Made by a program: the position numbers and the translations under genes. Below are positions 1 through 64,000 of a stretch of 64,000 nucleotides of DNA, piece after piece. The DNA lies in contig DASSTS010000050.1 in the NCBI GenBank assembly GCA_035707805.1, positions 15,492-79,491 on the forward strand. Reading direction: 5' to 3'. Numbering within the stretch: the stretch's first letter is position 1; each line of letters opens with the position of its first letter. Origin of the DNA: Castellaniella sp. GTDB taxonomy: Bacteria > Pseudomonadota > Gammaproteobacteria > Burkholderiales > Burkholderiaceae_B. A model generated the notes under the pieces. The model did no database searches. It had not been told where the DNA came from and worked only from the letters and a program-made list of their open reading frames with translations.

Positions 1-726
<726 letters not shown>

Positions 727-771
727 GAAGGCCGCCGGGCCACGGCCCGGCGACTCCTGGACGACGACATC

Positions 772-2235
772 ATGGCGAGCATCGGCATCCTGGGCTTTCT
801 GCACGAGACCAATACCTTCGCGCAAGGCACGACGGATCTCGCGCGCTTCGTCGAGGCGGATGCCTGGCCCGGCCTGACCGAGGGCGAGGCGCTGTTCGAG
901 GCCACCCGGGACATGAATCTGGCGGTCAGCGGCTTCATCGCTGCGATGCGCGGCCAGGGGCACCGGCTGGTGCCCCTGCTGTGGTGCTCCGCCAACCCTT
1001 CGGGTCCCGTCGCCGACGCCGCCTTCGAGACCATCGCCGCGCGCCTGCAGGCGCTGCTGCGCCAGGCGGGGCCGCTGGACGCCCTGTTCCTGGACCTGCA
1101 CGGATCCATGGTCACAGAAAGCCTCGACGACGCCGAGGGAGAGCTGCTGCGGCGGCTGCGCGCCGTGACCGGCGATGCCGTGCCCTATGTGGCGGCGCTG
1201 GACTTCCACGCCATCATCACCCAGGCGATGGTGGACCGGACCCAGGCGATGGTCGCCTACCGCAGCTATCCCCACGTCGACATGGCCGAGACCGGCGCGC
1301 GCGCGGCGCGCATGATGCAGGCGCTGCTGGCCGGCGAGACCTTCCACGCCGCCTGGCGCAAGCTGGATTTTCTGGTGTCCATGCCCTGGCAAAGCACGCT
1401 GGGCGACGAGCCGGCCGGCCGCATCATGGCCTGCGCGCGCACGCTGGAAGGCCCCGGCACGCCGGAGGTGCAGTTCATCCCGGGATTCCCGAACTCCGAT
1501 ACGCCGGAGTCCGGCCCCGCCGTGCTGGTCTATGCCCGCAATGCGGCGCGCGCGCGGGAGGCGATGCAGGCGCTGGCGGCGCGCATCGACCAGGAACGGG
1601 ATGCTTTCCGCGGCAGGCTGCATGCGCCGGACGAGGCCGTCCGCCACGTCCTGAGCCGGACCGGACGCCGCCACATTCTCGCCGACACCCAGGACAATCC
1701 CGGGGGCGGCGGGTCGGGAGATACGACGGGCATCCTGCGCGCGCTGCTGGCGCAGGGCTGTCCGGACGCGGCCGTCGCGCTGGTGTGCGACGCGGCATTC
1801 GCCGCGGCGGCGCACCGGGCCGGCATCGGCGCCGTCATCCGCCACCCGCTGGGAGGCCGCAGCCTGCCGGGCGACGTCCCGGTCGAGGGGCCGTTCGAAG
1901 TCCTGGCGCTGGGGGATGGGCGCTTCACAGGCACCGGCCCGTTCTACCTGGGGTGCCGGATGGAGCTGGGCCCGATGGCGCGCGTGCGCACCGGCGGCAT
2001 CGACATCCTGGTGTCCAGCCGCAAGCAGCAGGCGGCGGACCGCGCCATGTTCCGCCACCTGGGCGCCGCGCCCGACGACTACTGCACCCTGGTGCTGAAA
2101 AGCTCGGTCCATTTCCGCGCGGATTTCGGCGACTGGGCCGACGAGATCCTGGTGGTCGAGGCGCCCGGCGCGAACACCGCCGACCTGCGCGAGCTGCGCT
2201 ATGTCCGCCTGCGGCCCGGCGTCGCCATCCTGTGA
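772..2235 (+). CDS. M81 family metallopeptidase (MlrC-like)
   Basis: N-terminal HETNTF, LDLHGSM, DFHA, YPHVD, DNPGGG and KSSVHFRADF motifs typical of MlrC/M81. Confidence 0.88.
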   Translation: MASIGILGFLHETNTFAQGTTDLARFVEADAWPGLTEGEALFEATRDMNLAVSGFIAAMRGQGHRLVPLLWCSANPSGPVADAAFETIAARLQALLRQAGPLDALFLDLHGSMVTESLDDAEGELLRRLRAVTGDAVPYVAALDFHAIITQAMVDRTQAMVAYRSYPHVDMAETGARAARMMQALLAGETFHAAWRKLDFLVSMPWQSTLGDEPAGRIMACARTLEGPGTPEVQFIPGFPNSDTPESGPAVLVYARNAARAREAMQALAARIDQERDAFRGRLHAPDEAVRHVLSRTGRRHILADTQDNPGGGGSGDTTGILRALLAQGCPDAAVALVCDAAFAAAAHRAGIGAVIRHPLGGRSLPGDVPVEGPFEVLALGDGRFTGTGPFYLGCRMELGPMARVRTGGIDILVSSRKQQAADRAMFRHLGAAPDDYCTLVLKSSVHFRADFGDWADEILVVEAPGANTADLRELRYVRLRPGVAIL

Positions 2236-2249
2236 ACCAGCGCCCCGCC

Positions 2250-3065
2250 TCAAGCGCCCCGCGCGCCGTCGCCCCCCGACAGGCAGGCCAGCGCTTGCCG
2301 GTGCAGGCCGGCGTTGGCCGCCGCCAGCACCCGGCCGTCGGAATCCGGGCCCAGCGCCCGCCCCTGCCAGTCAGTGATGACGCCGCCGGCCTCCTGGACG
2401 ACGTTCATCAGCGCCAGGTAGTCATAGGGCATCAGGCCGGATTCCACCACGAGATCGACCCAGCCTCCGGCCAGCTGGGCGTACGCATAGCAGTCGCCGC
2501 CGAAACGGCGCAGATGGACGGCGCGGCCCAGGCGCTCGAAGGCAGGCCGGTCGGCATCGGAAAACAGGTCCGGCGATGTGGTCTGCAGCACGGCCTCGCC
2601 CAGCCGCGCCGTCGCGCGGGTCCGGCACCGTTCGCCGTTCAGCCAGCAGCCGCGCCCGCGGATCCCCACCCAGCGCTCGGCGGTGAGGGGGACGTCAATG
2701 ATGCCGAACACGGGCTGCCGATCCTGCAGGACGGCCAGCAGGCAGCCCCACAGCGGACTGCCGGTAATGAAGCTGCGGGTGCCGTCGATCGGGTCGATGG
2801 ACCACAGGACCGGCGCATCGCCCGCCCGGGTGCCGAATTCTTCGCCCAGGATGCCATGCGCCGGGTAGCGGCGCGCGATCTCGCCGCGCAGGAATTCCTC
2901 GACCGCCCGGTCCGCCACCGTAACGGGGCTGGCATCGGCCTTGAGCTCGACGCCGGGATGATGGCGGAACCAGCGCAGGGCCAGCGCCCGCGCCTGGCCG
3001 GCCAGGCCTTGTGCGAAATCGAGGACTTCGTCGGTCCATGGGGGCGCACTGGGTGAAATCGGCAT
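2250..3065 (-). CDS. Inositol monophosphatase family protein (HisN-like histidinol-phosphatase subfamily)
   Basis: KADASPVTVAD, GEE, DPIDGT and YDYLAL motifs. Start moved to the ATG at 3065 (MPISPS). Confidence 0.85.
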   Translation of the reverse strand: MPISPSAPPWTDEVLDFAQGLAGQARALALRWFRHHPGVELKADASPVTVADRAVEEFLRGEIARRYPAHGILGEEFGTRAGDAPVLWSIDPIDGTRSFITGSPLWGCLLAVLQDRQPVFGIIDVPLTAERWVGIRGRGCWLNGERCRTRATARLGEAVLQTTSPDLFSDADRPAFERLGRAVHLRRFGGDCYAYAQLAGGWVDLVVESGLMPYDYLALMNVVQEAGGVITDWQGRALGPDSDGRVLAAANAGLHRQALACLSGGDGARGA

Positions 3066-3121
3066 TTCAGTTCCTGGCAAGAATAGGGAGCGCCCTGTCG
3101 TGGCGCTGGAAAGCATTCTGA

Positions 3122-3160
3122 ATGTTCTTGCATGTTTTTGCAAATTTCCACAAAATAACA
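3122..3160. promoter_or_regulatory. Putative DeoR-type operator in the divergent IMPase/ABC promoter
   Basis: Tandem 10-mers ATGTTCTTGC (3122-3131) and ATGTTTTTGC (3132-3141) in an AT-rich island. A DeoR gene closes the downstream operon. Confidence 0.4.
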
Positions 3161-3270
3161 ACCACAGGCGCTCCGGCTGATTGGCAGGACCGCAGTACGC
3201 CATGCATCGCCGTAGCGACCCGCCACGATCCGGCATCAGACCGGCTTCCATCACGACGCAGGAGACACGC

Positions 3271-4287
3271 ATGCAACCCACTACACACAAGGCCATGGCC
3301 GCCGCCCTCGCGCTGGCCGGCGCCGGCCTGGTTCAGGCGGCCCACGCCAAACCCCTGACGATCTACACCGCGCTCGAGGACGATGAGGTCAGCGACTACA
3401 TGGCCGCGGCCAAGACCGCGATGCCTGACATCGAATTCCACGTGCTGCGCCTGTCCACCGGCGACATGGCGGCCCGCCTGCTGGCGGAACAGAAAAACCC
3501 GCGCAACGACGTCATCTGGGGATTCGCGGTGACCAACATGCTCGACCCGCGCATCCACGGCGAGCTGATGAAATACGAGCCGGCGGCCGCCGGAAAGCTG
3601 GCCCCCATCTATCGCGGCAAGGACGGCACCTGGTTCGCGGCGACCGGCTACATGGCGGCTTTCTGCGTCAACACCGAACGCCTGAAATCCAAGGGCCTGC
3701 CCATGCCCGCCTCGTGGGAGGACCTGACCAAGCCCGCATACAAGGGCGAGGTCGTGATGCCCAATCCGGCCGCCTCCGGCACCGGCTGGCTGCAGATCGC
3801 GGCCATCCTGCAGGGGCTGGGCGCCGACAAGGGCTGGGACCTGATCAAGGGACTGAACCAGAACATGGCCCAGTACACCAGCTCCGGATCCAAGCCCTGC
3901 AAGATGGCGCGCACCGGCGAATATGCGGTCGGCGTCTCCTTCGCCTTCCCCGCGATGCAGTCGATCGAGGCCGGCTTTCCCGTCAAGATGGTGATCCCGT
4001 CGGACTGGGTCGGCTACGAGCTCGAGGCCTCGGGCATCGTCAAGACCACCCAGAATCCGGAGGACGCCAAGCGCTTCCTGGACTGGACCCTGTCGCCCGA
4101 GGCGGCCGCCCTGTACAAGAAATACAAGGAGATCGTCACAATCCCGGGATCGGAACCATCCGAGCAGCTGTTGAAAGCCGGCCTGCCCAAGGACGTGGAC
4201 AAGGTGCTGTATCCGGTCGACTTCGAGAAATCGGCCGCGCAGCGGGCTGAGATCCTGAAGACCTGGCAGCAGGTCACCGCGCGCTGA
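3271..4287 (+). CDS. ABC transporter substrate-binding protein (PhnS2/Fe3+-polyamine class, putative 2-aminoethylphosphonate-type)
   Basis: Signal peptide ending AAHA; LTIYTALE, STGD, MPNPAASGTG and YTSSGSKPCKMA motifs; GGAG RBS before ATG 3271. Confidence 0.8.
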   Translation: MQPTTHKAMAAALALAGAGLVQAAHAKPLTIYTALEDDEVSDYMAAAKTAMPDIEFHVLRLSTGDMAARLLAEQKNPRNDVIWGFAVTNMLDPRIHGELMKYEPAAAGKLAPIYRGKDGTWFAATGYMAAFCVNTERLKSKGLPMPASWEDLTKPAYKGEVVMPNPAASGTGWLQIAAILQGLGADKGWDLIKGLNQNMAQYTSSGSKPCKMARTGEYAVGVSFAFPAMQSIEAGFPVKMVIPSDWVGYELEASGIVKTTQNPEDAKRFLDWTLSPEAAALYKKYKEIVTIPGSEPSEQLLKAGLPKDVDKVLYPVDFEKSAAQRAEILKTWQQVTAR

Positions 4288-4337
4288 CCGTCGGCGTCCA
4301 TCCACGGGCCGGCGCGCCGGCCTCTTCCGGAGACGGC

Positions 4338-5348
4338 ATGAGCCTGGAACTCTCACACATCCACAAATCGTTCGGCGACTTTCAGGCGCTCAAGGACATC
4401 AGCCTGACGGTCGGCCCGCACGATTTCGTCTGCCTGCTGGGGCCCAGCGGATGCGGCAAGACGACCTTGCTGCGGATCGTCGCCGGACTCCTGCAGGCCG
4501 ACAGCGGCGAGCTGCGGTTCGACGGCCAGGACCTCGGCCGGATGCCGCCCCGGACGCGGAATTTCGGCATCGTCTTCCAGTCCTATTCGCTCTTTCCGAA
4601 CATGACCGTGCGCGACAACATCGCCTACGGCCTGCGCATCCGCAAGCTGCCGGCCGACCAGGTCGCGGGGCGGGTCGACGAGCTGCTGGCCCTGATCCGC
4701 ATTCCCGCCATGGCGGACCGGTACCCCTGGCAGCTCTCCGGCGGGCAGCAGCAGCGTGTCGCCCTGGCGCGGGCGCTGGCCGTCAATCCGCGCCTGATCC
4801 TGCTGGACGAGCCGCTCTCGGCGCTGGACGCCCGGGTGCGCGACGAGATGCGCCACGAGATCCGCGAGGTCCAGCGGCGCCTGAGGATTCCCACCATCAT
4901 GGTGACGCACGACCAGGAAGAGGCGCTGATGCTGGCCGACACCATCGTCTGCATGAACAACGGCGTGATCGAGCAGGTGGGCACCCCCCAGGACCTGTAC
5001 CGCCAGCCGCGCACCCGGTTCGTGGCCGACTTCATCGGCCTGAGCAACCTGCTGCCCGCCGACTGGGTGCAGGCCCATGCCCCCGACGTCCTGGCGCAGG
5101 CGCCGGCGCCCGCCGGCATGGCCGGCGCGATGCTGTGCGTGCGGCCGGAACACGTCCGCCTCACGGTCGACACGTCGGGGCCCGCCGTCATCCAGAACGT
5201 CACGTTCCTGGGCAATCTGTGCCGCATGACCCTGCGCTGGGGAGACCGAGAACTGCTGGCCGAACAGCACGCCGGCGCGGCCTGCCGCGAGGGCGACCGG
5301 GTGCGCCTGGCGATCGATCCCGCCCAGGGCTGCTGGGTCGCCGCCTAG
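4338..5348 (+). CDS. ABC transporter ATP-binding protein (PhnT/PotA class)
   Basis: Walker A GPSGCGKT, signature LSGGQQQR, LLDEP, C-terminal TOBE-like region. Confidence 0.93.
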   Translation: MSLELSHIHKSFGDFQALKDISLTVGPHDFVCLLGPSGCGKTTLLRIVAGLLQADSGELRFDGQDLGRMPPRTRNFGIVFQSYSLFPNMTVRDNIAYGLRIRKLPADQVAGRVDELLALIRIPAMADRYPWQLSGGQQQRVALARALAVNPRLILLDEPLSALDARVRDEMRHEIREVQRRLRIPTIMVTHDQEEALMLADTIVCMNNGVIEQVGTPQDLYRQPRTRFVADFIGLSNLLPADWVQAHAPDVLAQAPAPAGMAGAMLCVRPEHVRLTVDTSGPAVIQNVTFLGNLCRMTLRWGDRELLAEQHAGAACREGDRVRLAIDPAQGCWVAA

Positions 5349-5357
5349 GAGACCGCC

Positions 5358-7055
5358 GTGAGTGCCTCGCCGACCGCCCGCCTCTGCGTCCCGGCCAGCC
5401 GGCCGCGCCCGTCCGCATCGCCCGAACAGTGGCTGATCCGGACCTGCATCGCCATCCCGACCCTGGCCCTGATCCTGTTCTTCGGCTATCCGCTGCTGAC
5501 GATCTTCTGGCAAAGCTTCGTCCAGCTGGACGGCACCCTGGGGCTGGACAACTACGCATCCATCAGTTCCACGCCGGGCCTGATCACGGCGGGGATCAAC
5601 AGTCTCGCGATCAGCGCCAGCACCACCCTGGCCTGCCTGGCACTGGGCTTTCCCATCGCCTATGCGCTGGAACGCGGCGCCATCCGCTTCAAGCCCTGGG
5701 TGCGGCTGAGTCTGCTGCTGCCGCTGCTCGCGCCTTCGCTGGTGCAAGGCCTGGGGCTGCTGTTCCTGCTGGGCCGCAACGGCCTGATCTACCGCTGGAC
5801 GGGGATCGAGCAGAACATCTACGGATACTGGGGGCTGCTGCTGTCGGACGTGTTCTACGCCCTGCCCCAGGCCATCATGATCATCCAGGCCGCGCTGCGC
5901 AACGCCGACGCCCGCTACTACGACGCCGCCACCGTCATGGGCGCAACGCCCGCGCAGCAGTTCTTCCACATCACCCTGCCCAATTGCCGGTTCGGGCTGC
6001 TGAGCGCCGGCTTCGTGGTCTTCACGATCACCATCACGGATTTCGGTAACGCCGCCGTCATCGCCGGGGACTACAAGGTCCTGGCCACCGAGATCTTCAG
6101 CCAGGTGTCCGGCCAGCAGAATTTCGGCATGGGCTCGGTGGTGGGCATCATCCTGCTGCTGCCGGCGCTGCTCTCGGTCTACATCGAGCGGGTGGCCTCA
6201 CAAAAGCAGTTCGGCGGCAGTTCCGAGAACCGCATCCCGCTGCAGCCCGTTCCCTCGCGCTGGCGCGACGCCCTGCTGGGCGCCGTCACCCACCTCTGCT
6301 GCCTGGCGATCTGGGCCATCATCGCGGTCGTGATCTTCGCCAGCTTCGTCAAGCTGTGGCCCTACAACATGAGCCTGACCTTGGCGAACTTCGACGTCAA
6401 TATCTCCACCGGCTACCAGCCGGTCGTGACGACGCTCTACGTCTCGGTGATGGCAGCCCTGATCGGCATCGTGCTGCTCTTCCTGCTGGCCTACGGCGTG
6501 CGCAACCTGGGCGGGCGGCTGGCCAAGGCGGTATACCTGCTGGCCGTCCTGCCGGTGGGCGTGCCCGGCCTGGTGCTGGGCCTGTCCTACATCTTCACCT
6601 TCAACGACCCGTCCTATCCCCTGCACTGGCTGTACGGCACCGCGCTGCTGATCGCGCTCTGCAATTTCTACCACTACCACACCCAGGGATTCCTCACGAT
6701 GGCGACGGGCATGCGCATGGTCCCGCAGGCCCTGGAAGAGGCCGCCGCCTGCCTGGGCGGCCGGGTCCGCCACGTCATGGGCGATGCGATCCTGCCGGTG
6801 ATCGCCCCCACCGTGCTGGCGGTGTTCTTCTTCCTGTTCATGCGGTCCATGGTGACCCTGTCGGCCGTGATCTTCCTGGTCACCCCCCAGCTCAACGTCG
6901 CCGCCGTCTCGGTCATGCACCTGAACGAGGCGGGCTTCGTGTCCCAGGCGGCCGCCTTCTCGACCATCATCATCCTGGTGGTCGCGGCCGCCATGCTGCT
7001 GATGCGGGCGCTGGTCTATTATGTGCGCCCCAACCTGACTCCGGGAATGAACTGA
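5358..7055 (+). CDS. ABC transporter permease (two fused TMDs)
   Basis: About 12 TM segments with two EAA-like loops (YDAATVMGA, EEAAACLGG); GGAG RBS before GTG. Confidence 0.9.
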   Translation: MSASPTARLCVPASRPRPSASPEQWLIRTCIAIPTLALILFFGYPLLTIFWQSFVQLDGTLGLDNYASISSTPGLITAGINSLAISASTTLACLALGFPIAYALERGAIRFKPWVRLSLLLPLLAPSLVQGLGLLFLLGRNGLIYRWTGIEQNIYGYWGLLLSDVFYALPQAIMIIQAALRNADARYYDAATVMGATPAQQFFHITLPNCRFGLLSAGFVVFTITITDFGNAAVIAGDYKVLATEIFSQVSGQQNFGMGSVVGIILLLPALLSVYIERVASQKQFGGSSENRIPLQPVPSRWRDALLGAVTHLCCLAIWAIIAVVIFASFVKLWPYNMSLTLANFDVNISTGYQPVVTTLYVSVMAALIGIVLLFLLAYGVRNLGGRLAKAVYLLAVLPVGVPGLVLGLSYIFTFNDPSYPLHWLYGTALLIALCNFYHYHTQGFLTMATGMRMVPQALEEAAACLGGRVRHVMGDAILPVIAPTVLAVFFFLFMRSMVTLSAVIFLVTPQLNVAAVSVMHLNEAGFVSQAAAFSTIIILVVAAAMLLMRALVYYVRPNLTPGMN

Positions 7056-7057
7056 CG

Positions 7058-7822
7058 ATGTGGGCCGAAGCACGCCACCAGAAGATCCGTTCGCTGCTGC
7101 AGCGCCATGAGCGCATCAAGACGGAACACGCCATGCGCGAACTGGGCGTCTCGCGCGAGACCGTCCGGCGCGATTTTCTCGAGATGGAGGCCCTGGGCCT
7201 GCTGCAGCGGGTGCACGGCGGCGCGGTCCACCTGAGCGACGAGCCGCCCCTGGACAAGCGCAACACCATCCACGTGGCCGCCAAGAAGGCCATCGCCCGG
7301 GCGGTCGCACAGCAGTTGCGCCCCCCCGCCACCCTGTTCATGGACGCGGGCAGTACCACGACGATCCTGGCTCGCGAACTGGCGCAGTTCAGCGGCCTGA
7401 CCCTGATCACGAATTCGCTGAGCGCGGCCGCGTGCTTCGCCGAAGCCCGGCCGCAGCCCGACACCCAGATCATCATCCTGCCGGGCGCGCTGAACACCGG
7501 GCTGTTCTCGACCACCGGCACATCGACCGTCCTGCGGATCCAGGACTTCCATGCCGACATCGCCCTGCTGTCGCCGGTGGCCGTCAACGCCCGCCAGGGG
7601 GCATCCAGTTTCCTGCACGACGAGGCGGTGATCGCGCGCGCCATGTCGGAGAACGCCGACGAGACCTGGATCCTTGCCGACCACAGCAAGATCGGGTCTT
7701 CCAGCCGCGAGACATTCTGCCCCGCCGGACGCATCGACCGGCTGTTCTGCAACCAGGCGGCGCGCGACCTGGAGGAATACGAGGCGCTACGGGACCAGGT
7801 CGGCGACGTCGTCCTGGCCTGA
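7058..7822 (+). CDS. DeoR/GlpR family transcriptional regulator
   Basis: HTH VSRETVRRD, RVHGGA, DAGST, TNS and ADHSK motifs. ATG lies 2 nt after the permease stop. Confidence 0.92.
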   Translation: MWAEARHQKIRSLLQRHERIKTEHAMRELGVSRETVRRDFLEMEALGLLQRVHGGAVHLSDEPPLDKRNTIHVAAKKAIARAVAQQLRPPATLFMDAGSTTTILARELAQFSGLTLITNSLSAAACFAEARPQPDTQIIILPGALNTGLFSTTGTSTVLRIQDFHADIALLSPVAVNARQGASSFLHDEAVIARAMSENADETWILADHSKIGSSSRETFCPAGRIDRLFCNQAARDLEEYEALRDQVGDVVLA

Positions 7823-9694
7823 GTCGGTCACCAGGCGATCCCGGCCCGTGTCCTTGGCCAGGTACAGGCACTCGTCCGCCCGGCGAAACAGCGACTGCGG
7901 CGTATCGCCGGGCCGCCACGCCGCCGCCCCGGCGCTGAGAGTGAGCGGCACACGCCCGCCCTCGCCCAGATCGACGGAATTCCGCCGGACGTGGTCGAGC
8001 ACTCCCCGCACCAGCGCGGCCGCGTCCGCCAGGCTCGTGCCCGGCAGCAGGGCCACGAACTCCTCGCCGCCGAACCGGGCCAGGACGTCGGACTTGCGCC
8101 GCAGCAGGTTGCGCAGGACCTCGGCGACCCATTTCAGCACCGCGTCGCCCGCGTCATGCCCGTAGAGATCGTTGACCCGCTTGAAATGATCCAGGTCGAA
8201 CACCACCAGGACCATCTGCGGATCGAGCCCCTGGGTGGACTGATCCAGCATTTCGTCCAGCGCCTCGTCCAGGCCGCGCCGGTTCAGCAGGCTGGTCAGC
8301 GGATCCTGCCGCGTCAGCTCGCGCAACTGCTGGTTCGCCTGCTGCAGGGCGCCCATGGTGGCCCTGAGATCGGCCGTGCGGGACTGCACCTCGCGCTGCA
8401 GCGCGGAGCGGGCGGACGACTCGATCCGCAGCGCTCGGTCCAGCAGGCCGCGCAGCCGCACGATCTCGGCATAGGTCAGCAGGAAGATCTGGGCGCCCAC
8501 CGCGGCCTGCATCCAGCGCTCCTGCGCCATGAATCCGGGCATGTAGCCGAAGGCCGCCAGGCCGTAGAGCAGGAACCCGACGTAGAACACCAGCCAGGAC
8601 GCCACGTACCAGCGCGCCCCGCGGCTGCCGCGCCCGGCCTGGAGGATGCCCACGGCCAGCATGGCGAGGACCGCGACCAGGGCATAGACGGTATTGACCT
8701 TGACCATGACGGAATACGGCACCCAGAAGCAGGCCGCCAGCAGCGCCGCCCCCATGGCGAAGAAACCCTTGAGCCATTGCATCTGGCGGCTGTCCCGGAC
8801 GTCCAGAAAATGCCGCGTGAACGCCAGCAGGCTGAGAATGGCGAGAACCTCGGTCAGGGGAACGGCCAGGTTGGCCAGCCGCGGGGAATCCGGCCAGAGA
8901 TACTGGAAGCCGAGCCCCGACATCGAGGTCAGGAACAATCCGGCGCAGACGATGTAGGCCGCGTTGTAGAAGGGTTGCGGTTTCCTGAGGCGCAGGAACA
9001 GCGTCAGGTTGAAGACCGCCAGCAACAGCATCCCGCCCAGGAACAGGCCATGGGCGAGGGCCTGGTCCTGGGTTTCGGTCAGGGCCGACTGCGCCGTATG
9101 CAGGGACAGGGGAATGTTGATCGCCCCGCTGCTGTGGACCCGGATCACCACGCCCAGCGACTGTCCCGGCCGGAAGGTCAGCGGCAGCAGGAACAGGCGG
9201 TGGCGCACCGGCCTGGCGGCAAAGGGCCGGCCGTCGCCCATGCGCGCGGTGCCCACCAGCGCGGAAGCCACGCCCGAGGCGGCGGCGCGGTCCAGGTCGT
9301 AGATCCAGAAATCGACCTCGTCGAGCAGCGGATAGTCCAGCCGCAGGAACCACATACGGTCGGCGCCGTCGGCATTGCGCAGGGGCAGATACACCCAGTA
9401 GGCCGCCCGCGTATGGGTGAAGACCAGCTGGTCCGCGTCGCGACGCTGGACCGGCCAGCGCCCGCTGAGCACGTCCTCGGGCGCCAGGGTGCGGCGCTCG
9501 TCCTGCACGTAGCAGACATTGCGCAGCGAGGTGAGATCCGGCCGCATCGCGGCCAGCACCCGTACCGGGCAGGCGGCCGCCAGCGGCTGCGCCGACGCGG
9601 GGATGGCGCCGGACACGCACAGCAGGAGCAGCAGCATCCGCAGCCATCCCAATCCACGGTGCGCCCGCGCCTCGCACCCCGCCAAACCCGCCAT
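7787..9694 (-). CDS. 7TMR-DISM diguanylate cyclase
   Basis: Periplasmic DISMED2-like region (YWV...DYPLLDEVDFW), 7TM region, coiled coil, DPLT, RKSD I-site and GGEEF. Start codon uncertain. Confidence 0.88.
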   Translation of the reverse strand: MAGLAGCEARAHRGLGWLRMLLLLLCVSGAIPASAQPLAAACPVRVLAAMRPDLTSLRNVCYVQDERRTLAPEDVLSGRWPVQRRDADQLVFTHTRAAYWVYLPLRNADGADRMWFLRLDYPLLDEVDFWIYDLDRAAASGVASALVGTARMGDGRPFAARPVRHRLFLLPLTFRPGQSLGVVIRVHSSGAINIPLSLHTAQSALTETQDQALAHGLFLGGMLLLAVFNLTLFLRLRKPQPFYNAAYIVCAGLFLTSMSGLGFQYLWPDSPRLANLAVPLTEVLAILSLLAFTRHFLDVRDSRQMQWLKGFFAMGAALLAACFWVPYSVMVKVNTVYALVAVLAMLAVGILQAGRGSRGARWYVASWLVFYVGFLLYGLAAFGYMPGFMAQERWMQAAVGAQIFLLTYAEIVRLRGLLDRALRIESSARSALQREVQSRTADLRATMGALQQANQQLRELTRQDPLTSLLNRRGLDEALDEMLDQSTQGLDPQMVLVVFDLDHFKRVNDLYGHDAGDAVLKWVAEVLRNLLRRKSDVLARFGGEEFVALLPGTSLADAAALVRGVLDHVRRNSVDLGEGGRVPLTLSAGAAAWRPGDTPQSLFRRADECLYLAKDTGRDRLVTDSGQDDVADLVP

Positions 9695-9834
9695 CTTCCG
9701 TCAGGCCCCCCTTGAAACGTATCAGGGTTAAGCTGCATCAATGCATTATGCATGGGAACCCGATGCCACGCGACCTTGCGGGTCGTGGTAGGCTAAAGAG
9801 TTCTTCCGCCCGTCCCTTTTTCCCGGATCCGATC

Positions 9835-11985
9835 ATGTCCTCGCCTGCCAACACCCTGCCGTCCGCGCCAGCCGCCCAGCCCGGGACTCCGTTCATGCGG
9901 ACGCCGAACCTGGCCGAGCCCGACACCGGCCGGCTGCGGGCCTCCATCCGGCAGTATTTCCTGGAGACCTTCGACCGCTACGAATCGCTGTTCGAGTGCC
10001 TGTCGGGAGACGAGGCCTATTTCGTCAAGCCGATCACGCTGCGCCATCCGCTGATCTTCTATTTCGGCCATACCGCGACCTTCTTCGTCAACAAGATGCT
10101 GCTGACCCGCCTGGTCGGCCGGCGGCTGGACCAGCGCCTGGAATCGATCTTCGCCGTGGGCGTCGACGAAATGAGCTGGGACGACCTGGACGAGCGCAAC
10201 TACCGCTGGCCGTCGGTGGCCGAGGTCCGCGCCTACCGCGAACGCGTGCGGGCGCTGGTCTGCGAGGTCATCGACCAGGCGCCGCTGCAGTCCCCCATCG
10301 ACTGGCAGAATCCCTGGTGGGCCATCATCATGGGCATCGAGCACGAGCGCATCCATCTCGAGACCTCCTCGGTCCTGATCCGCCAGCACGCCCTGGCGCA
10401 CGTCCAGCCGTCGCCCGCCTGGGAACCGCAGGCCGACGACGGCGCCCCCGCCCCGGACAACGCCCCCGTGAGGGTAGCGGCCGGAACGGTCCGGGTCGGC
10501 AAGGCCTTTTCCGATCCCCAGTACGGATGGGACAACGAATACGGCCAGCACGAGGCGCAGGTCGAATCCTTCCAGGCCAGCCGCTACCTGGTCAGCAATC
10601 AGGAATTCCTGGCCTTCGTCGAGGCGGGCGGCTACCGCAACCACCGCGACTGGACCGAGGAAGGCCGCGACTGGCTGGCATTCAGCCAGGCCGAACACCC
10701 GACTTTCTGGGTCAAGAAGACCCAGGGCTGGTACCTGCGCCTGATGACCCGGGAAATCCCGATGCCATGGTCCTGGCCGGTCGAGGTCAACTACCTGGAA
10801 GCCAAGGCCTTCTGCAACTGGAAGGCCGCCGAGACCGGCCAGCCGGTACGCCTGCCCACCGAGGACGAGTGGTACCGGCTGTACGACGAGGCCGGACTCA
10901 GCGACCCCGGCGACCAGCCCTGCGCGGCCAACCTGCACCTGGACCATGGCGCCTCGTCCTGCCCGGTCGACCGGCATGCGCACGGCGACTGGTTCGACGT
11001 CGTGGGCAACGTCTGGCAATGGACGGAAACGCCTACCTATCCCTTCAACGGATTCGACGTCCACCCGATCTACGACGACTTCACGACCCCGACCTTCGAC
11101 GGCCGGCACAACCTGATCAAGGGCGGCTCGTGGATCGCCTGCGGCAACGAGGCAGTCCGCGCTTCGCGCTACGCCTTCCGGCGCCACTTCTTCCAGCACG
11201 CCGGTTTCCGCTACGTCATTTCCCATGCGCCGGCCGAGGCCCCGGCGGCCTACTACGAGACGGACAAGCTGATGTCCGAATACGCCGAGTTCCACTACGG
11301 CGACCGCTATTTCGACGTGCCGAATTTCTCACAGGCCCTGGCGCGGCATGCCATCGCCGCGATGGACGGGCGTCCCCGGCGCCGCGCCCTCGACCTGGGC
11401 TGCGCGTCCGGCCGGGCGAGCTTCGAACTGGCGCAGGCCTTCGAGCACGTCACGGGCGTGGATTTCTCGGCCCGCTTCATCAACCAGGGCGTTCAGCTCG
11501 TCCAGACGGGCCAGTTGCGCTACACCCTGGCCGACGAGGGCGAGCTGGTGTCCTACAAGACCCGCCGCCTGGCGGACCTGGGATTGCAGGACACGGTCGG
11601 CCGGGTCGACTTCTACCAGGGCGATGCCTGCAACCTCAAGCCCCAGCTCAAGGACTACGACCTGGTGCTGGCCGCCAACCTGATCGACCGCCTGTACGAT
11701 CCGGCGCGCTTCCTGGACCTGATCCACGAGCGCATCGTCAGCGGCGGCCTGCTGGTGATCGCCTCGCCCTATACCTGGCTCGAGGAACACACCCCCCGCC
11801 AGGCCTGGATCGGCGGCTTCAAGAAGGACGCGGAAAACCACACCACGCTCGACGGGCTGCACGAGCACCTGGACGCGCATTTCCGGCGGATCGGCGAACC
11901 GGTGAACGTGCCCTTCGTCATCCGCGAGACGCGGCGCAAGTTCCAGCACACGTTGTCGGAAATGACGATCTGGGAACGGCGCTGA
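9835..11985 (+). CDS. ovoA: 5-histidylcysteine sulfoxide synthase / methyltransferase (ovothiol biosynthesis)
   Basis: LRHPLIFYFGH, GVDEMSWDD, iron motif HERIHLE, FGE-sulfatase domain (GWDNEYG, RLPTEDEW, GNVWQW, FRRHFFQHAGFR), and a C-terminal SAM methyltransferase (LDLGCASG). Confidence 0.93.
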   Translation: MSSPANTLPSAPAAQPGTPFMRTPNLAEPDTGRLRASIRQYFLETFDRYESLFECLSGDEAYFVKPITLRHPLIFYFGHTATFFVNKMLLTRLVGRRLDQRLESIFAVGVDEMSWDDLDERNYRWPSVAEVRAYRERVRALVCEVIDQAPLQSPIDWQNPWWAIIMGIEHERIHLETSSVLIRQHALAHVQPSPAWEPQADDGAPAPDNAPVRVAAGTVRVGKAFSDPQYGWDNEYGQHEAQVESFQASRYLVSNQEFLAFVEAGGYRNHRDWTEEGRDWLAFSQAEHPTFWVKKTQGWYLRLMTREIPMPWSWPVEVNYLEAKAFCNWKAAETGQPVRLPTEDEWYRLYDEAGLSDPGDQPCAANLHLDHGASSCPVDRHAHGDWFDVVGNVWQWTETPTYPFNGFDVHPIYDDFTTPTFDGRHNLIKGGSWIACGNEAVRASRYAFRRHFFQHAGFRYVISHAPAEAPAAYYETDKLMSEYAEFHYGDRYFDVPNFSQALARHAIAAMDGRPRRRALDLGCASGRASFELAQAFEHVTGVDFSARFINQGVQLVQTGQLRYTLADEGELVSYKTRRLADLGLQDTVGRVDFYQGDACNLKPQLKDYDLVLAANLIDRLYDPARFLDLIHERIVSGGLLVIASPYTWLEEHTPRQAWIGGFKKDAENHTTLDGLHEHLDAHFRRIGEPVNVPFVIRETRRKFQHTLSEMTIWERR

Positions 11986-12030
11986 GCCTGCCGCGGGACG
12001 CCAGAGCCTGAGGCCCGGCCGGCCGCCCGC

Positions 12031-14880
12031 TCAGCCGCCCGCGGCCGCGCCGCGCTGCCGGACGTAGGCGGCAAAGGCCTCGGCCTGCAGCGGCCGGCTG
12101 TAGTAGTAGCCCTGGGCCTCCTCGCAGCCGTTGGCGCGCAGGAATTCCTGCTGCTCCAGGGTTTCCACGCCTTCGGCGATGGTGCGCAGCCCCAGGCTGC
12201 GCGACAGCTGGATGATGGCCGCGGCAATGGCCTGGTCGTCGGGATCCCGGTTGATGTCGCGCACGAAGGACTGGTCGATCTTCAGCTTGTGCAGCCGGAA
12301 CCGTTTCAGGTAGCTCAACGAAGAATAGCCGGTGCCGAAATCGTCGATGGCGAACTGCACGCCAAAGCGGGAGAGCTCCTCCATCCGCTGGGCGGCGGCC
12401 TCCGGCGCCTTCATGGCGACCGCCTCGGTCAGTTCCAGTTCGAGCCATTGCGCCGGCACGCCGGCCTCCTCCAGGATCGCGCGGATCCGCTCCAGCAGAT
12501 CGGGGCGGTTGAACTGTACCGCCGAGAGGTTCACCGCAATGCGCAGTTCCTGCATGCCCTCGTCCCGCCAGCGGCGCAGCTGCTGCATGGCGGTGCGCAG
12601 CACCCAGTCGCCGATGGCGACGATCAGGCCGCTCGCCTCGGCGATCGGGATGAACTCGCTGGGCGGCACCCGCCCCCACTGGGGCGACTCCCAGCGCAGC
12701 AGGGCTTCGGCCCCGAGGATCCGGCCGTCCCGGAAGGACACCTGCGGCTGGTACACCAGGAACAGCTCGCCGTTCTGGATGGCCTGTTTCAGGCCGTTGA
12801 CCAGCACGAGCTCGCGGCTGACATGCGCCTGCATCTCGCGGGTGAAGAATCCCACGCAGTGCCGGCCTTCGCTCTTGGCGCGGTACATCGCGGTCTCGGC
12901 ATGCTTGAGCAGCACGTCGAAGTCCGTCGCGTCCTGGGGATACAGGGCGACGCCGATGGACGCCGAGGTATAGATGTCCTGCTCGGCCAGGCGCAGGGAG
13001 CGGTAGATCGTCTGCAGCAGGCCGTCGGCCTGGGCGCCCGCCGCCTGCCGGCCCGCGCCGGGCAGCACCGCGACGAAATCGTCGCCGGAATAGCGCGCCA
13101 GCGAGGCGGCTTCGGGCAGCTGCTTGCGGATGCGTTGCGCCACCTCCTGCAGCAGGGCGTCGCCGACGTGGTGGCCGAGCGAATCGTTGACGGCCTTGAA
13201 GTGGTCCAGGTCTATCCACAGCACCGCCAGCGGCCCGCCCTGGTCGATGGCCGCCTGGCACTGGTCGCGCAGCAGCAGGCGGTTGGGCAGGCCGGTCAGC
13301 TGGTCGTAGTGCGAGAGCGAGCGGATGCGCTCGGCCGAGCGCCGGTTCTCGGTGACGTCCTCGTTGTGGGCCAGGTAGTTGGTAACCTCGCCCTGCGCGT
13401 TGCGCACCGGATAGATCAGGACGGACTCGATGTATTCCCGGCCGCTCTTGCTGAGATTGACCCATTCCCCCCGCCACGCCCTGCCCTGCGCGAGCTGGGC
13501 CCACATGGCGCGATACGTGGTGGCCGGCGTGCGGCCGGGCTTGAGGCGGCGCAGGTTGCGTCCCAGCACTTCCCGGGCGGCATAGCCGCTCACGCGCGTG
13601 AAGGCGTCGTTCACGAACTCGATGCGCGCATGGCGGTCGGTGATGATGATGGATTCCGGACTCTGCACGACCGCCGTCGACAGCGTGCGCAGGGCCTGTT
13701 CGCTCTTCACGCGGTCCGTGATGTCGCGCGAGATCACCGCGAATTCCGGCGCATGGCCGGCGGGCACGCTCTTGCGCGCCACCGACAGCTCGAAATGCCG
13801 GTCCTCGCCGTTCAGATGCAGGGTGATGACCTTGCCCCGTGACTGGCCCTGGCGCGAGGCCTCCAGCAGCGCCTCCACCACGATCCGGCTGTCGCGCGGC
13901 GACATGGCGTCATGCACCGACATGCCCAGCAGGCGCTCCGCGGGCAGCGACAGGTCCTCGGGATGGCTGGTATGCACGCCCAGGTAACGCCCATGGACGT
14001 CCATGTCGAACACCAGGTCCGGCAGGGCGTCCAGCGTCGCGCGCAGCTGCTCGCGGGATTCCTGGAGCAGCGCGTATGGATGCTGGACCGCCTCGGTGAA
14101 CACCGCGCGGTACAGGAAGATGTAGGCGACGACCTTGTACAGGTGGCCGAACAGGATGTAGCCATCGTTCACCCGCGAATACAGGGTCAGGAAGAACTCG
14201 CTTTGCGCCATGACGCAGGCCGCCACGAAGAGATCGCCGGCGTTGAAATGTTTGGGCAGGCGCATGCGCCGCAGGAACAGGACGGCCGCCGCCAGGTACA
14301 GCGCGATCAGGACGTATTCCGCCGAGATCTTGAAGGACGTCAGCCCGACGCCGGGCAGGAAGGTACGGGGCAGCCACGACGGCGCCTCGAAATACACGAT
14401 GCAGGCGCCCGCCACCAGCAGCAGGACCGCCGGGACCTGGACGTGGAAGGGCGCCCAGGCGTGCCGGTCATGCCAGGGAATCCATCCCGCCGCCAGCAGC
14501 CCCAGCGCGCCCACCAGGCGCGCCAGCAGCCAGAAATAGATCGCCTTTTCCGCGTCGTTGGGCGTGATGAACGGGGGCATGCCCGGATAGCTCAGCAGAT
14601 GCAGGAAATCCAGCAGCGCGACGCCCATGAAGGTGCTGCCCAGCAGCACCAGGGTACGCGGCAACGCCTCGCGGCGGCTGCTCCAGATCACGGCGAAGAT
14701 CAGGGCGGCCGTGACCACCGACAGCATCTCCACCACGACGTGCAACGACAGATAGTGCGCCACGTGATGGAACGCGGGCGGGACCGACAAGGTGCCCACC
14801 AGGACCAGCAGCACCAGCAACATGCTGACCGCGCGCAGCGCTCGGCGGAAGTCCGCCTGGTAGCTTGGATGGATCAACAT
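12031..14880 (-). CDS. MASE3-PAS-PAS-GGDEF(degenerate)-EAL c-di-GMP phosphodiesterase
   Basis: N-terminal multi-TM MASE3-like region (HVVVE, DFLHLLSYPGMP), two PAS domains, SGDDF in place of GGDEF, intact EAL and DDFGTGYSS. Confidence 0.88.
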   Translation of the reverse strand: MLIHPSYQADFRRALRAVSMLLVLLVLVGTLSVPPAFHHVAHYLSLHVVVEMLSVVTAALIFAVIWSSRREALPRTLVLLGSTFMGVALLDFLHLLSYPGMPPFITPNDAEKAIYFWLLARLVGALGLLAAGWIPWHDRHAWAPFHVQVPAVLLLVAGACIVYFEAPSWLPRTFLPGVGLTSFKISAEYVLIALYLAAAVLFLRRMRLPKHFNAGDLFVAACVMAQSEFFLTLYSRVNDGYILFGHLYKVVAYIFLYRAVFTEAVQHPYALLQESREQLRATLDALPDLVFDMDVHGRYLGVHTSHPEDLSLPAERLLGMSVHDAMSPRDSRIVVEALLEASRQGQSRGKVITLHLNGEDRHFELSVARKSVPAGHAPEFAVISRDITDRVKSEQALRTLSTAVVQSPESIIITDRHARIEFVNDAFTRVSGYAAREVLGRNLRRLKPGRTPATTYRAMWAQLAQGRAWRGEWVNLSKSGREYIESVLIYPVRNAQGEVTNYLAHNEDVTENRRSAERIRSLSHYDQLTGLPNRLLLRDQCQAAIDQGGPLAVLWIDLDHFKAVNDSLGHHVGDALLQEVAQRIRKQLPEAASLARYSGDDFVAVLPGAGRQAAGAQADGLLQTIYRSLRLAEQDIYTSASIGVALYPQDATDFDVLLKHAETAMYRAKSEGRHCVGFFTREMQAHVSRELVLVNGLKQAIQNGELFLVYQPQVSFRDGRILGAEALLRWESPQWGRVPPSEFIPIAEASGLIVAIGDWVLRTAMQQLRRWRDEGMQELRIAVNLSAVQFNRPDLLERIRAILEEAGVPAQWLELELTEAVAMKAPEAAAQRMEELSRFGVQFAIDDFGTGYSSLSYLKRFRLHKLKIDQSFVRDINRDPDDQAIAAAIIQLSRSLGLRTIAEGVETLEQQEFLRANGCEEAQGYYYSRPLQAEAFAAYVRQRGAAAGG

Positions 14881-15112
14881 GGTTGCCGGTGGTGAGACAT
14901 GGGGCCAATGTACTGGCGGCCTTTGCAACTGGCAAGCGCCGGACGGCGTCCTGCCCGGCCCGCCGGCCGCCCCCGGAAAATCACGATATAACCGGCCACC
15001 ATATGCTTAAAGGCTGAAAAGCTTTGCAGGCCGGAAATCGCGCCATTAGAATGAAAACCTATAAAACTCGTGTTTCATATAACAACACCACTGGATTACC
15101 GAGGCCTGCTTC

Positions 15113-15910
15113 ATGAAAAAATTCCCCGCTCTCGTTCTTGCCGCGCTGCTGCCCCTGATGTCCGCCGCGCCCGCCGCCCAGGCGGCGACCGACGACCTGG
15201 CCGCCATACAGAAGGCCGGCGTGATCCGCATCGGAACGGAAGGCACCTACGCGCCGTTCTCCTTCCACAACCCCAAAGACAACGCGCTGGTGGGATTCGA
15301 CGTGGACATCGGCCGCGCCATCGCCAAGCAGCTGGGCGTCAAGGCGGAATTCGTGGAAGGCAAGTGGGACGGCCTGATCGCGGGCCTGAACGTGAACCGC
15401 TACGACGTCGTCATCAACCAGGTGGGCATCACGCCCGAACGCCAGGCCAAGTACGATTTCTCCAAGCCCTACATCTCTTCGGCCGCGGCGCTGATCGTGG
15501 GTGACGGCAACACCGAGATCCATACGTTCAAGGATCTCAAGGGCAAGCGTTCCGCCAACACCATCACCAGCAATTTCGGCAAACTGGCCCAAAGCTACGG
15601 CGCCGAGGTGGTGCCGGTGCAGGGCTTCAACGACGCCATCGCGCTGCTCACCTCGGGCCGGGTGGACGCGACCGTCAACGACGAGCTGTCCTTCCTGGAC
15701 TTCAAGAAACAGCAGCCCAAGGCCAAGGTCAAGGTCGTCGCCACGGACGACAGCGCCGAATTCAGCCGCTCGGGCGTGCTGATGCGCAAGGACCAGCCGG
15801 CCCTCAAGGCCGCGGTCGACAAGGCGATCGACGCCATCCGCGCCGACGGCACCTACAAGACCATCTCGGAACGCTACTTCGGCACCGACCTGTCCTCCAA
15901 GATCCGATGA
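15113..15910 (+). CDS. Polar amino acid ABC substrate-binding protein (cystine TcyA/FliY-like)
   Basis: Signal peptide; GTEGTYAPF, GFDVD, WDGLIAGL and NQVGITPER motifs. Confidence 0.85.
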   Translation: MKKFPALVLAALLPLMSAAPAAQAATDDLAAIQKAGVIRIGTEGTYAPFSFHNPKDNALVGFDVDIGRAIAKQLGVKAEFVEGKWDGLIAGLNVNRYDVVINQVGITPERQAKYDFSKPYISSAAALIVGDGNTEIHTFKDLKGKRSANTITSNFGKLAQSYGAEVVPVQGFNDAIALLTSGRVDATVNDELSFLDFKKQQPKAKVKVVATDDSAEFSRSGVLMRKDQPALKAAVDKAIDAIRADGTYKTISERYFGTDLSSKIR

Positions 15911-15958
15911 CGGCGGCTTTCGCCGGACATTCGACGCGATCGACAGGGAGCGCCTGAC

Positions 15959-16639
15959 GTGCCGGACTGGTTGCAATTGATGATGGATTCCCTCTGGCCG
16001 CTGCTGGTCGGAGGGATCAAGTTCACCGTGCCGCTGGCGATCCTGTCGTTCCTGGCCGGGCTGGCGCTGGCCTTCCTGGCGGCCGTCGCCCGGCTGTTCG
16101 GGCCCGCGCCGCTGGTCTCCGTGGTGCGTTTCTACATCTGGCTGATCCGGGGCACGCCGCTGTTGGTCCAGCTGTTCGTGATCTTCTACGGCCTGCCCAG
16201 CATCGGCTTCGTGCTCGATCCGCTGCCGGCGGCACTGATCGGATTCTCGCTGAACGTGGGGGCCTACAACGCCGAAGTCATCCGCGGCGCGATCGAGGCC
16301 ATTCCCCGCGGCCAGTGGGATGCCGCCTATTCGCTCAGCATGACCCGCGCCCAGGCCCTGCGCCGCACCATCCTGCCGCAGGCGGCGCGGGTGGCGGTCC
16401 CGCCCCTGGCCAATTCCTTCATCGCGCTGGTCAAAGACACTTCGCTTGCGGCGGTCATCACGGTGCCGGAAATCTTCCAGGCGGCGCAGCGCATCGCCTC
16501 GGTCACCTACGAGCCCCTGATCCTGTACGTCGAGGCCGCCCTGATCTACCTGCTGCTGTGCACCGCGCTGTCGGCGGCCCAGAACCGCCTGGAACGCCAT
16601 TTCAGCCAGCATGCCGTCTTTTCCGAGGGCCAGCGATGA
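15959..16639 (+). CDS. Polar amino acid ABC permease (TcyB/YecS-like)
   Basis: RGTPLLVQLF, AYNAEVIRG and LVKDTSLA motifs. Confidence 0.92.
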   Translation: MPDWLQLMMDSLWPLLVGGIKFTVPLAILSFLAGLALAFLAAVARLFGPAPLVSVVRFYIWLIRGTPLLVQLFVIFYGLPSIGFVLDPLPAALIGFSLNVGAYNAEVIRGAIEAIPRGQWDAAYSLSMTRAQALRRTILPQAARVAVPPLANSFIALVKDTSLAAVITVPEIFQAAQRIASVTYEPLILYVEAALIYLLLCTALSAAQNRLERHFSQHAVFSEGQR

Positions 16640-17379
16640 TCCAGCTGCGCGGAATCCGCAAATCCTTCGGCGGGCATGAGGTCCTCAAGTCCGTCAGCGT
16701 CACCATTCCCGAGGGCCAGGTCACCGCGCTGATCGGCCCCTCGGGCAGCGGCAAGAGCACGCTGCTGCGTTGCGTCAACCTGCTGGAGACTCCGGACGCC
16801 GGCACGCTGTCCATCGGCACGGAGACGCTCGACTTCCAGCCCGGGCGCCACCCCGACCGCCAGGCCGTGCAGCGCATCCGCCAGCAGACCGGCATGGTGT
16901 TCCAGAATTTCCAGCTGTTCCCGCACCAGACCGCCGTCCAGAACGTCATGGAAGGCCTGGTCACGGTCAAGCGCTGGCCCCGCGACCGCGCCCATGCCCG
17001 CGCCTGCGAGCTGCTGGACAAGGTCGGGCTGCGGGAAAAGGCCGATGCCTGGCCTTCCAGCCTGTCGGGCGGCCAGCAGCAACGCGTCGCGATCGCGCGC
17101 GCCCTGGCACCCGAGCCCCGGGTGCTGCTGTGCGACGAGCCGACCTCCGCCCTGGACCCCGGCCTGGCGGCCGAGGTGGTGGCAGTACTCGGCAAGCTGG
17201 CCTCCGAAGGCATGACCATGCTGATGGCGACCCACGACCTGCGCCTGGCGTTCCAGATCGCCCAGCAGACCGTGTTCCTGGAAGACGGCGCCCTCATCGA
17301 ATCCGGCCCGTCGCAATCGCTGTTCCGGAATCCCCGCGACGAGCGGACCCGGCGCTTCGTGGCCACGCTGGGCGCCTGA
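16636..17379 (+). CDS. Polar amino acid ABC ATP-binding protein
   Basis: GPSGSGKST, LSGGQQQR, DEPTSALDP. ATGA overlap with the permease stop. Confidence 0.92.
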   Translation: MIQLRGIRKSFGGHEVLKSVSVTIPEGQVTALIGPSGSGKSTLLRCVNLLETPDAGTLSIGTETLDFQPGRHPDRQAVQRIRQQTGMVFQNFQLFPHQTAVQNVMEGLVTVKRWPRDRAHARACELLDKVGLREKADAWPSSLSGGQQQRVAIARALAPEPRVLLCDEPTSALDPGLAAEVVAVLGKLASEGMTMLMATHDLRLAFQIAQQTVFLEDGALIESGPSQSLFRNPRDERTRRFVATLGA

Positions 17380-17406
17380 CCGCCGCCCGCCGCGCCCCGC
17401 CTGGCC

Positions 17407-18300
17407 TCAGCGCGCTGGCGCGGAGCCCGCCACCGGCGCCGCGGCGGTGTATTTCGCCCCGGCCACGCAGGCGACGACGAAGGCCGTCACGGCCACCATC
17501 ACCCCCGTCACGGATTCGCCCAACAGCCAGGCGGACAGCAGCAGTCCCAGGAAAGGCTGCAGCAGCTGCAGCTGTCCGACCGCCGCGATGCCGCCCAGGG
17601 CCAGCCCCCGATACCAGAAAATGAAGCCGACCAGCATGCTGAACACGGCGACATAGGCCAGGCCGGCCCAGGCGGAGACGGGCACCCCGGACCAGTCCGC
17701 CGGCCTCAGCGCGAAGGACAGCGGCAGGCTGAGGGGCAGCGACAGCACCAGGACCCAGCAGATCACCTGCCAGCCGCCCAGGCGGCGGGACAGCCGGCCG
17801 CCCTCGGCATAGCCGTAGCCGCAACTGACGATGGCGCCCATCATCAAGGCATCGGCGCCCAGGGATCCCGAGCCGTCCCGGCTGAGCGCGAAGCCGGCCA
17901 CCGAGGCGGCCCCCAGCACGGCGAAGGTCCAGAAGGCCCGAGACGGACGCTCGCCGCCCAGCCAGGTGCCGAAGATGGCGGTCGCCAGCGGCAGCAGGCC
18001 GATGAACACCAGCGAGTGCGCCGAGGTGATGGTGCGCAAGGCCAGGGCCGTCAGCAGGGGAAAGCCCACGACCACGCCCAGAGCGACCCATGCAAGGGTG
18101 AGCCATTCCGACCGCGTCGGGCGCTGGTTGCGGGTCAGCAGCAGCGCGCCAGCGGCCAGCAGGCCCGCCAGCGCGGCCCGGGCCGCCGTGACGAACAGGG
18201 GATCCAGGCCCAGCACGGCCAGGCGCGTCGCGGGCAGCGACCCGCTGAAGATGGCGACCCCGATCGCCCCGTTGATCCAGCCGCGTGTCGTGACCTGCAT
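17407..18300 (-). CDS. DMT/EamA family transporter
   Basis: Ten hydrophobic segments with an EamA repeat pattern. Start MQVTTRG at 18300 with GGAG upstream. Confidence 0.88.
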   Translation of the reverse strand: MQVTTRGWINGAIGVAIFSGSLPATRLAVLGLDPLFVTAARAALAGLLAAGALLLTRNQRPTRSEWLTLAWVALGVVVGFPLLTALALRTITSAHSLVFIGLLPLATAIFGTWLGGERPSRAFWTFAVLGAASVAGFALSRDGSGSLGADALMMGAIVSCGYGYAEGGRLSRRLGGWQVICWVLVLSLPLSLPLSFALRPADWSGVPVSAWAGLAYVAVFSMLVGFIFWYRGLALGGIAAVGQLQLLQPFLGLLLSAWLLGESVTGVMVAVTAFVVACVAGAKYTAAAPVAGSAPAR

Positions 18301-18368
18301 TCGTGTTCTCCGGAAACCCCTGTCCTCACATGCGGACACTATGCCGGCGCCGGCCTGTGTCCGCCAGA

Positions 18369-18399
18369 TACAGTCTGGTACAGTAAAGGAAAACTGTAC
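18369..18399. promoter_or_regulatory. Putative MocR-family operator
   Basis: TACAGT direct repeats (18369-74, 18379-84) plus the inverted pair GTACAGT-N8-ACTGTAC (18378-18399), between the divergent DMT and MocR genes. Confidence 0.6.
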
Positions 18400-18408
18400 T
18401 GGTGTTTC

Positions 18409-19881
18409 ATGGCTTCCACCCCTGATGTCATCCTGCCGCCGGCGCCCCCGAAAAACGGGCGCACGGCCGGCATCGTCCAGTTCGTGCGCCGGCGCATCGC
18501 CGCCCGCGAATGGCAGCCGGGCGCCCGGCTGCCGTCGCTGCGCTCGATGGCGGCCCAGCAAGGGGTTTCCAAGTCCACCGTCGTCGAGGCCTATGACCGG
18601 CTCGCCGCCGACGGCACGATCCAGGCCCGGCCCGGATCCGGCTTCTACGTCGCGGGCCCGCTGGCGCCGCTGACACTGGCCGAGATCGGCCCGCGGCTGG
18701 ACCGCCAGATCGATCCCCTCTGGGTGGCGCGCCAGTCCCTGGACTCGGGCTCCGAGGCTCCGAAACCCGGCTGCGGCTGGCTGCCCGCCGCCTGGATGCC
18801 GGTGGAGGGCATCCGGGCTGCGCTGCGCCAGGCGGCCCGAGCCCCCGACGCGGCCCTGACCGACTATGCGGCATCCCTCGGCCTGCCGGCCCTGCGCGGC
18901 CTGATCGCCCGGCGCCTGCTGCAACACGGCCAGCGCGTCGATCCGCAGCACATCCTGCTCACGGATTCCGGCACCCAGGCGGTGGACCTGCTGTGCCGCT
19001 TCCTGATCAAGCCCGGCGACACGGTCCTGGTCGACGATCCCTGCTACTACAACTTCCTGGCCCTGCTGCGCGCGCACCAGGCGCACATCGTCGGCGTGCC
19101 GCACCGGCCCGACGGCCCTGACATGGCGCTGTTTCGCCGCGCCCTGGCGCAACACCGGCCGCGCCTCTATCTCAGCAATTCGGGCCTGCACAATCCCACC
19201 GGCGCCAGCCTGTCGGCCGCCAAGGCCCGCCGGATCCTGGACCTGGCCGAGGCCCACGACCTGATCCTGATCGAAGACGACATCTTCGGGGATTTCGAGT
19301 CCGAGCCCTCGGCCCGCCTGGCTTCACTGGACGCGGGGGGACGGGTCGTGCGGATCGGCAGCTTCTCCAAGACCTTGTCGGCCAGCCTGCGATGCGGCTA
19401 CCTGGCCACGCGGTCCGACTGGATCGATCCCCTGGCCGACCTGCGCACGGCGACCTCGTTCTCGGGCAACGGACTGAACCAGGCCGTCATCCTGCACCTG
19501 TTGCGCGACAGCGCCTGGCCCCGGCACGTCGGCCTGCTGCGCCAGCGCCTCGCGCAGGACATGGACCGGGCCCTCGGCCTGCTGCGCGGTCTCGGGCTGC
19601 GGCCCTGGCACATTCCCCGGGGCGGCATGTTCCTGTGGTGCCGCCTGCCCGAGGGCGTGGATGGCGCGCGGCTCGCGCGGCTGGCCCTGAGGCAGGGTCT
19701 GGTGCTGGCGCCGGGCAACGTCTTCAGCGTATCCCGCAGCGCGGGCGACATGATGCGGTTCAACGTCTCGCAGATGGGCGATCCCCGGCTGGCGGGGCAA
19801 CTCGCTACACTGATGGCACAGGCCCGCCAAGGCCCGCCGGAGCCGGCGGACGAACCGGCCCTTCTCGGAAACGCCACATGA
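18409..19881 (+). CDS. MocR/GabR family PLP-dependent transcriptional regulator
   Basis: GntR wHTH (RLPSLR...VSKSTVVEAY), aminotransferase domain with HNPTG, EDDIF and SFSKT (PLP Lys). Confidence 0.92.
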   Translation: MASTPDVILPPAPPKNGRTAGIVQFVRRRIAAREWQPGARLPSLRSMAAQQGVSKSTVVEAYDRLAADGTIQARPGSGFYVAGPLAPLTLAEIGPRLDRQIDPLWVARQSLDSGSEAPKPGCGWLPAAWMPVEGIRAALRQAARAPDAALTDYAASLGLPALRGLIARRLLQHGQRVDPQHILLTDSGTQAVDLLCRFLIKPGDTVLVDDPCYYNFLALLRAHQAHIVGVPHRPDGPDMALFRRALAQHRPRLYLSNSGLHNPTGASLSAAKARRILDLAEAHDLILIEDDIFGDFESEPSARLASLDAGGRVVRIGSFSKTLSASLRCGYLATRSDWIDPLADLRTATSFSGNGLNQAVILHLLRDSAWPRHVGLLRQRLAQDMDRALGLLRGLGLRPWHIPRGGMFLWCRLPEGVDGARLARLALRQGLVLAPGNVFSVSRSAGDMMRFNVSQMGDPRLAGQLATLMAQARQGPPEPADEPALLGNAT

Positions 19882-20663
19882 CACAGAACACCCCGGACAC
19901 GACGGCGCAGAACACCTTCCACGGCACCCTGCACGAGCAGATCGAGACTTTGCCGCCCGCATGGCGGTCCACCCTGCAGGCGCCGCACCTGCGGGACATC
20001 CTCGCCCGGCTGGACGGCATGCTGGCCGAGCGGCTGGCGGCCGGCGCGCAGATCTTTCCGCTGCGCCCCTTCCGCGCCCTGATCGAGACGCCCCCCGACG
20101 CCGTGCAGGTCGTCATCGTGGGCCAGGACCCCTACCACGGCCCGAACCAGGCCCAGGGCCTGGCCTTCTCGGTGCCGGACTTCTGCCCGACGCCCCCCAG
20201 CCTGCGCAATATGTTCAAGGAACTGGCGCTGGAATACGGCGCCCCCGAACAGGCGCCGCGCAACAGCCTAGTGCGCTGGGCGCGCCAGGGGGTGCTGCTG
20301 CTGAACACGTCCCTGACCGTGGAGGCCCATCAACCGGCATCCCATGCCCGCAAAGGCTGGGAACACATCACCGACGCGCTGATCATGCGGGTGCTGCGCG
20401 AGCCGCGGCCCAAGGTCCTGCTGCTGTGGGGATCCCATGCCCAGGCGCGCCGCCACCTGCTGGAACTGCAGACGCCGGCGGGGCCGGTGCAGGTGCTGAT
20501 GGCCAACCATCCCTCGCCGCTGTCGGCCCAGCGCCCGCCGCGCCCCTTCATCGGCTGCGGCCATTTCCGCCAGGCGAACGAGTGGCTGCAGGACCAGGGA
20601 GAATCAGGGGTCGACTGGATGCTCGCCCGCACGCCGGCTGCCGCTGCGGGATATGGCGACTGA
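19878..20663 (+). CDS. ung: Uracil-DNA glycosylase, family 1
   Basis: GQDPYH, GLAFS, PPSLRN, GVLLLN and HPSPLS motifs. ATGA overlap with the MocR stop. Confidence 0.95.
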   Translation: MTQNTPDTTAQNTFHGTLHEQIETLPPAWRSTLQAPHLRDILARLDGMLAERLAAGAQIFPLRPFRALIETPPDAVQVVIVGQDPYHGPNQAQGLAFSVPDFCPTPPSLRNMFKELALEYGAPEQAPRNSLVRWARQGVLLLNTSLTVEAHQPASHARKGWEHITDALIMRVLREPRPKVLLLWGSHAQARRHLLELQTPAGPVQVLMANHPSPLSAQRPPRPFIGCGHFRQANEWLQDQGESGVDWMLARTPAAAAGYGD

Positions 20664-21827
20664 ATCCGCGGCCTCGGCCGCGGGCACGGCCACCGGCCAC
20701 ACCCGGATGCAGTCGCGGCCGGCGGTCTTGGCCGCATACAGCGCCTGGTCGGCCCGGGCCAGCAGCCGGTCGAGGTCGTAGCCGGCCTGGCGCGAACAGG
20801 CGATCCCGACGCTGGCCGTCAGGCGATCGGGCACCACGTGGGTTTGCGAGGACAGCCCGCCACGGATGCGGCCGGCCAGGTTCTCGGCCCCCAGCGGCCC
20901 CAGGCCGACGGCGATCACGACGAATTCCTCGCCGCCCAGCCGGGCGCACAGCCTGCCCTCGCCCGAGGCGCGGCGCAGCGCCCCGGCAAAATGCACCAGG
21001 ACCCGGTCGCCGGCTTCGTGGCCGAAACGGTCGTTGACCTGCTTGAACCAGTCCAGGTCGCACATCAGCACGGCCACGTCCATCCCGGTCAAGCGTGCCT
21101 GGGCCAGCATGCCCGCGCTGCGCTCGAACAAGGCGCGGCGATTGGGCAGGCCCGTCAAGGCGTCGTGCAAGGCCGCGTGCCGGTAATTCTGTTCGGCGCG
21201 CGCACGCACCATCATCAGGATGCCAAAGGACAGGCAGATGGCGAAGAACAGGCCTTCGAACATGACGACGCCGAAATCGGGCCGGTTCGGCCAGACCGCA
21301 CCGGGCAGGGAGCCGCCGGGAACCCGGTACGCGTAGAACAGGGCGTGGATCGCGAGGAATACGAGCAGCGGCGAGGCCGCGGCCGGATTGCGCCGGCATT
21401 CGGGCCACACGGAGGCCAGACCCGCGACGATATAGAACAGCGTCAGGACCGAGTAGATGCCGACCCGCAGGTCGACGTCCGCGCGAAACGCCGGCCACTG
21501 ATACAGCAGCAGCCACGCCGCCGCCCCGGCCAGCAGCCAGTGCCAGGCGACGGGCCTGCCGCGAAAGACGTTCAGGCTGGTCCACAGGCAGGCGTGCGCC
21601 GTGATCAGGAACATGTTGGCCAAGCCGACGGCGACGAACTGCAACTGCGGCTGCCCGCGAACGACGCCCAGCAGGAAACCCGCACAGGCCAGCCACATCC
21701 CGCAGCCCGCCCAGAGCAAGGTGCGGTCGCGCCGCCCCTGGAACGAAGCCAGGAACGTCAGGCCGCCGACCAGGAACAGGACGAAGGCTTCGACGACGAG
21801 CATGGTGCCTGGATCGAGTTTCATCAT
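20604..21827 (-). CDS. Membrane-bound diguanylate cyclase
   Basis: About 7 N-terminal TM segments, DALTGLPNRR, DLDWFKQVND, GGEEF. No RxxD I-site. Confidence 0.9.
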   Translation of the reverse strand: MMKLDPGTMLVVEAFVLFLVGGLTFLASFQGRRDRTLLWAGCGMWLACAGFLLGVVRGQPQLQFVAVGLANMFLITAHACLWTSLNVFRGRPVAWHWLLAGAAAWLLLYQWPAFRADVDLRVGIYSVLTLFYIVAGLASVWPECRRNPAAASPLLVFLAIHALFYAYRVPGGSLPGAVWPNRPDFGVVMFEGLFFAICLSFGILMMVRARAEQNYRHAALHDALTGLPNRRALFERSAGMLAQARLTGMDVAVLMCDLDWFKQVNDRFGHEAGDRVLVHFAGALRRASGEGRLCARLGGEEFVVIAVGLGPLGAENLAGRIRGGLSSQTHVVPDRLTASVGIACSRQAGYDLDRLLARADQALYAAKTAGRDCIRVWPVAVPAAEAADSVAISRSGSRRAGEHPVDP

Positions 21828-21950
21828 CGGATAAAGTGTTTGACGTGTGCGGTACCGCACCTTACCGCATCAGGGCGCGCAAGTGCGCGAAAGGACCTCG
21901 AGCCCTGCGGCTATGATAGAGGGTCCAAGCAGCCTCCTGTCGCCTCTCCC

Positions 21951-22802
21951 ATGGGCATTTCCTACGATCTGGTCTATGCCGTCGTCCTCGCCGGCGCGCT
22001 GATGCACGCCATCTGGAACGCCCTGGTCAAGAGCAGTTCCGATACCTGGCTGAGCGCCATCGGCATCGCGGTGTGGTCCGGCCTGCTGGCGGCGTGCGCG
22101 CTGCCCTGGCTGCCGGCGCCGGCCGCGGCCAGCGTGCCGTTCATCCTGCTGTCGCTGGTGCTGCAGGTCAGCTACATGCGCCTGCTCGCCCGGATCTACC
22201 AGATCATGGACATGAGCGTGGGCTATCCCGTCATGCGCGGCACGGCTCCCTTGCTGGTCACCGTGGTGGCGGTCGTCTTCCTGGGCGACTCGCCCGGCCT
22301 GCCCGCCGTGGCCGGCATCCTGGCGATCTGCGCGGGCATCCTCTGCATCGGCCTGCCGTCGCGCCGGGGCGCCAAGACATCGCCCGCCGGCCTGCGGCTG
22401 GCGGTCCTGAACGCCGCCGTGATCGCCGGATACACCCTGGTGGACGGCACCGGCGTCCGCCTGTCGGGGGCGCCGGTCTCCTATACGCTCTGGATCTTCG
22501 TGGCCCAGGCACTGGCGATGGCGGCCCTGGGATTTTCCGCCCGGGGGCCCCTGCTGCTGCGCCAGCTGCGGGCGGGATGGGGACGCGGCCTGGTGGGCGG
22601 CGTCGGCTCCCTGGCCTCCTACGGCACGGCGCTGTGGGCGATGACGCTGGCGCCCATCCCCACCGTTGCGGCGCTGCGCGAAACCTCGATCCTGTTCGGC
22701 ATGCTGATCTCGGGCCTGGTGCTGCGCGAGGCCCTGACGCGGCGGCGCCTGCTGGGCGCCGGCATCCTGGTGCTGGGCGCCGCGGCGCTGCGGCTGCACT
22801 GA
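21951..22802 (+). CDS. EamA/DMT family transporter
   Basis: HAIWNALVK, YPVMRG, YTLVDG and AALRETSI motifs of EamA transporters. Confidence 0.88.
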   Translation: MGISYDLVYAVVLAGALMHAIWNALVKSSSDTWLSAIGIAVWSGLLAACALPWLPAPAAASVPFILLSLVLQVSYMRLLARIYQIMDMSVGYPVMRGTAPLLVTVVAVVFLGDSPGLPAVAGILAICAGILCIGLPSRRGAKTSPAGLRLAVLNAAVIAGYTLVDGTGVRLSGAPVSYTLWIFVAQALAMAALGFSARGPLLLRQLRAGWGRGLVGGVGSLASYGTALWAMTLAPIPTVAALRETSILFGMLISGLVLREALTRRRLLGAGILVLGAAALRLH

Positions 22803-22924
22803 GCCGCCGTCCGGGCGGCCCGGCACGCGGCCCCGGCGGCGGGCGGCCCCTATAATGCCGCATGGCGCCGCCCCGGCCTCGTCGGGGCCGCCGCCCGCCC
22901 ATACCGCCGCACCGTCCCAGGAAC

Positions 22925-23629
22925 ATGCCACCCGCCGCCTCTCCGCCGCTTTCCATCGCCAGCCTGACCACCCCGGTGGCCATGGGCTACATCCCGCTGG
23001 GCGCCGTCTTCGGCTTCCTTTTCGTCCAGGCCGGCGGCGCGGCCTGGCTGGCCGTGGCGTCCAGCCTGCTGGTCTATGCGGGAGCGGCGCAGTTCATGAT
23101 GGTCCCGATGCTGGCCGCGGGCCTGCCGGTCGGCACGATCGCCCTGGCGACCCTGGTGCTGAACCTGCGCCATGTGTTCTACGGCCTGTCGCTGCTGAAC
23201 GACATGCCCGCCGGCCGCTGGCAGCGCTGGTACAGCATCTTCGCGCTGACGGACGAATCCTATTCCGTCCTCACCGCCCTGCCGGGGCCGGTGCGCCCCC
23301 GCCGCATGGCGCTGGTGTGCGCGCTGAACCAGGGCTGGTGGGTGCTCGGCACCGTGCTGGGCGTCATCCTCGGCGCCCGGGTCCGGCTGGGGCTGACGGG
23401 CCTGGACTTCGCCCTGGCCGCGCTCTTTGCCGTGCTGGCCGTGGAGCAGTGGCGGGCGCGGCGCGACCTGGTGCCGGTCTGGACGGCGCTGGCGTCCTAC
23501 GCCCTGGCGCTGGCCATCCTGCCCGGCCAGGCCCTGGCGGTGGCCATCGCCGCCTGCCTCGCCGCGGCCGCGTGGCGGCCGGTCCAGACGGCCGCCGCCG
23601 CGGCACACCCGGAGACCCGCCATGACTGA
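22925..23629 (+). CDS. azlC: AzlC family branched-chain amino acid exporter, large subunit
   Basis: GYIPLG, YAGAAQF, NLRHVFYG and LTDESY motifs. TATAAT at 22851; alternative start at 22862. Confidence 0.88.
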   Translation: MPPAASPPLSIASLTTPVAMGYIPLGAVFGFLFVQAGGAAWLAVASSLLVYAGAAQFMMVPMLAAGLPVGTIALATLVLNLRHVFYGLSLLNDMPAGRWQRWYSIFALTDESYSVLTALPGPVRPRRMALVCALNQGWWVLGTVLGVILGARVRLGLTGLDFALAALFAVLAVEQWRARRDLVPVWTALASYALALAILPGQALAVAIAACLAAAAWRPVQTAAAAAHPETRHD

Positions 23630-23948
23630 GACCGGCTATGTCCTGACGGTCATCGTGGCCATGGCCGCCATCACCCTGGGGTTGCGCGCCCTGCCCTTCA
23701 TCGGCGGCCACTGGCTGCGCCGCCATCCGGTCGTTCACAAGCTGGGCGCCACGCTGCCTTTGTCCATCATGGTCCTGCTGCTGGCGGACACGGTTGCCGG
23801 CCAGACCCGCGGCAACCCCGCGGGACCCTGGCCCTGGCAGGAGCTGGCCGCCGTCCTGCTGACCGTGCTGCTGCAATGGCGCGGCCGCCAGGCCTTGCTG
23901 AGCATCGCGGCCGGCACGGCGGCCTACATGGTGCTGCGGGCGCTGTAG
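23622..23948 (+). CDS. azlD: AzlD family small subunit
   Basis: Short hydrophobic protein (LRALPF, LLSIAAGT) overlapping the azlC stop. Confidence 0.85.
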   Translation: MTETGYVLTVIVAMAAITLGLRALPFIGGHWLRRHPVVHKLGATLPLSIMVLLLADTVAGQTRGNPAGPWPWQELAAVLLTVLLQWRGRQALLSIAAGTAAYMVLRAL

Positions 23949-24002
23949 GCGCCGCGCGACCTCTTACAATCGAGGGATCGTTTTTTTCCCCAGGATGCCA
24001 CC

Positions 24003-24485
24003 ATGCCCAGCTTTGACGTCGTCTCGGAAGTCGACAAGCACGAACTCACCAATGCCGTCGACCAGGCCAACCGCGAACTGGCGACCCGCTTCGATTTCAA
24101 GGGCACCGACGCCCGCTTCGAACTGGAAGGCTACGTCGTGACCCAGTCCGCCCCCAGTGCGTTCCAGCTCAAGCAGATGCTGGACATCCTGCGCGCACGC
24201 CTGTCGGCGCGCGGCATCGACGTGCGCTGCCTGGAGGCGGACGATCCCCTGGAAAACCTCGGCGGCGCCCGACAGAAGATCACGGTCCGCCAGGGCATCG
24301 AGCAGGCCACCGCCAAAAAACTGATCGCCGCCATCAAGCAGGCCAAGCTGAAGGTCGAATCCCAGATCAACGGCGACAAGCTGCGCGTCTCGGGCAAGAA
24401 GCGCGACGACCTGCAGCAAGCCATCGCGCTGCTGCGCAAGGCCGAGGTCGACCTGCCGCTGCAGTATCAGAATTTCCGGGACTGA
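24003..24485 (+). CDS. yajQ: YajQ family nucleotide/c-di-GMP-binding protein
   Basis: MPSFDVVSE, RFDFKG, RVSGKKRDDLQ and NFRD C-terminus. Confidence 0.96.
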   Translation: MPSFDVVSEVDKHELTNAVDQANRELATRFDFKGTDARFELEGYVVTQSAPSAFQLKQMLDILRARLSARGIDVRCLEADDPLENLGGARQKITVRQGIEQATAKKLIAAIKQAKLKVESQINGDKLRVSGKKRDDLQQAIALLRKAEVDLPLQYQNFRD

Positions 24486-24497
24486 GGACGCGGCGCC

Positions 24498-25232
24498 CTA
24501 GGGGCGCGCCGCCATCGCCGCCAGGCGGGACGCCAGAGCGTCCGAGCCCAGCGACGCCTCGTAATGCGCCCGCAGCGCCGCGGCGTCGTATTGCCCCGCC
24601 GCGACGCGCGCCAGATCGGCCTTCATGGTCCTCAGCACGGCGGGCTCGCAGCCGCGGATGCTGTCCAGGTAACGGTCCACGGCCCCCGGCAGCTCCGCCC
24701 GTTCCACGAGCTCCTGCAGAAAGCCGATACGCAGCATTTCCTGGTCATGGACCGCCTGGGCGGTCAGGAACAGTTTCTTGGACGCGGCCAGGCCCAGCAC
24801 CGTCACGTAGCGGCGGATTCCGGCGGGATAGTAATGCAGGCCGATGCGCGAGGCGGGCATGAGAAAGCGGCTGCCGGCCACGCCGATGCGGAAATCGCAG
24901 CACAGGGCCAGATCGGTCGCGCCGCCATAGACGCTGCCGTTCAGGGCGCAGATCGTCGGCAGCGGAAACTGTTCGAGTTCGTCCAGCATGTCCTCGAAGC
25001 GGTGGTCCAGCTGGCCCCGGATCGCGCCCAGGGTATAGCCGGAACTGAAGGTCTTATCGCCCGAGCCCGTCACGACCAGCGCGCGCAGGCCGTCCCGGGA
25101 CGCCGCGCGGCGCAGGTGCCCGCTGATCACCTCGCAGTCCTCGGGGGCGATGCGGTTGTGCTGCGACGTCCTGCGCAGCGTCAGGGTGGCGACGTCATCT
25201 TCGAATTCCAGTCCGGGCGCTTGGTCCTGCAT
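24498..25232 (-). CDS. Crotonase (enoyl-CoA hydratase/isomerase) superfamily protein
   Basis: PTICALNGSVYGGATDLALCCDFRI crotonase signature. The catalytic Glu positions are substituted. Confidence 0.85.
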   Translation of the reverse strand: MQDQAPGLEFEDDVATLTLRRTSQHNRIAPEDCEVISGHLRRAASRDGLRALVVTGSGDKTFSSGYTLGAIRGQLDHRFEDMLDELEQFPLPTICALNGSVYGGATDLALCCDFRIGVAGSRFLMPASRIGLHYYPAGIRRYVTVLGLAASKKLFLTAQAVHDQEMLRIGFLQELVERAELPGAVDRYLDSIRGCEPAVLRTMKADLARVAAGQYDAAALRAHYEASLGSDALASRLAAMAARP

Positions 25233-25267
25233 GTCATGGCTCCTCGATCATTGTTCCGGCTTCCCGT

Positions 25268-26593
25268 TCAGGTTCCCGCGCCCATCAGGTAATCGGGCAG
25301 CCAGGTCGCCAGGCCGGGGAAGACGGCCAGCACCACGATGAACGCCAGCATGATGGCGACAAAGGGCAGTACGCCCAGCATGATGTCGCGCAAGGCCACC
25401 TGCGGGGCAACCCCCTGGATGACGAACAGGTTCAGTCCCAAGGGGGGATGGATCAGGCCGATCTCCAGGTTGATGGTCATGACGATGGAGAACCAGACCA
25501 GATCGATGTGGCTTTGCGTCAGCACCGGCAGGATGACGGGCATGCTCATCAGGATGACCGACACCGGCGGCAGGAAGAATCCCGCCACCAGCAGGAAGAC
25601 ATTCAGCAGCAGGATCAGCTGCCAGTCGCTCAGCCCCCAGCCGAAGACCCATTCGGCCAGGCTCTGCGTGATGTACAGGTAGGACATCATGTAGGCGTAC
25701 ACCGCGGCGCCCGCCACGATCATGAGGATCATGCACGACTCGCGCACGGTATCGCGCATCATGGGCCAGACATCGCGCATGCGGTAGGTGCGGTACAGGA
25801 AGACCACCAGCGCCATCGCCAGGAAGGCGGCCACCGCCGCGACTTCCGAGGGCGTGGCGAAGCCGGTGTACATGAACACGGTGACGGCGACGATGATGGC
25901 CAGGAACGGCAGGGACCGGACCGAGCCGCGCAGCTTCTGTCCCCAGGTATAGGACTCCGCGGCGGCCCTGTCCGCGCCGCGGATCCGGTCGAAGCGCACG
26001 CTCGACAGCCAGGCGTACAGCGCGAACAGGACGACCAGCAGGATGCCGGGCACCACGCCCGCCAGGAACAGGCGCGCGATCGAGGTGTGGGTCACGATGC
26101 CGTACACGATCAGGGTCAGCGAGGGCGGAATCAGGATGCCCAGGGTGCCGCCCGCCGCGATGGAGCCTGTCGCCAGGCGCGGCGGCACCTGGCGGTCGAT
26201 CATCTCCGGGATCCCGATCTTGCCGATCGCCGCGGCCGTCGCGGGGCTGGACCCGCACATGGCGGCGAACAGCCCGCACCCCAGGATGTTGGCGATCACG
26301 AGGCCGCCGGGCACGCGCACCAGCCAGCGGTGCAGGGCCTCGTACAGGTCCTTGCCGGCCCGGGACGCGCCGATCGTGCAGCCCAGCAGCACGAACAGCG
26401 GGATGGTCAGGAGGGCGAAGCTGGACAGCTCGCCGATGAAGATGCTCGACACCGAGGACAGCGCCCCCGCATCGCCGAAGATCAGCAGGAACGCGATCGA
26501 GATCAGGACCAGGCCGAACCCGATCGGGATGCCCGAGAACAGCACCAGGAAAGTGGCGATGAACAGCACGAAGCCGATCTGCAGTTCAGACAT
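25268..26593 (-). CDS. TRAP transporter large permease (DctM)
   Basis: LLTIPLF, GSSPAT, GGTLGILIPPS and HPPLGLNLF motifs. Confidence 0.93.
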   Translation of the reverse strand: MSELQIGFVLFIATFLVLFSGIPIGFGLVLISIAFLLIFGDAGALSSVSSIFIGELSSFALLTIPLFVLLGCTIGASRAGKDLYEALHRWLVRVPGGLVIANILGCGLFAAMCGSSPATAAAIGKIGIPEMIDRQVPPRLATGSIAAGGTLGILIPPSLTLIVYGIVTHTSIARLFLAGVVPGILLVVLFALYAWLSSVRFDRIRGADRAAAESYTWGQKLRGSVRSLPFLAIIVAVTVFMYTGFATPSEVAAVAAFLAMALVVFLYRTYRMRDVWPMMRDTVRESCMILMIVAGAAVYAYMMSYLYITQSLAEWVFGWGLSDWQLILLLNVFLLVAGFFLPPVSVILMSMPVILPVLTQSHIDLVWFSIVMTINLEIGLIHPPLGLNLFVIQGVAPQVALRDIMLGVLPFVAIMLAFIVVLAVFPGLATWLPDYLMGAGT

Positions 26594-27098
26594 GTTCCGC
26601 TCCCCGGCGTGCCTGGAAGGCCCGCGCGATGTCCAGGGCGTACTGGAATGCCGTCAGCAGCATGCCGACGGCCACCGTCGAGTACTTGGGCCACACGAGG
26701 GGCTGCCAGATCCCCAGCGCACGCTCCTGGGTCACGTAGGCGTGGACCGTCATCTCCACGCCCGCGCAGCCCAGGTACAGGCACACCGCACAGGCCAGCA
26801 CCTTGGGCACCACCGCCATCCAGCGGGACGTCGAGGCGGACAGGACGTTTTCCAGCAGGTCCATCTTGACGTGCCCGCCCGTCACCAGGGTGTAGGGCGA
26901 GGCCAGGAACGTCGCGCTGATCATCAGCTCGATCGCGGTCTCCAGTTCCCAGGAACTCTGCAGGCCGATCCCGCGCTTGAAGACCATCCACGTGATGATG
27001 AGGGTCGCGGCGACCAGCAGGACGGCGGCCACGACGGCCAGGGCGAGATTGACCCGGGCCATGCATTTTTCCAGGACGAGCACGAGATCCTCCGGCAT
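26586..27098 (-). CDS. TRAP transporter small permease (DctQ)
   Basis: Four TM segments, GGHVKMD motif, position between dctP and dctM. Confidence 0.88.
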   Translation of the reverse strand: MPEDLVLVLEKCMARVNLALAVVAAVLLVAATLIITWMVFKRGIGLQSSWELETAIELMISATFLASPYTLVTGGHVKMDLLENVLSASTSRWMAVVPKVLACAVCLYLGCAGVEMTVHAYVTQERALGIWQPLVWPKYSTVAVGMLLTAFQYALDIARAFQARRGAEHV

Positions 27099-27116
27099 CC
27101 GTCTACAGGGTTCCCG

Positions 27117-28103
27117 TCACTTGGACAGGGCTTGCACCGATTCCAGCAATCCCTTGGCGGCCGGGCTGATGGCGGCGTACTCCGGCCACGCCGTCTTGTG
27201 CGCGAGTTCCAGCCAGCTCTTGTAGTCTTCCTGGCTCATGGCATGGACCTGCACCCCGGAGGACTTGAACTTCTTGACGGTCTCGTACTTGATCCTGTCC
27301 TGTTCCTTGTTGAAGGACGGCAGGGTGGCGTCGGCCGCCTTTTCGAAGATGGTCTTCTGTTCGTCGCTGAGGCTGTCCCAGGCCTTGGTCGAGATCACCA
27401 GAGGCTGGAAGACGACGAAGATGGTGTAGTCGCCGCCCAGGGTGGCGTATTTGGTCTGCTCGTACAGGCGCATGCTCATGAAGGTCTCGTAGGACGTCAT
27501 GAGGCCGTCGAGCACGCCGGTCTGCATGGCGTTGTAGAGCTCGGTCGAGGGCATGGAGAACACGGACGCGCCCGCCGCCTTGAGCATGGTGTCGATCGTG
27601 CGGTCGGCGCCACGGAACTTCAGCCCCTTGACGCTGTCAGGCGTGGTGATGGGGCGCACCTTGTTGGCGATCCCGCCTTCGGTCCACCACCAGGTCAGGA
27701 TATGGAAGCCCTGCTGCCGCGCGACTTCCTGCAGGCGCTTTTCATAGTCGGTGCCCTTGAACCGCATGGCGTCCTGCACGCTGCTGATGGCGCCCGGCAG
27801 GATGGTGATGGAGAATTCCGGCGCCTTGCCCACCGCGTAGATCAGCGGAAAGATCGACAGGTCGATCGATCCGTCGGCCAGGGCGTCGATCTGCTTGAGC
27901 GGATTGCTGATCAGCGAGGCGCCCGGATAGATGCGGAATTTCAGGGACGGGTCGTGCTTCTGCACTTCCTGCACGAACTGGCGGGCGCCCGCATCCCGGC
28001 CGTCTCCCTGGGGCCACTGGTGGGACAGCTTGAATGTCTTGGCGTGAACGGCCGAGGCGGCCAGCACACATGCCGAAGCCAGCAATAGCGTTCTGAGTTT
28101 CAT
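27117..28103 (-). CDS. TRAP transporter substrate-binding protein (DctP)
   Basis: Signal peptide; KGLKFR (carboxylate-binding Arg) and ELYNAMQTGVLDG; GGAG RBS. Confidence 0.92.
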   Translation of the reverse strand: MKLRTLLLASACVLAASAVHAKTFKLSHQWPQGDGRDAGARQFVQEVQKHDPSLKFRIYPGASLISNPLKQIDALADGSIDLSIFPLIYAVGKAPEFSITILPGAISSVQDAMRFKGTDYEKRLQEVARQQGFHILTWWWTEGGIANKVRPITTPDSVKGLKFRGADRTIDTMLKAAGASVFSMPSTELYNAMQTGVLDGLMTSYETFMSMRLYEQTKYATLGGDYTIFVVFQPLVISTKAWDSLSDEQKTIFEKAADATLPSFNKEQDRIKYETVKKFKSSGVQVHAMSQEDYKSWLELAHKTAWPEYAAISPAAKGLLESVQALSK

Positions 28104-28181
28104 GGTTGTCTCCTGTGAAGAAGGGCACTGTCATCTGTGTGACTTCGCATGCCGGGTGCTGCGGTTGAAAACTGCTCGATC

Positions 28182-29426
28182 CTACGGTTGCGCTCCCTGG
28201 AAGACGGCCGCGTCCGCCAGCAGGCGGTCGATCTCGGCGCCGTCCACGCCATAGTCCCGCAACACCTGGACCGTATGCTCGCCCAGGCGCGGCGGCGCGG
28301 AATGGACGGTGGCGCCCGCGGAACTGCCCGTCCCGTCCCGCATGAGAAACGGCAGGCCCACCTGGCGGAGTTCCCCCAGGTCGGGATGCGCGACCGTTTC
28401 CACCAATTGCAGTGCGCGCACCTGTTCGTCGGCAAAGACGTCCGCCAGCGTGTTGATCGGGCCGGCGGGAATGCCCGCCTCGACGAACAGGGCGGTCCAT
28501 TCCATGCGGCCGCGCGCCTGCAGGCGCGCATCGATCAGTGTCTTGAGCTCCAGGCGGTGCTGCATGCGATCGGCATTGGCCCTGAAGCGGGGATCCTCCG
28601 TCAAGTCGGGGCAGCCCAGCAGTTCGCACAGGCGCACCCACATGTCCTGCGTAGCCGGCGCGAGGTTCAGCGGGCCATCGGCCGTCTGGAACGTGCCATA
28701 GGGCGCAATCACCGGATGGACGTTGCCGCAGGGCTGGGGCACCTCGCCCAGGCTCAGGTAGCGCTGCCCCTGCACGCTCAGCAGGCCCATCAGGCTGCTC
28801 AAGAGGGAGCCATGCACGTACCGTCCCCGCCCGGTCTGCTGGCGCGCCACGCAGGCCCCCAGCACGCCGATGGCCGCCCACATGCCCGCGCTCAGGTCTC
28901 CCACCGCGGTCCCTACCCGCATCGGGCCGCTTTCGGGGGTGCCCGACAGACTCATGAAACCCGAATAGCCCTGGGCGATCTGGTCGAACCCCGCCCAGTC
29001 CCGGGCCGGCCCCCGGTCCCCGAAGCCCGAGATGGACGCATAGACCAGGCCGGGGCGCTCGCGCGCCAGGTCCTCATAGCCCAGCCCCATCTTGGCGGCG
29101 GTGCCGACGCGGAAATTCTCGACCACGATGTCGGATTGCAGGGCCAGGCGCCGCAGCAGCGGCAGACCGTCCGGATGGCGGAAATCGACGCCGATGCCTT
29201 TCTTGTTGCGGTTGGCGCTCAAATAATAAACACTTATGCCATGATCGAAGGGACCCCATTGGCGGATCATGTCACCCCCAGGCGTCGGTTCGACCTTGAT
29301 CACCTCGGCGCCCATGTCGGCCAGGATCATGGTGCAGAACGGTCCCGACAGGGCGCGGGTCAAGTCCAGGACTTTCAAGCCCTTAAGCGGCAAATCCACC
29401 GTGTCGTCTCCTTGATTTGTTTTCAC
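28182..29426 (-). CDS. CaiB/BaiF family class III CoA-transferase
   Basis: PLKGLKVLDL, GAEVIKVE, NRNKK, ENFR and catalytic VGDLSAG motifs. Confidence 0.93.
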   Translation of the reverse strand: MKTNQGDDTVDLPLKGLKVLDLTRALSGPFCTMILADMGAEVIKVEPTPGGDMIRQWGPFDHGISVYYLSANRNKKGIGVDFRHPDGLPLLRRLALQSDIVVENFRVGTAAKMGLGYEDLARERPGLVYASISGFGDRGPARDWAGFDQIAQGYSGFMSLSGTPESGPMRVGTAVGDLSAGMWAAIGVLGACVARQQTGRGRYVHGSLLSSLMGLLSVQGQRYLSLGEVPQPCGNVHPVIAPYGTFQTADGPLNLAPATQDMWVRLCELLGCPDLTEDPRFRANADRMQHRLELKTLIDARLQARGRMEWTALFVEAGIPAGPINTLADVFADEQVRALQLVETVAHPDLGELRQVGLPFLMRDGTGSSAGATVHSAPPRLGEHTVQVLRDYGVDGAEIDRLLADAAVFQGAQP

Positions 29427-29522
29427 TGATTCTAGGAAAGTCGTCCGGCGATTTGAAATAGTATTTACTGAGCCAGCGATCGGATTTACTTATTCCTTGT
29501 CCGGGCAAGCAGGAGGCATACC

Positions 29523-30446
29523 GTGAATCTCAGGCAGTTGAATTACTTCACCCGGATCGTGGACGCCCAGAACATGACGCGCGCGGCCGAGATGCTGCAT
29601 ATTGCGCAGCCCGCGCTGAGCCAGCAGATCATGCTGCTGGAGGAAGAACTCGGCGTGAAGCTGCTGAACCGGACCGCCCGGGGGATGCTCGCCACGGAGG
29701 AAGGCGAGCTGCTGTACCAGCACGCCCGGGCCATCCTGCGCCAGGTGGACAACACCCGCGCCCTGATTTCACGCCAGCAAAGCGCGATCTCGGGCACGGT
29801 GTCGATCGGCATGGCCTCCAGCACCGCCAAGATGCTGGCCTTGCACCTGATCCAGCGGGTGCGCGAGCGCTATCCCGCGATCGTGCTGGAGATCGTGGAC
29901 GTGCCCAGCGCGGACCTGACCTCGATGGTGATGCAGGGACGCGTCGACTTCGCCCTGGCGCCCGATCCTAAAAAACCCAAGGGCATGTCCTGCCAGCCCC
30001 TCCTGTTCGAGGACCTGTATCTGTTCACCCATCCCGCGTTGCGGCAGGACGAGGGCCCCGTCTCGCTGGAGGAAATGTCCCGCTATCCGCTGGTCCTGCC
30101 CAGCCTGCCCAATACGCTGCGGGCGCGCATCGAGCACGCGTTCCTGCAGCAGCACCTGTCCTACCACCTGCTGGCGGAAGCCAGCACGTCCGCCATCCTG
30201 ATCCCCGCCGTCAAGGCGGGCATCGCCACGACCGTCCTGCCCTATTCCGCCGGCCACGAGGAAGTCCTGCAGGGCGGGATCCGCATGCATCCCCTGGCCC
30301 TCGAACTCACACGGGAAATCTGCTTGTGCGTCAGCGAAACCCTGCCCATGTCGGTGGCCACGCGGGAAGTCCTGTCGCTGTGCGGCGAGCTGGCCGTCAG
30401 CCTGGTGGTGCAGGGCATCTGGCAGGGCTGCCGCGTGGCCGGCTAG
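29523..30446 (+). CDS. LysR family transcriptional regulator (Nac-like)
   Basis: HTH AAEMLHIAQPALSQQI; GGAGG RBS before GTG; divergent from the CoA-transferase. Confidence 0.93.
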   Translation: MNLRQLNYFTRIVDAQNMTRAAEMLHIAQPALSQQIMLLEEELGVKLLNRTARGMLATEEGELLYQHARAILRQVDNTRALISRQQSAISGTVSIGMASSTAKMLALHLIQRVRERYPAIVLEIVDVPSADLTSMVMQGRVDFALAPDPKKPKGMSCQPLLFEDLYLFTHPALRQDEGPVSLEEMSRYPLVLPSLPNTLRARIEHAFLQQHLSYHLLAEASTSAILIPAVKAGIATTVLPYSAGHEEVLQGGIRMHPLALELTREICLCVSETLPMSVATREVLSLCGELAVSLVVQGIWQGCRVAG

Positions 30447-30525
30447 CCTATACTATTCGCGGACCTTCCCCTCGCCCGGCGAGGACGGGAAGATCCCACC
30501 TGCCACGCGACCAGGACGACAGACG

Positions 30526-31137
30526 ATGACGACCCCCGCAGCGATCGATTTCTACTTCGATTTTTCATCCCCCTACGGGTATTTCGCCAGCACCCGGATC
30601 GAGGCGCTGGCCACGGAAATCGGCCGCGACGTGCGCTGGCACCCCATGCTGCTGGGGCCGATGTTCAAGGCCACGGGTACCGCGCCGCTGGTCGAGATCC
30701 CCCTGAAAGGCGACTATTCCCGCCACGACATGCTGCGCACCGCGCGGCTGCACGGCATTCCCTTCCGGATGCCCGATCCTTTCCCGATCGCCACGGTCGC
30801 GCCGGCGCGGATCATGCTGCACCTGGCGCAAACCGACCCGGATCTGGCCAAGGCCTACGCCCGGCGCGTCTTTCATGCCTATTACGTGGACAATGCGCCC
30901 GTCGGGCAAGCGGAGCAGGCGCTGCGTCTGGCCGCGGAGATGGGCCTGGACGCCACGGCGCTGGGCGCCGCCATCGCCACCGACGCCGTCAAGATGCTGC
31001 TGCGCGAATCCAACGACGCCGCGCTGGCCCGCGGCGTCTTCGGCTCGCCCTTCATCCTGATCGACGACGAGCCCTTCTGGGGGTTCGACCGCTTCGACAC
31101 CATCCGGCTGTGGGCCCGCTCCCAAATCACCTCCTGA
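30526..31137 (+). CDS. 2-hydroxychromene-2-carboxylate isomerase / kappa-GST (DsbA-like) protein
   Basis: FYFDFSSPYGY, GVFGSP and FWGFDR motifs. Confidence 0.88.
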   Translation: MTTPAAIDFYFDFSSPYGYFASTRIEALATEIGRDVRWHPMLLGPMFKATGTAPLVEIPLKGDYSRHDMLRTARLHGIPFRMPDPFPIATVAPARIMLHLAQTDPDLAKAYARRVFHAYYVDNAPVGQAEQALRLAAEMGLDATALGAAIATDAVKMLLRESNDAALARGVFGSPFILIDDEPFWGFDRFDTIRLWARSQITS

Positions 31138-31151
31138 ACTCCGACAACGCC

Positions 31152-31901
31152 ATGAGAATCGGTCTGCTGCAATGCGACGACGTCGCCGAACCCCTGCGCC
31201 AACGGCACGGCAATTATCCCGACATGATCCAGCGCCTGCTGCTGGCGGCCGACCCCCGGCTGACGTTCGAGGTCTACCCCTGCCACGAAGGCCGGATTCC
31301 GCCGGCCTCCGCCCGCGTGGACGGCTGGATCACCACCGGGTCCAAGTGCGGGGTCAATGACGATGCGGACTGGATCGAGCGCCTGTCCAGCTTCATCCGT
31401 GATCTGGCGCAGTCCCGCCAGCCGCTGGTCGGCATCTGCTTCGGTCACCAACTGATCGCCCGGGCGCTGGGCGGACGGGTCGAACGCAGCCCGCGCAGCT
31501 GGGGACTGGGCGCCTATCCCACCACCCTGGCGGGGCGGGAACCCTGGATGACGCCCTGGGACGCCGACAGCCTGCAGCTGCTGGCCAGCCACCAGGACCA
31601 GGTCGCGGCCCTGCCCCCTCAGGGCCGCGTTCTCGCGGGCAGCGGCTTTTGCCCCATCTACATGATGCAGGTCGGCGACAGCTGCCTGGGCATCCAGGGG
31701 CATCCTGAATTCACGCGGTCCTATCTGGCCGACCTGCTGGAGGCGCGCCGGGATCTCATCCCGCCCGAGCGCCTGCTGGCGGCCCGGCACAGCCTGCGCC
31801 AACCAGTCGATGACCAGATGGTGGCGCACTGGATGCTGAATTTCATCCGCCACGCGCGGCGTCAGGCCCCTCAGCCGGTCCGTCCAGCGTCCGCTCCATG
31901 A
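31152..31901 (+). CDS. Class I glutamine amidotransferase-like protein
   Basis: TGS, GICFGHQ (Cys), SHQD and QGHPEF (His-Glu). Confidence 0.88.
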   Translation: MRIGLLQCDDVAEPLRQRHGNYPDMIQRLLLAADPRLTFEVYPCHEGRIPPASARVDGWITTGSKCGVNDDADWIERLSSFIRDLAQSRQPLVGICFGHQLIARALGGRVERSPRSWGLGAYPTTLAGREPWMTPWDADSLQLLASHQDQVAALPPQGRVLAGSGFCPIYMMQVGDSCLGIQGHPEFTRSYLADLLEARRDLIPPERLLAARHSLRQPVDDQMVAHWMLNFIRHARRQAPQPVRPASAP

Positions 31902-32781
31902 CCCGCGCCTGATCCGCATCCAGCCGTCCCGCCTGCCGGGCCAGGGCCAGGCCGCGCCGGCACAGGCGGTCGTAGAGTTCGCGCATGTCGGGATCCACGG
32001 CCTGCAAGGCCTGCCGGTGCAGCCGGACAGTCCCCGCGTCGCCACGCGACACCGGGCCCGGCATGCCGCCGGCGACGCCGCTGCGCGACAGCGATTCCAC
32101 CGTCCCGCGCAATAGCGGCAGCAAGGCGGCCAGGGCCTGCGCTTCCGTGGCGCCCCAGGACTGCCACAGGCGCACCGCCTCGGCCAGCAGCGCATGCACG
32201 TGCTGCGACGCGTAACCGCCGGAGGCGTGATAGCGCGCCCGCGCCTGGGGCGGCAAGGCCAGGCCCGCACATTCCAGGCGCCGCGCCAATGTCTGCAGCA
32301 AGGCTTCCAGCGCGGGCGCCGCCGCTTCGATCGCCACCGTGCATCCCGGCAGGCTGCGCACCGCGACCTCGGGATCACCGCCGAATGCCTGCATGGGATG
32401 AAAGCCGCCGACCAGCGCCCCGGCCTCGGCGGCCGGGCGCAGCGCCTCGACCGGCGTGGCGCCGCTGCAATGCACGACGTACTGGCCCGCGCGCCAGCGG
32501 ATCGCGCGCGCGGCCTCGCCGATCGCGGCGTCCGGCGTGGTGATGAAAACCAGGTCGCAGGCATCCGCCGCCGCCTGGGGATCGACGGCCCGGCAGCCTG
32601 CCAGGTCCCGCGCAACCCTCCGGGCGCTGTCCGGGCTGCGGCTGGCTACCCGGGCCACCGGCACGCCTGCCCGCTGCAAGGCCAGCGCGAGCGCGTGGGC
32701 CAGGCGCCCCGCGCCCACGAATCCGATCTGAAGGAGTTCCGGTCGCGGCGCGGCGACGGGATCGGAAGACACAGAAGTCAT
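31843..32781 (-). CDS. Rossmann-like + DUF2520 oxidoreductase (PanG-like)
   Basis: GFVGAGRL, TTPD, HCSGA, FHPMQ, YHA and GPVSRGD motifs. Confidence 0.82.
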   Translation of the reverse strand: MTSVSSDPVAAPRPELLQIGFVGAGRLAHALALALQRAGVPVARVASRSPDSARRVARDLAGCRAVDPQAAADACDLVFITTPDAAIGEAARAIRWRAGQYVVHCSGATPVEALRPAAEAGALVGGFHPMQAFGGDPEVAVRSLPGCTVAIEAAAPALEALLQTLARRLECAGLALPPQARARYHASGGYASQHVHALLAEAVRLWQSWGATEAQALAALLPLLRGTVESLSRSGVAGGMPGPVSRGDAGTVRLHRQALQAVDPDMRELYDRLCRRGLALARQAGRLDADQARVMERTLDGPAEGPDAARGG

Positions 32782-32793
32782 GTGGATTTTCCC

Positions 32794-35909
<3,116 letters not shown>

Positions 35910-35928
35910 AAAGACCTCATTCCCGTGC

Positions 35929-38900
35929 TCACGCCGCTTCGGCGACCCATTGCAAGGCAGAATCCATGTCCACCGCCACAATCCGCGAAACGCCCTGCTC
36001 CTGCATGGTCACCCCGACCAGCTGCCGGGCCATCTGCATGGCGATTTTATTATGTGAAATGAAGAGAAACTGCGTCTGGTCGCTCATGCCGCGCACCAGG
36101 TTCGCATACCGTTCGGTATTGGCGTCGTCCAGCGGCGCGTCGACCTCGTCCAGCAGGCAGAAGGGCGCGGGGTTCAGCTTGAACAGCGCGAAGACCAGGG
36201 CGGTGGCGGTCAGGGCTTTCTCGCCCCCCGACAGCAGGTGGATCGTGCTGTTGCGCTTGCCCGGCGGCTGGGCCATGACCTGCACCCCGGCGTCCAGGAT
36301 CTCGTCCCCGGTCATGGTCAGGCGGGCTTCGCCGCCGCCGAACAACTGGGGAAACAGCTGGCCGAAATGCTGGTTGACCGTATCGAAGGTCTGGGACAGC
36401 AGCTCGCGCGTCTCGCGGTCGATCTTGCGGATCGCGTTTTCCAGGGTCTCGATGGCCGATTGCAGGTCCTCGCGCTGGCTGTCCAGAAAGCCCTTGCGCT
36501 CTTGCGCCGCCTTCAGCTCGTCGAGGGCCGCCAGGTTGACGGCGCCCAGCGATTCGATCCGCCGCGAGACGCGCTGGACCTCGGACTGCAGCCATTCCAG
36601 GCGCTGCCACTGGGGCGGCTGTTCCGCAAGGTGGCGGCGCAGCGCGGCGCGATCGACCTGCCGGGCGTCGAGCTGTTCCGCGTACTGCTCGACCGACAGG
36701 CGGGACGCCTGCTCCTTGAGCTGCAGCTCGGTGATCCGCGCCCGCAGGGGATCCAGCGCGCGCTCGAGCGCGAGGCGCCCCTCGTCGGACTCGCGCAGCT
36801 CGGCGGCCAGCTGGTCCTGGCGCACGCGGGCCAGGCGCAGGGCCTCTTCGCATTCGGCGCGGGCCTCCAGGGCGTCCTGCAGTCCGGCCTGGGCGACGGA
36901 CTCGTCCAGCTCGAACAGCTCGCCCTGCAAGGATTCGAGCTCCACGCCCGAGCGCCGGCCCTGTTCGGCCGCCAGCTGCAAAGTGCGGCGCAGCTCGTCG
37001 AGCCGGTTGCGCAGGGACCGGACGGCATAGTCCGCCTCCTGGGCCGCGCGCTCCTGGTCGCGGCCCTGCTGGCGGGCGCGCTCGGCCTGCGCGGCCAGGT
37101 CCTCGATCTGCAGGTCCAGCGCCGCCAGGGCCTCTTGCTGTTCGGCCAGCACGCCGTCCAGGGATTCGAAGCGGGCCTCGGCCTCGTCGCGGCGCACCGC
37201 GAGGTCGGCCTGCTGGGCCCGCAGCTCGTCCAGGTCGCGATCCAGGCGGCGGGCCTGGTCGCCGGATTGCGCCAGTTGCTGGTCCATCTGGTGATGCCGC
37301 ATCCGCGCGTCGTGATGGGCCTGCATGCGTTCGGAGATCTGCAGCCGCGCGGGCTGCAGGGCCTGTTCCAGGGCGCGGCGCGCGGCCTCGGCGCGCGCAT
37401 GGGCGTCCAGCGCCTGGTCGGCGATCAGTTGCGCCGCCTTGATTTCACGCGCCAGATTGTCGATCTGCTGCTGGCGGGCCAGCAGTCCGGCCTGTTCGGA
37501 GTCCTCGGCATAAAAGCGCACGCTGCACGCATCGACGCGATGCCCGGCGCGCAGGATCCAGAGTGCGCCCGGGGGCAGCTCGGACCGGCGCGCCAGCGCC
37601 TGGGCCAGGTCCTCGCAGACGAAGACGCCGCCCAGCCAGGTTTCCAGCAGCGGCTGCAGGGCGGGATCCTGCACGCGCACCCGGTCCAGCAGGCGATCGG
37701 CGCCCGCCGGCTGGGCGACGTCCGGCGCGGATGGCGGAACCTGATAAAACGCCAGCCGCGCCGGCGGCGCATCCTGGGCGAAGGCCTGCACGTGGTCCAG
37801 GGTCCGCAGGCCCAGCGCGTTCATGCGCTCGTGCAGGACTGATTCCAGCGCAGTCTCCCAGCCGGCGTCCACCTGCAGGCGCTGCCACAGCCGCGTCAGG
37901 CCGTCGAGTTCCTGGCGCCGCAGCCACGGTTCCAGCGCATCCTCGGACTGGATCTTTTCCTGCAGCGCGATCAGCGCCTGGCGCCGTGCGTCCAGCCGTT
38001 CGAGGTCCAGGCGGGCGGCCTGGCTGGCCTGCTGGGTGTGCGCCAGCGCCGATTCGAGTTCGGGCTGGCGGGATTCGAGTTCCGCGAGCCGGGCCTGGGC
38101 TTCCTCGAGACGGTCTTCGGCCATCCGGCATTCGCCGGCCAGGCGTTCGAGCTCGGCGGGATCGGGCGCCCCCAGCGATTCGCGCTCGGACAGCAGGCGC
38201 TCGCGGCGCTCGTCGAGCGCGCGCCACTGGTGGTCGGCATCGCGCTGGGACTGCGCGGCCAGCGCCAGGTCCTGTTCCGTGCGCGCCAGGGCGCGGCGCG
38301 CCTCGTCGCGCTGCACGTTCAGCGTGCGCAATTGCGCGTCCAGTTCCGGCAAGCCGTCCTGGGCGGACTGCGCCTGTTCGGCCAGGATCTCGGCGCGCGC
38401 CAGCGACTCGTCGATCTGTTCCTGGATTTCCTCGATGGCGGACTGGCTGTGGGTCTGCTGGTCGCCCCATTCCTGCAGTTGAGACTGCAGCTGCGCGCGC
38501 CGCGCCTGCAGGCGGTTGCGGGAATCGACCACGTGACGGATCTCGGCTTCCAGGCGGCTGACCTGCGCCCCGGCCTCGAAGAGCCGCCCCTGGGCCTGGT
38601 GGACGGCCTCACTGGCCAAGAAATGCCCCTCGCGTCGGGATTCCAGATCGGATTCCAGGGCGCGCAGGCGGGCGACGGCGGCCTCGAGCTCGGCCTGAGC
38701 CTGCTCGGTGTCCACCGCCAGCGACTGCCGGCTTTCCCGGGCGGCCTCTTCGCGCAGCAGCCAGAGCGCGTGCTGCTTGAGCTCGCCGTCGGCCTGCAGG
38801 GCGCGGTAGTCGGCGGCCACGCGGGCCTGGGATTCGAGCTTGTCCAGCTGGGACGCGAGTTCGCGCAGGATGTCGTCCAGGCGGGTCAGGTTCTCCCGGG

Positions 38901-39459
38901 TGTCCTGCAGGCGGTTCTCGGTCTCCCGGCGGCGTTCCTTGTAGCGCGAGACGCCCGCGGCTTCCTCGAGATAGACCCGCAGTTCCTCGGGCTTGGCCTC
39001 GATCAGGCGGTTGATCATGCCCTGGCCGATGATGGCGTAGCCGCGCGTGCCCAGGCCGGTGCCCAGGAAGATGTCGTGGATGTCGCGCCGGCGCACCGGC
39101 TGGTTGTTGACGAAGTAGCTGCTGGCCCCGTCGCGCGTCAGCACACGGCGCACCGCGATCTCGGCGAAGGTGGACCACTGGCCGGCGGCGCGCCCCTGGC
39201 TGTTGTCGAACACCAGTTCGACGGAGGCCCGGGCGGCGGGCTTGCGCTGGCCCGATCCGTTGAAGATCACGTCCTGCATCGAGGCGCCGCGCAGCTCGGA
39301 GGCCTTGGTCTCGCCCAGCACCCAGCGCACGGCGTCGATGATGTTGGATTTCCCGCAGCCGTTAGGACCCACCACGCCGACCAGCTCGCTGGGCGTGGGA
39401 ATCACGGTCGGATCCACGAAGGACTTGAATCCGGCAAGTTTGATCTGCGTGAGGCGCAC
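35929..39459 (-). CDS. smc: Chromosome segregation protein SMC
   Basis: GFKSF, GPNGCGKSN, long coiled coils, LSGGEK, LLDEVDAPLD. GTG start at 39459. Confidence 0.97.
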   Translation of the reverse strand: MRLTQIKLAGFKSFVDPTVIPTPSELVGVVGPNGCGKSNIIDAVRWVLGETKASELRGASMQDVIFNGSGQRKPAARASVELVFDNSQGRAAGQWSTFAEIAVRRVLTRDGASSYFVNNQPVRRRDIHDIFLGTGLGTRGYAIIGQGMINRLIEAKPEELRVYLEEAAGVSRYKERRRETENRLQDTRENLTRLDDILRELASQLDKLESQARVAADYRALQADGELKQHALWLLREEAARESRQSLAVDTEQAQAELEAAVARLRALESDLESRREGHFLASEAVHQAQGRLFEAGAQVSRLEAEIRHVVDSRNRLQARRAQLQSQLQEWGDQQTHSQSAIEEIQEQIDESLARAEILAEQAQSAQDGLPELDAQLRTLNVQRDEARRALARTEQDLALAAQSQRDADHQWRALDERRERLLSERESLGAPDPAELERLAGECRMAEDRLEEAQARLAELESRQPELESALAHTQQASQAARLDLERLDARRQALIALQEKIQSEDALEPWLRRQELDGLTRLWQRLQVDAGWETALESVLHERMNALGLRTLDHVQAFAQDAPPARLAFYQVPPSAPDVAQPAGADRLLDRVRVQDPALQPLLETWLGGVFVCEDLAQALARRSELPPGALWILRAGHRVDACSVRFYAEDSEQAGLLARQQQIDNLAREIKAAQLIADQALDAHARAEAARRALEQALQPARLQISERMQAHHDARMRHHQMDQQLAQSGDQARRLDRDLDELRAQQADLAVRRDEAEARFESLDGVLAEQQEALAALDLQIEDLAAQAERARQQGRDQERAAQEADYAVRSLRNRLDELRRTLQLAAEQGRRSGVELESLQGELFELDESVAQAGLQDALEARAECEEALRLARVRQDQLAAELRESDEGRLALERALDPLRARITELQLKEQASRLSVEQYAEQLDARQVDRAALRRHLAEQPPQWQRLEWLQSEVQRVSRRIESLGAVNLAALDELKAAQERKGFLDSQREDLQSAIETLENAIRKIDRETRELLSQTFDTVNQHFGQLFPQLFGGGEARLTMTGDEILDAGVQVMAQPPGKRNSTIHLLSGGEKALTATALVFALFKLNPAPFCLLDEVDAPLDDANTERYANLVRGMSDQTQFLFISHNKIAMQMARQLVGVTMQEQGVSRIVAVDMDSALQWVAEAA

Positions 39460-39704
39460 GGGTATCTGGCGGCAAATTTCAGGCGAGTCGCAACAGCGTA
39501 TGATAACGCACCAGAATACGCAGCCACCCATGCCGGGCGGGTGGTGCGGGGCTGCGAACCCGCTATACTGCAACTCGATTTTACAGTCGCGCGCCACGGA
39601 TCCTCCCGATCGAGCCGCCCAGGTCCGGCCCTCGCCGCCGGACGGGCTCAGGCCAGGGAATCCCCGGGTGCCGACCCGTCACCAACCATCTTCGGGATCC
39701 GCGA

Positions 39705-41009
39705 TTGAACAAGGGCTTCTACATGGTCATGGCCGCGCAGGCGCTGTCGTCTGTCGCGGACAATGCCCTGCTCATCGCCGCCATCGGCCTGATTGCCGAC
39801 CTCAGCGGTCCCGACTGGATGGCCCCCATGATGAAATGGTGGTTCGCGCTGGCCTACGTGGTGCTGGCCGCCTTCGTGGGCGCGTTCGCCGATGCCTTTC
39901 CCAAGGGCAGGGTCATGTTCGCCACGAATGCGCTCAAGACCTGCGGCTGCCTGCTGATGTTCAGCTACGGGGCCTTCGGCGTCAGCCACGGTCACCAGCT
40001 GGTGCTGATCTTCGTCGCCTACACCATCGTCGGCGTCGGCGCCGCCGCTTATTCGCCGGCAAAATACGGCATCGTCACCGAAATGCTGCCGCCCGACCTG
40101 CTGGTCAAGGGCAACAGCTGGATCGAGGGCCTGACGGTGCTGTCGGTCATCATCGGAACGGTGCTGGGCGGCGTGCTGATCAGCCCCGCGGTGTCCGCCT
40201 GGCTGATGTCCTTCGAATGGATCGACGCGCTGGCCGACAACACCGCGCAATGCGCCATCCTGATGATCGGACTGGTCTACGTGACGGCCGCCGTCTGCAA
40301 CCTGCTGATCCCGGACACCCATGCCTATTACCCACGCCAGCAGACCCGCCCGGCCGCGCTGATCCGCAATTTCATCACCTACGTCCGCATCCTCTGGTCC
40401 GACAAACTGGGGCAGATCTCGCTGGCCGTCACCACCTTGTTCTGGGGCGCGGGCGCGACCCTGCAGTTCATCGTCATCGAATGGGGGGCCCAGCACCTGG
40501 GCTACCGCCTGGACCAGGCGTCGGTCCTCATGGGGGTGGCGGCCTTCGGCACCGTCATCGGCGCCATCGTGGCCGGCCGCGTTCCGCTGCGCCGGGCGCT
40601 GTCGGTACTGCCCGTGGGGGTCGCGATGGGGCTGGTGGTGCTGCTGATGCCGCTGGTCTACAAGCCGTTCATGGTCTACTGCCTGCTGCTGCTCATCGGC
40701 GCCCTGTCGGGATTCTTCGTGGTGCCCATGAACGCGCTGCTGCAGCATCGCGGCCACGTGCTGCTGTCGGCGGGCCATTCCATCGCCGTGCAGAACTTCA
40801 ACGAACAGCTCAACATCCTGCTGATGCTGGCGTTCTACAGCCTGATGCTGTGGCTGGGGCTGCCCATCAACGTCATCATCGCGATCTTCGGGATCCTCGT
40901 CGCCTGCCTGATGCTGGTCTTCATCCGCTGGAACCGGCTGAACCACCGCGCCAATCCGGAACTCGAACACCTGATCGGCCAGACGGAACACGGCACCGCG
41001 CTGCGCTGA
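39705..41009 (+). CDS. lplT: Lysophospholipid transporter (MFS)
   Basis: AQALSSVADNAL, YSPAKYG, VVPMNALLQHRG and SIAVQNFNE motifs. Confidence 0.9.
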   Translation: MNKGFYMVMAAQALSSVADNALLIAAIGLIADLSGPDWMAPMMKWWFALAYVVLAAFVGAFADAFPKGRVMFATNALKTCGCLLMFSYGAFGVSHGHQLVLIFVAYTIVGVGAAAYSPAKYGIVTEMLPPDLLVKGNSWIEGLTVLSVIIGTVLGGVLISPAVSAWLMSFEWIDALADNTAQCAILMIGLVYVTAAVCNLLIPDTHAYYPRQQTRPAALIRNFITYVRILWSDKLGQISLAVTTLFWGAGATLQFIVIEWGAQHLGYRLDQASVLMGVAAFGTVIGAIVAGRVPLRRALSVLPVGVAMGLVVLLMPLVYKPFMVYCLLLLIGALSGFFVVPMNALLQHRGHVLLSAGHSIAVQNFNEQLNILLMLAFYSLMLWLGLPINVIIAIFGILVACLMLVFIRWNRLNHRANPELEHLIGQTEHGTALR

Positions 41010-41048
41010 GGCGATCCGCGGCTGCCCGCTGCGCGGGTATGCGCCCGG

Positions 41049-41067
41049 GCGATGCCTGGGGCATCGC
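41049..41067. terminator. Hairpin between convergent lplT and the UDG4-like gene
   Basis: GCGATGCC-TGG-GGCATCGC, a perfect 8-bp stem. No long U tract. Confidence 0.45.
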
Positions 41068-41070
41068 GAT

Positions 41071-41838
41071 TCAAGTGGTGGGGGCGGATTGCCGCACGGC
41101 CTGCGCCAGGCCGGCCAGGTCCCGCCAAGCCTCGGCCTTCAGCGCCGAACGCACCAGCAGGGATGCCGGCTGGTGCGTCACCCAGACTGGAATATCGTCC
41201 CCGGACTCCTGCCGGTATCGCTGCGCGGTCCCGCGCACGGCATCCAGTTCCACCGCGCCGCCCAGGACGGCCTGGGCCGCCACGCGCCCCAGCGCCAGGA
41301 TCCAGCGCGGCTGCAGCAGCGCGATCTCGCGGCGCAGATGCGGCACGCAGGCCGCGATCTCGGCCGCGTCGGGCTCGTGTCCGCCCGGCGCCCGGCATTT
41401 GACGACGTAGGTGCCGAACCGGGATTCGGCGTGCGGCAGGCGGACCGCCGACAGCATGGTCTGCAGCAGGCGCCCCGAATCCCCCTGGAAGGGCTGGCCG
41501 GCGACCTCGTCGTCGATGCCCGGCTGCTCGGCGACGATCAGGTAAAAGGGCCGCTCGGTCTGGCCCGCCCCCGGCACGGCCCGCAGGCGCTGCTGGTGCC
41601 GGCCGCACTGCTGGCAGGCCCGCACCGCGCCGGCCAGCGCGTCCAGGTCGGGACATTGGGCGGGCGGCCGCGCGGTTTCCGGCGCCAGCGCCGGCGCCGT
41701 CACCGGCGCGCGCGCGCGATCGGCGGGATTGCTGGCCGGGGCGGCGGCCACGTCGGGCGCGCGCACGTCCAGCCAATGCAGGTCGACGCCGATCTCCGCC
41801 AGCCAGGCGGCCTGGGCCAGGCGCAGCAGCGGTTTCAT
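41071..41838 (-). CDS. Family-4 uracil-DNA glycosylase-like Fe-S protein, catalytic motifs degenerate
   Basis: CQQC, VVKCR and AAC cysteines; AEQPG, PFQG and LGRVAA motifs. ATGA overlap with tsaB-rimI. Confidence 0.8.
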   Translation of the reverse strand: MKPLLRLAQAAWLAEIGVDLHWLDVRAPDVAAAPASNPADRARAPVTAPALAPETARPPAQCPDLDALAGAVRACQQCGRHQQRLRAVPGAGQTERPFYLIVAEQPGIDDEVAGQPFQGDSGRLLQTMLSAVRLPHAESRFGTYVVKCRAPGGHEPDAAEIAACVPHLRREIALLQPRWILALGRVAAQAVLGGAVELDAVRGTAQRYRQESGDDIPVWVTHQPASLLVRSALKAEAWRDLAGLAQAVRQSAPTT

Positions 41839-43079
41839 GTCGGGGACTCCTGGAGCGCCAGCGTCATGACCCAGGCGTCTTCGCGCGCCCCGTGCGCGGC
41901 CGGGTAATAGCCGCGGCGCAGGCCCAGCTGGCGGAATCCGTGGCGTTGGTAGAACTGGACGGCCTGGGTATTGCTGGGCCGCACCTCCAGGGTCAGCGCC
42001 GGCAGGCCGACTTGGCGGCAATGGGCCACGCACTGGCGCAGCAGCTCGGCTCCCACGCCCTGGCGCTGGCTGTCCGGGCGCACGCCGATGACCAGCAGGT
42101 GTGCCATGTCGGGCGTATCCATGACCAGGGCGAAGCCCAGCATCGCGCCCAGGCGGCGCACCACCCAGCCCCGGTATCCCGCCGCCACCCCGTCGGCGAA
42201 ATTCCCGCGGGTCCAGGGAAAAGACTGGACCTGCCGCTCGATGGCGGCCACCTCGTCCACATCGGACATGCCCATGTCGTGGATCGACCAGCGCGCCGCA
42301 TCGGCCTGCGGATTGCCGCCCAGGCCTTGAGCGCGCTCGACGGTGGTGTAGGCGACCTTGTCGCGCACGTACGCGGGCGCGGCCAGCGCGGCATCCAGGC
42401 CCCGTCCATGCCGCCAGTCCCGGGCGGCCAGGCGCGCCACGGTGGCGGCGTGCGCGCGCACCGGTCCGTCACCGTCCACCGGAGGACAGGCCGCCCCCAG
42501 CGCCTCGAGCTCGTCGGCCAGACCGGGAAACGCCGTCAGCGCATCGCCGTGGACCGACCAGCCGCCTCCCGCGCGCATGGCCCAGTCCGCGGATGCCTCC
42601 GCCACCCAGGCAGCGACATCGTCCCTGCCCAGCAGGGCCGGCGCCTGCAGCGTGGTCCAGTCTTCGCCCGCGCACAGGTAGGCGGCCACGTACAGTTCCT
42701 GCATGCGGGCGTCCTGCGCCACGACGTGCACGCCCGCCGGGTCCTGGCCGGCCTGCTCGACGGCGATCGCGCACAGCGAATCCACCGGCAGGACGGGAAT
42801 CTCCAGCGCGACGGCCAGGCCCTGGGCGACGCCGCAGGCGACCCGCAGGCCCGTGAATCCGCCCGGCCCCTGGCCGAAGGCGATCGCCGAGAGGTCCGCC
42901 CGCCCCACGCCGGCCTGGTCCAGCAGGCGCTGGGCCAGCGGCAGGATCTGCTCGGCGTGCTCCTGGCGCCCCTCGTGCTGCGCGGCGACGAGCGTCACGC
43001 GGCCGCCCGCCTGCGACAGCAGCGCGACACTGCACAATGTGCTTGAAGTTTCAAACGCAAGAATGTGAAAATCGTCCAT
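41835..43079 (-). CDS. tsaB-rimI: TsaB (t6A biosynthesis)-RimI (GNAT acetyltransferase) fusion
   Basis: N-terminal ETSS, GPGGFTGLR, DARMQE and PAYVR; C-terminal FPWT, QRQGVG, LEVRPSN and RRGYY...EDA, all in one ORF. Confidence 0.9.
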   Translation of the reverse strand: MDDFHILAFETSSTLCSVALLSQAGGRVTLVAAQHEGRQEHAEQILPLAQRLLDQAGVGRADLSAIAFGQGPGGFTGLRVACGVAQGLAVALEIPVLPVDSLCAIAVEQAGQDPAGVHVVAQDARMQELYVAAYLCAGEDWTTLQAPALLGRDDVAAWVAEASADWAMRAGGGWSVHGDALTAFPGLADELEALGAACPPVDGDGPVRAHAATVARLAARDWRHGRGLDAALAAPAYVRDKVAYTTVERAQGLGGNPQADAARWSIHDMGMSDVDEVAAIERQVQSFPWTRGNFADGVAAGYRGWVVRRLGAMLGFALVMDTPDMAHLLVIGVRPDSQRQGVGAELLRQCVAHCRQVGLPALTLEVRPSNTQAVQFYQRHGFRQLGLRRGYYPAAHGAREDAWVMTLALQESPT

Positions 43080-43296
43080 GGCGCGATCATTTTAATGGAG
43101 GAGTTCCCCCAGCCGGATCCCGAGACACGCGCCGTCTCCCGATCGGTCCACAAGCCGGCGCCCCACGCGGCAAACGGCCGTCTCCACGCCCAGGGGCGCA
43201 GACCCGGAGACGGCCGTTCGACAACCAAACGCTTATTGTGTAATTTGTTGTGATAAACCGCTGGTGCAGCTTTCCCGACCCTGTTACATTTTCCTC

Positions 43297-44031
43297 ATGA
43301 ACACACATAACCAGACCCTCATCCGCAAGATCCTGATCGTCGACGACGATCCGCGCTTGCGCGACCTGTTGCGGCGTTATCTGTCCGAGCAGGGCTTCAA
43401 TGTCTACGTCGCGGAAGACGCGAAGGAAATGGCCAAGCTCTGGCAACGCGAGCATTTCGACCTGCTGGTGCTCGACCTCATGCTGCCGGGCGAAGACGGG
43501 CTGTCGATCTGCCGCCGGCTGCGGGGCAACCACGACAACACCCCCATCATCATGCTCACCGCCAAGGCCGAGGAGATCGACCGGATCGTGGGCCTGGAAA
43601 TGGGCGCTGACGATTATCTGACAAAACCCTTCAACCCCCGCGAGCTGCTGGCGCGCGTCAACGCCATCCTGCGCCGGCGCGGCACCGAAGAACACCCCGG
43701 CGCCCCCAGCCAGGAAAACGAATCCATCGAGTTCGGCCCGTACGTGCTCAATCTGTCCACGCGCACCCTGATGAAAAGCGGCGAATCCGTGCCCATCACC
43801 ACGGGCGAGTTTTCCGTGCTCAAGGTCTTCGCCCGCCACCCCAAGGTCCCGCTGTCGCGCGACAAGCTCATGGAACTCGCCCGGGGACGCGAATACGAGG
43901 CCTTCGACCGCAGTCTCGACGTGCAGATCTCGCGCCTGCGCAAGCTCATCGAACCCAACCCGTCCAAGCCGGTGTTCATCCAGACGGTGTGGGGGCTGGG
44001 CTATGTCTTCGTGCCCGACGGCGGCCAATAA
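43297..44031 (+). CDS. risA: OmpR-family response regulator RisA
   Basis: KILIVDDDPRLRDLLRRYL, DLMLPGEDG, DRSLDVQISRLRK and IQTVWGLGY; Bordetella-like context. Confidence 0.88.
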   Translation: MNTHNQTLIRKILIVDDDPRLRDLLRRYLSEQGFNVYVAEDAKEMAKLWQREHFDLLVLDLMLPGEDGLSICRRLRGNHDNTPIIMLTAKAEEIDRIVGLEMGADDYLTKPFNPRELLARVNAILRRRGTEEHPGAPSQENESIEFGPYVLNLSTRTLMKSGESVPITTGEFSVLKVFARHPKVPLSRDKLMELARGREYEAFDRSLDVQISRLRKLIEPNPSKPVFIQTVWGLGYVFVPDGGQ

Positions 44032-44073
44032 TCCTTGCGCCCGCGGACGCTGGCGCCGCGGGCCGTCTTCCTC

Positions 44074-45465
44074 ATGACGCTCGTCAAGCGACTGCGGCGC
44101 ACCATCCTGCCCAGGCTGCGCCTGGGCCTGTTCACCCGGTCCTTCCTGCTGATCGCCTTCCTGATGCTGATCAGCCTGGGGGCCTGGCTGCAGATCGTCT
44201 TCAACATGGAGGAAGGCCCGCGCGCCGTGCAGCTGGCCCAGCGGATCGCCACCACGGTCAGCATCACCCGCTCGGCCCTGGTCTACGCGCCGGCGAAAGT
44301 CCGCCCGGCGCTGCTGCTGGACCTCGCCACCCAGGAAAGCCTGCGCGTGCAGCCGCGCGAATCCACCGACGTGCTCGAGCCCCTGCCGCACAACGCCTAC
44401 TGGAACAACGTCTCGACGGAGATCCGCAACCGCCTGGGCTCCCAGACGGCCATGATGTGGGCCGTCAACCAGGTGCCGGGCATCTGGATCAGCTTCCATA
44501 TCGACGACAAGATGTACTGGCTGGTCTTCGACCGCGACCAGTTGCGGCTGACCTCCGGCCGGGAATGGCTGGGCTGGGTGGCCGCCTCGCTGATGCTGGC
44601 GCTGCTGGGCGCGGCGATCAGCGTGCGCTTCATCAACCACCCGCTCGCACAACTGGCCAAGGTCGCCCAGCAGCTCGCCAGGGGGCAGACCCCGACCCCC
44701 CTGCCCGAAAAAGGCCCGGTCGAGATCCGCGACATGAACATCGCCTTCAACCGGATGGCGCGCGACCTGCGGCAGAACGAGGCGGACCGCGAGATCATGC
44801 TGGCCGGGATCTCGCACGACCTGCGCACGCCGCTGGCCCGCATCCGCCTGGAAATCGAGATGAGCCACATGAGCGACGAGGCCCGCCAGGCCATCGACGA
44901 CGATCTGGCCCAGATCAACCACAGCATCGGCCAGCTGATGGAATACGCCCGGCCGGCCGGGCAGGTCCCCGAAGCCGGCATCGACGTCTCGCGCGTGCTG
45001 GAAGACCTCGCCGAGCGTGAACGCACGCACACCGAATCCCTGGGCGGCGATCTGCAGGCGGGCATCGAGCCCGGCCTGCAGGCGCGCATCAGCGCCAACG
45101 ATCTCAAGCGCATCGTCAGCAACCTGATCGAGAACGCCCGCCGCTACGGCCGCAGCGCCAGCGACGACCGCGCGCACATCACGCTGCGCGCCTACCAGAG
45201 CGGCAACCTGCTGCGCATCGAGGTCCAGGACCGCGGCGCGGGCATCCCGCATGCCGACGTGCAGCGGCTGCTGCGGCCCTTCGCGCGCGGCGAAAGCGCC
45301 CGCACCGGGGTCAGCGGCGCGGGGCTGGGGCTGTCGATCGTCGAGCGCCTCCTGGGCCAGGTCGGCGGCAAGTTCGAGCTCGTGTCCCAGCCCACCCAGG
45401 GCCTGCTCGCGCGCATCGAAATCCCCAAGTCCAAGGCCAGACCGACCGACAAGGCCATGGCGTAG
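44074..45465 (+). CDS. risS: EnvZ-like sensor histidine kinase RisS
   Basis: Two TM segments, HAMP domain, H-box SHDLRTPL, N-box NARRYG, G-boxes DRGAG and GLGL. Confidence 0.87.
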   Translation: MTLVKRLRRTILPRLRLGLFTRSFLLIAFLMLISLGAWLQIVFNMEEGPRAVQLAQRIATTVSITRSALVYAPAKVRPALLLDLATQESLRVQPRESTDVLEPLPHNAYWNNVSTEIRNRLGSQTAMMWAVNQVPGIWISFHIDDKMYWLVFDRDQLRLTSGREWLGWVAASLMLALLGAAISVRFINHPLAQLAKVAQQLARGQTPTPLPEKGPVEIRDMNIAFNRMARDLRQNEADREIMLAGISHDLRTPLARIRLEIEMSHMSDEARQAIDDDLAQINHSIGQLMEYARPAGQVPEAGIDVSRVLEDLAERERTHTESLGGDLQAGIEPGLQARISANDLKRIVSNLIENARRYGRSASDDRAHITLRAYQSGNLLRIEVQDRGAGIPHADVQRLLRPFARGESARTGVSGAGLGLSIVERLLGQVGGKFELVSQPTQGLLARIEIPKSKARPTDKAMA

Positions 45466-45510
45466 AATGAAGGGGCGGCCCTCCCGGCCGCCCATCACTC
45501 AGGAGCCCCG

Positions 45511-46059
45511 ATGAAAACCATAGGCGACAAGCTCGAGGCCTTCCGCGTCACCGGCGTCAAACCCGGTTTCAATCAGCACGAGGAAAACGGCGTTTCCGCA
45601 TTCGAGGACATCACCGAATCCTCCTTCCCCGGCAAATGGAAGGTCATCTATTTCTACCCCAAGGACTTCACCCTGGTCTGCCCCACCGAGATCATCGGTT
45701 TCAATGCGCTGGCCGATGCCTTCGAGGAACGCGATGCGATCCTGATGGGCGGGTCCACCGACAATGAATACGTAAAACTCGCCTGGCGGCGGGAAAACCC
45801 CGAACTCAGCAAGCTGAACCACTACCAGTTCAGCGACACGACGGGTGCGCTCATCGACCAGCTGGGCATCCGCGAGAAATCCGAGGGCGTGGCCCTGCGC
45901 GCGACCTTCATCGCCGATCCGGACAACATCATCCAGCACGTCTCGGTCAACAATTTCAACGTGGGCCGCAGCCCCGAAGAAACCCTGCGCATCCTGGATG
46001 CGCTGCAGACCGAGGGGCTGTGCGCCTGCAACCGCGCCCTCGGGGGCGCGACGCTGTAG
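45511..46059 (+). CDS. ahpC: Peroxiredoxin AhpC (2-Cys)
   Basis: FYPKDFTLVCPTE peroxidatic motif, GRS, C-terminal LCACN; GGAG RBS. Confidence 0.92.
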   Translation: MKTIGDKLEAFRVTGVKPGFNQHEENGVSAFEDITESSFPGKWKVIYFYPKDFTLVCPTEIIGFNALADAFEERDAILMGGSTDNEYVKLAWRRENPELSKLNHYQFSDTTGALIDQLGIREKSEGVALRATFIADPDNIIQHVSVNNFNVGRSPEETLRILDALQTEGLCACNRALGGATL

Positions 46060-46073
46060 CGCCCTTCCCCGCC

Positions 46074-46095
46074 CATCCGGCGCCCGCGCCGGATG
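46074..46095. terminator. Hairpin between convergent ahpC and ispF
   Basis: CATCCGGCGC-CC-GCGCCGGATG, a perfect 10-bp inverted repeat. Confidence 0.55.
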
Positions 46096-46099
46096 CGGC

Positions 46100-46591
46100 T
46101 CAGCGCCGCGCCAGCAGCGCGGCGGCGCTGGCGGCGATGCCTTCGCCCCGCCCCAGATAACCCAGGCCCTCGTTGGTCTTGGCCTTGACGTTCACGTCCG
46201 CCGGATCGATTCCCAGCGCCTGCGCGATGCAGGCGGCCATGGCGGCCGCATGGGGCCCGATCCTGGGCGCCTGGGCATGGACGGTGGCATCCACGTTCAC
46301 GACTTCCCAGCCGGCCTCGCCGGCCAGGCGGCCCGCCTCCCTCAGGAACATCCGGCTGTCGGCGCCCGCCCAGCGCGGATCGCGGTCCGAGAAGTGCCGT
46401 CCGATGTCGCCCAGGCCCGCGCCGCCCAGGATGGCGTCGGTCACCGCGTGCAGCAGCACGTCGGCGTCCGAATGGCCGGCCAGGCCGCGCTCGTACGGGA
46501 TCTCGACCCCGCCGATGATGAGGGGCCGGCCGGCCACCAGCACGTGCAGGTCATGGCCCTGGCCGACGCGGAAGGGAAAGCGATTGCTCAT
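46100..46591 (-). CDS. ispF: 2-C-methyl-D-erythritol 2,4-cyclodiphosphate synthase
   Basis: GQGHDLH, GHSDADV, GDIGRHF and KAKTNEGLG motifs. Confidence 0.96.
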
Positions 46592-47304
46592 GAATGCGGC
46601 TCCTGTCCGTCATCCTGGCTGCGCAACCAGGACTCGAACCACTCGAAGTCCTCGGGCCAGGTCAGTTTCTCGTTGCGGCGGCTGCCGGGCACCAGCAGCG
46701 GAGGGCGTCCTCCGGACAGCTCCACGGCCGAGGCCTCGTCCGTCACCCGCTCGTCCCGGGCCGAGGCCTCCAGGGCGGCGCGCAATTCGTCCGCGCGAAA
46801 CATCTGCGGCGTCTGCGCCAGCCAAAGACCGTCCCGAGACAGGGTGCGTCCGACCCGCCGGCCGGCGACGGCCTGCTTGACCGTGTCGGCGACGGGCAGG
46901 GCCAGCAGGCCGCCCAGGTCCTCTTGCAGGCAGGCGTCGATCAGCCGCGCCAGGGCGTCGGCCGGCAGGCCCGGGCGCGCGGCATCGTGGACCAGCACCC
47001 AGGCGCCGGGCGCCAGGGCGGCGTCCCGCAGGGCCGCGCGCACCGTCGCCGCCCGGGTGGGGCCGCCGCAAGGCCGCCACACGGTGCGCGGCAGGCCGTC
47101 GAGCGCCTGCGCCACCCAGGGATCGCCCGCCGTCACCGCGACGCGAACCTGGGCGATGCGCGGCTCGGCCAGCAGGGCGCGGACCGCGCGGCGCAGCATC
47201 GGCTCGCCGCGCAGGGCGCGATACTGCTTGGGCACGCCGTCCGGGGCGCCGGCGCGCGAACCCGTGCCGGCGGCCGGCACCAGGGCGATCAGAGGAGTCT
47301 CCAT
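46588..47304 (-). CDS. ispD: 2-C-methyl-D-erythritol 4-phosphate cytidylyltransferase
   Basis: AAGTGSR, PKQY, VHDAARP, QTPQMF and TDEAS motifs. Confidence 0.95.
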
Positions 47305-47474
47305 GAGGGCGGATTTTAGCCGAGCGGGGAGCCCGCCCGCGCGCCCCGCCTCCCCGGCATCCCGGTCGCGCATTCAAACCCGAGTCTTTATACTGTCGCC
47401 CAGGCCCGGAAAACCGCCGGCGGCGCGACGCAGCACCGCCCGCCCCCGCCGGCCGAACCGGATCCACGCCCCCC

Positions 47475-50400
47475 ATGCAAGACAGCCCTGCCCGCATCCC
47501 GTCCCCGAACCTGCCTTCCCTCGATGCCACCCTGGACGCCCTGAAACCCGGGCAGCGCCACGCACAGCCCCGGCCGCCCGGATCCGGCGATGCGCTGTGG
47601 CTGGCCGCCCTGAGCCGGCGCGCGGGGCGGCCGCTGGCGGCGTTCTGCGCCGATCCCCTGGCCGCCCAGCGCCTGGCCGAGGAGATCGGGCTGTTCGATC
47701 CCGAACTGCGGGTGCGCTTCCTGCCCGACTGGGAAACGCTGCCCTATGACAGTTTCTCGCCCCACCAGGACCTGATCTCCGAACGCCTGCGCACACTGCA
47801 CGCGCTGGGCCAGGGTACCGTCGACATCCTGGTGGTGCCGGTCACCACGGCCCTGACGCGGCTGGCGCCGCCCGAGTTCCTCGCTGCCTATACCTTCCGG
47901 TTCCGCCAGGGCGATACCCTCGACGAAGACCGGCTGCGCGCGCAACTGACGCTGGCCAACTACAGCCACGTCACCCAGGTCGGCGCCCCTGGCGAATTCT
48001 GCATCCGCGGCGGCCTGATCGACCTGTTCCCCATGGGCTCGACCCTGCCCTACCGCATCGACCTGTTCGACCGCGAGATCGAATCCATCCGCAGTTTCGA
48101 CATCGACACCCAGCGCAGCCTGTATCCGGTACGCGAGATCGAGCTGCTGCCCGGACGCGAATTCCCCATGGACGAGGCGGCGCGCAACCGGTTCCGGGCG
48201 CGTTTCCGCGAGCTGTTCGAAGGCGATCCGTCCCGGGCGCTGCCCTACAAGGACATCGGCAACGGCATCGCCTTTGCCGGCATTGAGTACTACCTGCCGC
48301 TGTTTTTCGAGCAGACCGCCACCCTGTTCGACTACCTGCCCGACGAGACGCTGGCCGTGACCCTGGGCGATGCGCCCGCCGCCATCAGCCGGTTCACCCA
48401 GGATGCGCACAACCGCTGGCAGTTCCTGAAGTCGGATCCGGAGCGGCCGGTGCTGCCGCTGGACATGCTGTTCCTGGACGACGAGGGCTTTCACGCCGGC
48501 CTGCGCCGGATGGCCCGCCTGGCCCTGGTCAACGACCAGCCCCACCCCGATTTCGCGCCCTGTCCCGACGTGGCCGTCAACCGGCGGGCCGACGACCCCC
48601 TGGCCGGCCTGCGCCGCCACCTGGACGCCAGCGGCTTGCGCACCGCGATCTGCGTGGATTCCGCCGGCCGCCGCGAGACCATTGCCGAACTGCTGAGCGA
48701 TTACCGTCTCAAGCCCGACGCGGCCTTCGACACCTGGCAGGACTACCTGGACAGCGACGCCCGCTTCGCGCTGATCGTCGCGCCCCTGACCGGCGGCTTC
48801 CTGATGCCGCCGGCGGGCCTGGCCATCCTGACCGAGAACGACCTGTATCCCGCCCAGGCGGCCCGGCCCGTCCGCAGCCGCCGCCACCGGTTCGAGCAGC
48901 GCAGCAACGTCGACGCCATGGTGCGCGACCTGGCCGAGCTGCACGTGGGCGACCCGGTGGTGCACGTCCAGCACGGCATCGGCCGCTACCGCGGCCTGGT
49001 CAGCATGGACCTGGGCGACGGCCCCATCGAGCTGCTGCACCTGGAATACGCCCAGGACGCCACGCTGTACGTGCCGGTCTCGCAATTGCACCTGATCGCC
49101 CGCTACAGCGGCGCGGATCCCGACCAGGCCCCCCTGCATCCGCTGGGGTCGGGCCAGTGGGAAAAAACGCGCCGCAAGGCCGCGCGTCAGGCCCGCGACA
49201 CGGCCGCCGAGCTGCTGGCCCTGTACGCCAGCCGCGCCGCGCGCGAGGGCCTGCGCTTCCAGTTCCCGGCCCGCGACTACCAGGCCTTCGCGGAAGGCTT
49301 CGGCTTCGAGGAGACCCCCGACCAGGCGGCCGCCATCATGGCCGTCATCCAGGACATGACCTCCGGGCGCCCCATGGACCGGCTGGTCTGCGGCGACGTG
49401 GGCTTCGGCAAGACCGAGGTTGCGCTGCGGGCCGCCTTCCTGGCGGTCATGAACGGACGCCAGGTCGCCCTGCTGTGCCCCACGACGCTGCTGGCCGAGC
49501 AGCACGCGCAGAACTTCGCCACCCGCTTTGCCGACTGGCCCGTGCGCATCGCCGAGCTGTCGCGCTTTCGCACCGGCAAGGAAACCGCCCGCGCCATCGA
49601 AGGCCTGGCCGACGGATCGGTGGACATCGTCATCGGCACGCACAAGCTGCTGTCCAAGGACGTGCGCTACAAGCAGCTGGGCCTGGTCATCATCGACGAG
49701 GAGCACCGCTTCGGCGTGCGCCAGAAAGAGGCGCTGAAGGCCCTGCGGGCCGAGGTCGACGTGCTGACCCTGACCGCCACCCCGATCCCCCGCACCCTGG
49801 GCATGTCGCTGGAAGGCATCCGCGATTTTTCCGTCATCGCCACCGCCCCGCAAAAGCGTCTGGCGATCAAGACCTTCGTGCGCCGCGAGGATGGCAGCAC
49901 CATCCGCGAAGCCATCCTGCGCGAGCTCAAGCGCGGCGGCCAGGTCTATTTCCTGCACAACGAGGTGGAGACCATCCACAACCGCCGCGCCCGGCTGGAA
50001 GAGCTGGTGCCCGAGGCCCGCATCGCCGTGGCCCACGGCCAGATGGGCGAGCGCGAGCTGGAAGAGGTCATGAAGAGCTTCTACCAGCAGCGCAGCAACG
50101 TGCTGCTGTGCACCACCATCATCGAGACCGGCATCGACATCCCCTCGGCCAACACCATCATCATCCACCGCGCCGACAAGCTCGGGCTGGCGCAGCTGCA
50201 TCAGTTGCGCGGCCGGGTCGGGCGCTCCCACCACCAGGCCTACGCCTATCTGCTCACGCCGGGCGAGGACGCCATCACCGCCAACGCCAAGAAACGCCTG
50301 GAGGCCATCCAGTCCATGGAGGAACTGGGCGCCGGATTCTTCCTGGCCATGCACGACCTGGAGATCCGCGGCAGCGGCGAGGTGCTGGGCGAGTCACAGT

Positions 50401-50954
50401 CGGGCAACATCCAGGAGATCGGCTACAGCCTGTACAACGACATGCTGGCCGCCGCCGTGCGGGCGCTGAAATCCGGCGAGGAGCCGGACCTGGACGCACC
50501 CTTCGGCACCCAGTGCGAGGTCAATCTGCACGCCCCCGCCCTGCTGCCCTCGGACTACTGCGCCGACGTGCAGGCCCGCCTCGGCCTGTACAAGCGGCTG
50601 GCGCACGCCGCCGACGCCGACACGCTGACCGCGATCCAGGAAGAACTGATCGACCGCTATGGCAAGCTGCCCGAGGCCGGCCAGACCCTGCTGTCCCTGC
50701 ACCGCCTGCGCCTGCTGGCCGAATCCCTGGGCATCATCAAGATCGACGCCGGTGAATCGCAAGCGTCCATCCAGTTCTCCGCCCAGCCCAAGGTCGAACC
50801 CCTGCGGGTGATCGAACTGGTGCAGCAGGACCGCCAGGTGCGCCTGAACGGCCCCGACCGCCTGAAGGTCGCCTTCGGCGGCGCGGTGGACGTGCCCGGC
50901 CGCGTGCAGAAACTGCGCGGCCTGCTGAAACGGCTGGGCGGGGCTTCCGCGTAA
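47475..50954 (+). CDS. mfd: Transcription-repair coupling factor
   Basis: WETLPYD, GDVGFGKTEV, DEEHRFG, TATPIPRT, QLRGRVGR and TRCF C-terminal domain. Confidence 0.97.
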   Translation: MQDSPARIPSPNLPSLDATLDALKPGQRHAQPRPPGSGDALWLAALSRRAGRPLAAFCADPLAAQRLAEEIGLFDPELRVRFLPDWETLPYDSFSPHQDLISERLRTLHALGQGTVDILVVPVTTALTRLAPPEFLAAYTFRFRQGDTLDEDRLRAQLTLANYSHVTQVGAPGEFCIRGGLIDLFPMGSTLPYRIDLFDREIESIRSFDIDTQRSLYPVREIELLPGREFPMDEAARNRFRARFRELFEGDPSRALPYKDIGNGIAFAGIEYYLPLFFEQTATLFDYLPDETLAVTLGDAPAAISRFTQDAHNRWQFLKSDPERPVLPLDMLFLDDEGFHAGLRRMARLALVNDQPHPDFAPCPDVAVNRRADDPLAGLRRHLDASGLRTAICVDSAGRRETIAELLSDYRLKPDAAFDTWQDYLDSDARFALIVAPLTGGFLMPPAGLAILTENDLYPAQAARPVRSRRHRFEQRSNVDAMVRDLAELHVGDPVVHVQHGIGRYRGLVSMDLGDGPIELLHLEYAQDATLYVPVSQLHLIARYSGADPDQAPLHPLGSGQWEKTRRKAARQARDTAAELLALYASRAAREGLRFQFPARDYQAFAEGFGFEETPDQAAAIMAVIQDMTSGRPMDRLVCGDVGFGKTEVALRAAFLAVMNGRQVALLCPTTLLAEQHAQNFATRFADWPVRIAELSRFRTGKETARAIEGLADGSVDIVIGTHKLLSKDVRYKQLGLVIIDEEHRFGVRQKEALKALRAEVDVLTLTATPIPRTLGMSLEGIRDFSVIATAPQKRLAIKTFVRREDGSTIREAILRELKRGGQVYFLHNEVETIHNRRARLEELVPEARIAVAHGQMGERELEEVMKSFYQQRSNVLLCTTIIETGIDIPSANTIIIHRADKLGLAQLHQLRGRVGRSHHQAYAYLLTPGEDAITANAKKRLEAIQSMEELGAGFFLAMHDLEIRGSGEVLGESQSGNIQEIGYSLYNDMLAAAVRALKSGEEPDLDAPFGTQCEVNLHAPALLPSDYCADVQARLGLYKRLAHAADADTLTAIQEELIDRYGKLPEAGQTLLSLHRLRLLAESLGIIKIDAGESQASIQFSAQPKVEPLRVIELVQQDRQVRLNGPDRLKVAFGGAVDVPGRVQKLRGLLKRLGGASA

Positions 50955-51002
50955 GCGCTCACAGACAAGACTGTCCCGTTACCCCCATGTGCCTGATAAG
51001 GA

Positions 51003-51024
51003 CGGGCATGCTGACGCATGTCCG
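51003..51024 (+). terminator. Hairpin after mfd
   Basis: CGGGCATGC-TGAC-GCATGTCCG (one G-U pair). Confidence 0.4.
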
Positions 51025-51046
51025 CCCGAATTGCGGCCATTTATTT

Positions 51047-51060
51047 CCCAACCGTTTGGG
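51047..51060 (+). promoter_or_regulatory. Palindrome, putative operator of the DUF4160/DUF2442 pair
   Basis: CCCAA-CCGT-TTGGG directly upstream of the AGGAG RBS. Confidence 0.45.
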
Positions 51061-51072
51061 TTTAGGAGTACC

Positions 51073-51321
51073 ATGAGCACAATCCTCAGGTTCCAGGGTT
51101 ATAGGGTCGTCATTTATGCCAACGATCATCGACCTCCCCACATCCATGTCATCGGTGACGATTCCGAGGCCATCTTCCGGCTCAACTGTCCCCATGGGCC
51201 ACTGGAACCAGCCAGGATCGTCCGACTGGCGCATCACCGCTTATTGCAGATCCAACGGCGACTGGAAACGCACATTCACTTGCTATGCTGGCACTGGAGA
51301 CTGATCCATGACGACGCCTGA
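51073..51321 (+). CDS. DUF4160 family protein (putative toxin)
   Basis: 82 aa; G(Y)RVVIYANDHRPPHIHV signature; AGGAG RBS. Confidence 0.82.
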   Translation: MSTILRFQGYRVVIYANDHRPPHIHVIGDDSEAIFRLNCPHGPLEPARIVRLAHHRLLQIQRRLETHIHLLCWHWRLIHDDA

Positions 51322-51715
51322 CTCCTACCTTGCCCATGGCGAGGATCCGGTTCCGGACACGGGTTACGCAGAGTCCGCGCATTACGACACTGCCTCGCAG
51401 CGGGTGGCGATCACGCTGCGTCATGGGCTCGAATTGATGATTCCGGTTCACCTGCTGCAAGGCTTGGCAGACGCGCCGCCCACATCCCTGTCCCGTATCG
51501 AGATCAGCCCTGCCGGTACCGGCCTGTACTGGCCCGATCTGGACGTCGACCTTTACATCCCTTCATTGATCCAGGGGCTATTCGGCACACGCCGCTGGAT
51601 GGCCAGCCTGATGGGCCAAGCCGGCGGCCGCTCACAGTCCGCCGCCAAGGCCCGGGCCGCACGCGCCAATGGCCGCAAGGGCGGACGGCCGCGCAAGCGG
51701 CCGGACGGCATCTGA
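51308..51715 (+). CDS. DUF2442 family protein (putative antitoxin) with a basic C-terminal tail
   Basis: GTGLYWPDLDVDL signature; tail AARANGRKGGRPRK; overlaps the DUF4160 gene. Confidence 0.82.
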   Translation: MTTPDSYLAHGEDPVPDTGYAESAHYDTASQRVAITLRHGLELMIPVHLLQGLADAPPTSLSRIEISPAGTGLYWPDLDVDLYIPSLIQGLFGTRRWMASLMGQAGGRSQSAAKARAARANGRKGGRPRKRPDGI

Positions 51716-51820
51716 CTGCGGACTCGCCGCCGGATCCTGCGCCGGCCGCCCACGTCGACCCGCCACGCGTAGCGCCAGCAACGACGCGGGTTTTCGATCG
51801 TGCGATTCTCTTGAAATCAA

Positions 51821-51877
51821 TTGTATTGTGAACGATTCGTGTTTAGAATTCGTCAATCAATTGAGAATGATTTTCAT
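51821..51877 (+). promoter_or_regulatory. sigma70 promoter plus Fur box of TBDR1
   Basis: TTGTAT-N17-TAGAAT (51821-51849); 7-1-7 box TGAGAAT-G-ATTTTCA (51862-51876). Confidence 0.8.
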
Positions 51878-51894
51878 ATCGCCAGCCTAAAACC

Positions 51895-54021
51895 ATGCGC
51901 AAACCCACCGACCCTCCCCTCGCCTGCGCGATACTTGCCCTGACCGGACTCATGACGCTGGCGTCGGCGCCCTTGCACGCACAAACGACGGACGCCACGG
52001 ACAATACCGCGACGCAGCCCGCCTCCACGTCGTCCGGCGCGGAGGCGAATGGCCAGGCCGTCAGTGAACTGGACGCGGTGAAGGTGGTCGGCTCGGTCGA
52101 CGATCTGCAAAGCCTGGATTTCTACGCTCCCAATTCCAGCGCCGTGATCAGCGCCAAGGACATCGAGGCGCAGGGCGCCCGCAAGCTCGACGAAGCCCTG
52201 CAGTACCAGGCGGGCATTCTCAGCGAACCCTATGGCGCGGACAACAAGGTCGAATGGTTCAAGATTCGGGGTTTCGAGGCGTCCACAGCGTTGGATGGCA
52301 CCCCGACGACTCCAAACGGATTCTTCGTCTGGAAGCCGGAAATTTTCGGCGTCGAATCAGTCGAGGTGTTGAAAGGGCCAAATTCCCTGGAGTTCGGTGC
52401 GTCCAAGTCGGGAGGCGTCGTCAATCTGGTGACCAAGCGCCCACACAAGGAAGAATCCCTGCTGATGAACCTGGAGGCCGGCCACCGCAATCGCCTGGGC
52501 CTGGGCATCGACTACAACGGGATTGCCAACGACGAGGGTAATGTCTATTACCGCATCGTCGCCCAGGCCCGCCGCGCCGACAGCATGCAGCGCGAGACGG
52601 ACATGAAGAGCTATTACCTGGCGCCCAGCCTGACTGTCGATTTCACCGATCGCACATCGCTGACCCTGCTGACCAGCATCCAACGCGAGGATGGCCGTCC
52701 GACCAACGGATTCCTGCCGGCCTATGGTTCGCTCGTCAGTACTCCCGACGGCCGCATCGACCGCCGCCTGAACGCAGGCGAACCGGGGTTCGATCACTTG
52801 CAGCGCACGCAGGTCGGTGCCGGTTGGCTGCTCACGCATAAGCTGAATCCGGACTGGACCTTCACACAGAACTACAAGTTTTCGTACCTGGATATCGATC
52901 AGCAAAATGTGTTTGCGTATGCCGCAGAAAATGGCCGGGAACTCAAACGCGGTTATACGCTCACCGACGGCATCACTCGAAATCACTACCTCGACCACCG
53001 CCTCAAAGGCCACGTACGCCTGAGCGACTCGGTAGAAATCCTGCCCGTCATCGGCATTGACTACCTCAAATCCAACACGTCCGGCCGCAACAACGGCTTC
53101 GGCGGGGCGCCGAACCTGGACATGTTCACCCCCGTCTACGGCAAGTCCTTTCCGGTGAGCGCGACCCCCTACGACATCGACTCCCGGCAGTTGGGCCTGT
53201 ACGCCTCCGCTCAGGCACGTGTCGGCTCGCACTGGAATTTCAACGCCGGCATCCGCCACGACCGCGCCAAGAGCGACGGTTTCACCGCCGGAAAGAATTC
53301 TGGCTACGATGTCAGCAACAACAGCGTGAATGCCGGTGTCATGTACATCAGCGACTATGGCATTTCACCGTACATCAGCTATTCGGAGTCGTTTGAACCT
53401 CAAGCAGGTGCTGACGGTTACGGCAATGCTTACGTGCCCTTCATCGGCAAGCAAAAGGAAATCGGGGTCAAACTGGAGCCCGAGTGGCTGGATGGCACCG
53501 TAACCCTGGCCTATTTCGACATTGAGCAAAAGAACTCATTGATGCCGGATCTCGTCACACAAGTACAAAAGCAAGGCGGGAAACAAACCAACAAAGGCGT
53601 GGAATTGCAAGGCAACTTCCACATCACGCCGCGCACCGGCATGCGTATTTCCTATACCTACAACCATGCCCGCCAGGACATCAGCGAAACACAAACGATC
53701 CGCACCCCGCTGATCCCCCGACACCAGGCCAGCCTCTGGGTCGATCACCGCTTCGACCTACCTGCGGGCGGCGCACTGACCGTCGGCGCTGGCGCGCGCT
53801 ACAACGGCCCGACCGAGGACCAGCAATACAATCGCGGAGCGATCGTCCCCAGTTACACGCTGTTCGACCTGATGGCACGCTACCAGATCGACCGTAACTG
53901 GTCTGTGCAGATGAACGCGCGCAACTTGACCAATAGAACGTACGTCAGCGGCTGCGACGCCTACTGCTACTACGGCGGCGAACGCACCATCGACATGCAG
54001 CTGCAATATCAATGGCGCTGA
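51895..54021 (+). CDS. TonB-dependent siderophore receptor (FhuA/FoxA-like)
   Basis: Signal peptide, TonB box ELDAVKV, plug IRGF...VEVLKGPNS...GGVVNLVTKRP, C-terminal NLTNRTYVSGC..CYYG..R and YQWR. Confidence 0.92.
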   Translation: MRKPTDPPLACAILALTGLMTLASAPLHAQTTDATDNTATQPASTSSGAEANGQAVSELDAVKVVGSVDDLQSLDFYAPNSSAVISAKDIEAQGARKLDEALQYQAGILSEPYGADNKVEWFKIRGFEASTALDGTPTTPNGFFVWKPEIFGVESVEVLKGPNSLEFGASKSGGVVNLVTKRPHKEESLLMNLEAGHRNRLGLGIDYNGIANDEGNVYYRIVAQARRADSMQRETDMKSYYLAPSLTVDFTDRTSLTLLTSIQREDGRPTNGFLPAYGSLVSTPDGRIDRRLNAGEPGFDHLQRTQVGAGWLLTHKLNPDWTFTQNYKFSYLDIDQQNVFAYAAENGRELKRGYTLTDGITRNHYLDHRLKGHVRLSDSVEILPVIGIDYLKSNTSGRNNGFGGAPNLDMFTPVYGKSFPVSATPYDIDSRQLGLYASAQARVGSHWNFNAGIRHDRAKSDGFTAGKNSGYDVSNNSVNAGVMYISDYGISPYISYSESFEPQAGADGYGNAYVPFIGKQKEIGVKLEPEWLDGTVTLAYFDIEQKNSLMPDLVTQVQKQGGKQTNKGVELQGNFHITPRTGMRISYTYNHARQDISETQTIRTPLIPRHQASLWVDHRFDLPAGGALTVGAGARYNGPTEDQQYNRGAIVPSYTLFDLMARYQIDRNWSVQMNARNLTNRTYVSGCDAYCYYGGERTIDMQLQYQWR

Positions 54022-55334
54022 GCCCGGATCCGTCCTGGCGCCGTCCCTGCCCTGCGGAGTCCGTCTCATGGACTCCGCAGGGCCTTTTCACGGTCGTATT
54101 CCTGGGCATTGCCGCCGGCCTGCAGTTGACGGACATGGGCCTGCAGGCCGTGTCGCTGTCCGCCATCCAGCGCAGCTTCGGCGTCGGCGACGCCGCCCTG
54201 GGCGCCCTGCAGGGCCTGGCCGGTGTCCTGATCGGCAGCGCTCTGGCGATCCCGCTGGCGCGCTTCGCCGACCGGTTCTCGCGTAAACGCGTACTCTTGT
54301 GCCTCATCGCCGCCTCGTCCGCCCTGATGGGGCTGAGCGCCGTCGCGCACCAGTTTCCGCTGTTCTTCATCGGCCGCTCGGCGGCCGGCATAACCGAATT
54401 CGCCATGGTGCCGCTGGTCTATTCCATGATCCCCGACCTGGCGCCGGAACGGCACCGGGTGGCGGCCAATCTCGGTTTCGCGGCCCTGGTGGCTGCCGGG
54501 GCGAGCGCCGGCTTCTACTTCAGCGGCGCCATCCTGTCCGCAGCGGACGCCTGGTTCGCCTGGCACACGGACCCCTGGCGCAAGGGCTTTCTGCTGCTCG
54601 GTCTGGCCGGCCTGCCCCTGCTGGCGCTGGGCGTGCTGACGGCCGATCCCGCGCGGCATCTGAGCGCGGAAGACCGCGCGGCCCATGGTTCGCTGCTGGC
54701 CTTCCTGCGGCGGCGCTGGCGTCCCATCGGCCTGTTCGTCGGGACGGCCGGCTGCCTGATCACCGCCGTGCAGGCGCTCAACCAGTTGATCGCCCTGGCG
54801 CTGGAGCGCCGGTTCCAGGCAGCGCCCGCCGACATCGGCCACGCCATGGGGCTGATCATTCTGCTCACCAGCGTCGGCTGCCTGCCCGTGGCCGGCGTGC
54901 TGGACCGCGCCCTGGCCCGGCGCGTCGGCCAGGCGGCACGGCCCCTGATCATGGGCTTGTCCGTGGCCGTCGCCATCCCGGTGCTTCTCCTGCTGACGTC
55001 CATGCGCACACTCGACCAGGGCTTCGTCGCCGTCGGCCTCTTCCTGTTCATGACCTGCACGGCCAATGCGCTGGTGCCGACCATGTTGCAGGACTTGGCG
55101 CCCGCCTCCCTGCGGGCGCGCTGCTTCGCGATCTGGAGCTTCGTCGTCTCGCTGTTCGGGGCCAGCGGTCCCTTGATCGCCGGCACCTTGTCGGACTGGT
55201 TCTTCGACAAGCACCTGCTGAACGCCATCGCCGCCGTCGCCGTCCCCGCCTTGGCTGTGTCGATGGGGTGCGCCCTGTGGTCCGTGCTACGGATCCGGCG
55301 GGAACGCGCACCGACCGAAAGCTGGCCCGCCTAG
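54012..55334 (+). CDS. MFS transporter
   Basis: About 12 TM segments; motif A ARFADRFSRK; GR in TM4; overlaps the TBDR1 stop. Confidence 0.87.
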   Translation: MALSPDPSWRRPCPAESVSWTPQGLFTVVFLGIAAGLQLTDMGLQAVSLSAIQRSFGVGDAALGALQGLAGVLIGSALAIPLARFADRFSRKRVLLCLIAASSALMGLSAVAHQFPLFFIGRSAAGITEFAMVPLVYSMIPDLAPERHRVAANLGFAALVAAGASAGFYFSGAILSAADAWFAWHTDPWRKGFLLLGLAGLPLLALGVLTADPARHLSAEDRAAHGSLLAFLRRRWRPIGLFVGTAGCLITAVQALNQLIALALERRFQAAPADIGHAMGLIILLTSVGCLPVAGVLDRALARRVGQAARPLIMGLSVAVAIPVLLLLTSMRTLDQGFVAVGLFLFMTCTANALVPTMLQDLAPASLRARCFAIWSFVVSLFGASGPLIAGTLSDWFFDKHLLNAIAAVAVPALAVSMGCALWSVLRIRRERAPTESWPA

Positions 55335-57469
55335 GAACCCGCTGGCTCGACCGGCGGCACGCGCACCCCCGCGCAACGGCAGGCGAACGCCCAGCACAAG
55401 GCCGCCTGGCCGAACAGGCTGCCCCGATCGTCGCTCTGCTGATGGCCGCTGTCCGGATCCAGCACCAGCACCGCCGGCCGGTCACCAGTGCTTCGGTGGC
55501 GGATGTTCGCCACCAGCTTGGCGGGTTCCCAATAGGGCACGCGGTCGTCCTTCAGCCCGGCCGTGCATAATACCGGCGGATAGTCCGCCTCCCCCACGTT
55601 CTCGTACGGCGAAATGGCCGCGATGTGGTCGTAGGCGAAGGGGTCGGCCAGCGGATCGCCCCAGTCCGGACGCAACAGGGGCACCAGCGGATGATCGGCA
55701 TCGCTCATGGTGTTCAGCATGTCGACGAAGGGCACCTGCGCGATCACCCCCGCCCAGAGCGCCGGCTCCATGTTCATGGCGCCGCACACCAGCAGTCCGC
55801 CGGCCGAGATTCCCTGGGCGACGATCCCGCCGGGGGCGGCATAGCCGATGTCCAGCAGATGGCGGGCGCAGGCGATGAAGTCCGTCATCGAATTGCGTTT
55901 CTTTTCGCGGCACCCGTCCTGGTACCAGCGCCAGCCTTTCTCCGATCCGCCGCGCACGTGCGCAATAGCGTAGCGGAAACCGGCATCGACCAGCACGGTC
56001 GCCGGCAGCGAAAAAACGGGTTCACTGGCAATGCCGTAGGCGCCATAGCCGGTCAGCAGGAGGGGCTGCGGCGCATCCGGACCCGCGTCCCGGCGGGACA
56101 ACACGGTGATCGGAACGGTTTCGCCATCGGACGCCCTGGCGTACAAACGCTCCACCCGATAAGCATCCCGGTCGAACCCGGCGGGCTCGGCCTGGCCGGC
56201 CACGACGCGCCGCCCCGTGGCCAGGTCGATATCCAGCCAGCACGGCGGACTGGCCGGCGCCTGGTGCACGATTCGCACCAGGCGGGCGTCATACGGCTGC
56301 GAGGGAACGAGTTCGATGGAATACGCGGGTTCGTCGAAGCCCACGACGGTCTCCCGGCCATCGGGATGGCTCAGCACGAGGCGACGCAGCCCTTGCACGC
56401 GTTCAAGCCGCGCCAGCGCCTGGGCAAAGGGGCGGATGGCGATGATGGGCACACCGGCGCGATGAGGCACCAGTTCGTCGCGCACCGCCAGCGTCGCCGG
56501 ATCCAGGCGCAGCAGCTTGCGGTCGATGGCGCCGCCCGCGTCGGTGAGCATCAACAGCGCGCCATGCCACTCGTCCACCTCGTACCGGGTGCCGCGCTGG
56601 CGCGGCCGCACCAGCCGGGGCGGCTCGGTCTCGGCGCCGGCGGCGATCAGGCGCACCTCGCCGATGTCCGGCCCGGCCAGCGTCAAGGTGACGAAACCGC
56701 CGGCGGCCGTGCGCGCCACCTGCATGAAAATGGCCGGATCCTTCTCTTCGTAGACCAGCACCGCCTCGCCACCCTCGACGGGGGAGCGGTACAACCGGGT
56801 CGGCCGGCTGTGCTCGTCTCGCCAGATCCAGAACAGGTATCGGGACGAAGGCGAAAAGGCAAAGCCGCCATAGCCGAAGGCATCGGAGGACACCACGGTG
56901 CGCAGGATGCCTTGCTCCATGTCCAGCACGCAGATCCGGTGCCGGTCGTCGCCGATCACGTCCTCTGCCCAGGCGAAGTAGCGGTCGTCGGGACTGGGCT
57001 GGTGATCCGTCGCACGATAGTAGGCGTGCCCCCGGGCTCGTGCGGCCTCGTCCAGGAGCAACAGGGGCTCACCGCCCGCCAGCGCGCGCGTGAAGACGCG
57101 CCGCGATCCGCCCGCGGAAAGCCGGGATCCATAGCACCACCCCGCCTGCGCGGCGGGCTGTGGCTCGCGGATCTCGGGCGCGCGGGCCGCCATGCGTTCG
57201 CGCAGTGCTGCGGCATCCCCCGCCAGCGGCTGCAGGACGGCATCCGCGTACTGCATCTCGGCTTCCAGGTGCTCCCGCAACGGCGGGGGCAGGTTCCCCA
57301 GCGTGCGCGTGCCCGAGGGCGGAATGAACTTCATCCAGGCATAGGCGTCGTTGCGATGGCGCCCGAGCTGGTGGATTTCATGATCCTGGCGTGGCGCCAC
57401 CGGAGCGGGGACTTCCGGCCAGGCGGCGGAGGAAGGGGCTGAGGGTCTGGAAGGCATAGTGAGCAGCAT
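55331..57469 (-). CDS. S9A oligopeptidase B (PtrB)-like serine peptidase
   Basis: DAYAWM N-terminus, beta-propeller region, GYGAYG, HVRGG, and triad GISAGG / DDRV / SGH. No signal peptide. Confidence 0.88.
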   Translation of the reverse strand: MLLTMPSRPSAPSSAAWPEVPAPVAPRQDHEIHQLGRHRNDAYAWMKFIPPSGTRTLGNLPPPLREHLEAEMQYADAVLQPLAGDAAALRERMAARAPEIREPQPAAQAGWCYGSRLSAGGSRRVFTRALAGGEPLLLLDEAARARGHAYYRATDHQPSPDDRYFAWAEDVIGDDRHRICVLDMEQGILRTVVSSDAFGYGGFAFSPSSRYLFWIWRDEHSRPTRLYRSPVEGGEAVLVYEEKDPAIFMQVARTAAGGFVTLTLAGPDIGEVRLIAAGAETEPPRLVRPRQRGTRYEVDEWHGALLMLTDAGGAIDRKLLRLDPATLAVRDELVPHRAGVPIIAIRPFAQALARLERVQGLRRLVLSHPDGRETVVGFDEPAYSIELVPSQPYDARLVRIVHQAPASPPCWLDIDLATGRRVVAGQAEPAGFDRDAYRVERLYARASDGETVPITVLSRRDAGPDAPQPLLLTGYGAYGIASEPVFSLPATVLVDAGFRYAIAHVRGGSEKGWRWYQDGCREKKRNSMTDFIACARHLLDIGYAAPGGIVAQGISAGGLLVCGAMNMEPALWAGVIAQVPFVDMLNTMSDADHPLVPLLRPDWGDPLADPFAYDHIAAISPYENVGEADYPPVLCTAGLKDDRVPYWEPAKLVANIRHRSTGDRPAVLVLDPDSGHQQSDDRGSLFGQAALCWAFACRCAGVRVPPVEPAGS

Positions 57470-57491
57470 TCTTTCATATTTCCTTCACAAT

Positions 57492-57548
57492 TTGAACTAT
57501 GAACGATTCTTGTTTAGAATCCAAATCCTAATTGAGAATGATTTTCAT
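57492..57548 (+). promoter_or_regulatory. sigma70 promoter plus Fur box of TBDR2 (divergent from the peptidase)
   Basis: TTGAAC-N17-TAGAAT (57492-57520); TGAGAATGATTTTCA (57533-57547). Confidence 0.8.
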
Positions 57549-57575
57549 GACTTTTATCGTTTAAGGGAGATTTGC

Positions 57576-59822
57576 GTGGAAGACACTCTAGAGACCCGGA
57601 CGGGCAAGCTGGCCGGCGGCCTGGCCACGGCGCTGGCCACCCCGGGCCTGTTCCTGCTGCCGCAGGCGGCCCAGGCCCAGAACACAGACCCGGCCCAGCT
57701 CAGCCCCATCCGGGTCCAGGGTGAGAATCCCGCGCCCTTCCTGGTCAAGGAGTCGGCCTCCGACAAGTTCACCGCGCCCCTGCTGGACACGGCCAAGTCC
57801 GTGCAGGTCATCCCGAAGGAACTGATCCAGAGCCAGGCCGCCACCACCCTGACCGACGTGCTGCGCAACTCTCCGGGCATCAGCTTCGGCGCCGGCGAAG
57901 GCGGCAATCCGCTGGGCGACCGTCCCTTCATCCGCGGCTATGACGCCCAGTCCAGCACCTTCGTCGACGGCATGCGCGACATCGGCGCGACGTCCCGCGA
58001 GGTCTTCAACCTGGAACAGGTCGAAGTCATCAAGGGCGCGGACGGCGCCTATGCGGGCCGGGGCGGCGCGGGCGGCAGCATCGACCTGATCAGCAAGACC
58101 GCGAAACTGCGCGACTTCACCGACGTATCGGCCGGATTCGGCACGGCCAAGTATTTTCGCCAGACCGTCGACAGCAACTGGAAGCTGGGCGAGTCGACCG
58201 CATTTCGCCTGAATGCCATGAACCACAGCCAGGACGTCGACGGCCGCGATGCCGTCGACTACAAGCGCTGGGGCGTGGCGCCGACGATCTCCTTCGGCCT
58301 GGGCACGCCGACGCGCGTGACGCTGAGCTATTTCCACATGGAATCGGACGACACGCCGGATAGCGGGATTCCGTATACCTATTCGAGCAACCCCAAAGCG
58401 CACCGCAGCCCAATTGACGTCGACCGCGACAACTTCTACGGTCTGGACAGCGATTACCGCCGCACGCGCAACGACATGGGTACGTTGCGCATCGAGCACG
58501 ACTTCAGCGACCGGCTGACCCTGCGCAACCAGACCCGCTACACGCGCGCCACGCAACGCTATGTCTGGACCAATCCGGATGACAGCCAAGGCAACATCGA
58601 CAGGGGCATGGTCTTTCGCAATGCCAAGAGCCGTGACAGCCAAGTCAGCACCTGGGCCAACCAGACGGAACTCCAGGGAGAGCTCCAAACGGGCACACTC
58701 AAGCACCGATTCCTGACAGGGATCGAACTGTCCGTCGAGGAGGGGCGCAAAAGCTCTCTTGACGTCGTCAGGACGGATGGCCTCACCAGAATCGGCGGCA
58801 AGTGGGTGTGCCCCGGCACCGGCGCGGTCTCCAACTACAATTGCACGAGCTTGTCCAATCCCAACCCCAGCGATCCCTGGGTCAACACAGGCAGCGGCGG
58901 CCCTGGAGCCCCCACCTACTCGCGCACTCTGACGAAATCGATCTATGGATTCGACACCATCGAATTCAATGAGCACTGGCAGACCACCCTGGGTCTGCGC
59001 GTGGATGACTACAACACCCGTCTGGACCAGCCCGCCAGCGAAGGCGTCTATCGCCACGACACGCTGTTCAATTACCAGTTGGGGCTGGTCTACAAGCCCG
59101 CCTCCAACGGCAGCGTCTACGTGTCCTACGGCACTTCCTCCACGCCGGCCGGCGCCACGCTGGGCGAAGGCAGCGAAACGCAAGGCCTGACCCCCGGGCG
59201 CGGCGGCGTCGGCCCCAATGCGGCCGACATGGCTCCCGAGAAGAACCGCACCCTGGAACTGGGCACCAAGTGGGACTTCCTGGATGGCCGCCTGGGCCTG
59301 ACCGCTGCCGTGTTCCGCGTCGAGACCACCAATGCGCGGATCACGCTGCCTGACAATACCTATGCCATGGCGGGCGACAAGCGTGTCGATGGCTTCGAGC
59401 TGGGCTTCTCGGGCAACGTCACGCCCAAATGGCAAGTCTTCGGCGGCTACACCTACCTCAAGAGCCGGATCGGCGATGACGGCAAGACGGGCTCGGCATC
59501 CGATGAAGGCAACGCCTTCCCCAATACGCCGGAGCACAGCTTCAGCCTCTGGAGCACCTACGCCTTCACGCCGAAGCTGACTGCCGGGGCGGGCGCCTAT
59601 TACGTCGGCAAACAGTACGGCAACACCGCCAACACCACCAGCATCCCGTCCTACTGGCGTTTCGACGCCATGGTGGGCTACCAGTTCAACAAGACGGTGG
59701 ACCTGCAGATCAACGTGAACAACCTGACGGACGAGACCTACTACACCCAGGCCTACACCACGCACTATGCGGCCATCGCCCCGGGACGCTCGGCGGTTGC
59801 GACGCTGAACCTGCACTTCTGA
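57576..59822 (+). CDS. TonB-dependent catecholate-type receptor (Fiu/PiuA-like)
   Basis: GEGGNPLGDRPFIRGYD, FVDGMRD and EVIKG plug motifs; C-terminal APGRS...LHF; AAGGGAG RBS before GTG. Confidence 0.9.
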   Translation: MEDTLETRTGKLAGGLATALATPGLFLLPQAAQAQNTDPAQLSPIRVQGENPAPFLVKESASDKFTAPLLDTAKSVQVIPKELIQSQAATTLTDVLRNSPGISFGAGEGGNPLGDRPFIRGYDAQSSTFVDGMRDIGATSREVFNLEQVEVIKGADGAYAGRGGAGGSIDLISKTAKLRDFTDVSAGFGTAKYFRQTVDSNWKLGESTAFRLNAMNHSQDVDGRDAVDYKRWGVAPTISFGLGTPTRVTLSYFHMESDDTPDSGIPYTYSSNPKAHRSPIDVDRDNFYGLDSDYRRTRNDMGTLRIEHDFSDRLTLRNQTRYTRATQRYVWTNPDDSQGNIDRGMVFRNAKSRDSQVSTWANQTELQGELQTGTLKHRFLTGIELSVEEGRKSSLDVVRTDGLTRIGGKWVCPGTGAVSNYNCTSLSNPNPSDPWVNTGSGGPGAPTYSRTLTKSIYGFDTIEFNEHWQTTLGLRVDDYNTRLDQPASEGVYRHDTLFNYQLGLVYKPASNGSVYVSYGTSSTPAGATLGEGSETQGLTPGRGGVGPNAADMAPEKNRTLELGTKWDFLDGRLGLTAAVFRVETTNARITLPDNTYAMAGDKRVDGFELGFSGNVTPKWQVFGGYTYLKSRIGDDGKTGSASDEGNAFPNTPEHSFSLWSTYAFTPKLTAGAGAYYVGKQYGNTANTTSIPSYWRFDAMVGYQFNKTVDLQINVNNLTDETYYTQAYTTHYAAIAPGRSAVATLNLHF

Positions 59823-60745
59823 TGGACGCGGGCGACGCGCTGGACAGCCACGCCATCAACCAGGCGGATCCTTCCGTCCTGGCCGACGAGCTGCGGCGCA
59901 TCCTGGCCGGCCCGCCCGGACAGGCGGCCGCCACGCTGCGGGCGGCGGCGGAGGGCGGCGTGGTCCAGGCGCAGCTGGTCTACGGCCAGTGGCTGCTGGA
60001 CGGCCGGGGCGTCGCCTGCGATCCCGCGCAGGCGGTGCAGTGGTTCGAGCATGCCAGCCGCCACGGCGATCCCATGGCCCTGAACATGCTGGGCCAATGC
60101 CACGCCCACGGCTGGGGCGTCCCCCGCAATCCTTTCATGGCCGCCTACTGGTTCCGGCTGGCCGCCATCGGCGGCCTGGACTGGGGCATGTACAACTACG
60201 CCACCGCCCTGGCCCTGGGCCAGGGCATCCCGACCGACCGGACCGCGGCGCTCGGGTGGTTCCGCAAGGCGGCCGCGCTGGGCCACGCCAAATCGCTCAA
60301 CATGATCGGCAGCTTCTACGAAGACGGCTGGGTGGTCGACCCGGACGAGAACCAGGCGCTGGACTGGTACCTGCGGGCTGCCGAAGGCGGTGATTTCCGC
60401 GGCCAGTTCAACACGGCCCGCCTGCTGCTGGCACGCGGGCGGCTCGAGGAAGCCCTGCGCTGGCTGGACCGGGTGCCCGACACCGCCACCCCTGCCTTTC
60501 TGGGCCAAGCCGCCGACTGGCTGCAGTCCTGTCTGGCGTCCTTCCGGGGTCCGTCGAACCCGGTCCCTGGGCCGGACATCACCGCCCGGCTGATGCCGCT
60601 CATCCACCATTATCGGCAACATCCGGGGACGCCTGCGCCCGGCGCCACACTGTCGGCATCCGGGGCACGGCAGCACGGGGACCCCTCATCGCACCATCCT
60701 TCCGCGTCCTCCGGGACGCCATCCCCGACATCACCACCATGCTGA
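59822..60745 (+). CDS. Sel1-like repeat protein
   Basis: Repeated A...LG..Y..G.GV..D...A..WF..AA units. Confidence 0.85.
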   Translation: MDAGDALDSHAINQADPSVLADELRRILAGPPGQAAATLRAAAEGGVVQAQLVYGQWLLDGRGVACDPAQAVQWFEHASRHGDPMALNMLGQCHAHGWGVPRNPFMAAYWFRLAAIGGLDWGMYNYATALALGQGIPTDRTAALGWFRKAAALGHAKSLNMIGSFYEDGWVVDPDENQALDWYLRAAEGGDFRGQFNTARLLLARGRLEEALRWLDRVPDTATPAFLGQAADWLQSCLASFRGPSNPVPGPDITARLMPLIHHYRQHPGTPAPGATLSASGARQHGDPSSHHPSASSGTPSPTSPPC

Positions 60746-61479
60746 TCACGATCCCAGACCTGCTGAGCGCCAGGCAAGTGCGGCAATGCCGCCAGGCGCT
60801 GGAATCCGCCCCCTGGACGGACGGCCGTGCCACGGCGGGACATGTCGCCGCCCACCTGAAGGCCAATCGCCAACTGGCCCTGGACGACCCCATCGGACTG
60901 CAGATCGGCAGCCTGATCGTCCAGGCGCTGGGCCGGCACCCCGTCTTCCAGTCCGCCGCCCTGCCCGCCCATATCCTGCCCCCGCGCTTCAATCGCTACG
61001 AGGGCGGCGAGCACTACGGCTTTCACATCGACAACGCGCTCTTTCGCGTGCCGGCCAGCGGCCCGACCCAACCGCCACCGGACGCGCAGACGCCCGGCAT
61101 GCCCGCCGCAGCGCCGGCCTCCGGCCTGCTGCGCACCGACATCTCCACCACCGTGTTCTTCAGCGACCCCGACGAATACGAGGGCGGAGAGCTGATCATC
61201 CAGGACACCTACGGCGAGCAGCGCGTGAAGCTGCCCGCGGGCCAGGCCGTCATCTATCCCGGCACCAGCCTGCACCGCGTCGCCCCCGTCACCCGGGGCG
61301 TGCGCTACGGATCGTTTTTCTGGACCCAGAGCCTGGTGCGCGACGACGCCCGGCGCAGCATCCTGCTGCAGCAGGATGTCGCCATCCAGCGCCTCATCCA
61401 GTCCGGCGCCGATGCCGACACCGTCAGCCAGTTGACCGGCGTGTACCACAATCTGTTGCGTCTCTGGGCGGAGCCCTGA
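60739..61479 (+). CDS. piuC: PKHD-type Fe(II)/2-oxoglutarate hydroxylase (PiuC/YbiX)
   Basis: WTDGRATAG, FNRY, HID, RTDIS, YEGGEL, SLHRV.PVTRG.R and YHNLLRLW motifs. Confidence 0.9.
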   Translation: MLITIPDLLSARQVRQCRQALESAPWTDGRATAGHVAAHLKANRQLALDDPIGLQIGSLIVQALGRHPVFQSAALPAHILPPRFNRYEGGEHYGFHIDNALFRVPASGPTQPPPDAQTPGMPAAAPASGLLRTDISTTVFFSDPDEYEGGELIIQDTYGEQRVKLPAGQAVIYPGTSLHRVAPVTRGVRYGSFFWTQSLVRDDARRSILLQQDVAIQRLIQSGADADTVSQLTGVYHNLLRLWAEP

Positions 61480-61544
61480 TGCGACACTAACGACTCGCCG
61501 CCGGCGGACATTTCCGTCCCGGTCGGCATTGAATCCCAACCCGG

Positions 61545-61576
61545 ATCGGGCATGCTTTCTCAGGCATGCCCGATTT
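61545..61576 (+). terminator. Hairpin after piuC
   Basis: ATCGGGCATGC-N8-GCATGCCCGAT, a perfect 11-bp stem followed by TT. Confidence 0.55.
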
Positions 61577-61675
61577 GCATTTCCGGGGCGCTGGATGCGC
61601 CTTGCCGGTCGAGAGCCCCGGCTCCTCCAGTTTCCCGACAATATTTCAATAAGTACTATATTCCAGTATCATAAG

Positions 61676-61930
61676 ATGAAAACCAGAAATCAAAGGACCC
61701 TGGCGCTGATCTTTTCCCGCCCAGCGCCTGCCGGAGTCCGCTGGCTCGATGTCACGGCGCTCCTGCTCGAACTGGGGGCCCAGATCACGGAACGGGAAGG
61801 CTCCCGCGTCGCCATCTTTCTCTTCGGGCAGGTCAAGGTGATGCACCGCCCGCATCCGTCCCCTTACATGGACAAAGGCGCCGTCACATCACTGCGAAAG
61901 TGGCTGGAAGAAAATGGAGTGTGTCAATGA
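61676..61930 (+). CDS. hicA: HicA family toxin
   Basis: 84 aa; TLALIF..P, EREGSRV and HRPHP signature; ATGA-coupled to hicB. Confidence 0.85.
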   Translation: MKTRNQRTLALIFSRPAPAGVRWLDVTALLLELGAQITEREGSRVAIFLFGQVKVMHRPHPSPYMDKGAVTSLRKWLEENGVCQ

Positions 61931-62313
61931 AGAACATCATGAGGATTGCCGGCCATCCGGCCGCCATCAGCTATGACCCGGACACCGAGATGCTGCGGGG
62001 GGAGTTCATCGGCCTGAACGGTGGCGCGGACTTTTACGCGGCCGACATTGCCGGCCTGCACCGCGAAGGCGAACTGTCCCTGCGGATCTTCCTGGATGAA
62101 TGCGCCCGGCACGGGGTAGAGCCCCGGAAGCATTTTTCGGGCAAGCTGGTCTTGCGGATCACGGCTGAAACCCATGAGGCCGCTGCGCTGGCGGCAGCCG
62201 CCGACGGTGCCAGCCTGAATCAGTGGATTGCACAGGCCATCCGCGACGCTTTGCATCCTCGTCGTCTTCACGACGGCAAGCGCATCGAGGATACTCACGC
62301 CCTGCCAATCTAG
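61927..62313 (+). CDS. hicB: HicB family antitoxin
   Basis: RGEFIGLNGGADFYA, FSGKLVLRI and SLNQWI (RHH). Confidence 0.87.
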   Translation: MKNIMRIAGHPAAISYDPDTEMLRGEFIGLNGGADFYAADIAGLHREGELSLRIFLDECARHGVEPRKHFSGKLVLRITAETHEAAALAAAADGASLNQWIAQAIRDALHPRRLHDGKRIEDTHALPI

Positions 62314-62606
62314 GTATGAAACCGGCACTGGACAATGTACAGATTACCGTCCTCAGGCAAATACACCAGCCGATGCTCCCGGTCGACCCGGCGCGACCAA
62401 TAGCCGCTCAGGCTGCCTTTCAGCGGTTCCGGCTTGCCCGATCCTCGAAACGGGTCGTGCAGGCATTCCCGGATCAGGTCATTGATCCGGGCCAGTTTCT
62501 TTGCATCCGTGCATTGCCAATGCAGATAGTCTTCCCAGGCCCCGTCAGTCCAGCACAGCAGGTCGGCCTTGGCGCTTTGCTTGTTCTTCTGCTTGGGGCT
62601 CGTCAT
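62310..62606 (-). CDS. yoeB: Txe/YoeB family toxin
   Basis: AWEDYLHW, GKPEPLKG.LSGYWSRR and EHRLVY motifs. Confidence 0.92.
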   Translation of the reverse strand: MTSPKQKNKQSAKADLLCWTDGAWEDYLHWQCTDAKKLARINDLIRECLHDPFRGSGKPEPLKGSLSGYWSRRVDREHRLVYLPEDGNLYIVQCRFHT

Positions 62607-62856
62607 GGGACATCAGGCTCCGGACATGGGTACGGCCCGTGTTGACCTGCCGGATGGCGTCGCCGAGGCGTTCGGCGTTCTCGGGGCTGCTCAGCAGGTA
62701 TAACGTTTCTTCGATGCTATTGAAATCCGCGAGTGACAACATCACCACATGATCGCCCCGCTGGCGGGTGATGACCGTGGGCTGATGGTTGTCGCACACG
62801 TCGTCCATCGCCTGTTTCAGGCCGGCCCGCGCCTCTGTGAAGGTCAAAACCTGCAT
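62545..62856 (-). CDS. yefM: YefM/Phd family antitoxin
   Basis: TFTEAR, PTVITRQRG, VMLSL and EETLYLLSSPENAERL motifs; AGGGA RBS. Confidence 0.92.
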   Translation of the reverse strand: MQVLTFTEARAGLKQAMDDVCDNHQPTVITRQRGDHVVMLSLADFNSIEETLYLLSSPENAERLGDAIRQVNTGRTHVRSLMSHDEPQAEEQAKRQGRPAVLD

Positions 62857-62913
62857 GCTGTTCCCTTGCTGCCCGTGATCGGTTTGCTCGGCGCGCCCCA
62901 TGGGGGCGCACCA

Positions 62914-62935
62914 TCATTGTACCTAACTTTGTACC
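62914..62935 (-). promoter_or_regulatory. yefM-yoeB operator/promoter
   Basis: Two TGTACC hexamers 12 bp apart (62918, 62930), resembling the TGTACA pair of yefM-yoeB operators; minus-strand TACAAT -10 overlaps them. Confidence 0.65.
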
Positions 62936-62963
62936 GATCCTGAAAAGCGCCAGCGCCGGCAAT

Positions 62964-63017
62964 CCGGGCCTTCAGACAAACCGGGCCTTCAGTGCTGCCT
63001 GCGAATTCAGTGCTGCC
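62964..63017. repeat. Interlocking 12-bp direct repeats at the serB 3' end
   Basis: CCGGGCCTTCAG at 62964 and 62981; TTCAGTGCTGCC at 62988 and 63006. Confidence 0.7.
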
Positions 63018-63858
63018 GCCGGAACCAGTTCAGCACCGCGTCCAGGGGGCTGACGTCCAGGGCGAAACGCGCCTGGGCGCGCACGATGGGCTTGGCGCGA
63101 TAGGCCACCGAATAATGCGCCAGCGCCATCATCGGCAGGTCGTTGGACCCGTCGCCCAGCACGATGATCTGTTCGGGCGACGCATCCAGCGACTGCGCCA
63201 GGGCCTGCACATGCCGGGCCTTGGCGGCGCCGTCCACGATGTCGCCCAGCACCTGCCCCGTCAGCACGCCGTCGGCGACCTCCAGCACGTTGGCGTGTGC
63301 CTCGTCCAGGGCCAGTCCGCGGCGCAGCCGTTCGGTGAAAAAGGTGAAGCCGCCCGAGACCAGGATCGTCTTCAGGCCGTGCGAACGCGCGGTCTCGATC
63401 AGTTTTTCCGCGCCGGGGTTCAGGCGCAGGCGCTGGGTGAAGACCTGTTCCAGCGCGGACTCCGGCACGCCTTTCAGCAGCGCCGCGCGGCGGCGCAGGC
63501 TCTCGGCGAAATCCTTGATCTCGCCGCGCATGCTGGCCTCGGTGATCGCGGCGACCTCCGCCTTGCGGCCGATGGCGCCGGCGATCTCGTCGATGCACTC
63601 GATGTTCACCAGCGTCGAGTCCATGTCCATGGCCAGCACCCTGCAATCGGCCAGGCGGTGGACGGTGTCCAGCCAGGCGGCGTCGATATGCGCGGCCTGC
63701 GCCATGGGCAGCACCTCGTCGCGCGTCGAGGCATCGACGTTCAGCAGGCGGATCGCCGTGGGGCTCAGTTCCTGCACGCCCTCGGCGCAGGCCACCGCCG
63801 CCAGCCGTTCGACGTCCGCCCCCAGCAGGCGGGGCGCCTGCAAGATAATATGTGCCAT
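63007..63858 (-). CDS. serB: Phosphoserine phosphatase
   Basis: HAD motifs DMDST, ECIDE, SGGF, K and GDGSND. Confidence 0.95.
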   Translation of the reverse strand: MAHIILQAPRLLGADVERLAAVACAEGVQELSPTAIRLLNVDASTRDEVLPMAQAAHIDAAWLDTVHRLADCRVLAMDMDSTLVNIECIDEIAGAIGRKAEVAAITEASMRGEIKDFAESLRRRAALLKGVPESALEQVFTQRLRLNPGAEKLIETARSHGLKTILVSGGFTFFTERLRRGLALDEAHANVLEVADGVLTGQVLGDIVDGAAKARHVQALAQSLDASPEQIIVLGDGSNDLPMMALAHYSVAYRAKPIVRAQARFALDVSPLDAVLNWFRRQH

Positions 63859-63914
63859 GAATCCCGGTCTCCGCAATGATGCGCGGCCATTTTACCTGCC
63901 TCACCGACGAACAA

Positions 63915-64000
63915 ATGGACGACATGGCCTCTCCCGATCCGCTCGACGCCCAGGACTACGCCGACCTCGCCCGCGCCCGCCTGCCCGCCGCCACCTGGGC
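63915..64000 (+). CDS. Probable FMN-dependent alpha-hydroxy acid oxidase, N-terminus only (runs off window)
   Basis: MDDMASPDPLDAQDYADLARARLPAATW resembles the DY...AR..LP...W start of this family. Only 28 codons are visible. Confidence 0.5.
   Translation, partial: MDDMASPDPLDAQDYADLARARLPAATW

Follow-up and report, generated by a model that had tools for sequence, protein, structure and literature searches.

A rimI-adjacent protein of Castellaniella with a decayed family-4 uracil-DNA glycosylase domain, proposed as an equivalent of the replisome subunit psi

Immediately downstream of a tsaB-rimI fusion gene, Castellaniella sp. carries a reading frame whose product (P0001) joins a short N-terminal peptide, reminiscent of that of psi (HolD), to a family-4 uracil-DNA glycosylase (UDG4) domain with altered motifs. 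Is this protein a glycosylase, a damage sensor, or a psi subunit that current models do not recognize? The partner of psi, chi (HolC), is present in alpha-, beta-, and gammaproteobacteria, and psi is recognizable only in some gammaproteobacteria, as has been noted in reviews since 2004-2012 (PMC3290774, PMC3197488). Whether chi works alone without psi was left open (Robinson et al. 2012, PMC3290774; El Houry Mignan et al. 2011, PMC3197488). No paper linking psi with UDG4 was found in the open full-text literature searched (subscription journals were not covered). Coordinates given below without a locus name refer to the window, that is, the whole 64,000-nucleotide stretch of DNA that was analyzed.

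Gene layout and protein architecture

The P0001 gene, its parts, and the surrounding features were placed as follows.

41071..41838, minus strand: coding sequence of the psi-like decayed family-4 UDG P0001, 255 aa, stop codon included (open reading frame and translation)
41761..41838, minus strand: conserved N-terminal peptide, residues 1-26, pattern Q-x-A-W-L-A-E-I-G-V-D-x-H-W; proposed DnaX-collar docking peptide
41656..41760, minus strand: Ala/Pro-rich flexible linker, residues 27-61 (35 aa), pLDDT 57-70
41074..41655, minus strand: family-4 UDG-fold domain, residues 62-255 (residue table; alignments to T. thermophilus UDG and UdgX)
41847..41851, minus strand: Shine-Dalgarno sequence AGGAG, 8 nt before the ATG and within the 3' end of tsaB-rimI (read from the sequence)
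41835..43079, minus strand: tsaB-rimI fusion, 414 aa, upstream of P0001 (TsaB and RimI matches in a single open reading frame)
19878-20663, plus strand: family-1 Ung with the canonical motifs GQDPYH and HPSPLS

The start codon of P0001 is the ATG at 41838, which shares an ATGA overlap with the TGA of tsaB-rimI; translational coupling of the two genes is inferred from this overlap, that is, from sequence alone. The upstream frame matched both TsaB (TIGR03725, E 1.8e-52) and RimI (TIGR01575, E 1.6e-31). The initial annotation had named rimI as the neighbor, which held in part, the actual neighbor being this 414-aa fusion; its normal ung at 19878 was confirmed as the family-1 enzyme listed above, and no further gene of the UDG superfamily was found in the assembly. 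Downstream of the P0001 gene lies a convergent MFS transporter gene, and a scan of positions 40800-43400 for promoters and terminators found none.

P0001 matched the Pfam UDG family (PF03167) at E 6e-22 and scored 123.3 bits against the family-4 model TIGR00758, slightly below the cut-off of 125.3. Its AlphaFold (AF2) model had a mean pLDDT of 91, and the closest structures were solved family-4 UDGs (Foldseek E 7e-19, identity about 30%), with 186 residues of T. maritima UDG4 (1L9G) aligned by VIA at Z 27.4. The solved enzymes align only from about residue 60 of the model onward, and the peptide and linker of P0001 are therefore additions to the family-4 fold. The core of the peptide comprises residues 11-22. 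Among Castellaniella congeners the peptide showed a mean column identity of 83%, and the linker varied in length from 35 to 83 aa, with Ala and Pro together making up 50% of it.

Selection was examined in 10 Castellaniella genomes with an extracted coding sequence, the source genome included. The dN/dS ratio was 0.24 for the peptide, 0.23 for the domain, and about 0.23 for the whole gene, showing that peptide and domain are both under purifying selection and that the gene as a whole is not decaying. Pseudogene status was ruled out on the same set of genomes, in all of which the frame is intact (dN/dS 0.23).

State of the active site

P0001 keeps its four Fe-S cysteines (C75, C78, C148, and C164), which line up with those of the cluster in every intact ortholog, and it also retains the stacking Phe117 and the Glu of motif A. 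Motif A (residues 103-107) reads AEQPG, compared with GE(A/G)PG in family 4 (motif definition and residue roles in uracil binding in PMC10359453) and with GEQPG or GEQPS in congeners. The TN(V)VKC motif reads TYVVKC (143-148), where the uracil hydrogen-bonding Asn (Tth N80/UdgX N91) is replaced by Y144; a second Asn (Tth N89) is replaced by G153, and the motif B His (Tth H155/UdgX H178) by Q223, the H-P of motif B reading Q-P (THQPAS, 221-226). Residues for catalysis and uracil binding have thus been lost in P0001. Within the genus, the Asn position is occupied by Tyr or His and the motif B His position by Gln, Pro, or Leu, the variation that a pocket released from selection would show.

The domain has also diverged faster in Castellaniella than in its relatives. 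Its identity to the domains of other Burkholderiales families is 40%, compared with 59% among those families themselves, and P0001 scores 123 bits against TIGR00758, compared with 191-222 bits for intact orthologs. The loss of glycosylase activity is inferred from these changes, there being no activity data. Uracil repair in this genome could be covered by the family-1 Ung, and the retained cysteines, Phe117, and motif A Glu leave room for some residual or altered DNA-directed activity.

The descriptive claims of the initial annotation all held when checked against the sequence and alignments: N-terminal peptide, Ala/Pro linker, four Fe-S cysteines, AEQPG, TYVVKC, and THQP. Its suggestion that the protein is no longer a working glycosylase is supported by the loss of the uracil-holding residues, with the qualification that active-site decay is confined to Castellaniella and a few other lineages, the remaining Burkholderiales having all motifs. 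At four of the class-level rimI loci described below (L046, L056, L096, and L081), motif A or the Asn was found partly decayed with the cysteines kept. In a Castellaniella-like homolog from a JGI metagenome (P0062), all four Fe-S cysteines are gone and the N-terminal peptide is retained, a further step of decay. The loss of enzyme function probably began several times, in Castellaniella and in other gammaproteobacterial lineages.

Relationship to psi and distribution in relatives

The names of P0001 homologs place the source organism in Castellaniella (Alcaligenaceae, Burkholderiales). A UDG4-like ortholog was found in 29 of 30 relatives. The gene order tsaB, rimI, UDG4-like ortholog was seen in all ten other Burkholderiales families with upstream sequence (10/10), and a tsaB-rimI fusion followed by the psi-like gene in 12 Castellaniella relatives; tsaB and rimI are separate, overlapping genes in the ten families and are fused in Castellaniella. 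All Burkholderiales orthologs from outside Castellaniella carried every UDG4 motif, together with an N-terminal peptide of the form R-R-x-x-x-L-x-E-[LM]-G-L-x-P-x-W-x-x-R.

At the level of the class, the rimI neighborhoods of 60 GTDB Gammaproteobacteria families with the best RimI matches were taken. A UDG4-like open reading frame adjoined rimI in 54 of the 60, about 47 of these 54 kept all motifs, and two scored 217-222 bits against TIGR00758. Most of the class-level UDG4-like frames begin with a peptide of the form R-x-x-Y-L-x-A-M-G-I-x-x-W-x-x-R, and the combination of psi peptide and UDG4 is the commonest arrangement beside rimI in GTDB Gammaproteobacteria, not a betaproteobacterial oddity. 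The public names encountered for these proteins were without exception 'uracil-DNA glycosylase' or 'DNA polymerase'. Their position beside rimI is the slot taken by holD in E. coli, where holD overlaps or adjoins rimI. The claim that holD adjoins rimI in gammaproteobacteria was accordingly upheld for E. coli; the order at the P0001 locus (rimI, then the UDG-like gene) is the reverse.

In 20 genomes from other classes of the phylum, probably alphaproteobacterial (L103-L122), UDG4 homologs were found that do not lie beside rimI. Their N-terminal motif differs (L-L-x-[FWY]-[YW]-x-x-x-G-[VAI]-[DE] ... P-x-[DN]-R, followed by a Pro/Ala linker), and it was not detected by the psi-peptide HMM. It is possible that this motif is the alphaproteobacterial counterpart of the docking peptide.

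When an HMM built only from Pfam-type psi N-termini was run against 1,715 open reading frames, it matched 27 UDG4 frames at E<=0.01 and no unrelated frame. The N-terminus of an intact UDG4 (P0231) was nearly identical to that of a protein annotated as psi (P0225), and the P0001 peptide aligns with the N-termini of psi and UDG4-psi proteins. From these comparisons it is inferred, without binding data, that many class-level UDG4-like frames begin with the type of peptide by which E. coli psi attaches to the clamp loader. The peptides of Castellaniella were not detected by the HMMs of psi N-termini or of gammaproteobacterial UDG4 N-peptides (E>1), those of other Burkholderiales gave marginal values against the psi-peptide HMMs (E 0.019 to 0.8), and a 28-position profile of the Burkholderiales N-peptide did not retrieve psi from the PDB, where its top matches were unrelated proteins at E about 1. 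The match of the P0001 N-terminus to E. coli psi is insignificant by itself; the case rests on orthology and on intermediate sequences. The HolD-like N-terminus of the initial annotation therefore held in part: the conserved peptide is real, its own match to E. coli psi is not significant.

The relationship extends to the globular domain. An alignment of five PF03603-positive psi proteins matched the UDG4-like family over 106 columns of this domain (hhalign 97.7%, E 1.4e-12), and a 24-member psi alignment matched it at 96.7% and E 3.5e-10. A search of the psi profile against 5.8 billion proteins retrieved PF03167 as well as PF03603 proteins; those of PF03167, an Achromobacter 'uracil-DNA glycosylase' among them, had E 1.6e-11 to 4e-6. 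An HMM of the UDG4-psi proteins matched the small psi proteins collinearly (E 2e-13 to 4e-9). When a psi protein was modeled with AlphaFold (core pLDDT about 90), E. coli psi was the top PDB match of the model, Foldseek ranks 4-35 were held almost exclusively by UdgX and Thermus UDG4, and VIA placed T. maritima UDG4 at rank 2 of 48,161 chains (Z 8.1, 99 residues). The P0001 model could be aligned with 100 of the 102 residues of E. coli psi at Z 6.0. As a diagnostic on its own this value was rejected, since Argonaute MID and further Rossmann-like folds reach it equally; the structural Z scores obtained against psi fall within the generic Rossmann-like range.

The homology does not extend to a direct match with E. 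coli psi. As a single sequence, E. coli psi aligned with the family profile through its N-peptide only (E 0.019, probability 2.4%), and the UDG4-psi HMM did not detect it. A strict clade of 14 derived psi proteins, with the peptide removed, matched the family at E 0.012 over 42 columns; the strong signal thus depends on the Pfam-positive small psi proteins as intermediates, and the argument is transitive. Through these intermediates, the Pfam-positive psi proteins are homologous to the UDG4-like family over the globular domain. The initial annotation had stated a resemblance between the psi and UDG/MUG folds.

The distribution of chi and psi was considered next to these results. Chi (PF04364) was present in 30/30 relatives, in 18/18 congeners, and in 120 of 151 class-level families. 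Psi above the PF03603 cut-off was found in none of 31 genomes (this one and its 30 relatives) and in merely 3 of the 151 families, the PF03603 and TIGR00664 models being narrow; the class-level tallies include two unpublished genomes (G067 and G145), from which no sequence was taken and on which no claim depends. P0001 itself did not match PF03603 or TIGR00664 at E<=1. Faint PF03603 matches in relatives (E 0.02-0.7), for example in an ABC ATPase frame, were dismissed as noise. The pattern of holC without a separate holD, raised by the initial annotation, was thereby borne out for the relatives, and no separate PF03603 psi was found in this genome.

In the source assembly (88% complete, 53 contigs), chi was not found with either the family model or a congener's protein as query. 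PepA and the 6.5-kb pepA-holC region of a congener (L123) were not found either, only an unidentified stretch of about 80 bp of that region matching the assembly. Because the neighboring housekeeping gene pepA is missing too, the absence of chi is probably due to an assembly gap.

Reduced forms of psi were also seen. The five PF03603-positive proteins are small psi proteins of 147-199 aa, three of them encoded directly upstream of rimI. The sole relative without a UDG4 hit, a 1.9-Mb Burkholderiales genome (G019), has chi and encodes in its tsaB-rimI slot a 154-aa protein (L042:1046-1510, minus strand) with a psi-type N-peptide and a shrunken, collinear UDG4 remnant. No Pfam or NCBIfam model matched this protein, which looks like an unannotated mini-psi that probably arose independently of enterobacterial psi. 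In a 1.5-Mb genome (G142) in which chi was not found, a small psi-like protein of about 150 aa is encoded upstream of rimI (L095:1150-1674, plus strand) and retains a Y-H-P remnant of motif B. These forms make up a series of intact UDG4, the Castellaniella state, cysteine-less proteins such as P0062, and the small psi proteins.

Proposed role, rival explanations, and known systems

The architecture, orthology, and synteny of the P0001 family are shown by the results above. As the best explanation, we consider P0001 to be, more likely than not, the equivalent of the 'missing' psi with a decayed glycosylase activity; binding to DnaX and chi and the loss of activity are inferred. The contacts with DnaX and chi rest on homology and architecture only, without binding data or a complex prediction. 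The first 26 or so residues of E. coli psi dock on the DnaX collar. Residues 1-26 of P0001 would bind the DnaX (tau/gamma) trimer at its collar in the same way, the 35-aa Ala/Pro linker would serve as a flexible tether, and the Fe-S UDG-fold domain, homologous to the globular domain of psi, would hold chi, which in turn binds SSB. In Castellaniella, where the uracil-binding residues are lost and the peptide, the fold, and the Fe-S site are under purifying selection, likely just the structural role in the replisome remains. In most relatives the ortholog looks, from its intact motifs, like a working family-4 UDG and therefore probably does both jobs. The initial proposal of an unrecognized betaproteobacterial psi is supported in this form, DnaX/HolC binding being inferred, with the correction that the architecture is class-wide and not betaproteobacterial only.

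A bolder reading, which we hold to be only slightly more likely right than wrong, covers Gammaproteobacteria in the GTDB sense, Burkholderiales included. According to it, classical psi would be a decayed family-4 UDG, and most chi-bearing Gammaproteobacteria would use an intact, peptide-bearing Fe-S UDG4 as their psi. In those bacteria, uracil excision would be physically built into the clamp loader. Castellaniella, the genome with the mini-psi (G019), and the enterobacterial lineage would be independent stages in the loss of enzyme function.

One alternative, unlikely in our view, makes P0001 a damage sensor or DNA binder tethered to the replisome: the N-peptide would bring it to the clamp loader, and the Fe-S UDG fold would bind uracil, AP sites, or other lesions without turnover and would have no role in holding chi. 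In its favor are the retained Fe-S cysteines, stacking Phe117, and motif A Glu, the purifying selection on the domain, and the resemblance of motif A to GEQPG in UdgX, a relative of UDG4 that binds instead of turning over. However, the uracil hydrogen-bonding residues are gone (Asn to Tyr, His to Gln), and a conserved base pocket is hard to reconcile with their variation among congeners (Tyr/His and Gln/Pro/Leu). The R-loop of UdgX is absent and the TIGR03914 score is 98.6 against a cut-off of 189.95. A sensor would also leave unexplained why chi occurs without psi in 30/30 relatives and why a mini-psi occupies the same slot.

A DNA glycosylase that still works, with changed substrate specificity or catalysis and with a peptide that only brings it to replication forks or to some other partner, is likewise improbable. 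It would agree with the intact fold (pLDDT 91) with its Fe-S site, motif A Glu, and Phe117, with the dN/dS of 0.23, and with the apparently full activity of most orthologs (all motifs, TIGR00758 191-222 bits). Against it, three positions required for uracil excision in family 4 carry other residues (Tth N80/UdgX N91, Tth N89, and Tth H155/UdgX H178), the replacements are not the same among congeners, the TIGR00758 score is below the family cut-off, divergence is accelerated, and a family-1 Ung is also present.

The weakest alternative, that the peptide is a lineage-specific extension serving stability or a different partner and unrelated to the clamp loader, its psi likeness being due to chance and the chi of Burkholderiales working without psi, can point to the failure of psi-peptide HMMs to detect the P0001 peptide, to the absence of psi among the PDB matches of the short profile, and to the other N-motif of other-class UDG4s that are not beside rimI, but we regard it as very unlikely since intermediate sequences link the peptides, the psi-only HMM picked out UDG4 N-termini specifically in the class sample (27 hits, zero false positives), the extreme N-terminal position and the linker are the same and the domain is homologous, and the peptide is conserved as much as the domain.

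If the psi reading of P0001 and its family is true, it names the missing psi subunit in most chi-bearing, psi-less bacteria, traces the evolution of psi back to a repair enzyme, predicts a direct coupling of uracil removal to the replisome in many proteobacteria, and corrects thousands of database names. The Castellaniella protein would be a natural separation-of-function variant; as it keeps the peptide and fold and has lost the catalytic residues, the idea can be tested directly. In P. aeruginosa, psi is essential (PMC8879598), and the interface may therefore be of interest as a drug target.

Among known systems, P0001 shares with psi (HolD; PF03603, TIGR00664; PDB 1EM8 and 3SXU, peptide in 3GLI and 8GIY) the succession of N-terminal peptide, disordered linker, and alpha/beta domain. 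The domain is homologous at the family level, UDG4 structures being the nearest to psi outside psi itself; the gene adjoins rimI, and the family is found in genomes with chi but without a recognizable psi. Unlike E. coli psi, P0001 is about twice as large, with the four Fe-S cysteines and the greater part of the UDG4 core preserved; its gene lies downstream of rimI instead of upstream, its N-peptide has drifted from the psi consensus, and no psi model matches it.

With family-4 UDG (UdgA; TIGR00758; T. thermophilus 1UI0, T. maritima 1L9G, S. tokodaii 4ZBX), P0001 has the fold and the Fe-S site in common. It differs in an additional 60-residue N-terminal peptide and linker, absent from the solved enzymes, in the AEQPG form of motif A, in the replacement of the uracil-contacting Asn, His, and second Asn, and in a score slightly below the cut-off. 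UdgX of M. smegmatis (TIGR03914) is also a UDG4-derived Fe-S protein and likewise has Gln as the third residue of motif A (GEQPG), but it retains both the Asn and the His missing from P0001. Membership of P0001 in this group was rejected, the R-loop K-R-R-I-H and its covalently bonding His being absent (the loop reads A-P-G-G-H-E-P) and the TIGR03914 score being 98.6 bits against 189.95.

The psi of P. aeruginosa (PA4679, 278 aa) is essential and was missed by ordinary homology search (PMC8879598, PMC3197488). It differs from P0001 in its reported binding of single-stranded DNA through the N-terminus, and no relationship to UDG has been reported for it. It resembles P0001 in its length for a psi, in a disordered N-terminal part (about 85 residues), and in a core that exceeds the E. 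coli one in size.

Follow-up and report, generated by a model that had tools for sequence, protein, structure and literature searches.

The genes of a TonB-dependent receptor (TBDR1), an MFS permease and an S9A peptidase lie side by side in a Castellaniella genome, and we lean slightly towards the explanation that they make up a mobile, co-inherited cassette for uptake and hydrolysis. Since the three genes are always inherited together, their products probably take up an iron chelator and cleave it. Their positions, together with those of the neighbouring promoter elements, are given in Table 1 and refer to the window, that is, the whole stretch of 64,000 nucleotides that was analysed.

Table 1. 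Positions of the cassette genes, the promoter blocks and the adjoining receptor gene in the window.
Feature	Position	Strand	Description
TBDR1 promoter block with Fur-like box	51829-51878	+	Near-copy of the Fiu promoter block; box at 51862-51876
TBDR1, 708 aa	51895-54021	+	FhuA/FoxA-like TonB-dependent siderophore receptor (hydroxamate-type group); Plug and barrel
MFS permease, 440 aa	54012-55334	+	MFS_1, 99.1 bits against a gathering score of 33.4, residues 32-357
S9A peptidase, 712 aa	55331-57469	-	Domains Peptidase_S9_N and Peptidase_S9
Second copy of the promoter block with Fur-like box	57500-57548	+	Box at 57533-57547; assigned to the Fiu-like operon
Fiu-like TBDR	57576-59822		GTG start; first gene of the Fiu-Sel1-PiuC operon

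A sequence-only reading of this region had described a Fur-boxed, FhuA/FoxA-like receptor gene overlapping an MFS gene, which converges on a cytoplasmic S9A peptidase, and this layout was recovered here. The ATG of the MFS gene lies inside ATGGCGCTGA and overlaps the stop codon of TBDR1, an arrangement that indicates translational coupling, and the stops of the convergent peptidase and MFS genes share the palindrome CTAG, tail to tail. As that reading had also claimed, neither siderophore biosynthesis genes nor ABC or binding-protein genes were found within 51821-57548.

Ten of the 24 other Castellaniella genomes hold an orthologue of the peptidase (68-79% identity), and the same ten hold the adjacent MFS and TBDR1 genes in unchanged order, while the other 14 hold none of the three. 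Across 200 genomes of the family, representing 51 genera, the peptidase and the MFS permease occur in the same 19 genomes (6 genera) and never singly; 18 of these 19 carriers have the pair in tail-to-tail order. Outside the family, the cassette was found in members of the Zoogloeaceae and Sphingomonadales as well as on a Comamonadaceae plasmid, the arrangement being kept in Pollutimonas and Alcaligenaceae MAGs, Pseudothauera, a Diaphorobacter plasmid, Sandaracinobacter and a Sphingomonadaceae MAG. On the Diaphorobacter plasmid it is flanked by a divergent siderophore-interacting reductase gene, and in Sandaracinobacter and the Sphingomonadaceae MAG the receptor is another FhuA-like protein with only 31% identity to TBDR1. 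The neighbourhood search with the peptidase, which had been proposed as a check, thus gave conserved linkage to TBDR and MFS genes across genera, classes and one plasmid, and the idea that the three genes are one unit stood up well. The pattern indicates a horizontally mobile cassette that is gained and lost as a whole.

The peptidase is an S9A member by its domain scores (PF02897, 135 bits against a cut-off of 24; PF00326, 171 bits against 22.6), and no other S9A gene was found in the genome. It aligns end to end with structures of oligopeptidase B (OpdB; residues 23-697, E 9e-97), and the triad S555 (in GISAGG), D641 and H676, aligned to S532, D617 and H652 of Serratia OpdB, is invariant across 25 clade members. 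In the alignment, L599 and P601, with R600 between them, replace OpdB Glu576 and Glu578, which we take to be (in Salmonella numbering) the acidic S1/S2 pair behind the trypsin-like choice of Arg or Lys at P1; the role of the pair was reportedly described by Morty et al. in 2002. The motif DADHPLVPLLRPDWGDP thus stands in place of the acidic S1 site of OpdB. Within the clade, position 599 is invariably L or F, and H593, R600 and P601 are invariant; the acidic motif is kept in 115 canonical OpdB representatives. The loss of the acidic pocket agrees with the earlier description of the enzyme as altered in specificity. With 307.5 bits against the oligopeptidase B equivalog NF007511, whose cut-off is 1313, the peptidase is classed by both the acidic pair and the score as something other than oligopeptidase B sensu stricto (EC 3.4.21.83). 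Translation probably begins at the ATG at 57457, and the protein, in which no signal peptide was found, is predicted to be cytoplasmic.

Oligopeptidase B (PtrB/OpdB, MEROPS S9A; Serratia proteamaculans 7YWP and 7NE7, Leishmania 2XE4, Trypanosoma brucei 4BP8) is nevertheless the known enzyme that the peptidase resembles, in its beta-propeller and alpha/beta-hydrolase, in the GxSxGG serine, Asp and His of the triad and in the cytoplasmic location. It differs from OpdB in sequence, with only about 31-34% identity, in the changes of Glu579 to Asp and GHGG to GHQ and at 35 clade-specific positions, and also in being an accessory gene linked to a receptor gene. Sequence comparison places the peptidase in a discrete 'E-less' OpdB-like clade in which Glu576 and Glu578 are replaced. 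A TBDR gene lies within 6 kb in 22 of 23 E-less loci compared with 0 of 47 canonical OpdB loci, as counted over loci with a flank of at least 6 kb. The canonical negative controls came from a metagenome scan, in which the clade-alignment query yielded generic S9 patterns, mostly canonical OpdB. Receptor linkage is specific to the E-less clade.

The basal members of this clade carry twin-arginine (Tat) signals and lie beside a TBDR gene without an MFS gene, and the members lacking a signal form one nested clade (SH-aLRT 100 in a quick IQ-TREE tree), in which an MFS gene is present at every locus with enough flank. Loss of the signal and gain of the MFS permease therefore appear to be a single evolutionary event, and the correlation between them is coherent rather than statistically independent. 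The Tat-type protein was met in only 3 of 251 Sphingomonadales genomes, sampled at the level of the order. The Tat-type relatives of the peptidase have AraC regulators, an Abhydrolase_3 esterase, FMN_bind_2 and HDAC-like deacetylase or amidase genes as neighbours, and once an amino-acid (APC) permease. No Fur box was found in their receptor-peptidase intergenic regions, and their receptors score under the siderophore-subfamily cut-off. This context, the absent boxes and the low receptor scores suggest that the ancestral system may be catabolic and not related to iron.

A catabolic role could also hold for the present cassette: it would supply the cell with carbon or nitrogen by taking up a non-iron organic compound (a natural product that is acylated or peptide-like), and the iron-regulated promoter would merely have been acquired in Castellaniella. 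We regard this as improbable, but it draws on the gene neighbours, the absent Fur boxes and the low receptor scores of the relatives described above and on the fact that known siderophore degraders live on the siderophore as a carbon source (PMC5805875). However, the receptors of the MFS-type clade are FhuA/FoxA-like in two independent lineages and are preceded by Fur-like boxes, a siderophore-interacting reductase gene accompanies the cassette on the Diaphorobacter plasmid, and the esterase, deacetylase and AraC genes of the Tat-type clusters are absent from the window.

TBDR1 is one of only three TBDRs detectable in this genome. It falls within the siderophore-receptor subfamily TIGR01783 (306.2 bits, cut-off 223.5), with domain scores of 62.7 bits for the Plug and 188.5 bits for the barrel. 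Its top likenesses at the equivalog level are PRK14050, FhuA and FoxA, each below its cut-off (FhuA 328 against 803; FoxA 308 against 1300), and FhuA and FoxA are thus best seen as the closest named types of TBDR1 and not as its orthologues. Orthologues of TBDR1 with 60-80% identity adjoin the MFS gene in all betaproteobacterial loci. PepSY_TM (FoxB-like) genes, a further pointer to iron, were seen in three related loci. The permease itself gave no match to PDB, and the only likeness among the NCBIfam siderophore-permease models was one of 26 bits, to a bacillibactin exporter. Only 4 of 72,556 plasmid records matched it, none of them in Sinorhizobium (tblastn, E<=1e-8), so no close relative seems to be widespread among plasmid records. 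Against the cassette reading, Novosphingobium resinovorum pSA1 bears an orthologue of the permease (60% identity) but not the peptidase. Together the searches characterise the MFS protein as a permease of a narrow family.

A link to iron is also seen in the promoter region. The sequence TGAGAATGATTTTCA, with two mismatches to the 7-1-7 Fur consensus TGATAATNATTATCA, has exactly two copies in the window, both embedded in a common block of about 49 nt that also holds TGAACGATTC(G/T)TGTTTAGAAT. The first copy lies 19 nt before the ATG of TBDR1 and the second 28 nt before the GTG of the Fiu-like TBDR. The E. coli 19-mer Fur consensus was tried as well and gave, within the window, matches with five mismatches only, the 7-1-7 motif fitting well instead. 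Genome-wide, 30 sites match the 7-1-7 motif with at most three mismatches, compared with 2-8 in shuffled sequences, and such sites are found shortly before tonB, before a ferritin-like gene and at an AMP-ligase/PPTase pair. The genome has one FUR-family gene. Related boxes precede the TBDR1 orthologues in five other loci (L002, L003, L014, L015 and L025), and one is visible in L005. The TBDR1 promoter thus carries a credible Fur box, and TBDR1 is predicted in silico to be a member of the Fur regulon.

The second box is a different matter. It had been read as an identical Fur box serving the peptidase, and it is indeed present at 57533, but six Castellaniella genomes without the module have the same promoter block in front of Fiu, and none of the 11 other loci in which the peptidase does not adjoin Fiu has a Fur box upstream of the peptidase. 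We therefore assign this box to the Fiu-Sel1-PiuC operon and reject a Fur box of the peptidase's own; the box gives no sign that the peptidase is under iron control, and the peptidase may not be iron-regulated.

The import-then-hydrolyse logic proposed for this module is shared with well-known systems. In FepA/FepBCDG/Fes (enterobactin) and IroN/IroD (salmochelin), a Fur-regulated TonB receptor and an inner-membrane transporter deliver the ligand to a cytoplasmic hydrolase that opens its backbone. Fes and IroD are, however, esterases of another family, which act on ester bonds and work with ABC transport, whereas the Castellaniella module has a predicted S9A amide hydrolase and a single MFS permease. 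The layout of a receptor with a single permease is found in FptA-FptX (pyochelin), RhtA-RhtX (rhizobactin 1021) and FiuA-FiuB-FiuC (ferrichrome, Pseudomonas aeruginosa), in which transport depends on a single proton-driven permease and involves no periplasmic binding protein. TBDR1 and its MFS partner are alike in this layout, the MFS permease being set beside RhtX and FptX by description only. In the ferrichrome route, FiuC modifies ferrichrome chemically in the cytoplasm; that enzyme is an acetylase, in contrast to the peptidase here.

According to the sequence-only reading, no characterised module is known to use a PtrB-like enzyme in this way. There is a partial precedent in Vibrio, where a gene of the PtrB family and that of a TonB haem receptor are transcribed together under iron/Fur control (ptrB-hvtA/hutR), with no MFS gene reported in the operon (PMC6813434). 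The Vibrionaceae PtrB-like proteins that we examined, which may not be the products of that operon, are canonical: they contain PLTTNEYDEWGNP and bear a lipoprotein signal. No receptor gene was found near the PtrB-like gene in Salinivibrio and Vibrio loci by tblastn with a TBDR query panel, which a distant haem receptor could escape. The Vibrio operon differs from the present module in its haem receptor and in its probably exported, canonical PtrB of a different clade. Akin in the predicted activity are a serine peptidase-like enzyme with which Mesorhizobium loti LU degrades deferrioxamine B, reported in PMC5805875 with reference to Zaya 1998, and a peptidase of Pseudomonas FC-1 that acts on ferrichrome A (Villavicencio and Neilands 1965, as cited in PMC11800396). 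For the former enzyme, the 2018 genome announcement of the strain names no gene (PMC5805875). Both are serine-type enzymes and hydrolyse hydroxamate siderophores at amide or peptide bonds. To our knowledge, no gene has been assigned to the FC-1 peptidase.

If the cassette works as we propose, iron limitation would lift Fur repression at the TBDR1-MFS operon, as the box suggests, and the FhuA/FoxA-like receptor would, judging from its family likeness, admit to the periplasm a ferric xenosiderophore of the hydroxamate type with amide or peptide linkages. The dedicated MFS permease would then carry the ligand across the inner membrane, in line with its strict pairing with the cytoplasmic form of the enzyme. 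In the peptidase, a neutral or basic S1 site formed by L599, R600, P601 and H593 would take the place of the acidic OpdB pair, and the enzyme may cut an amide bond of the ligand and thereby help in releasing iron, in recycling or consuming the ligand, or in both. The substrate would be a hydroxamate or peptidic xenosiderophore, as we infer from family likeness only.

A protective function, in which the peptidase inactivates, or the MFS permease exports, a toxic peptide or sideromycin that enters via the receptor, seems quite unlikely to us. The MFS_1 likenesses do include drug-efflux families, with weak scores throughout, and OpdB-type enzymes are generally known to cleave antimicrobial peptides, but protection leaves unexplained why the periplasmic Tat forms do without an MFS permease, why the MFS and receptor genes are so strictly coupled in translation and why gain or loss of the receptor goes with that of the peptidase. 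It is more doubtful still that an ordinary housekeeping oligopeptidase B has come to lie between two iron-regulated operons by chance. Such adjacency would suit the assignment of the second box to the Fiu operon and the position of the peptidase as the sole S9A enzyme of the genome; however, the peptidase is accessory (14 of 24 congeners lack it, as do 181 of the 200 family genomes), it occurs without the MFS permease in none of the 200, it has lost the OpdB specificity residues, and canonical OpdB loci lack the receptor linkage altogether. Chance adjacency is largely refuted by the co-occurrence data. That the peptidase is a lasso-peptide isopeptidase working with a receptor (AtxE2 or SpI-IsoP type, as in alphaproteobacterial astexin-type loci), by the earlier analogy with the S9-family isopeptidases that accompany TonB receptors in lasso loci, is hardly credible, as all 45 PDB matches (E<=1e-3) are OpdB, PREPL, prolyl oligopeptidase or peptide cyclase, none a lasso isopeptidase, and none of the Pfam-annotated neighbourhoods holds lasso maturation genes.

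As far as we know, the release of iron from hydroxamate and peptidic xenosiderophores and the natural turnover of these ligands are poorly understood, several siderophore-degrading activities have no known gene, and such use of the oligopeptidase B family has not been characterised; a literature search for a PtrB-like enzyme with a TBDR, an MFS permease and a siderophore found nothing relevant. More speculatively, and with more doubt than belief, we suggest that the genes still missing for hydrolysis of siderophore backbones may be those of the E-less clade, which would then comprise the deferrioxamine-degrading serine hydrolase and the ferrichrome peptidase, whose biochemical descriptions date from 1965 to 1998. 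Instead of the Arg or Lys taken by OpdB, the enzymes would recognise a neutral side chain of the N-acyl-N-hydroxy-ornithine or hydroxamate kind, the Tat forms acting in the periplasm with esterase, deacetylase or amidase partners and the MFS-coupled forms in the cytoplasm. The predicted location of the peptidase, cytoplasmic or periplasmic, agrees with whether an inner-membrane permease is present, and the receptor-linked S9A clade with its remodelled pocket offers a concrete and testable gene candidate, in a compact three-gene system and a small genome with few TonB receptors. If the suggestion is true, destructive siderophore piracy would be a pathway widespread among proteobacteria. The clade also shows how a switch in the specificity of a housekeeping protease family goes along with its recruitment into a transport cassette that crosses bacterial classes and reaches plasmids.

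The genes for TBDR1 (a FhuA/FoxA-like TonB receptor), an MFS permease and an S9A peptidase form one unit. A peptidase orthologue (68-79% identity) was found in 10 of the 24 other Castellaniella genomes, and the identical 10 have the MFS and TBDR1 genes adjacent in the same order, while the remaining 14 hold none of the three. Sampling 200 family genomes evenly over 51 genera gave 19 (6 genera; relatives are not independent) with both peptidase and MFS and none with either alone; 18 of these have the two genes tail to tail, no more than about 100 nt apart, and in the other they are divided over contig ends. The three-gene module of the sequence-only reading is borne out by this co-occurrence. 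The same arrangement was found outside the family in Pseudothauera nasutitermitis and on a Diaphorobacter plasmid of 761 kb, whose receptor gene is divergent from one for a siderophore-interacting reductase. Sandaracinobacter and a Sphingomonadaceae MAG keep the peptidase-MFS pair and have an AraC regulator, together with a different FhuA-like receptor, 31% identical to TBDR1 and differently oriented. The flanking genes vary from locus to locus, and the module therefore moves as a cassette. One exception was detected in Novosphingobium resinovorum pSA1 (1289020-1308294), with an MFS orthologue (60% identity) but no peptidase; its neighbours are PEP-utilising/PPDK-like genes, a di-haem peroxidase and a FecI/FecR/receptor set.

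Features of the module, its surroundings and further Fur-like boxes in the host genome
Feature	Coordinates	Strand	Remark
Mfd	47475-50954		
DUF2442 protein	51308-51715		left edge of module insertion
TBDR1	51895-54021	+	
MFS permease	54012-55334	+	
S9A peptidase	55331-57469	-	
Fiu-like catecholate-type receptor	57576-59822	+	
Sel1-repeat protein	59822-60745		
PiuC/YbiX-type Fe(II) dioxygenase	60739-61479		
Fur-like box	C24:176013		just upstream of tonB
Fur-like box	C19:120262		upstream of ferritin-like gene, itself downstream of rpoN
Fur-like box	C44:40004		at AMP-ligase/PPTase (phosphopantetheinyl-transferase) pair
Fur-like box	C22:23215		before beta-propeller gene

The host genome, assigned to Castellaniella (Alcaligenaceae) by its nearest syntenic loci, is 2.74 Mb with 68% G+C and 88% completeness. 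TBDR1 scores above the cut-off of the siderophore-receptor subfamily, with FhuA and FoxA as its top named likenesses, both under orthologue level. The MFS start lies within ATGGCGCTGA, overlapping the TBDR1 stop, and the palindrome CTAG (55331-55334) forms the overlapping stops of the convergent MFS and peptidase genes. The gap between these two is 0-100 nt in other loci, and because terminator space is scant or absent, their antisense transcripts are likely to overlap. The peptidase lacks a signal peptide, and its reading frame does not extend further upstream. G+C is 0.59-0.64 across both receptor genes (51000-54000 and 57500-59500) versus 0.68-0.75 in the genes around, which fits either foreign origin or a receptor-specific composition.

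Two identical Fur-like boxes, TGAGAATGATTTTCA, are indeed present at 51862 and 57533; each is embedded in a block of some 49 nt that the two sites share, oriented alike and directly before a receptor gene. The box has two mismatches to the 7-1-7 Fur consensus; sites with at most three number 30 genome-wide versus 2-8 in shuffles, comparable sites occur elsewhere, and the genome has one FUR-family gene, so that the Fur box predicted in silico at TBDR1 is credible. The AMP-ligase/PPTase pair is possibly a siderophore biosynthesis locus. A genome-wide count of detected TonB receptors came to only three, the third (C22:19800-21749, by tblastn) lying downstream of the beta-propeller gene.

The second box had been taken to place the peptidase under shared Fur control, a reading that is not supported. 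In six module-free Castellaniella genomes, lacking all three genes, the Fiu gene lies directly after Mfd, with or without DUF2442, preceded by a promoter block of about 75 nt including the box, and no Fur-like box was found within 250 nt upstream of the peptidase in 11 loci where it is not beside Fiu. The box at 57533 is the Fiu operon's own, and since the module-free genomes keep Fiu and its block after Mfd, the module has been inserted after Mfd/DUF2442 and ahead of the Fiu promoter. The peptidase may here be outside iron regulation. The Fiu operon (57576-61479: receptor, Sel1-repeat protein and dioxygenase), with its strongly conserved promoter block, has a close orthologue (at least 72% identity) in 14 of the 24 congeners versus 10 for the peptidase module, and also occurs without the module. 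The TBDR1 promoter (51829-51878) is a near-copy of the Fiu block (57500-57548), so direct promoter repeats bracket the inserted module, and a second half-element, TGAACGATTC(G/T)TGTTTAGAAT, occurs genome-wide only at these two blocks. The block was not seen upstream of TBDR1 in five other loci; L002 is uncertain, its true start lying further upstream. This suggests promoter capture or recombination during module insertion.

Known structures of oligopeptidase B (OpdB) aligned with the peptidase over its full length (E 9e-97). Its triad is S555/D641/H676, and it scores far under the PtrB equivalog cut-off. Membership among the lasso isopeptidases, an analogy drawn earlier, was rejected from the matches to solved structures. 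OpdB Glu576 and Glu578, which in the work of Morty et al. from 2002 reportedly confer Arg/Lys specificity, are aligned with L599 and P601, with R600 in between, and the peptidase has indeed lost this acidic pair. In an exhaustive representative search the nearest full-length 50%-identity cluster was at 58% identity and the next at 42% or less, a drop that makes the clade discrete. All sampled members of this E-less clade (OpdB-like peptidases lacking both glutamates) read D-A-D-H-P-L-V-P-L-(L/F)-R-P-D-W-G-D-P versus ...P-L-T-x-x-E-x-x-E-W-G-N-P in 115 canonical representatives; 35 positions are clade-specific (including H593, V596, R600, D602, K640, D642 and Q677), and a quick ML tree splits the two forms (SH-aLRT 99). 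As OpdB binds long basic side chains, one might speculate that binding neutral N-acyl-N-hydroxy-ornithine would be expected to cost the acidic pair.

Receptor linkage is a trait of the E-less clade and not of OpdB generally, which supports the anticipated peptidase-receptor neighbourhood: using a profile built from 30 receptors, a TonB receptor was found within 6 kb in 22 of the 23 E-less loci whose flank reached 6 kb or more versus none of 47 canonical OpdB loci in the same scans, none of which had an MFS gene either. Basal and most numerous E-less members carry twin-arginine (Tat) signal peptides, in mostly Sphingomonadales hosts (Sphingopyxis, Erythrobacter, Sphingomonas, Alteriqipengyuania). 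In most Tat-type loci (not L023) the peptidase is head to head with a TonB receptor, and near most are an AraC regulator, Abhydrolase_3 (hormone-sensitive-lipase/acetyl-esterase type), FMN_bind_2 and usually an HDAC-like deacetylase; MFS is absent from these loci. All members without a signal group in one nested clade (SH-aLRT 100, quick ML tree), with MFS tail to tail in every locus with sufficient flank, and in transitional loci (L006, L015, L026) AraC, esterase or FMN_bind_2 genes accompany the MFS and a cytoplasmic peptidase. Export loss coincides with gain of an inner-membrane permease, as would be expected of an enzyme acting on a receptor-imported ligand; this was one evolutionary event, hence a pattern that is coherent but not a statistic.

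A more distant E-less branch (Luteimonas, Pseudoxanthomonas, Pseudoduganella, Massilia, Niveispirillum) keeps similar gene neighbours, among them a receptor-amidase-peptidase arrangement with a second, FhuA-like receptor. The order is AraC-esterase-receptor-peptidase-amidase-PepSY_TM in Niveispirillum sp. KHB5.9 (L126), a genus that also holds the desferrioxamine degrader once named Azospirillum irakense, and Pseudoduganella umbonata (L127) has a receptor-APC permease-amidase-(FMN_bind_2::Abhydrolase_3 fusion)-peptidase operon. This 549-aa fusion (L127:5359-7008) joins separate neighbours of most loci, a Rosetta-stone hint that the two may act together. GGGCCA-containing repeats between receptor and peptidase in AraC-associated loci (L021:6743-7001, L027:7600-8000, L024, L028, L126, L015, L006) are candidates for the operator of the linked regulator; a conserved TTGCAAC-T(G/A)ATT(A/C)TCAC element is also common to L015 and L006.

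In our best reading of the sequence data, Fur derepression of the receptor-permease operon would deliver a hydroxamate-type, amide- or peptide-linked xenosiderophore into the cytoplasm for cleavage by the remodelled S9A enzyme. Of the piracy module first proposed, the three-gene unit stands and the peptidase's own Fur box does not; the substrate is one that we infer. The iron link rests on the Fur-like box at TBDR1, the two independent recruitments of FhuA/FoxA-like receptors, the reductase gene on the Diaphorobacter plasmid and the PepSY_TM genes that three related loci carry; FoxB and other proteins of this kind are siderophore reductases. Against the siderophore reading, Tat-type receptor-peptidase intergenic regions have no Fur boxes, Tat-type receptors score below the siderophore cut-off and their gene neighbours look catabolic, and for these reasons the ancestral role may have been ligand consumption.

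In its proposed working, the module resembles both Fes/IroD-type import-then-hydrolyse systems and the routes made of a receptor plus a single permease. To our knowledge, no gene is known for the deferrioxamine B hydrolase of Mesorhizobium loti LU or the ferrichrome A peptidase of Pseudomonas FC-1, activities whose chemistry fits the proposed cleavage; as a hypothesis only, the E-less clade could be linked to both. The former is serine peptidase-like (PMC5805875), and the latter appears as cited work in PMC11800396. A partial precedent is Vibrio ptrB-hvtA/hutR, in which PtrB occurs with a Fur-regulated receptor (PMC6813434), but the Vibrionaceae PtrB-like genes examined encode lipoproteins of the canonical type that keep the acidic motif, unlike the E-less peptidase. 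Neither this hydrolase family nor this MFS family was previously known in such a role.
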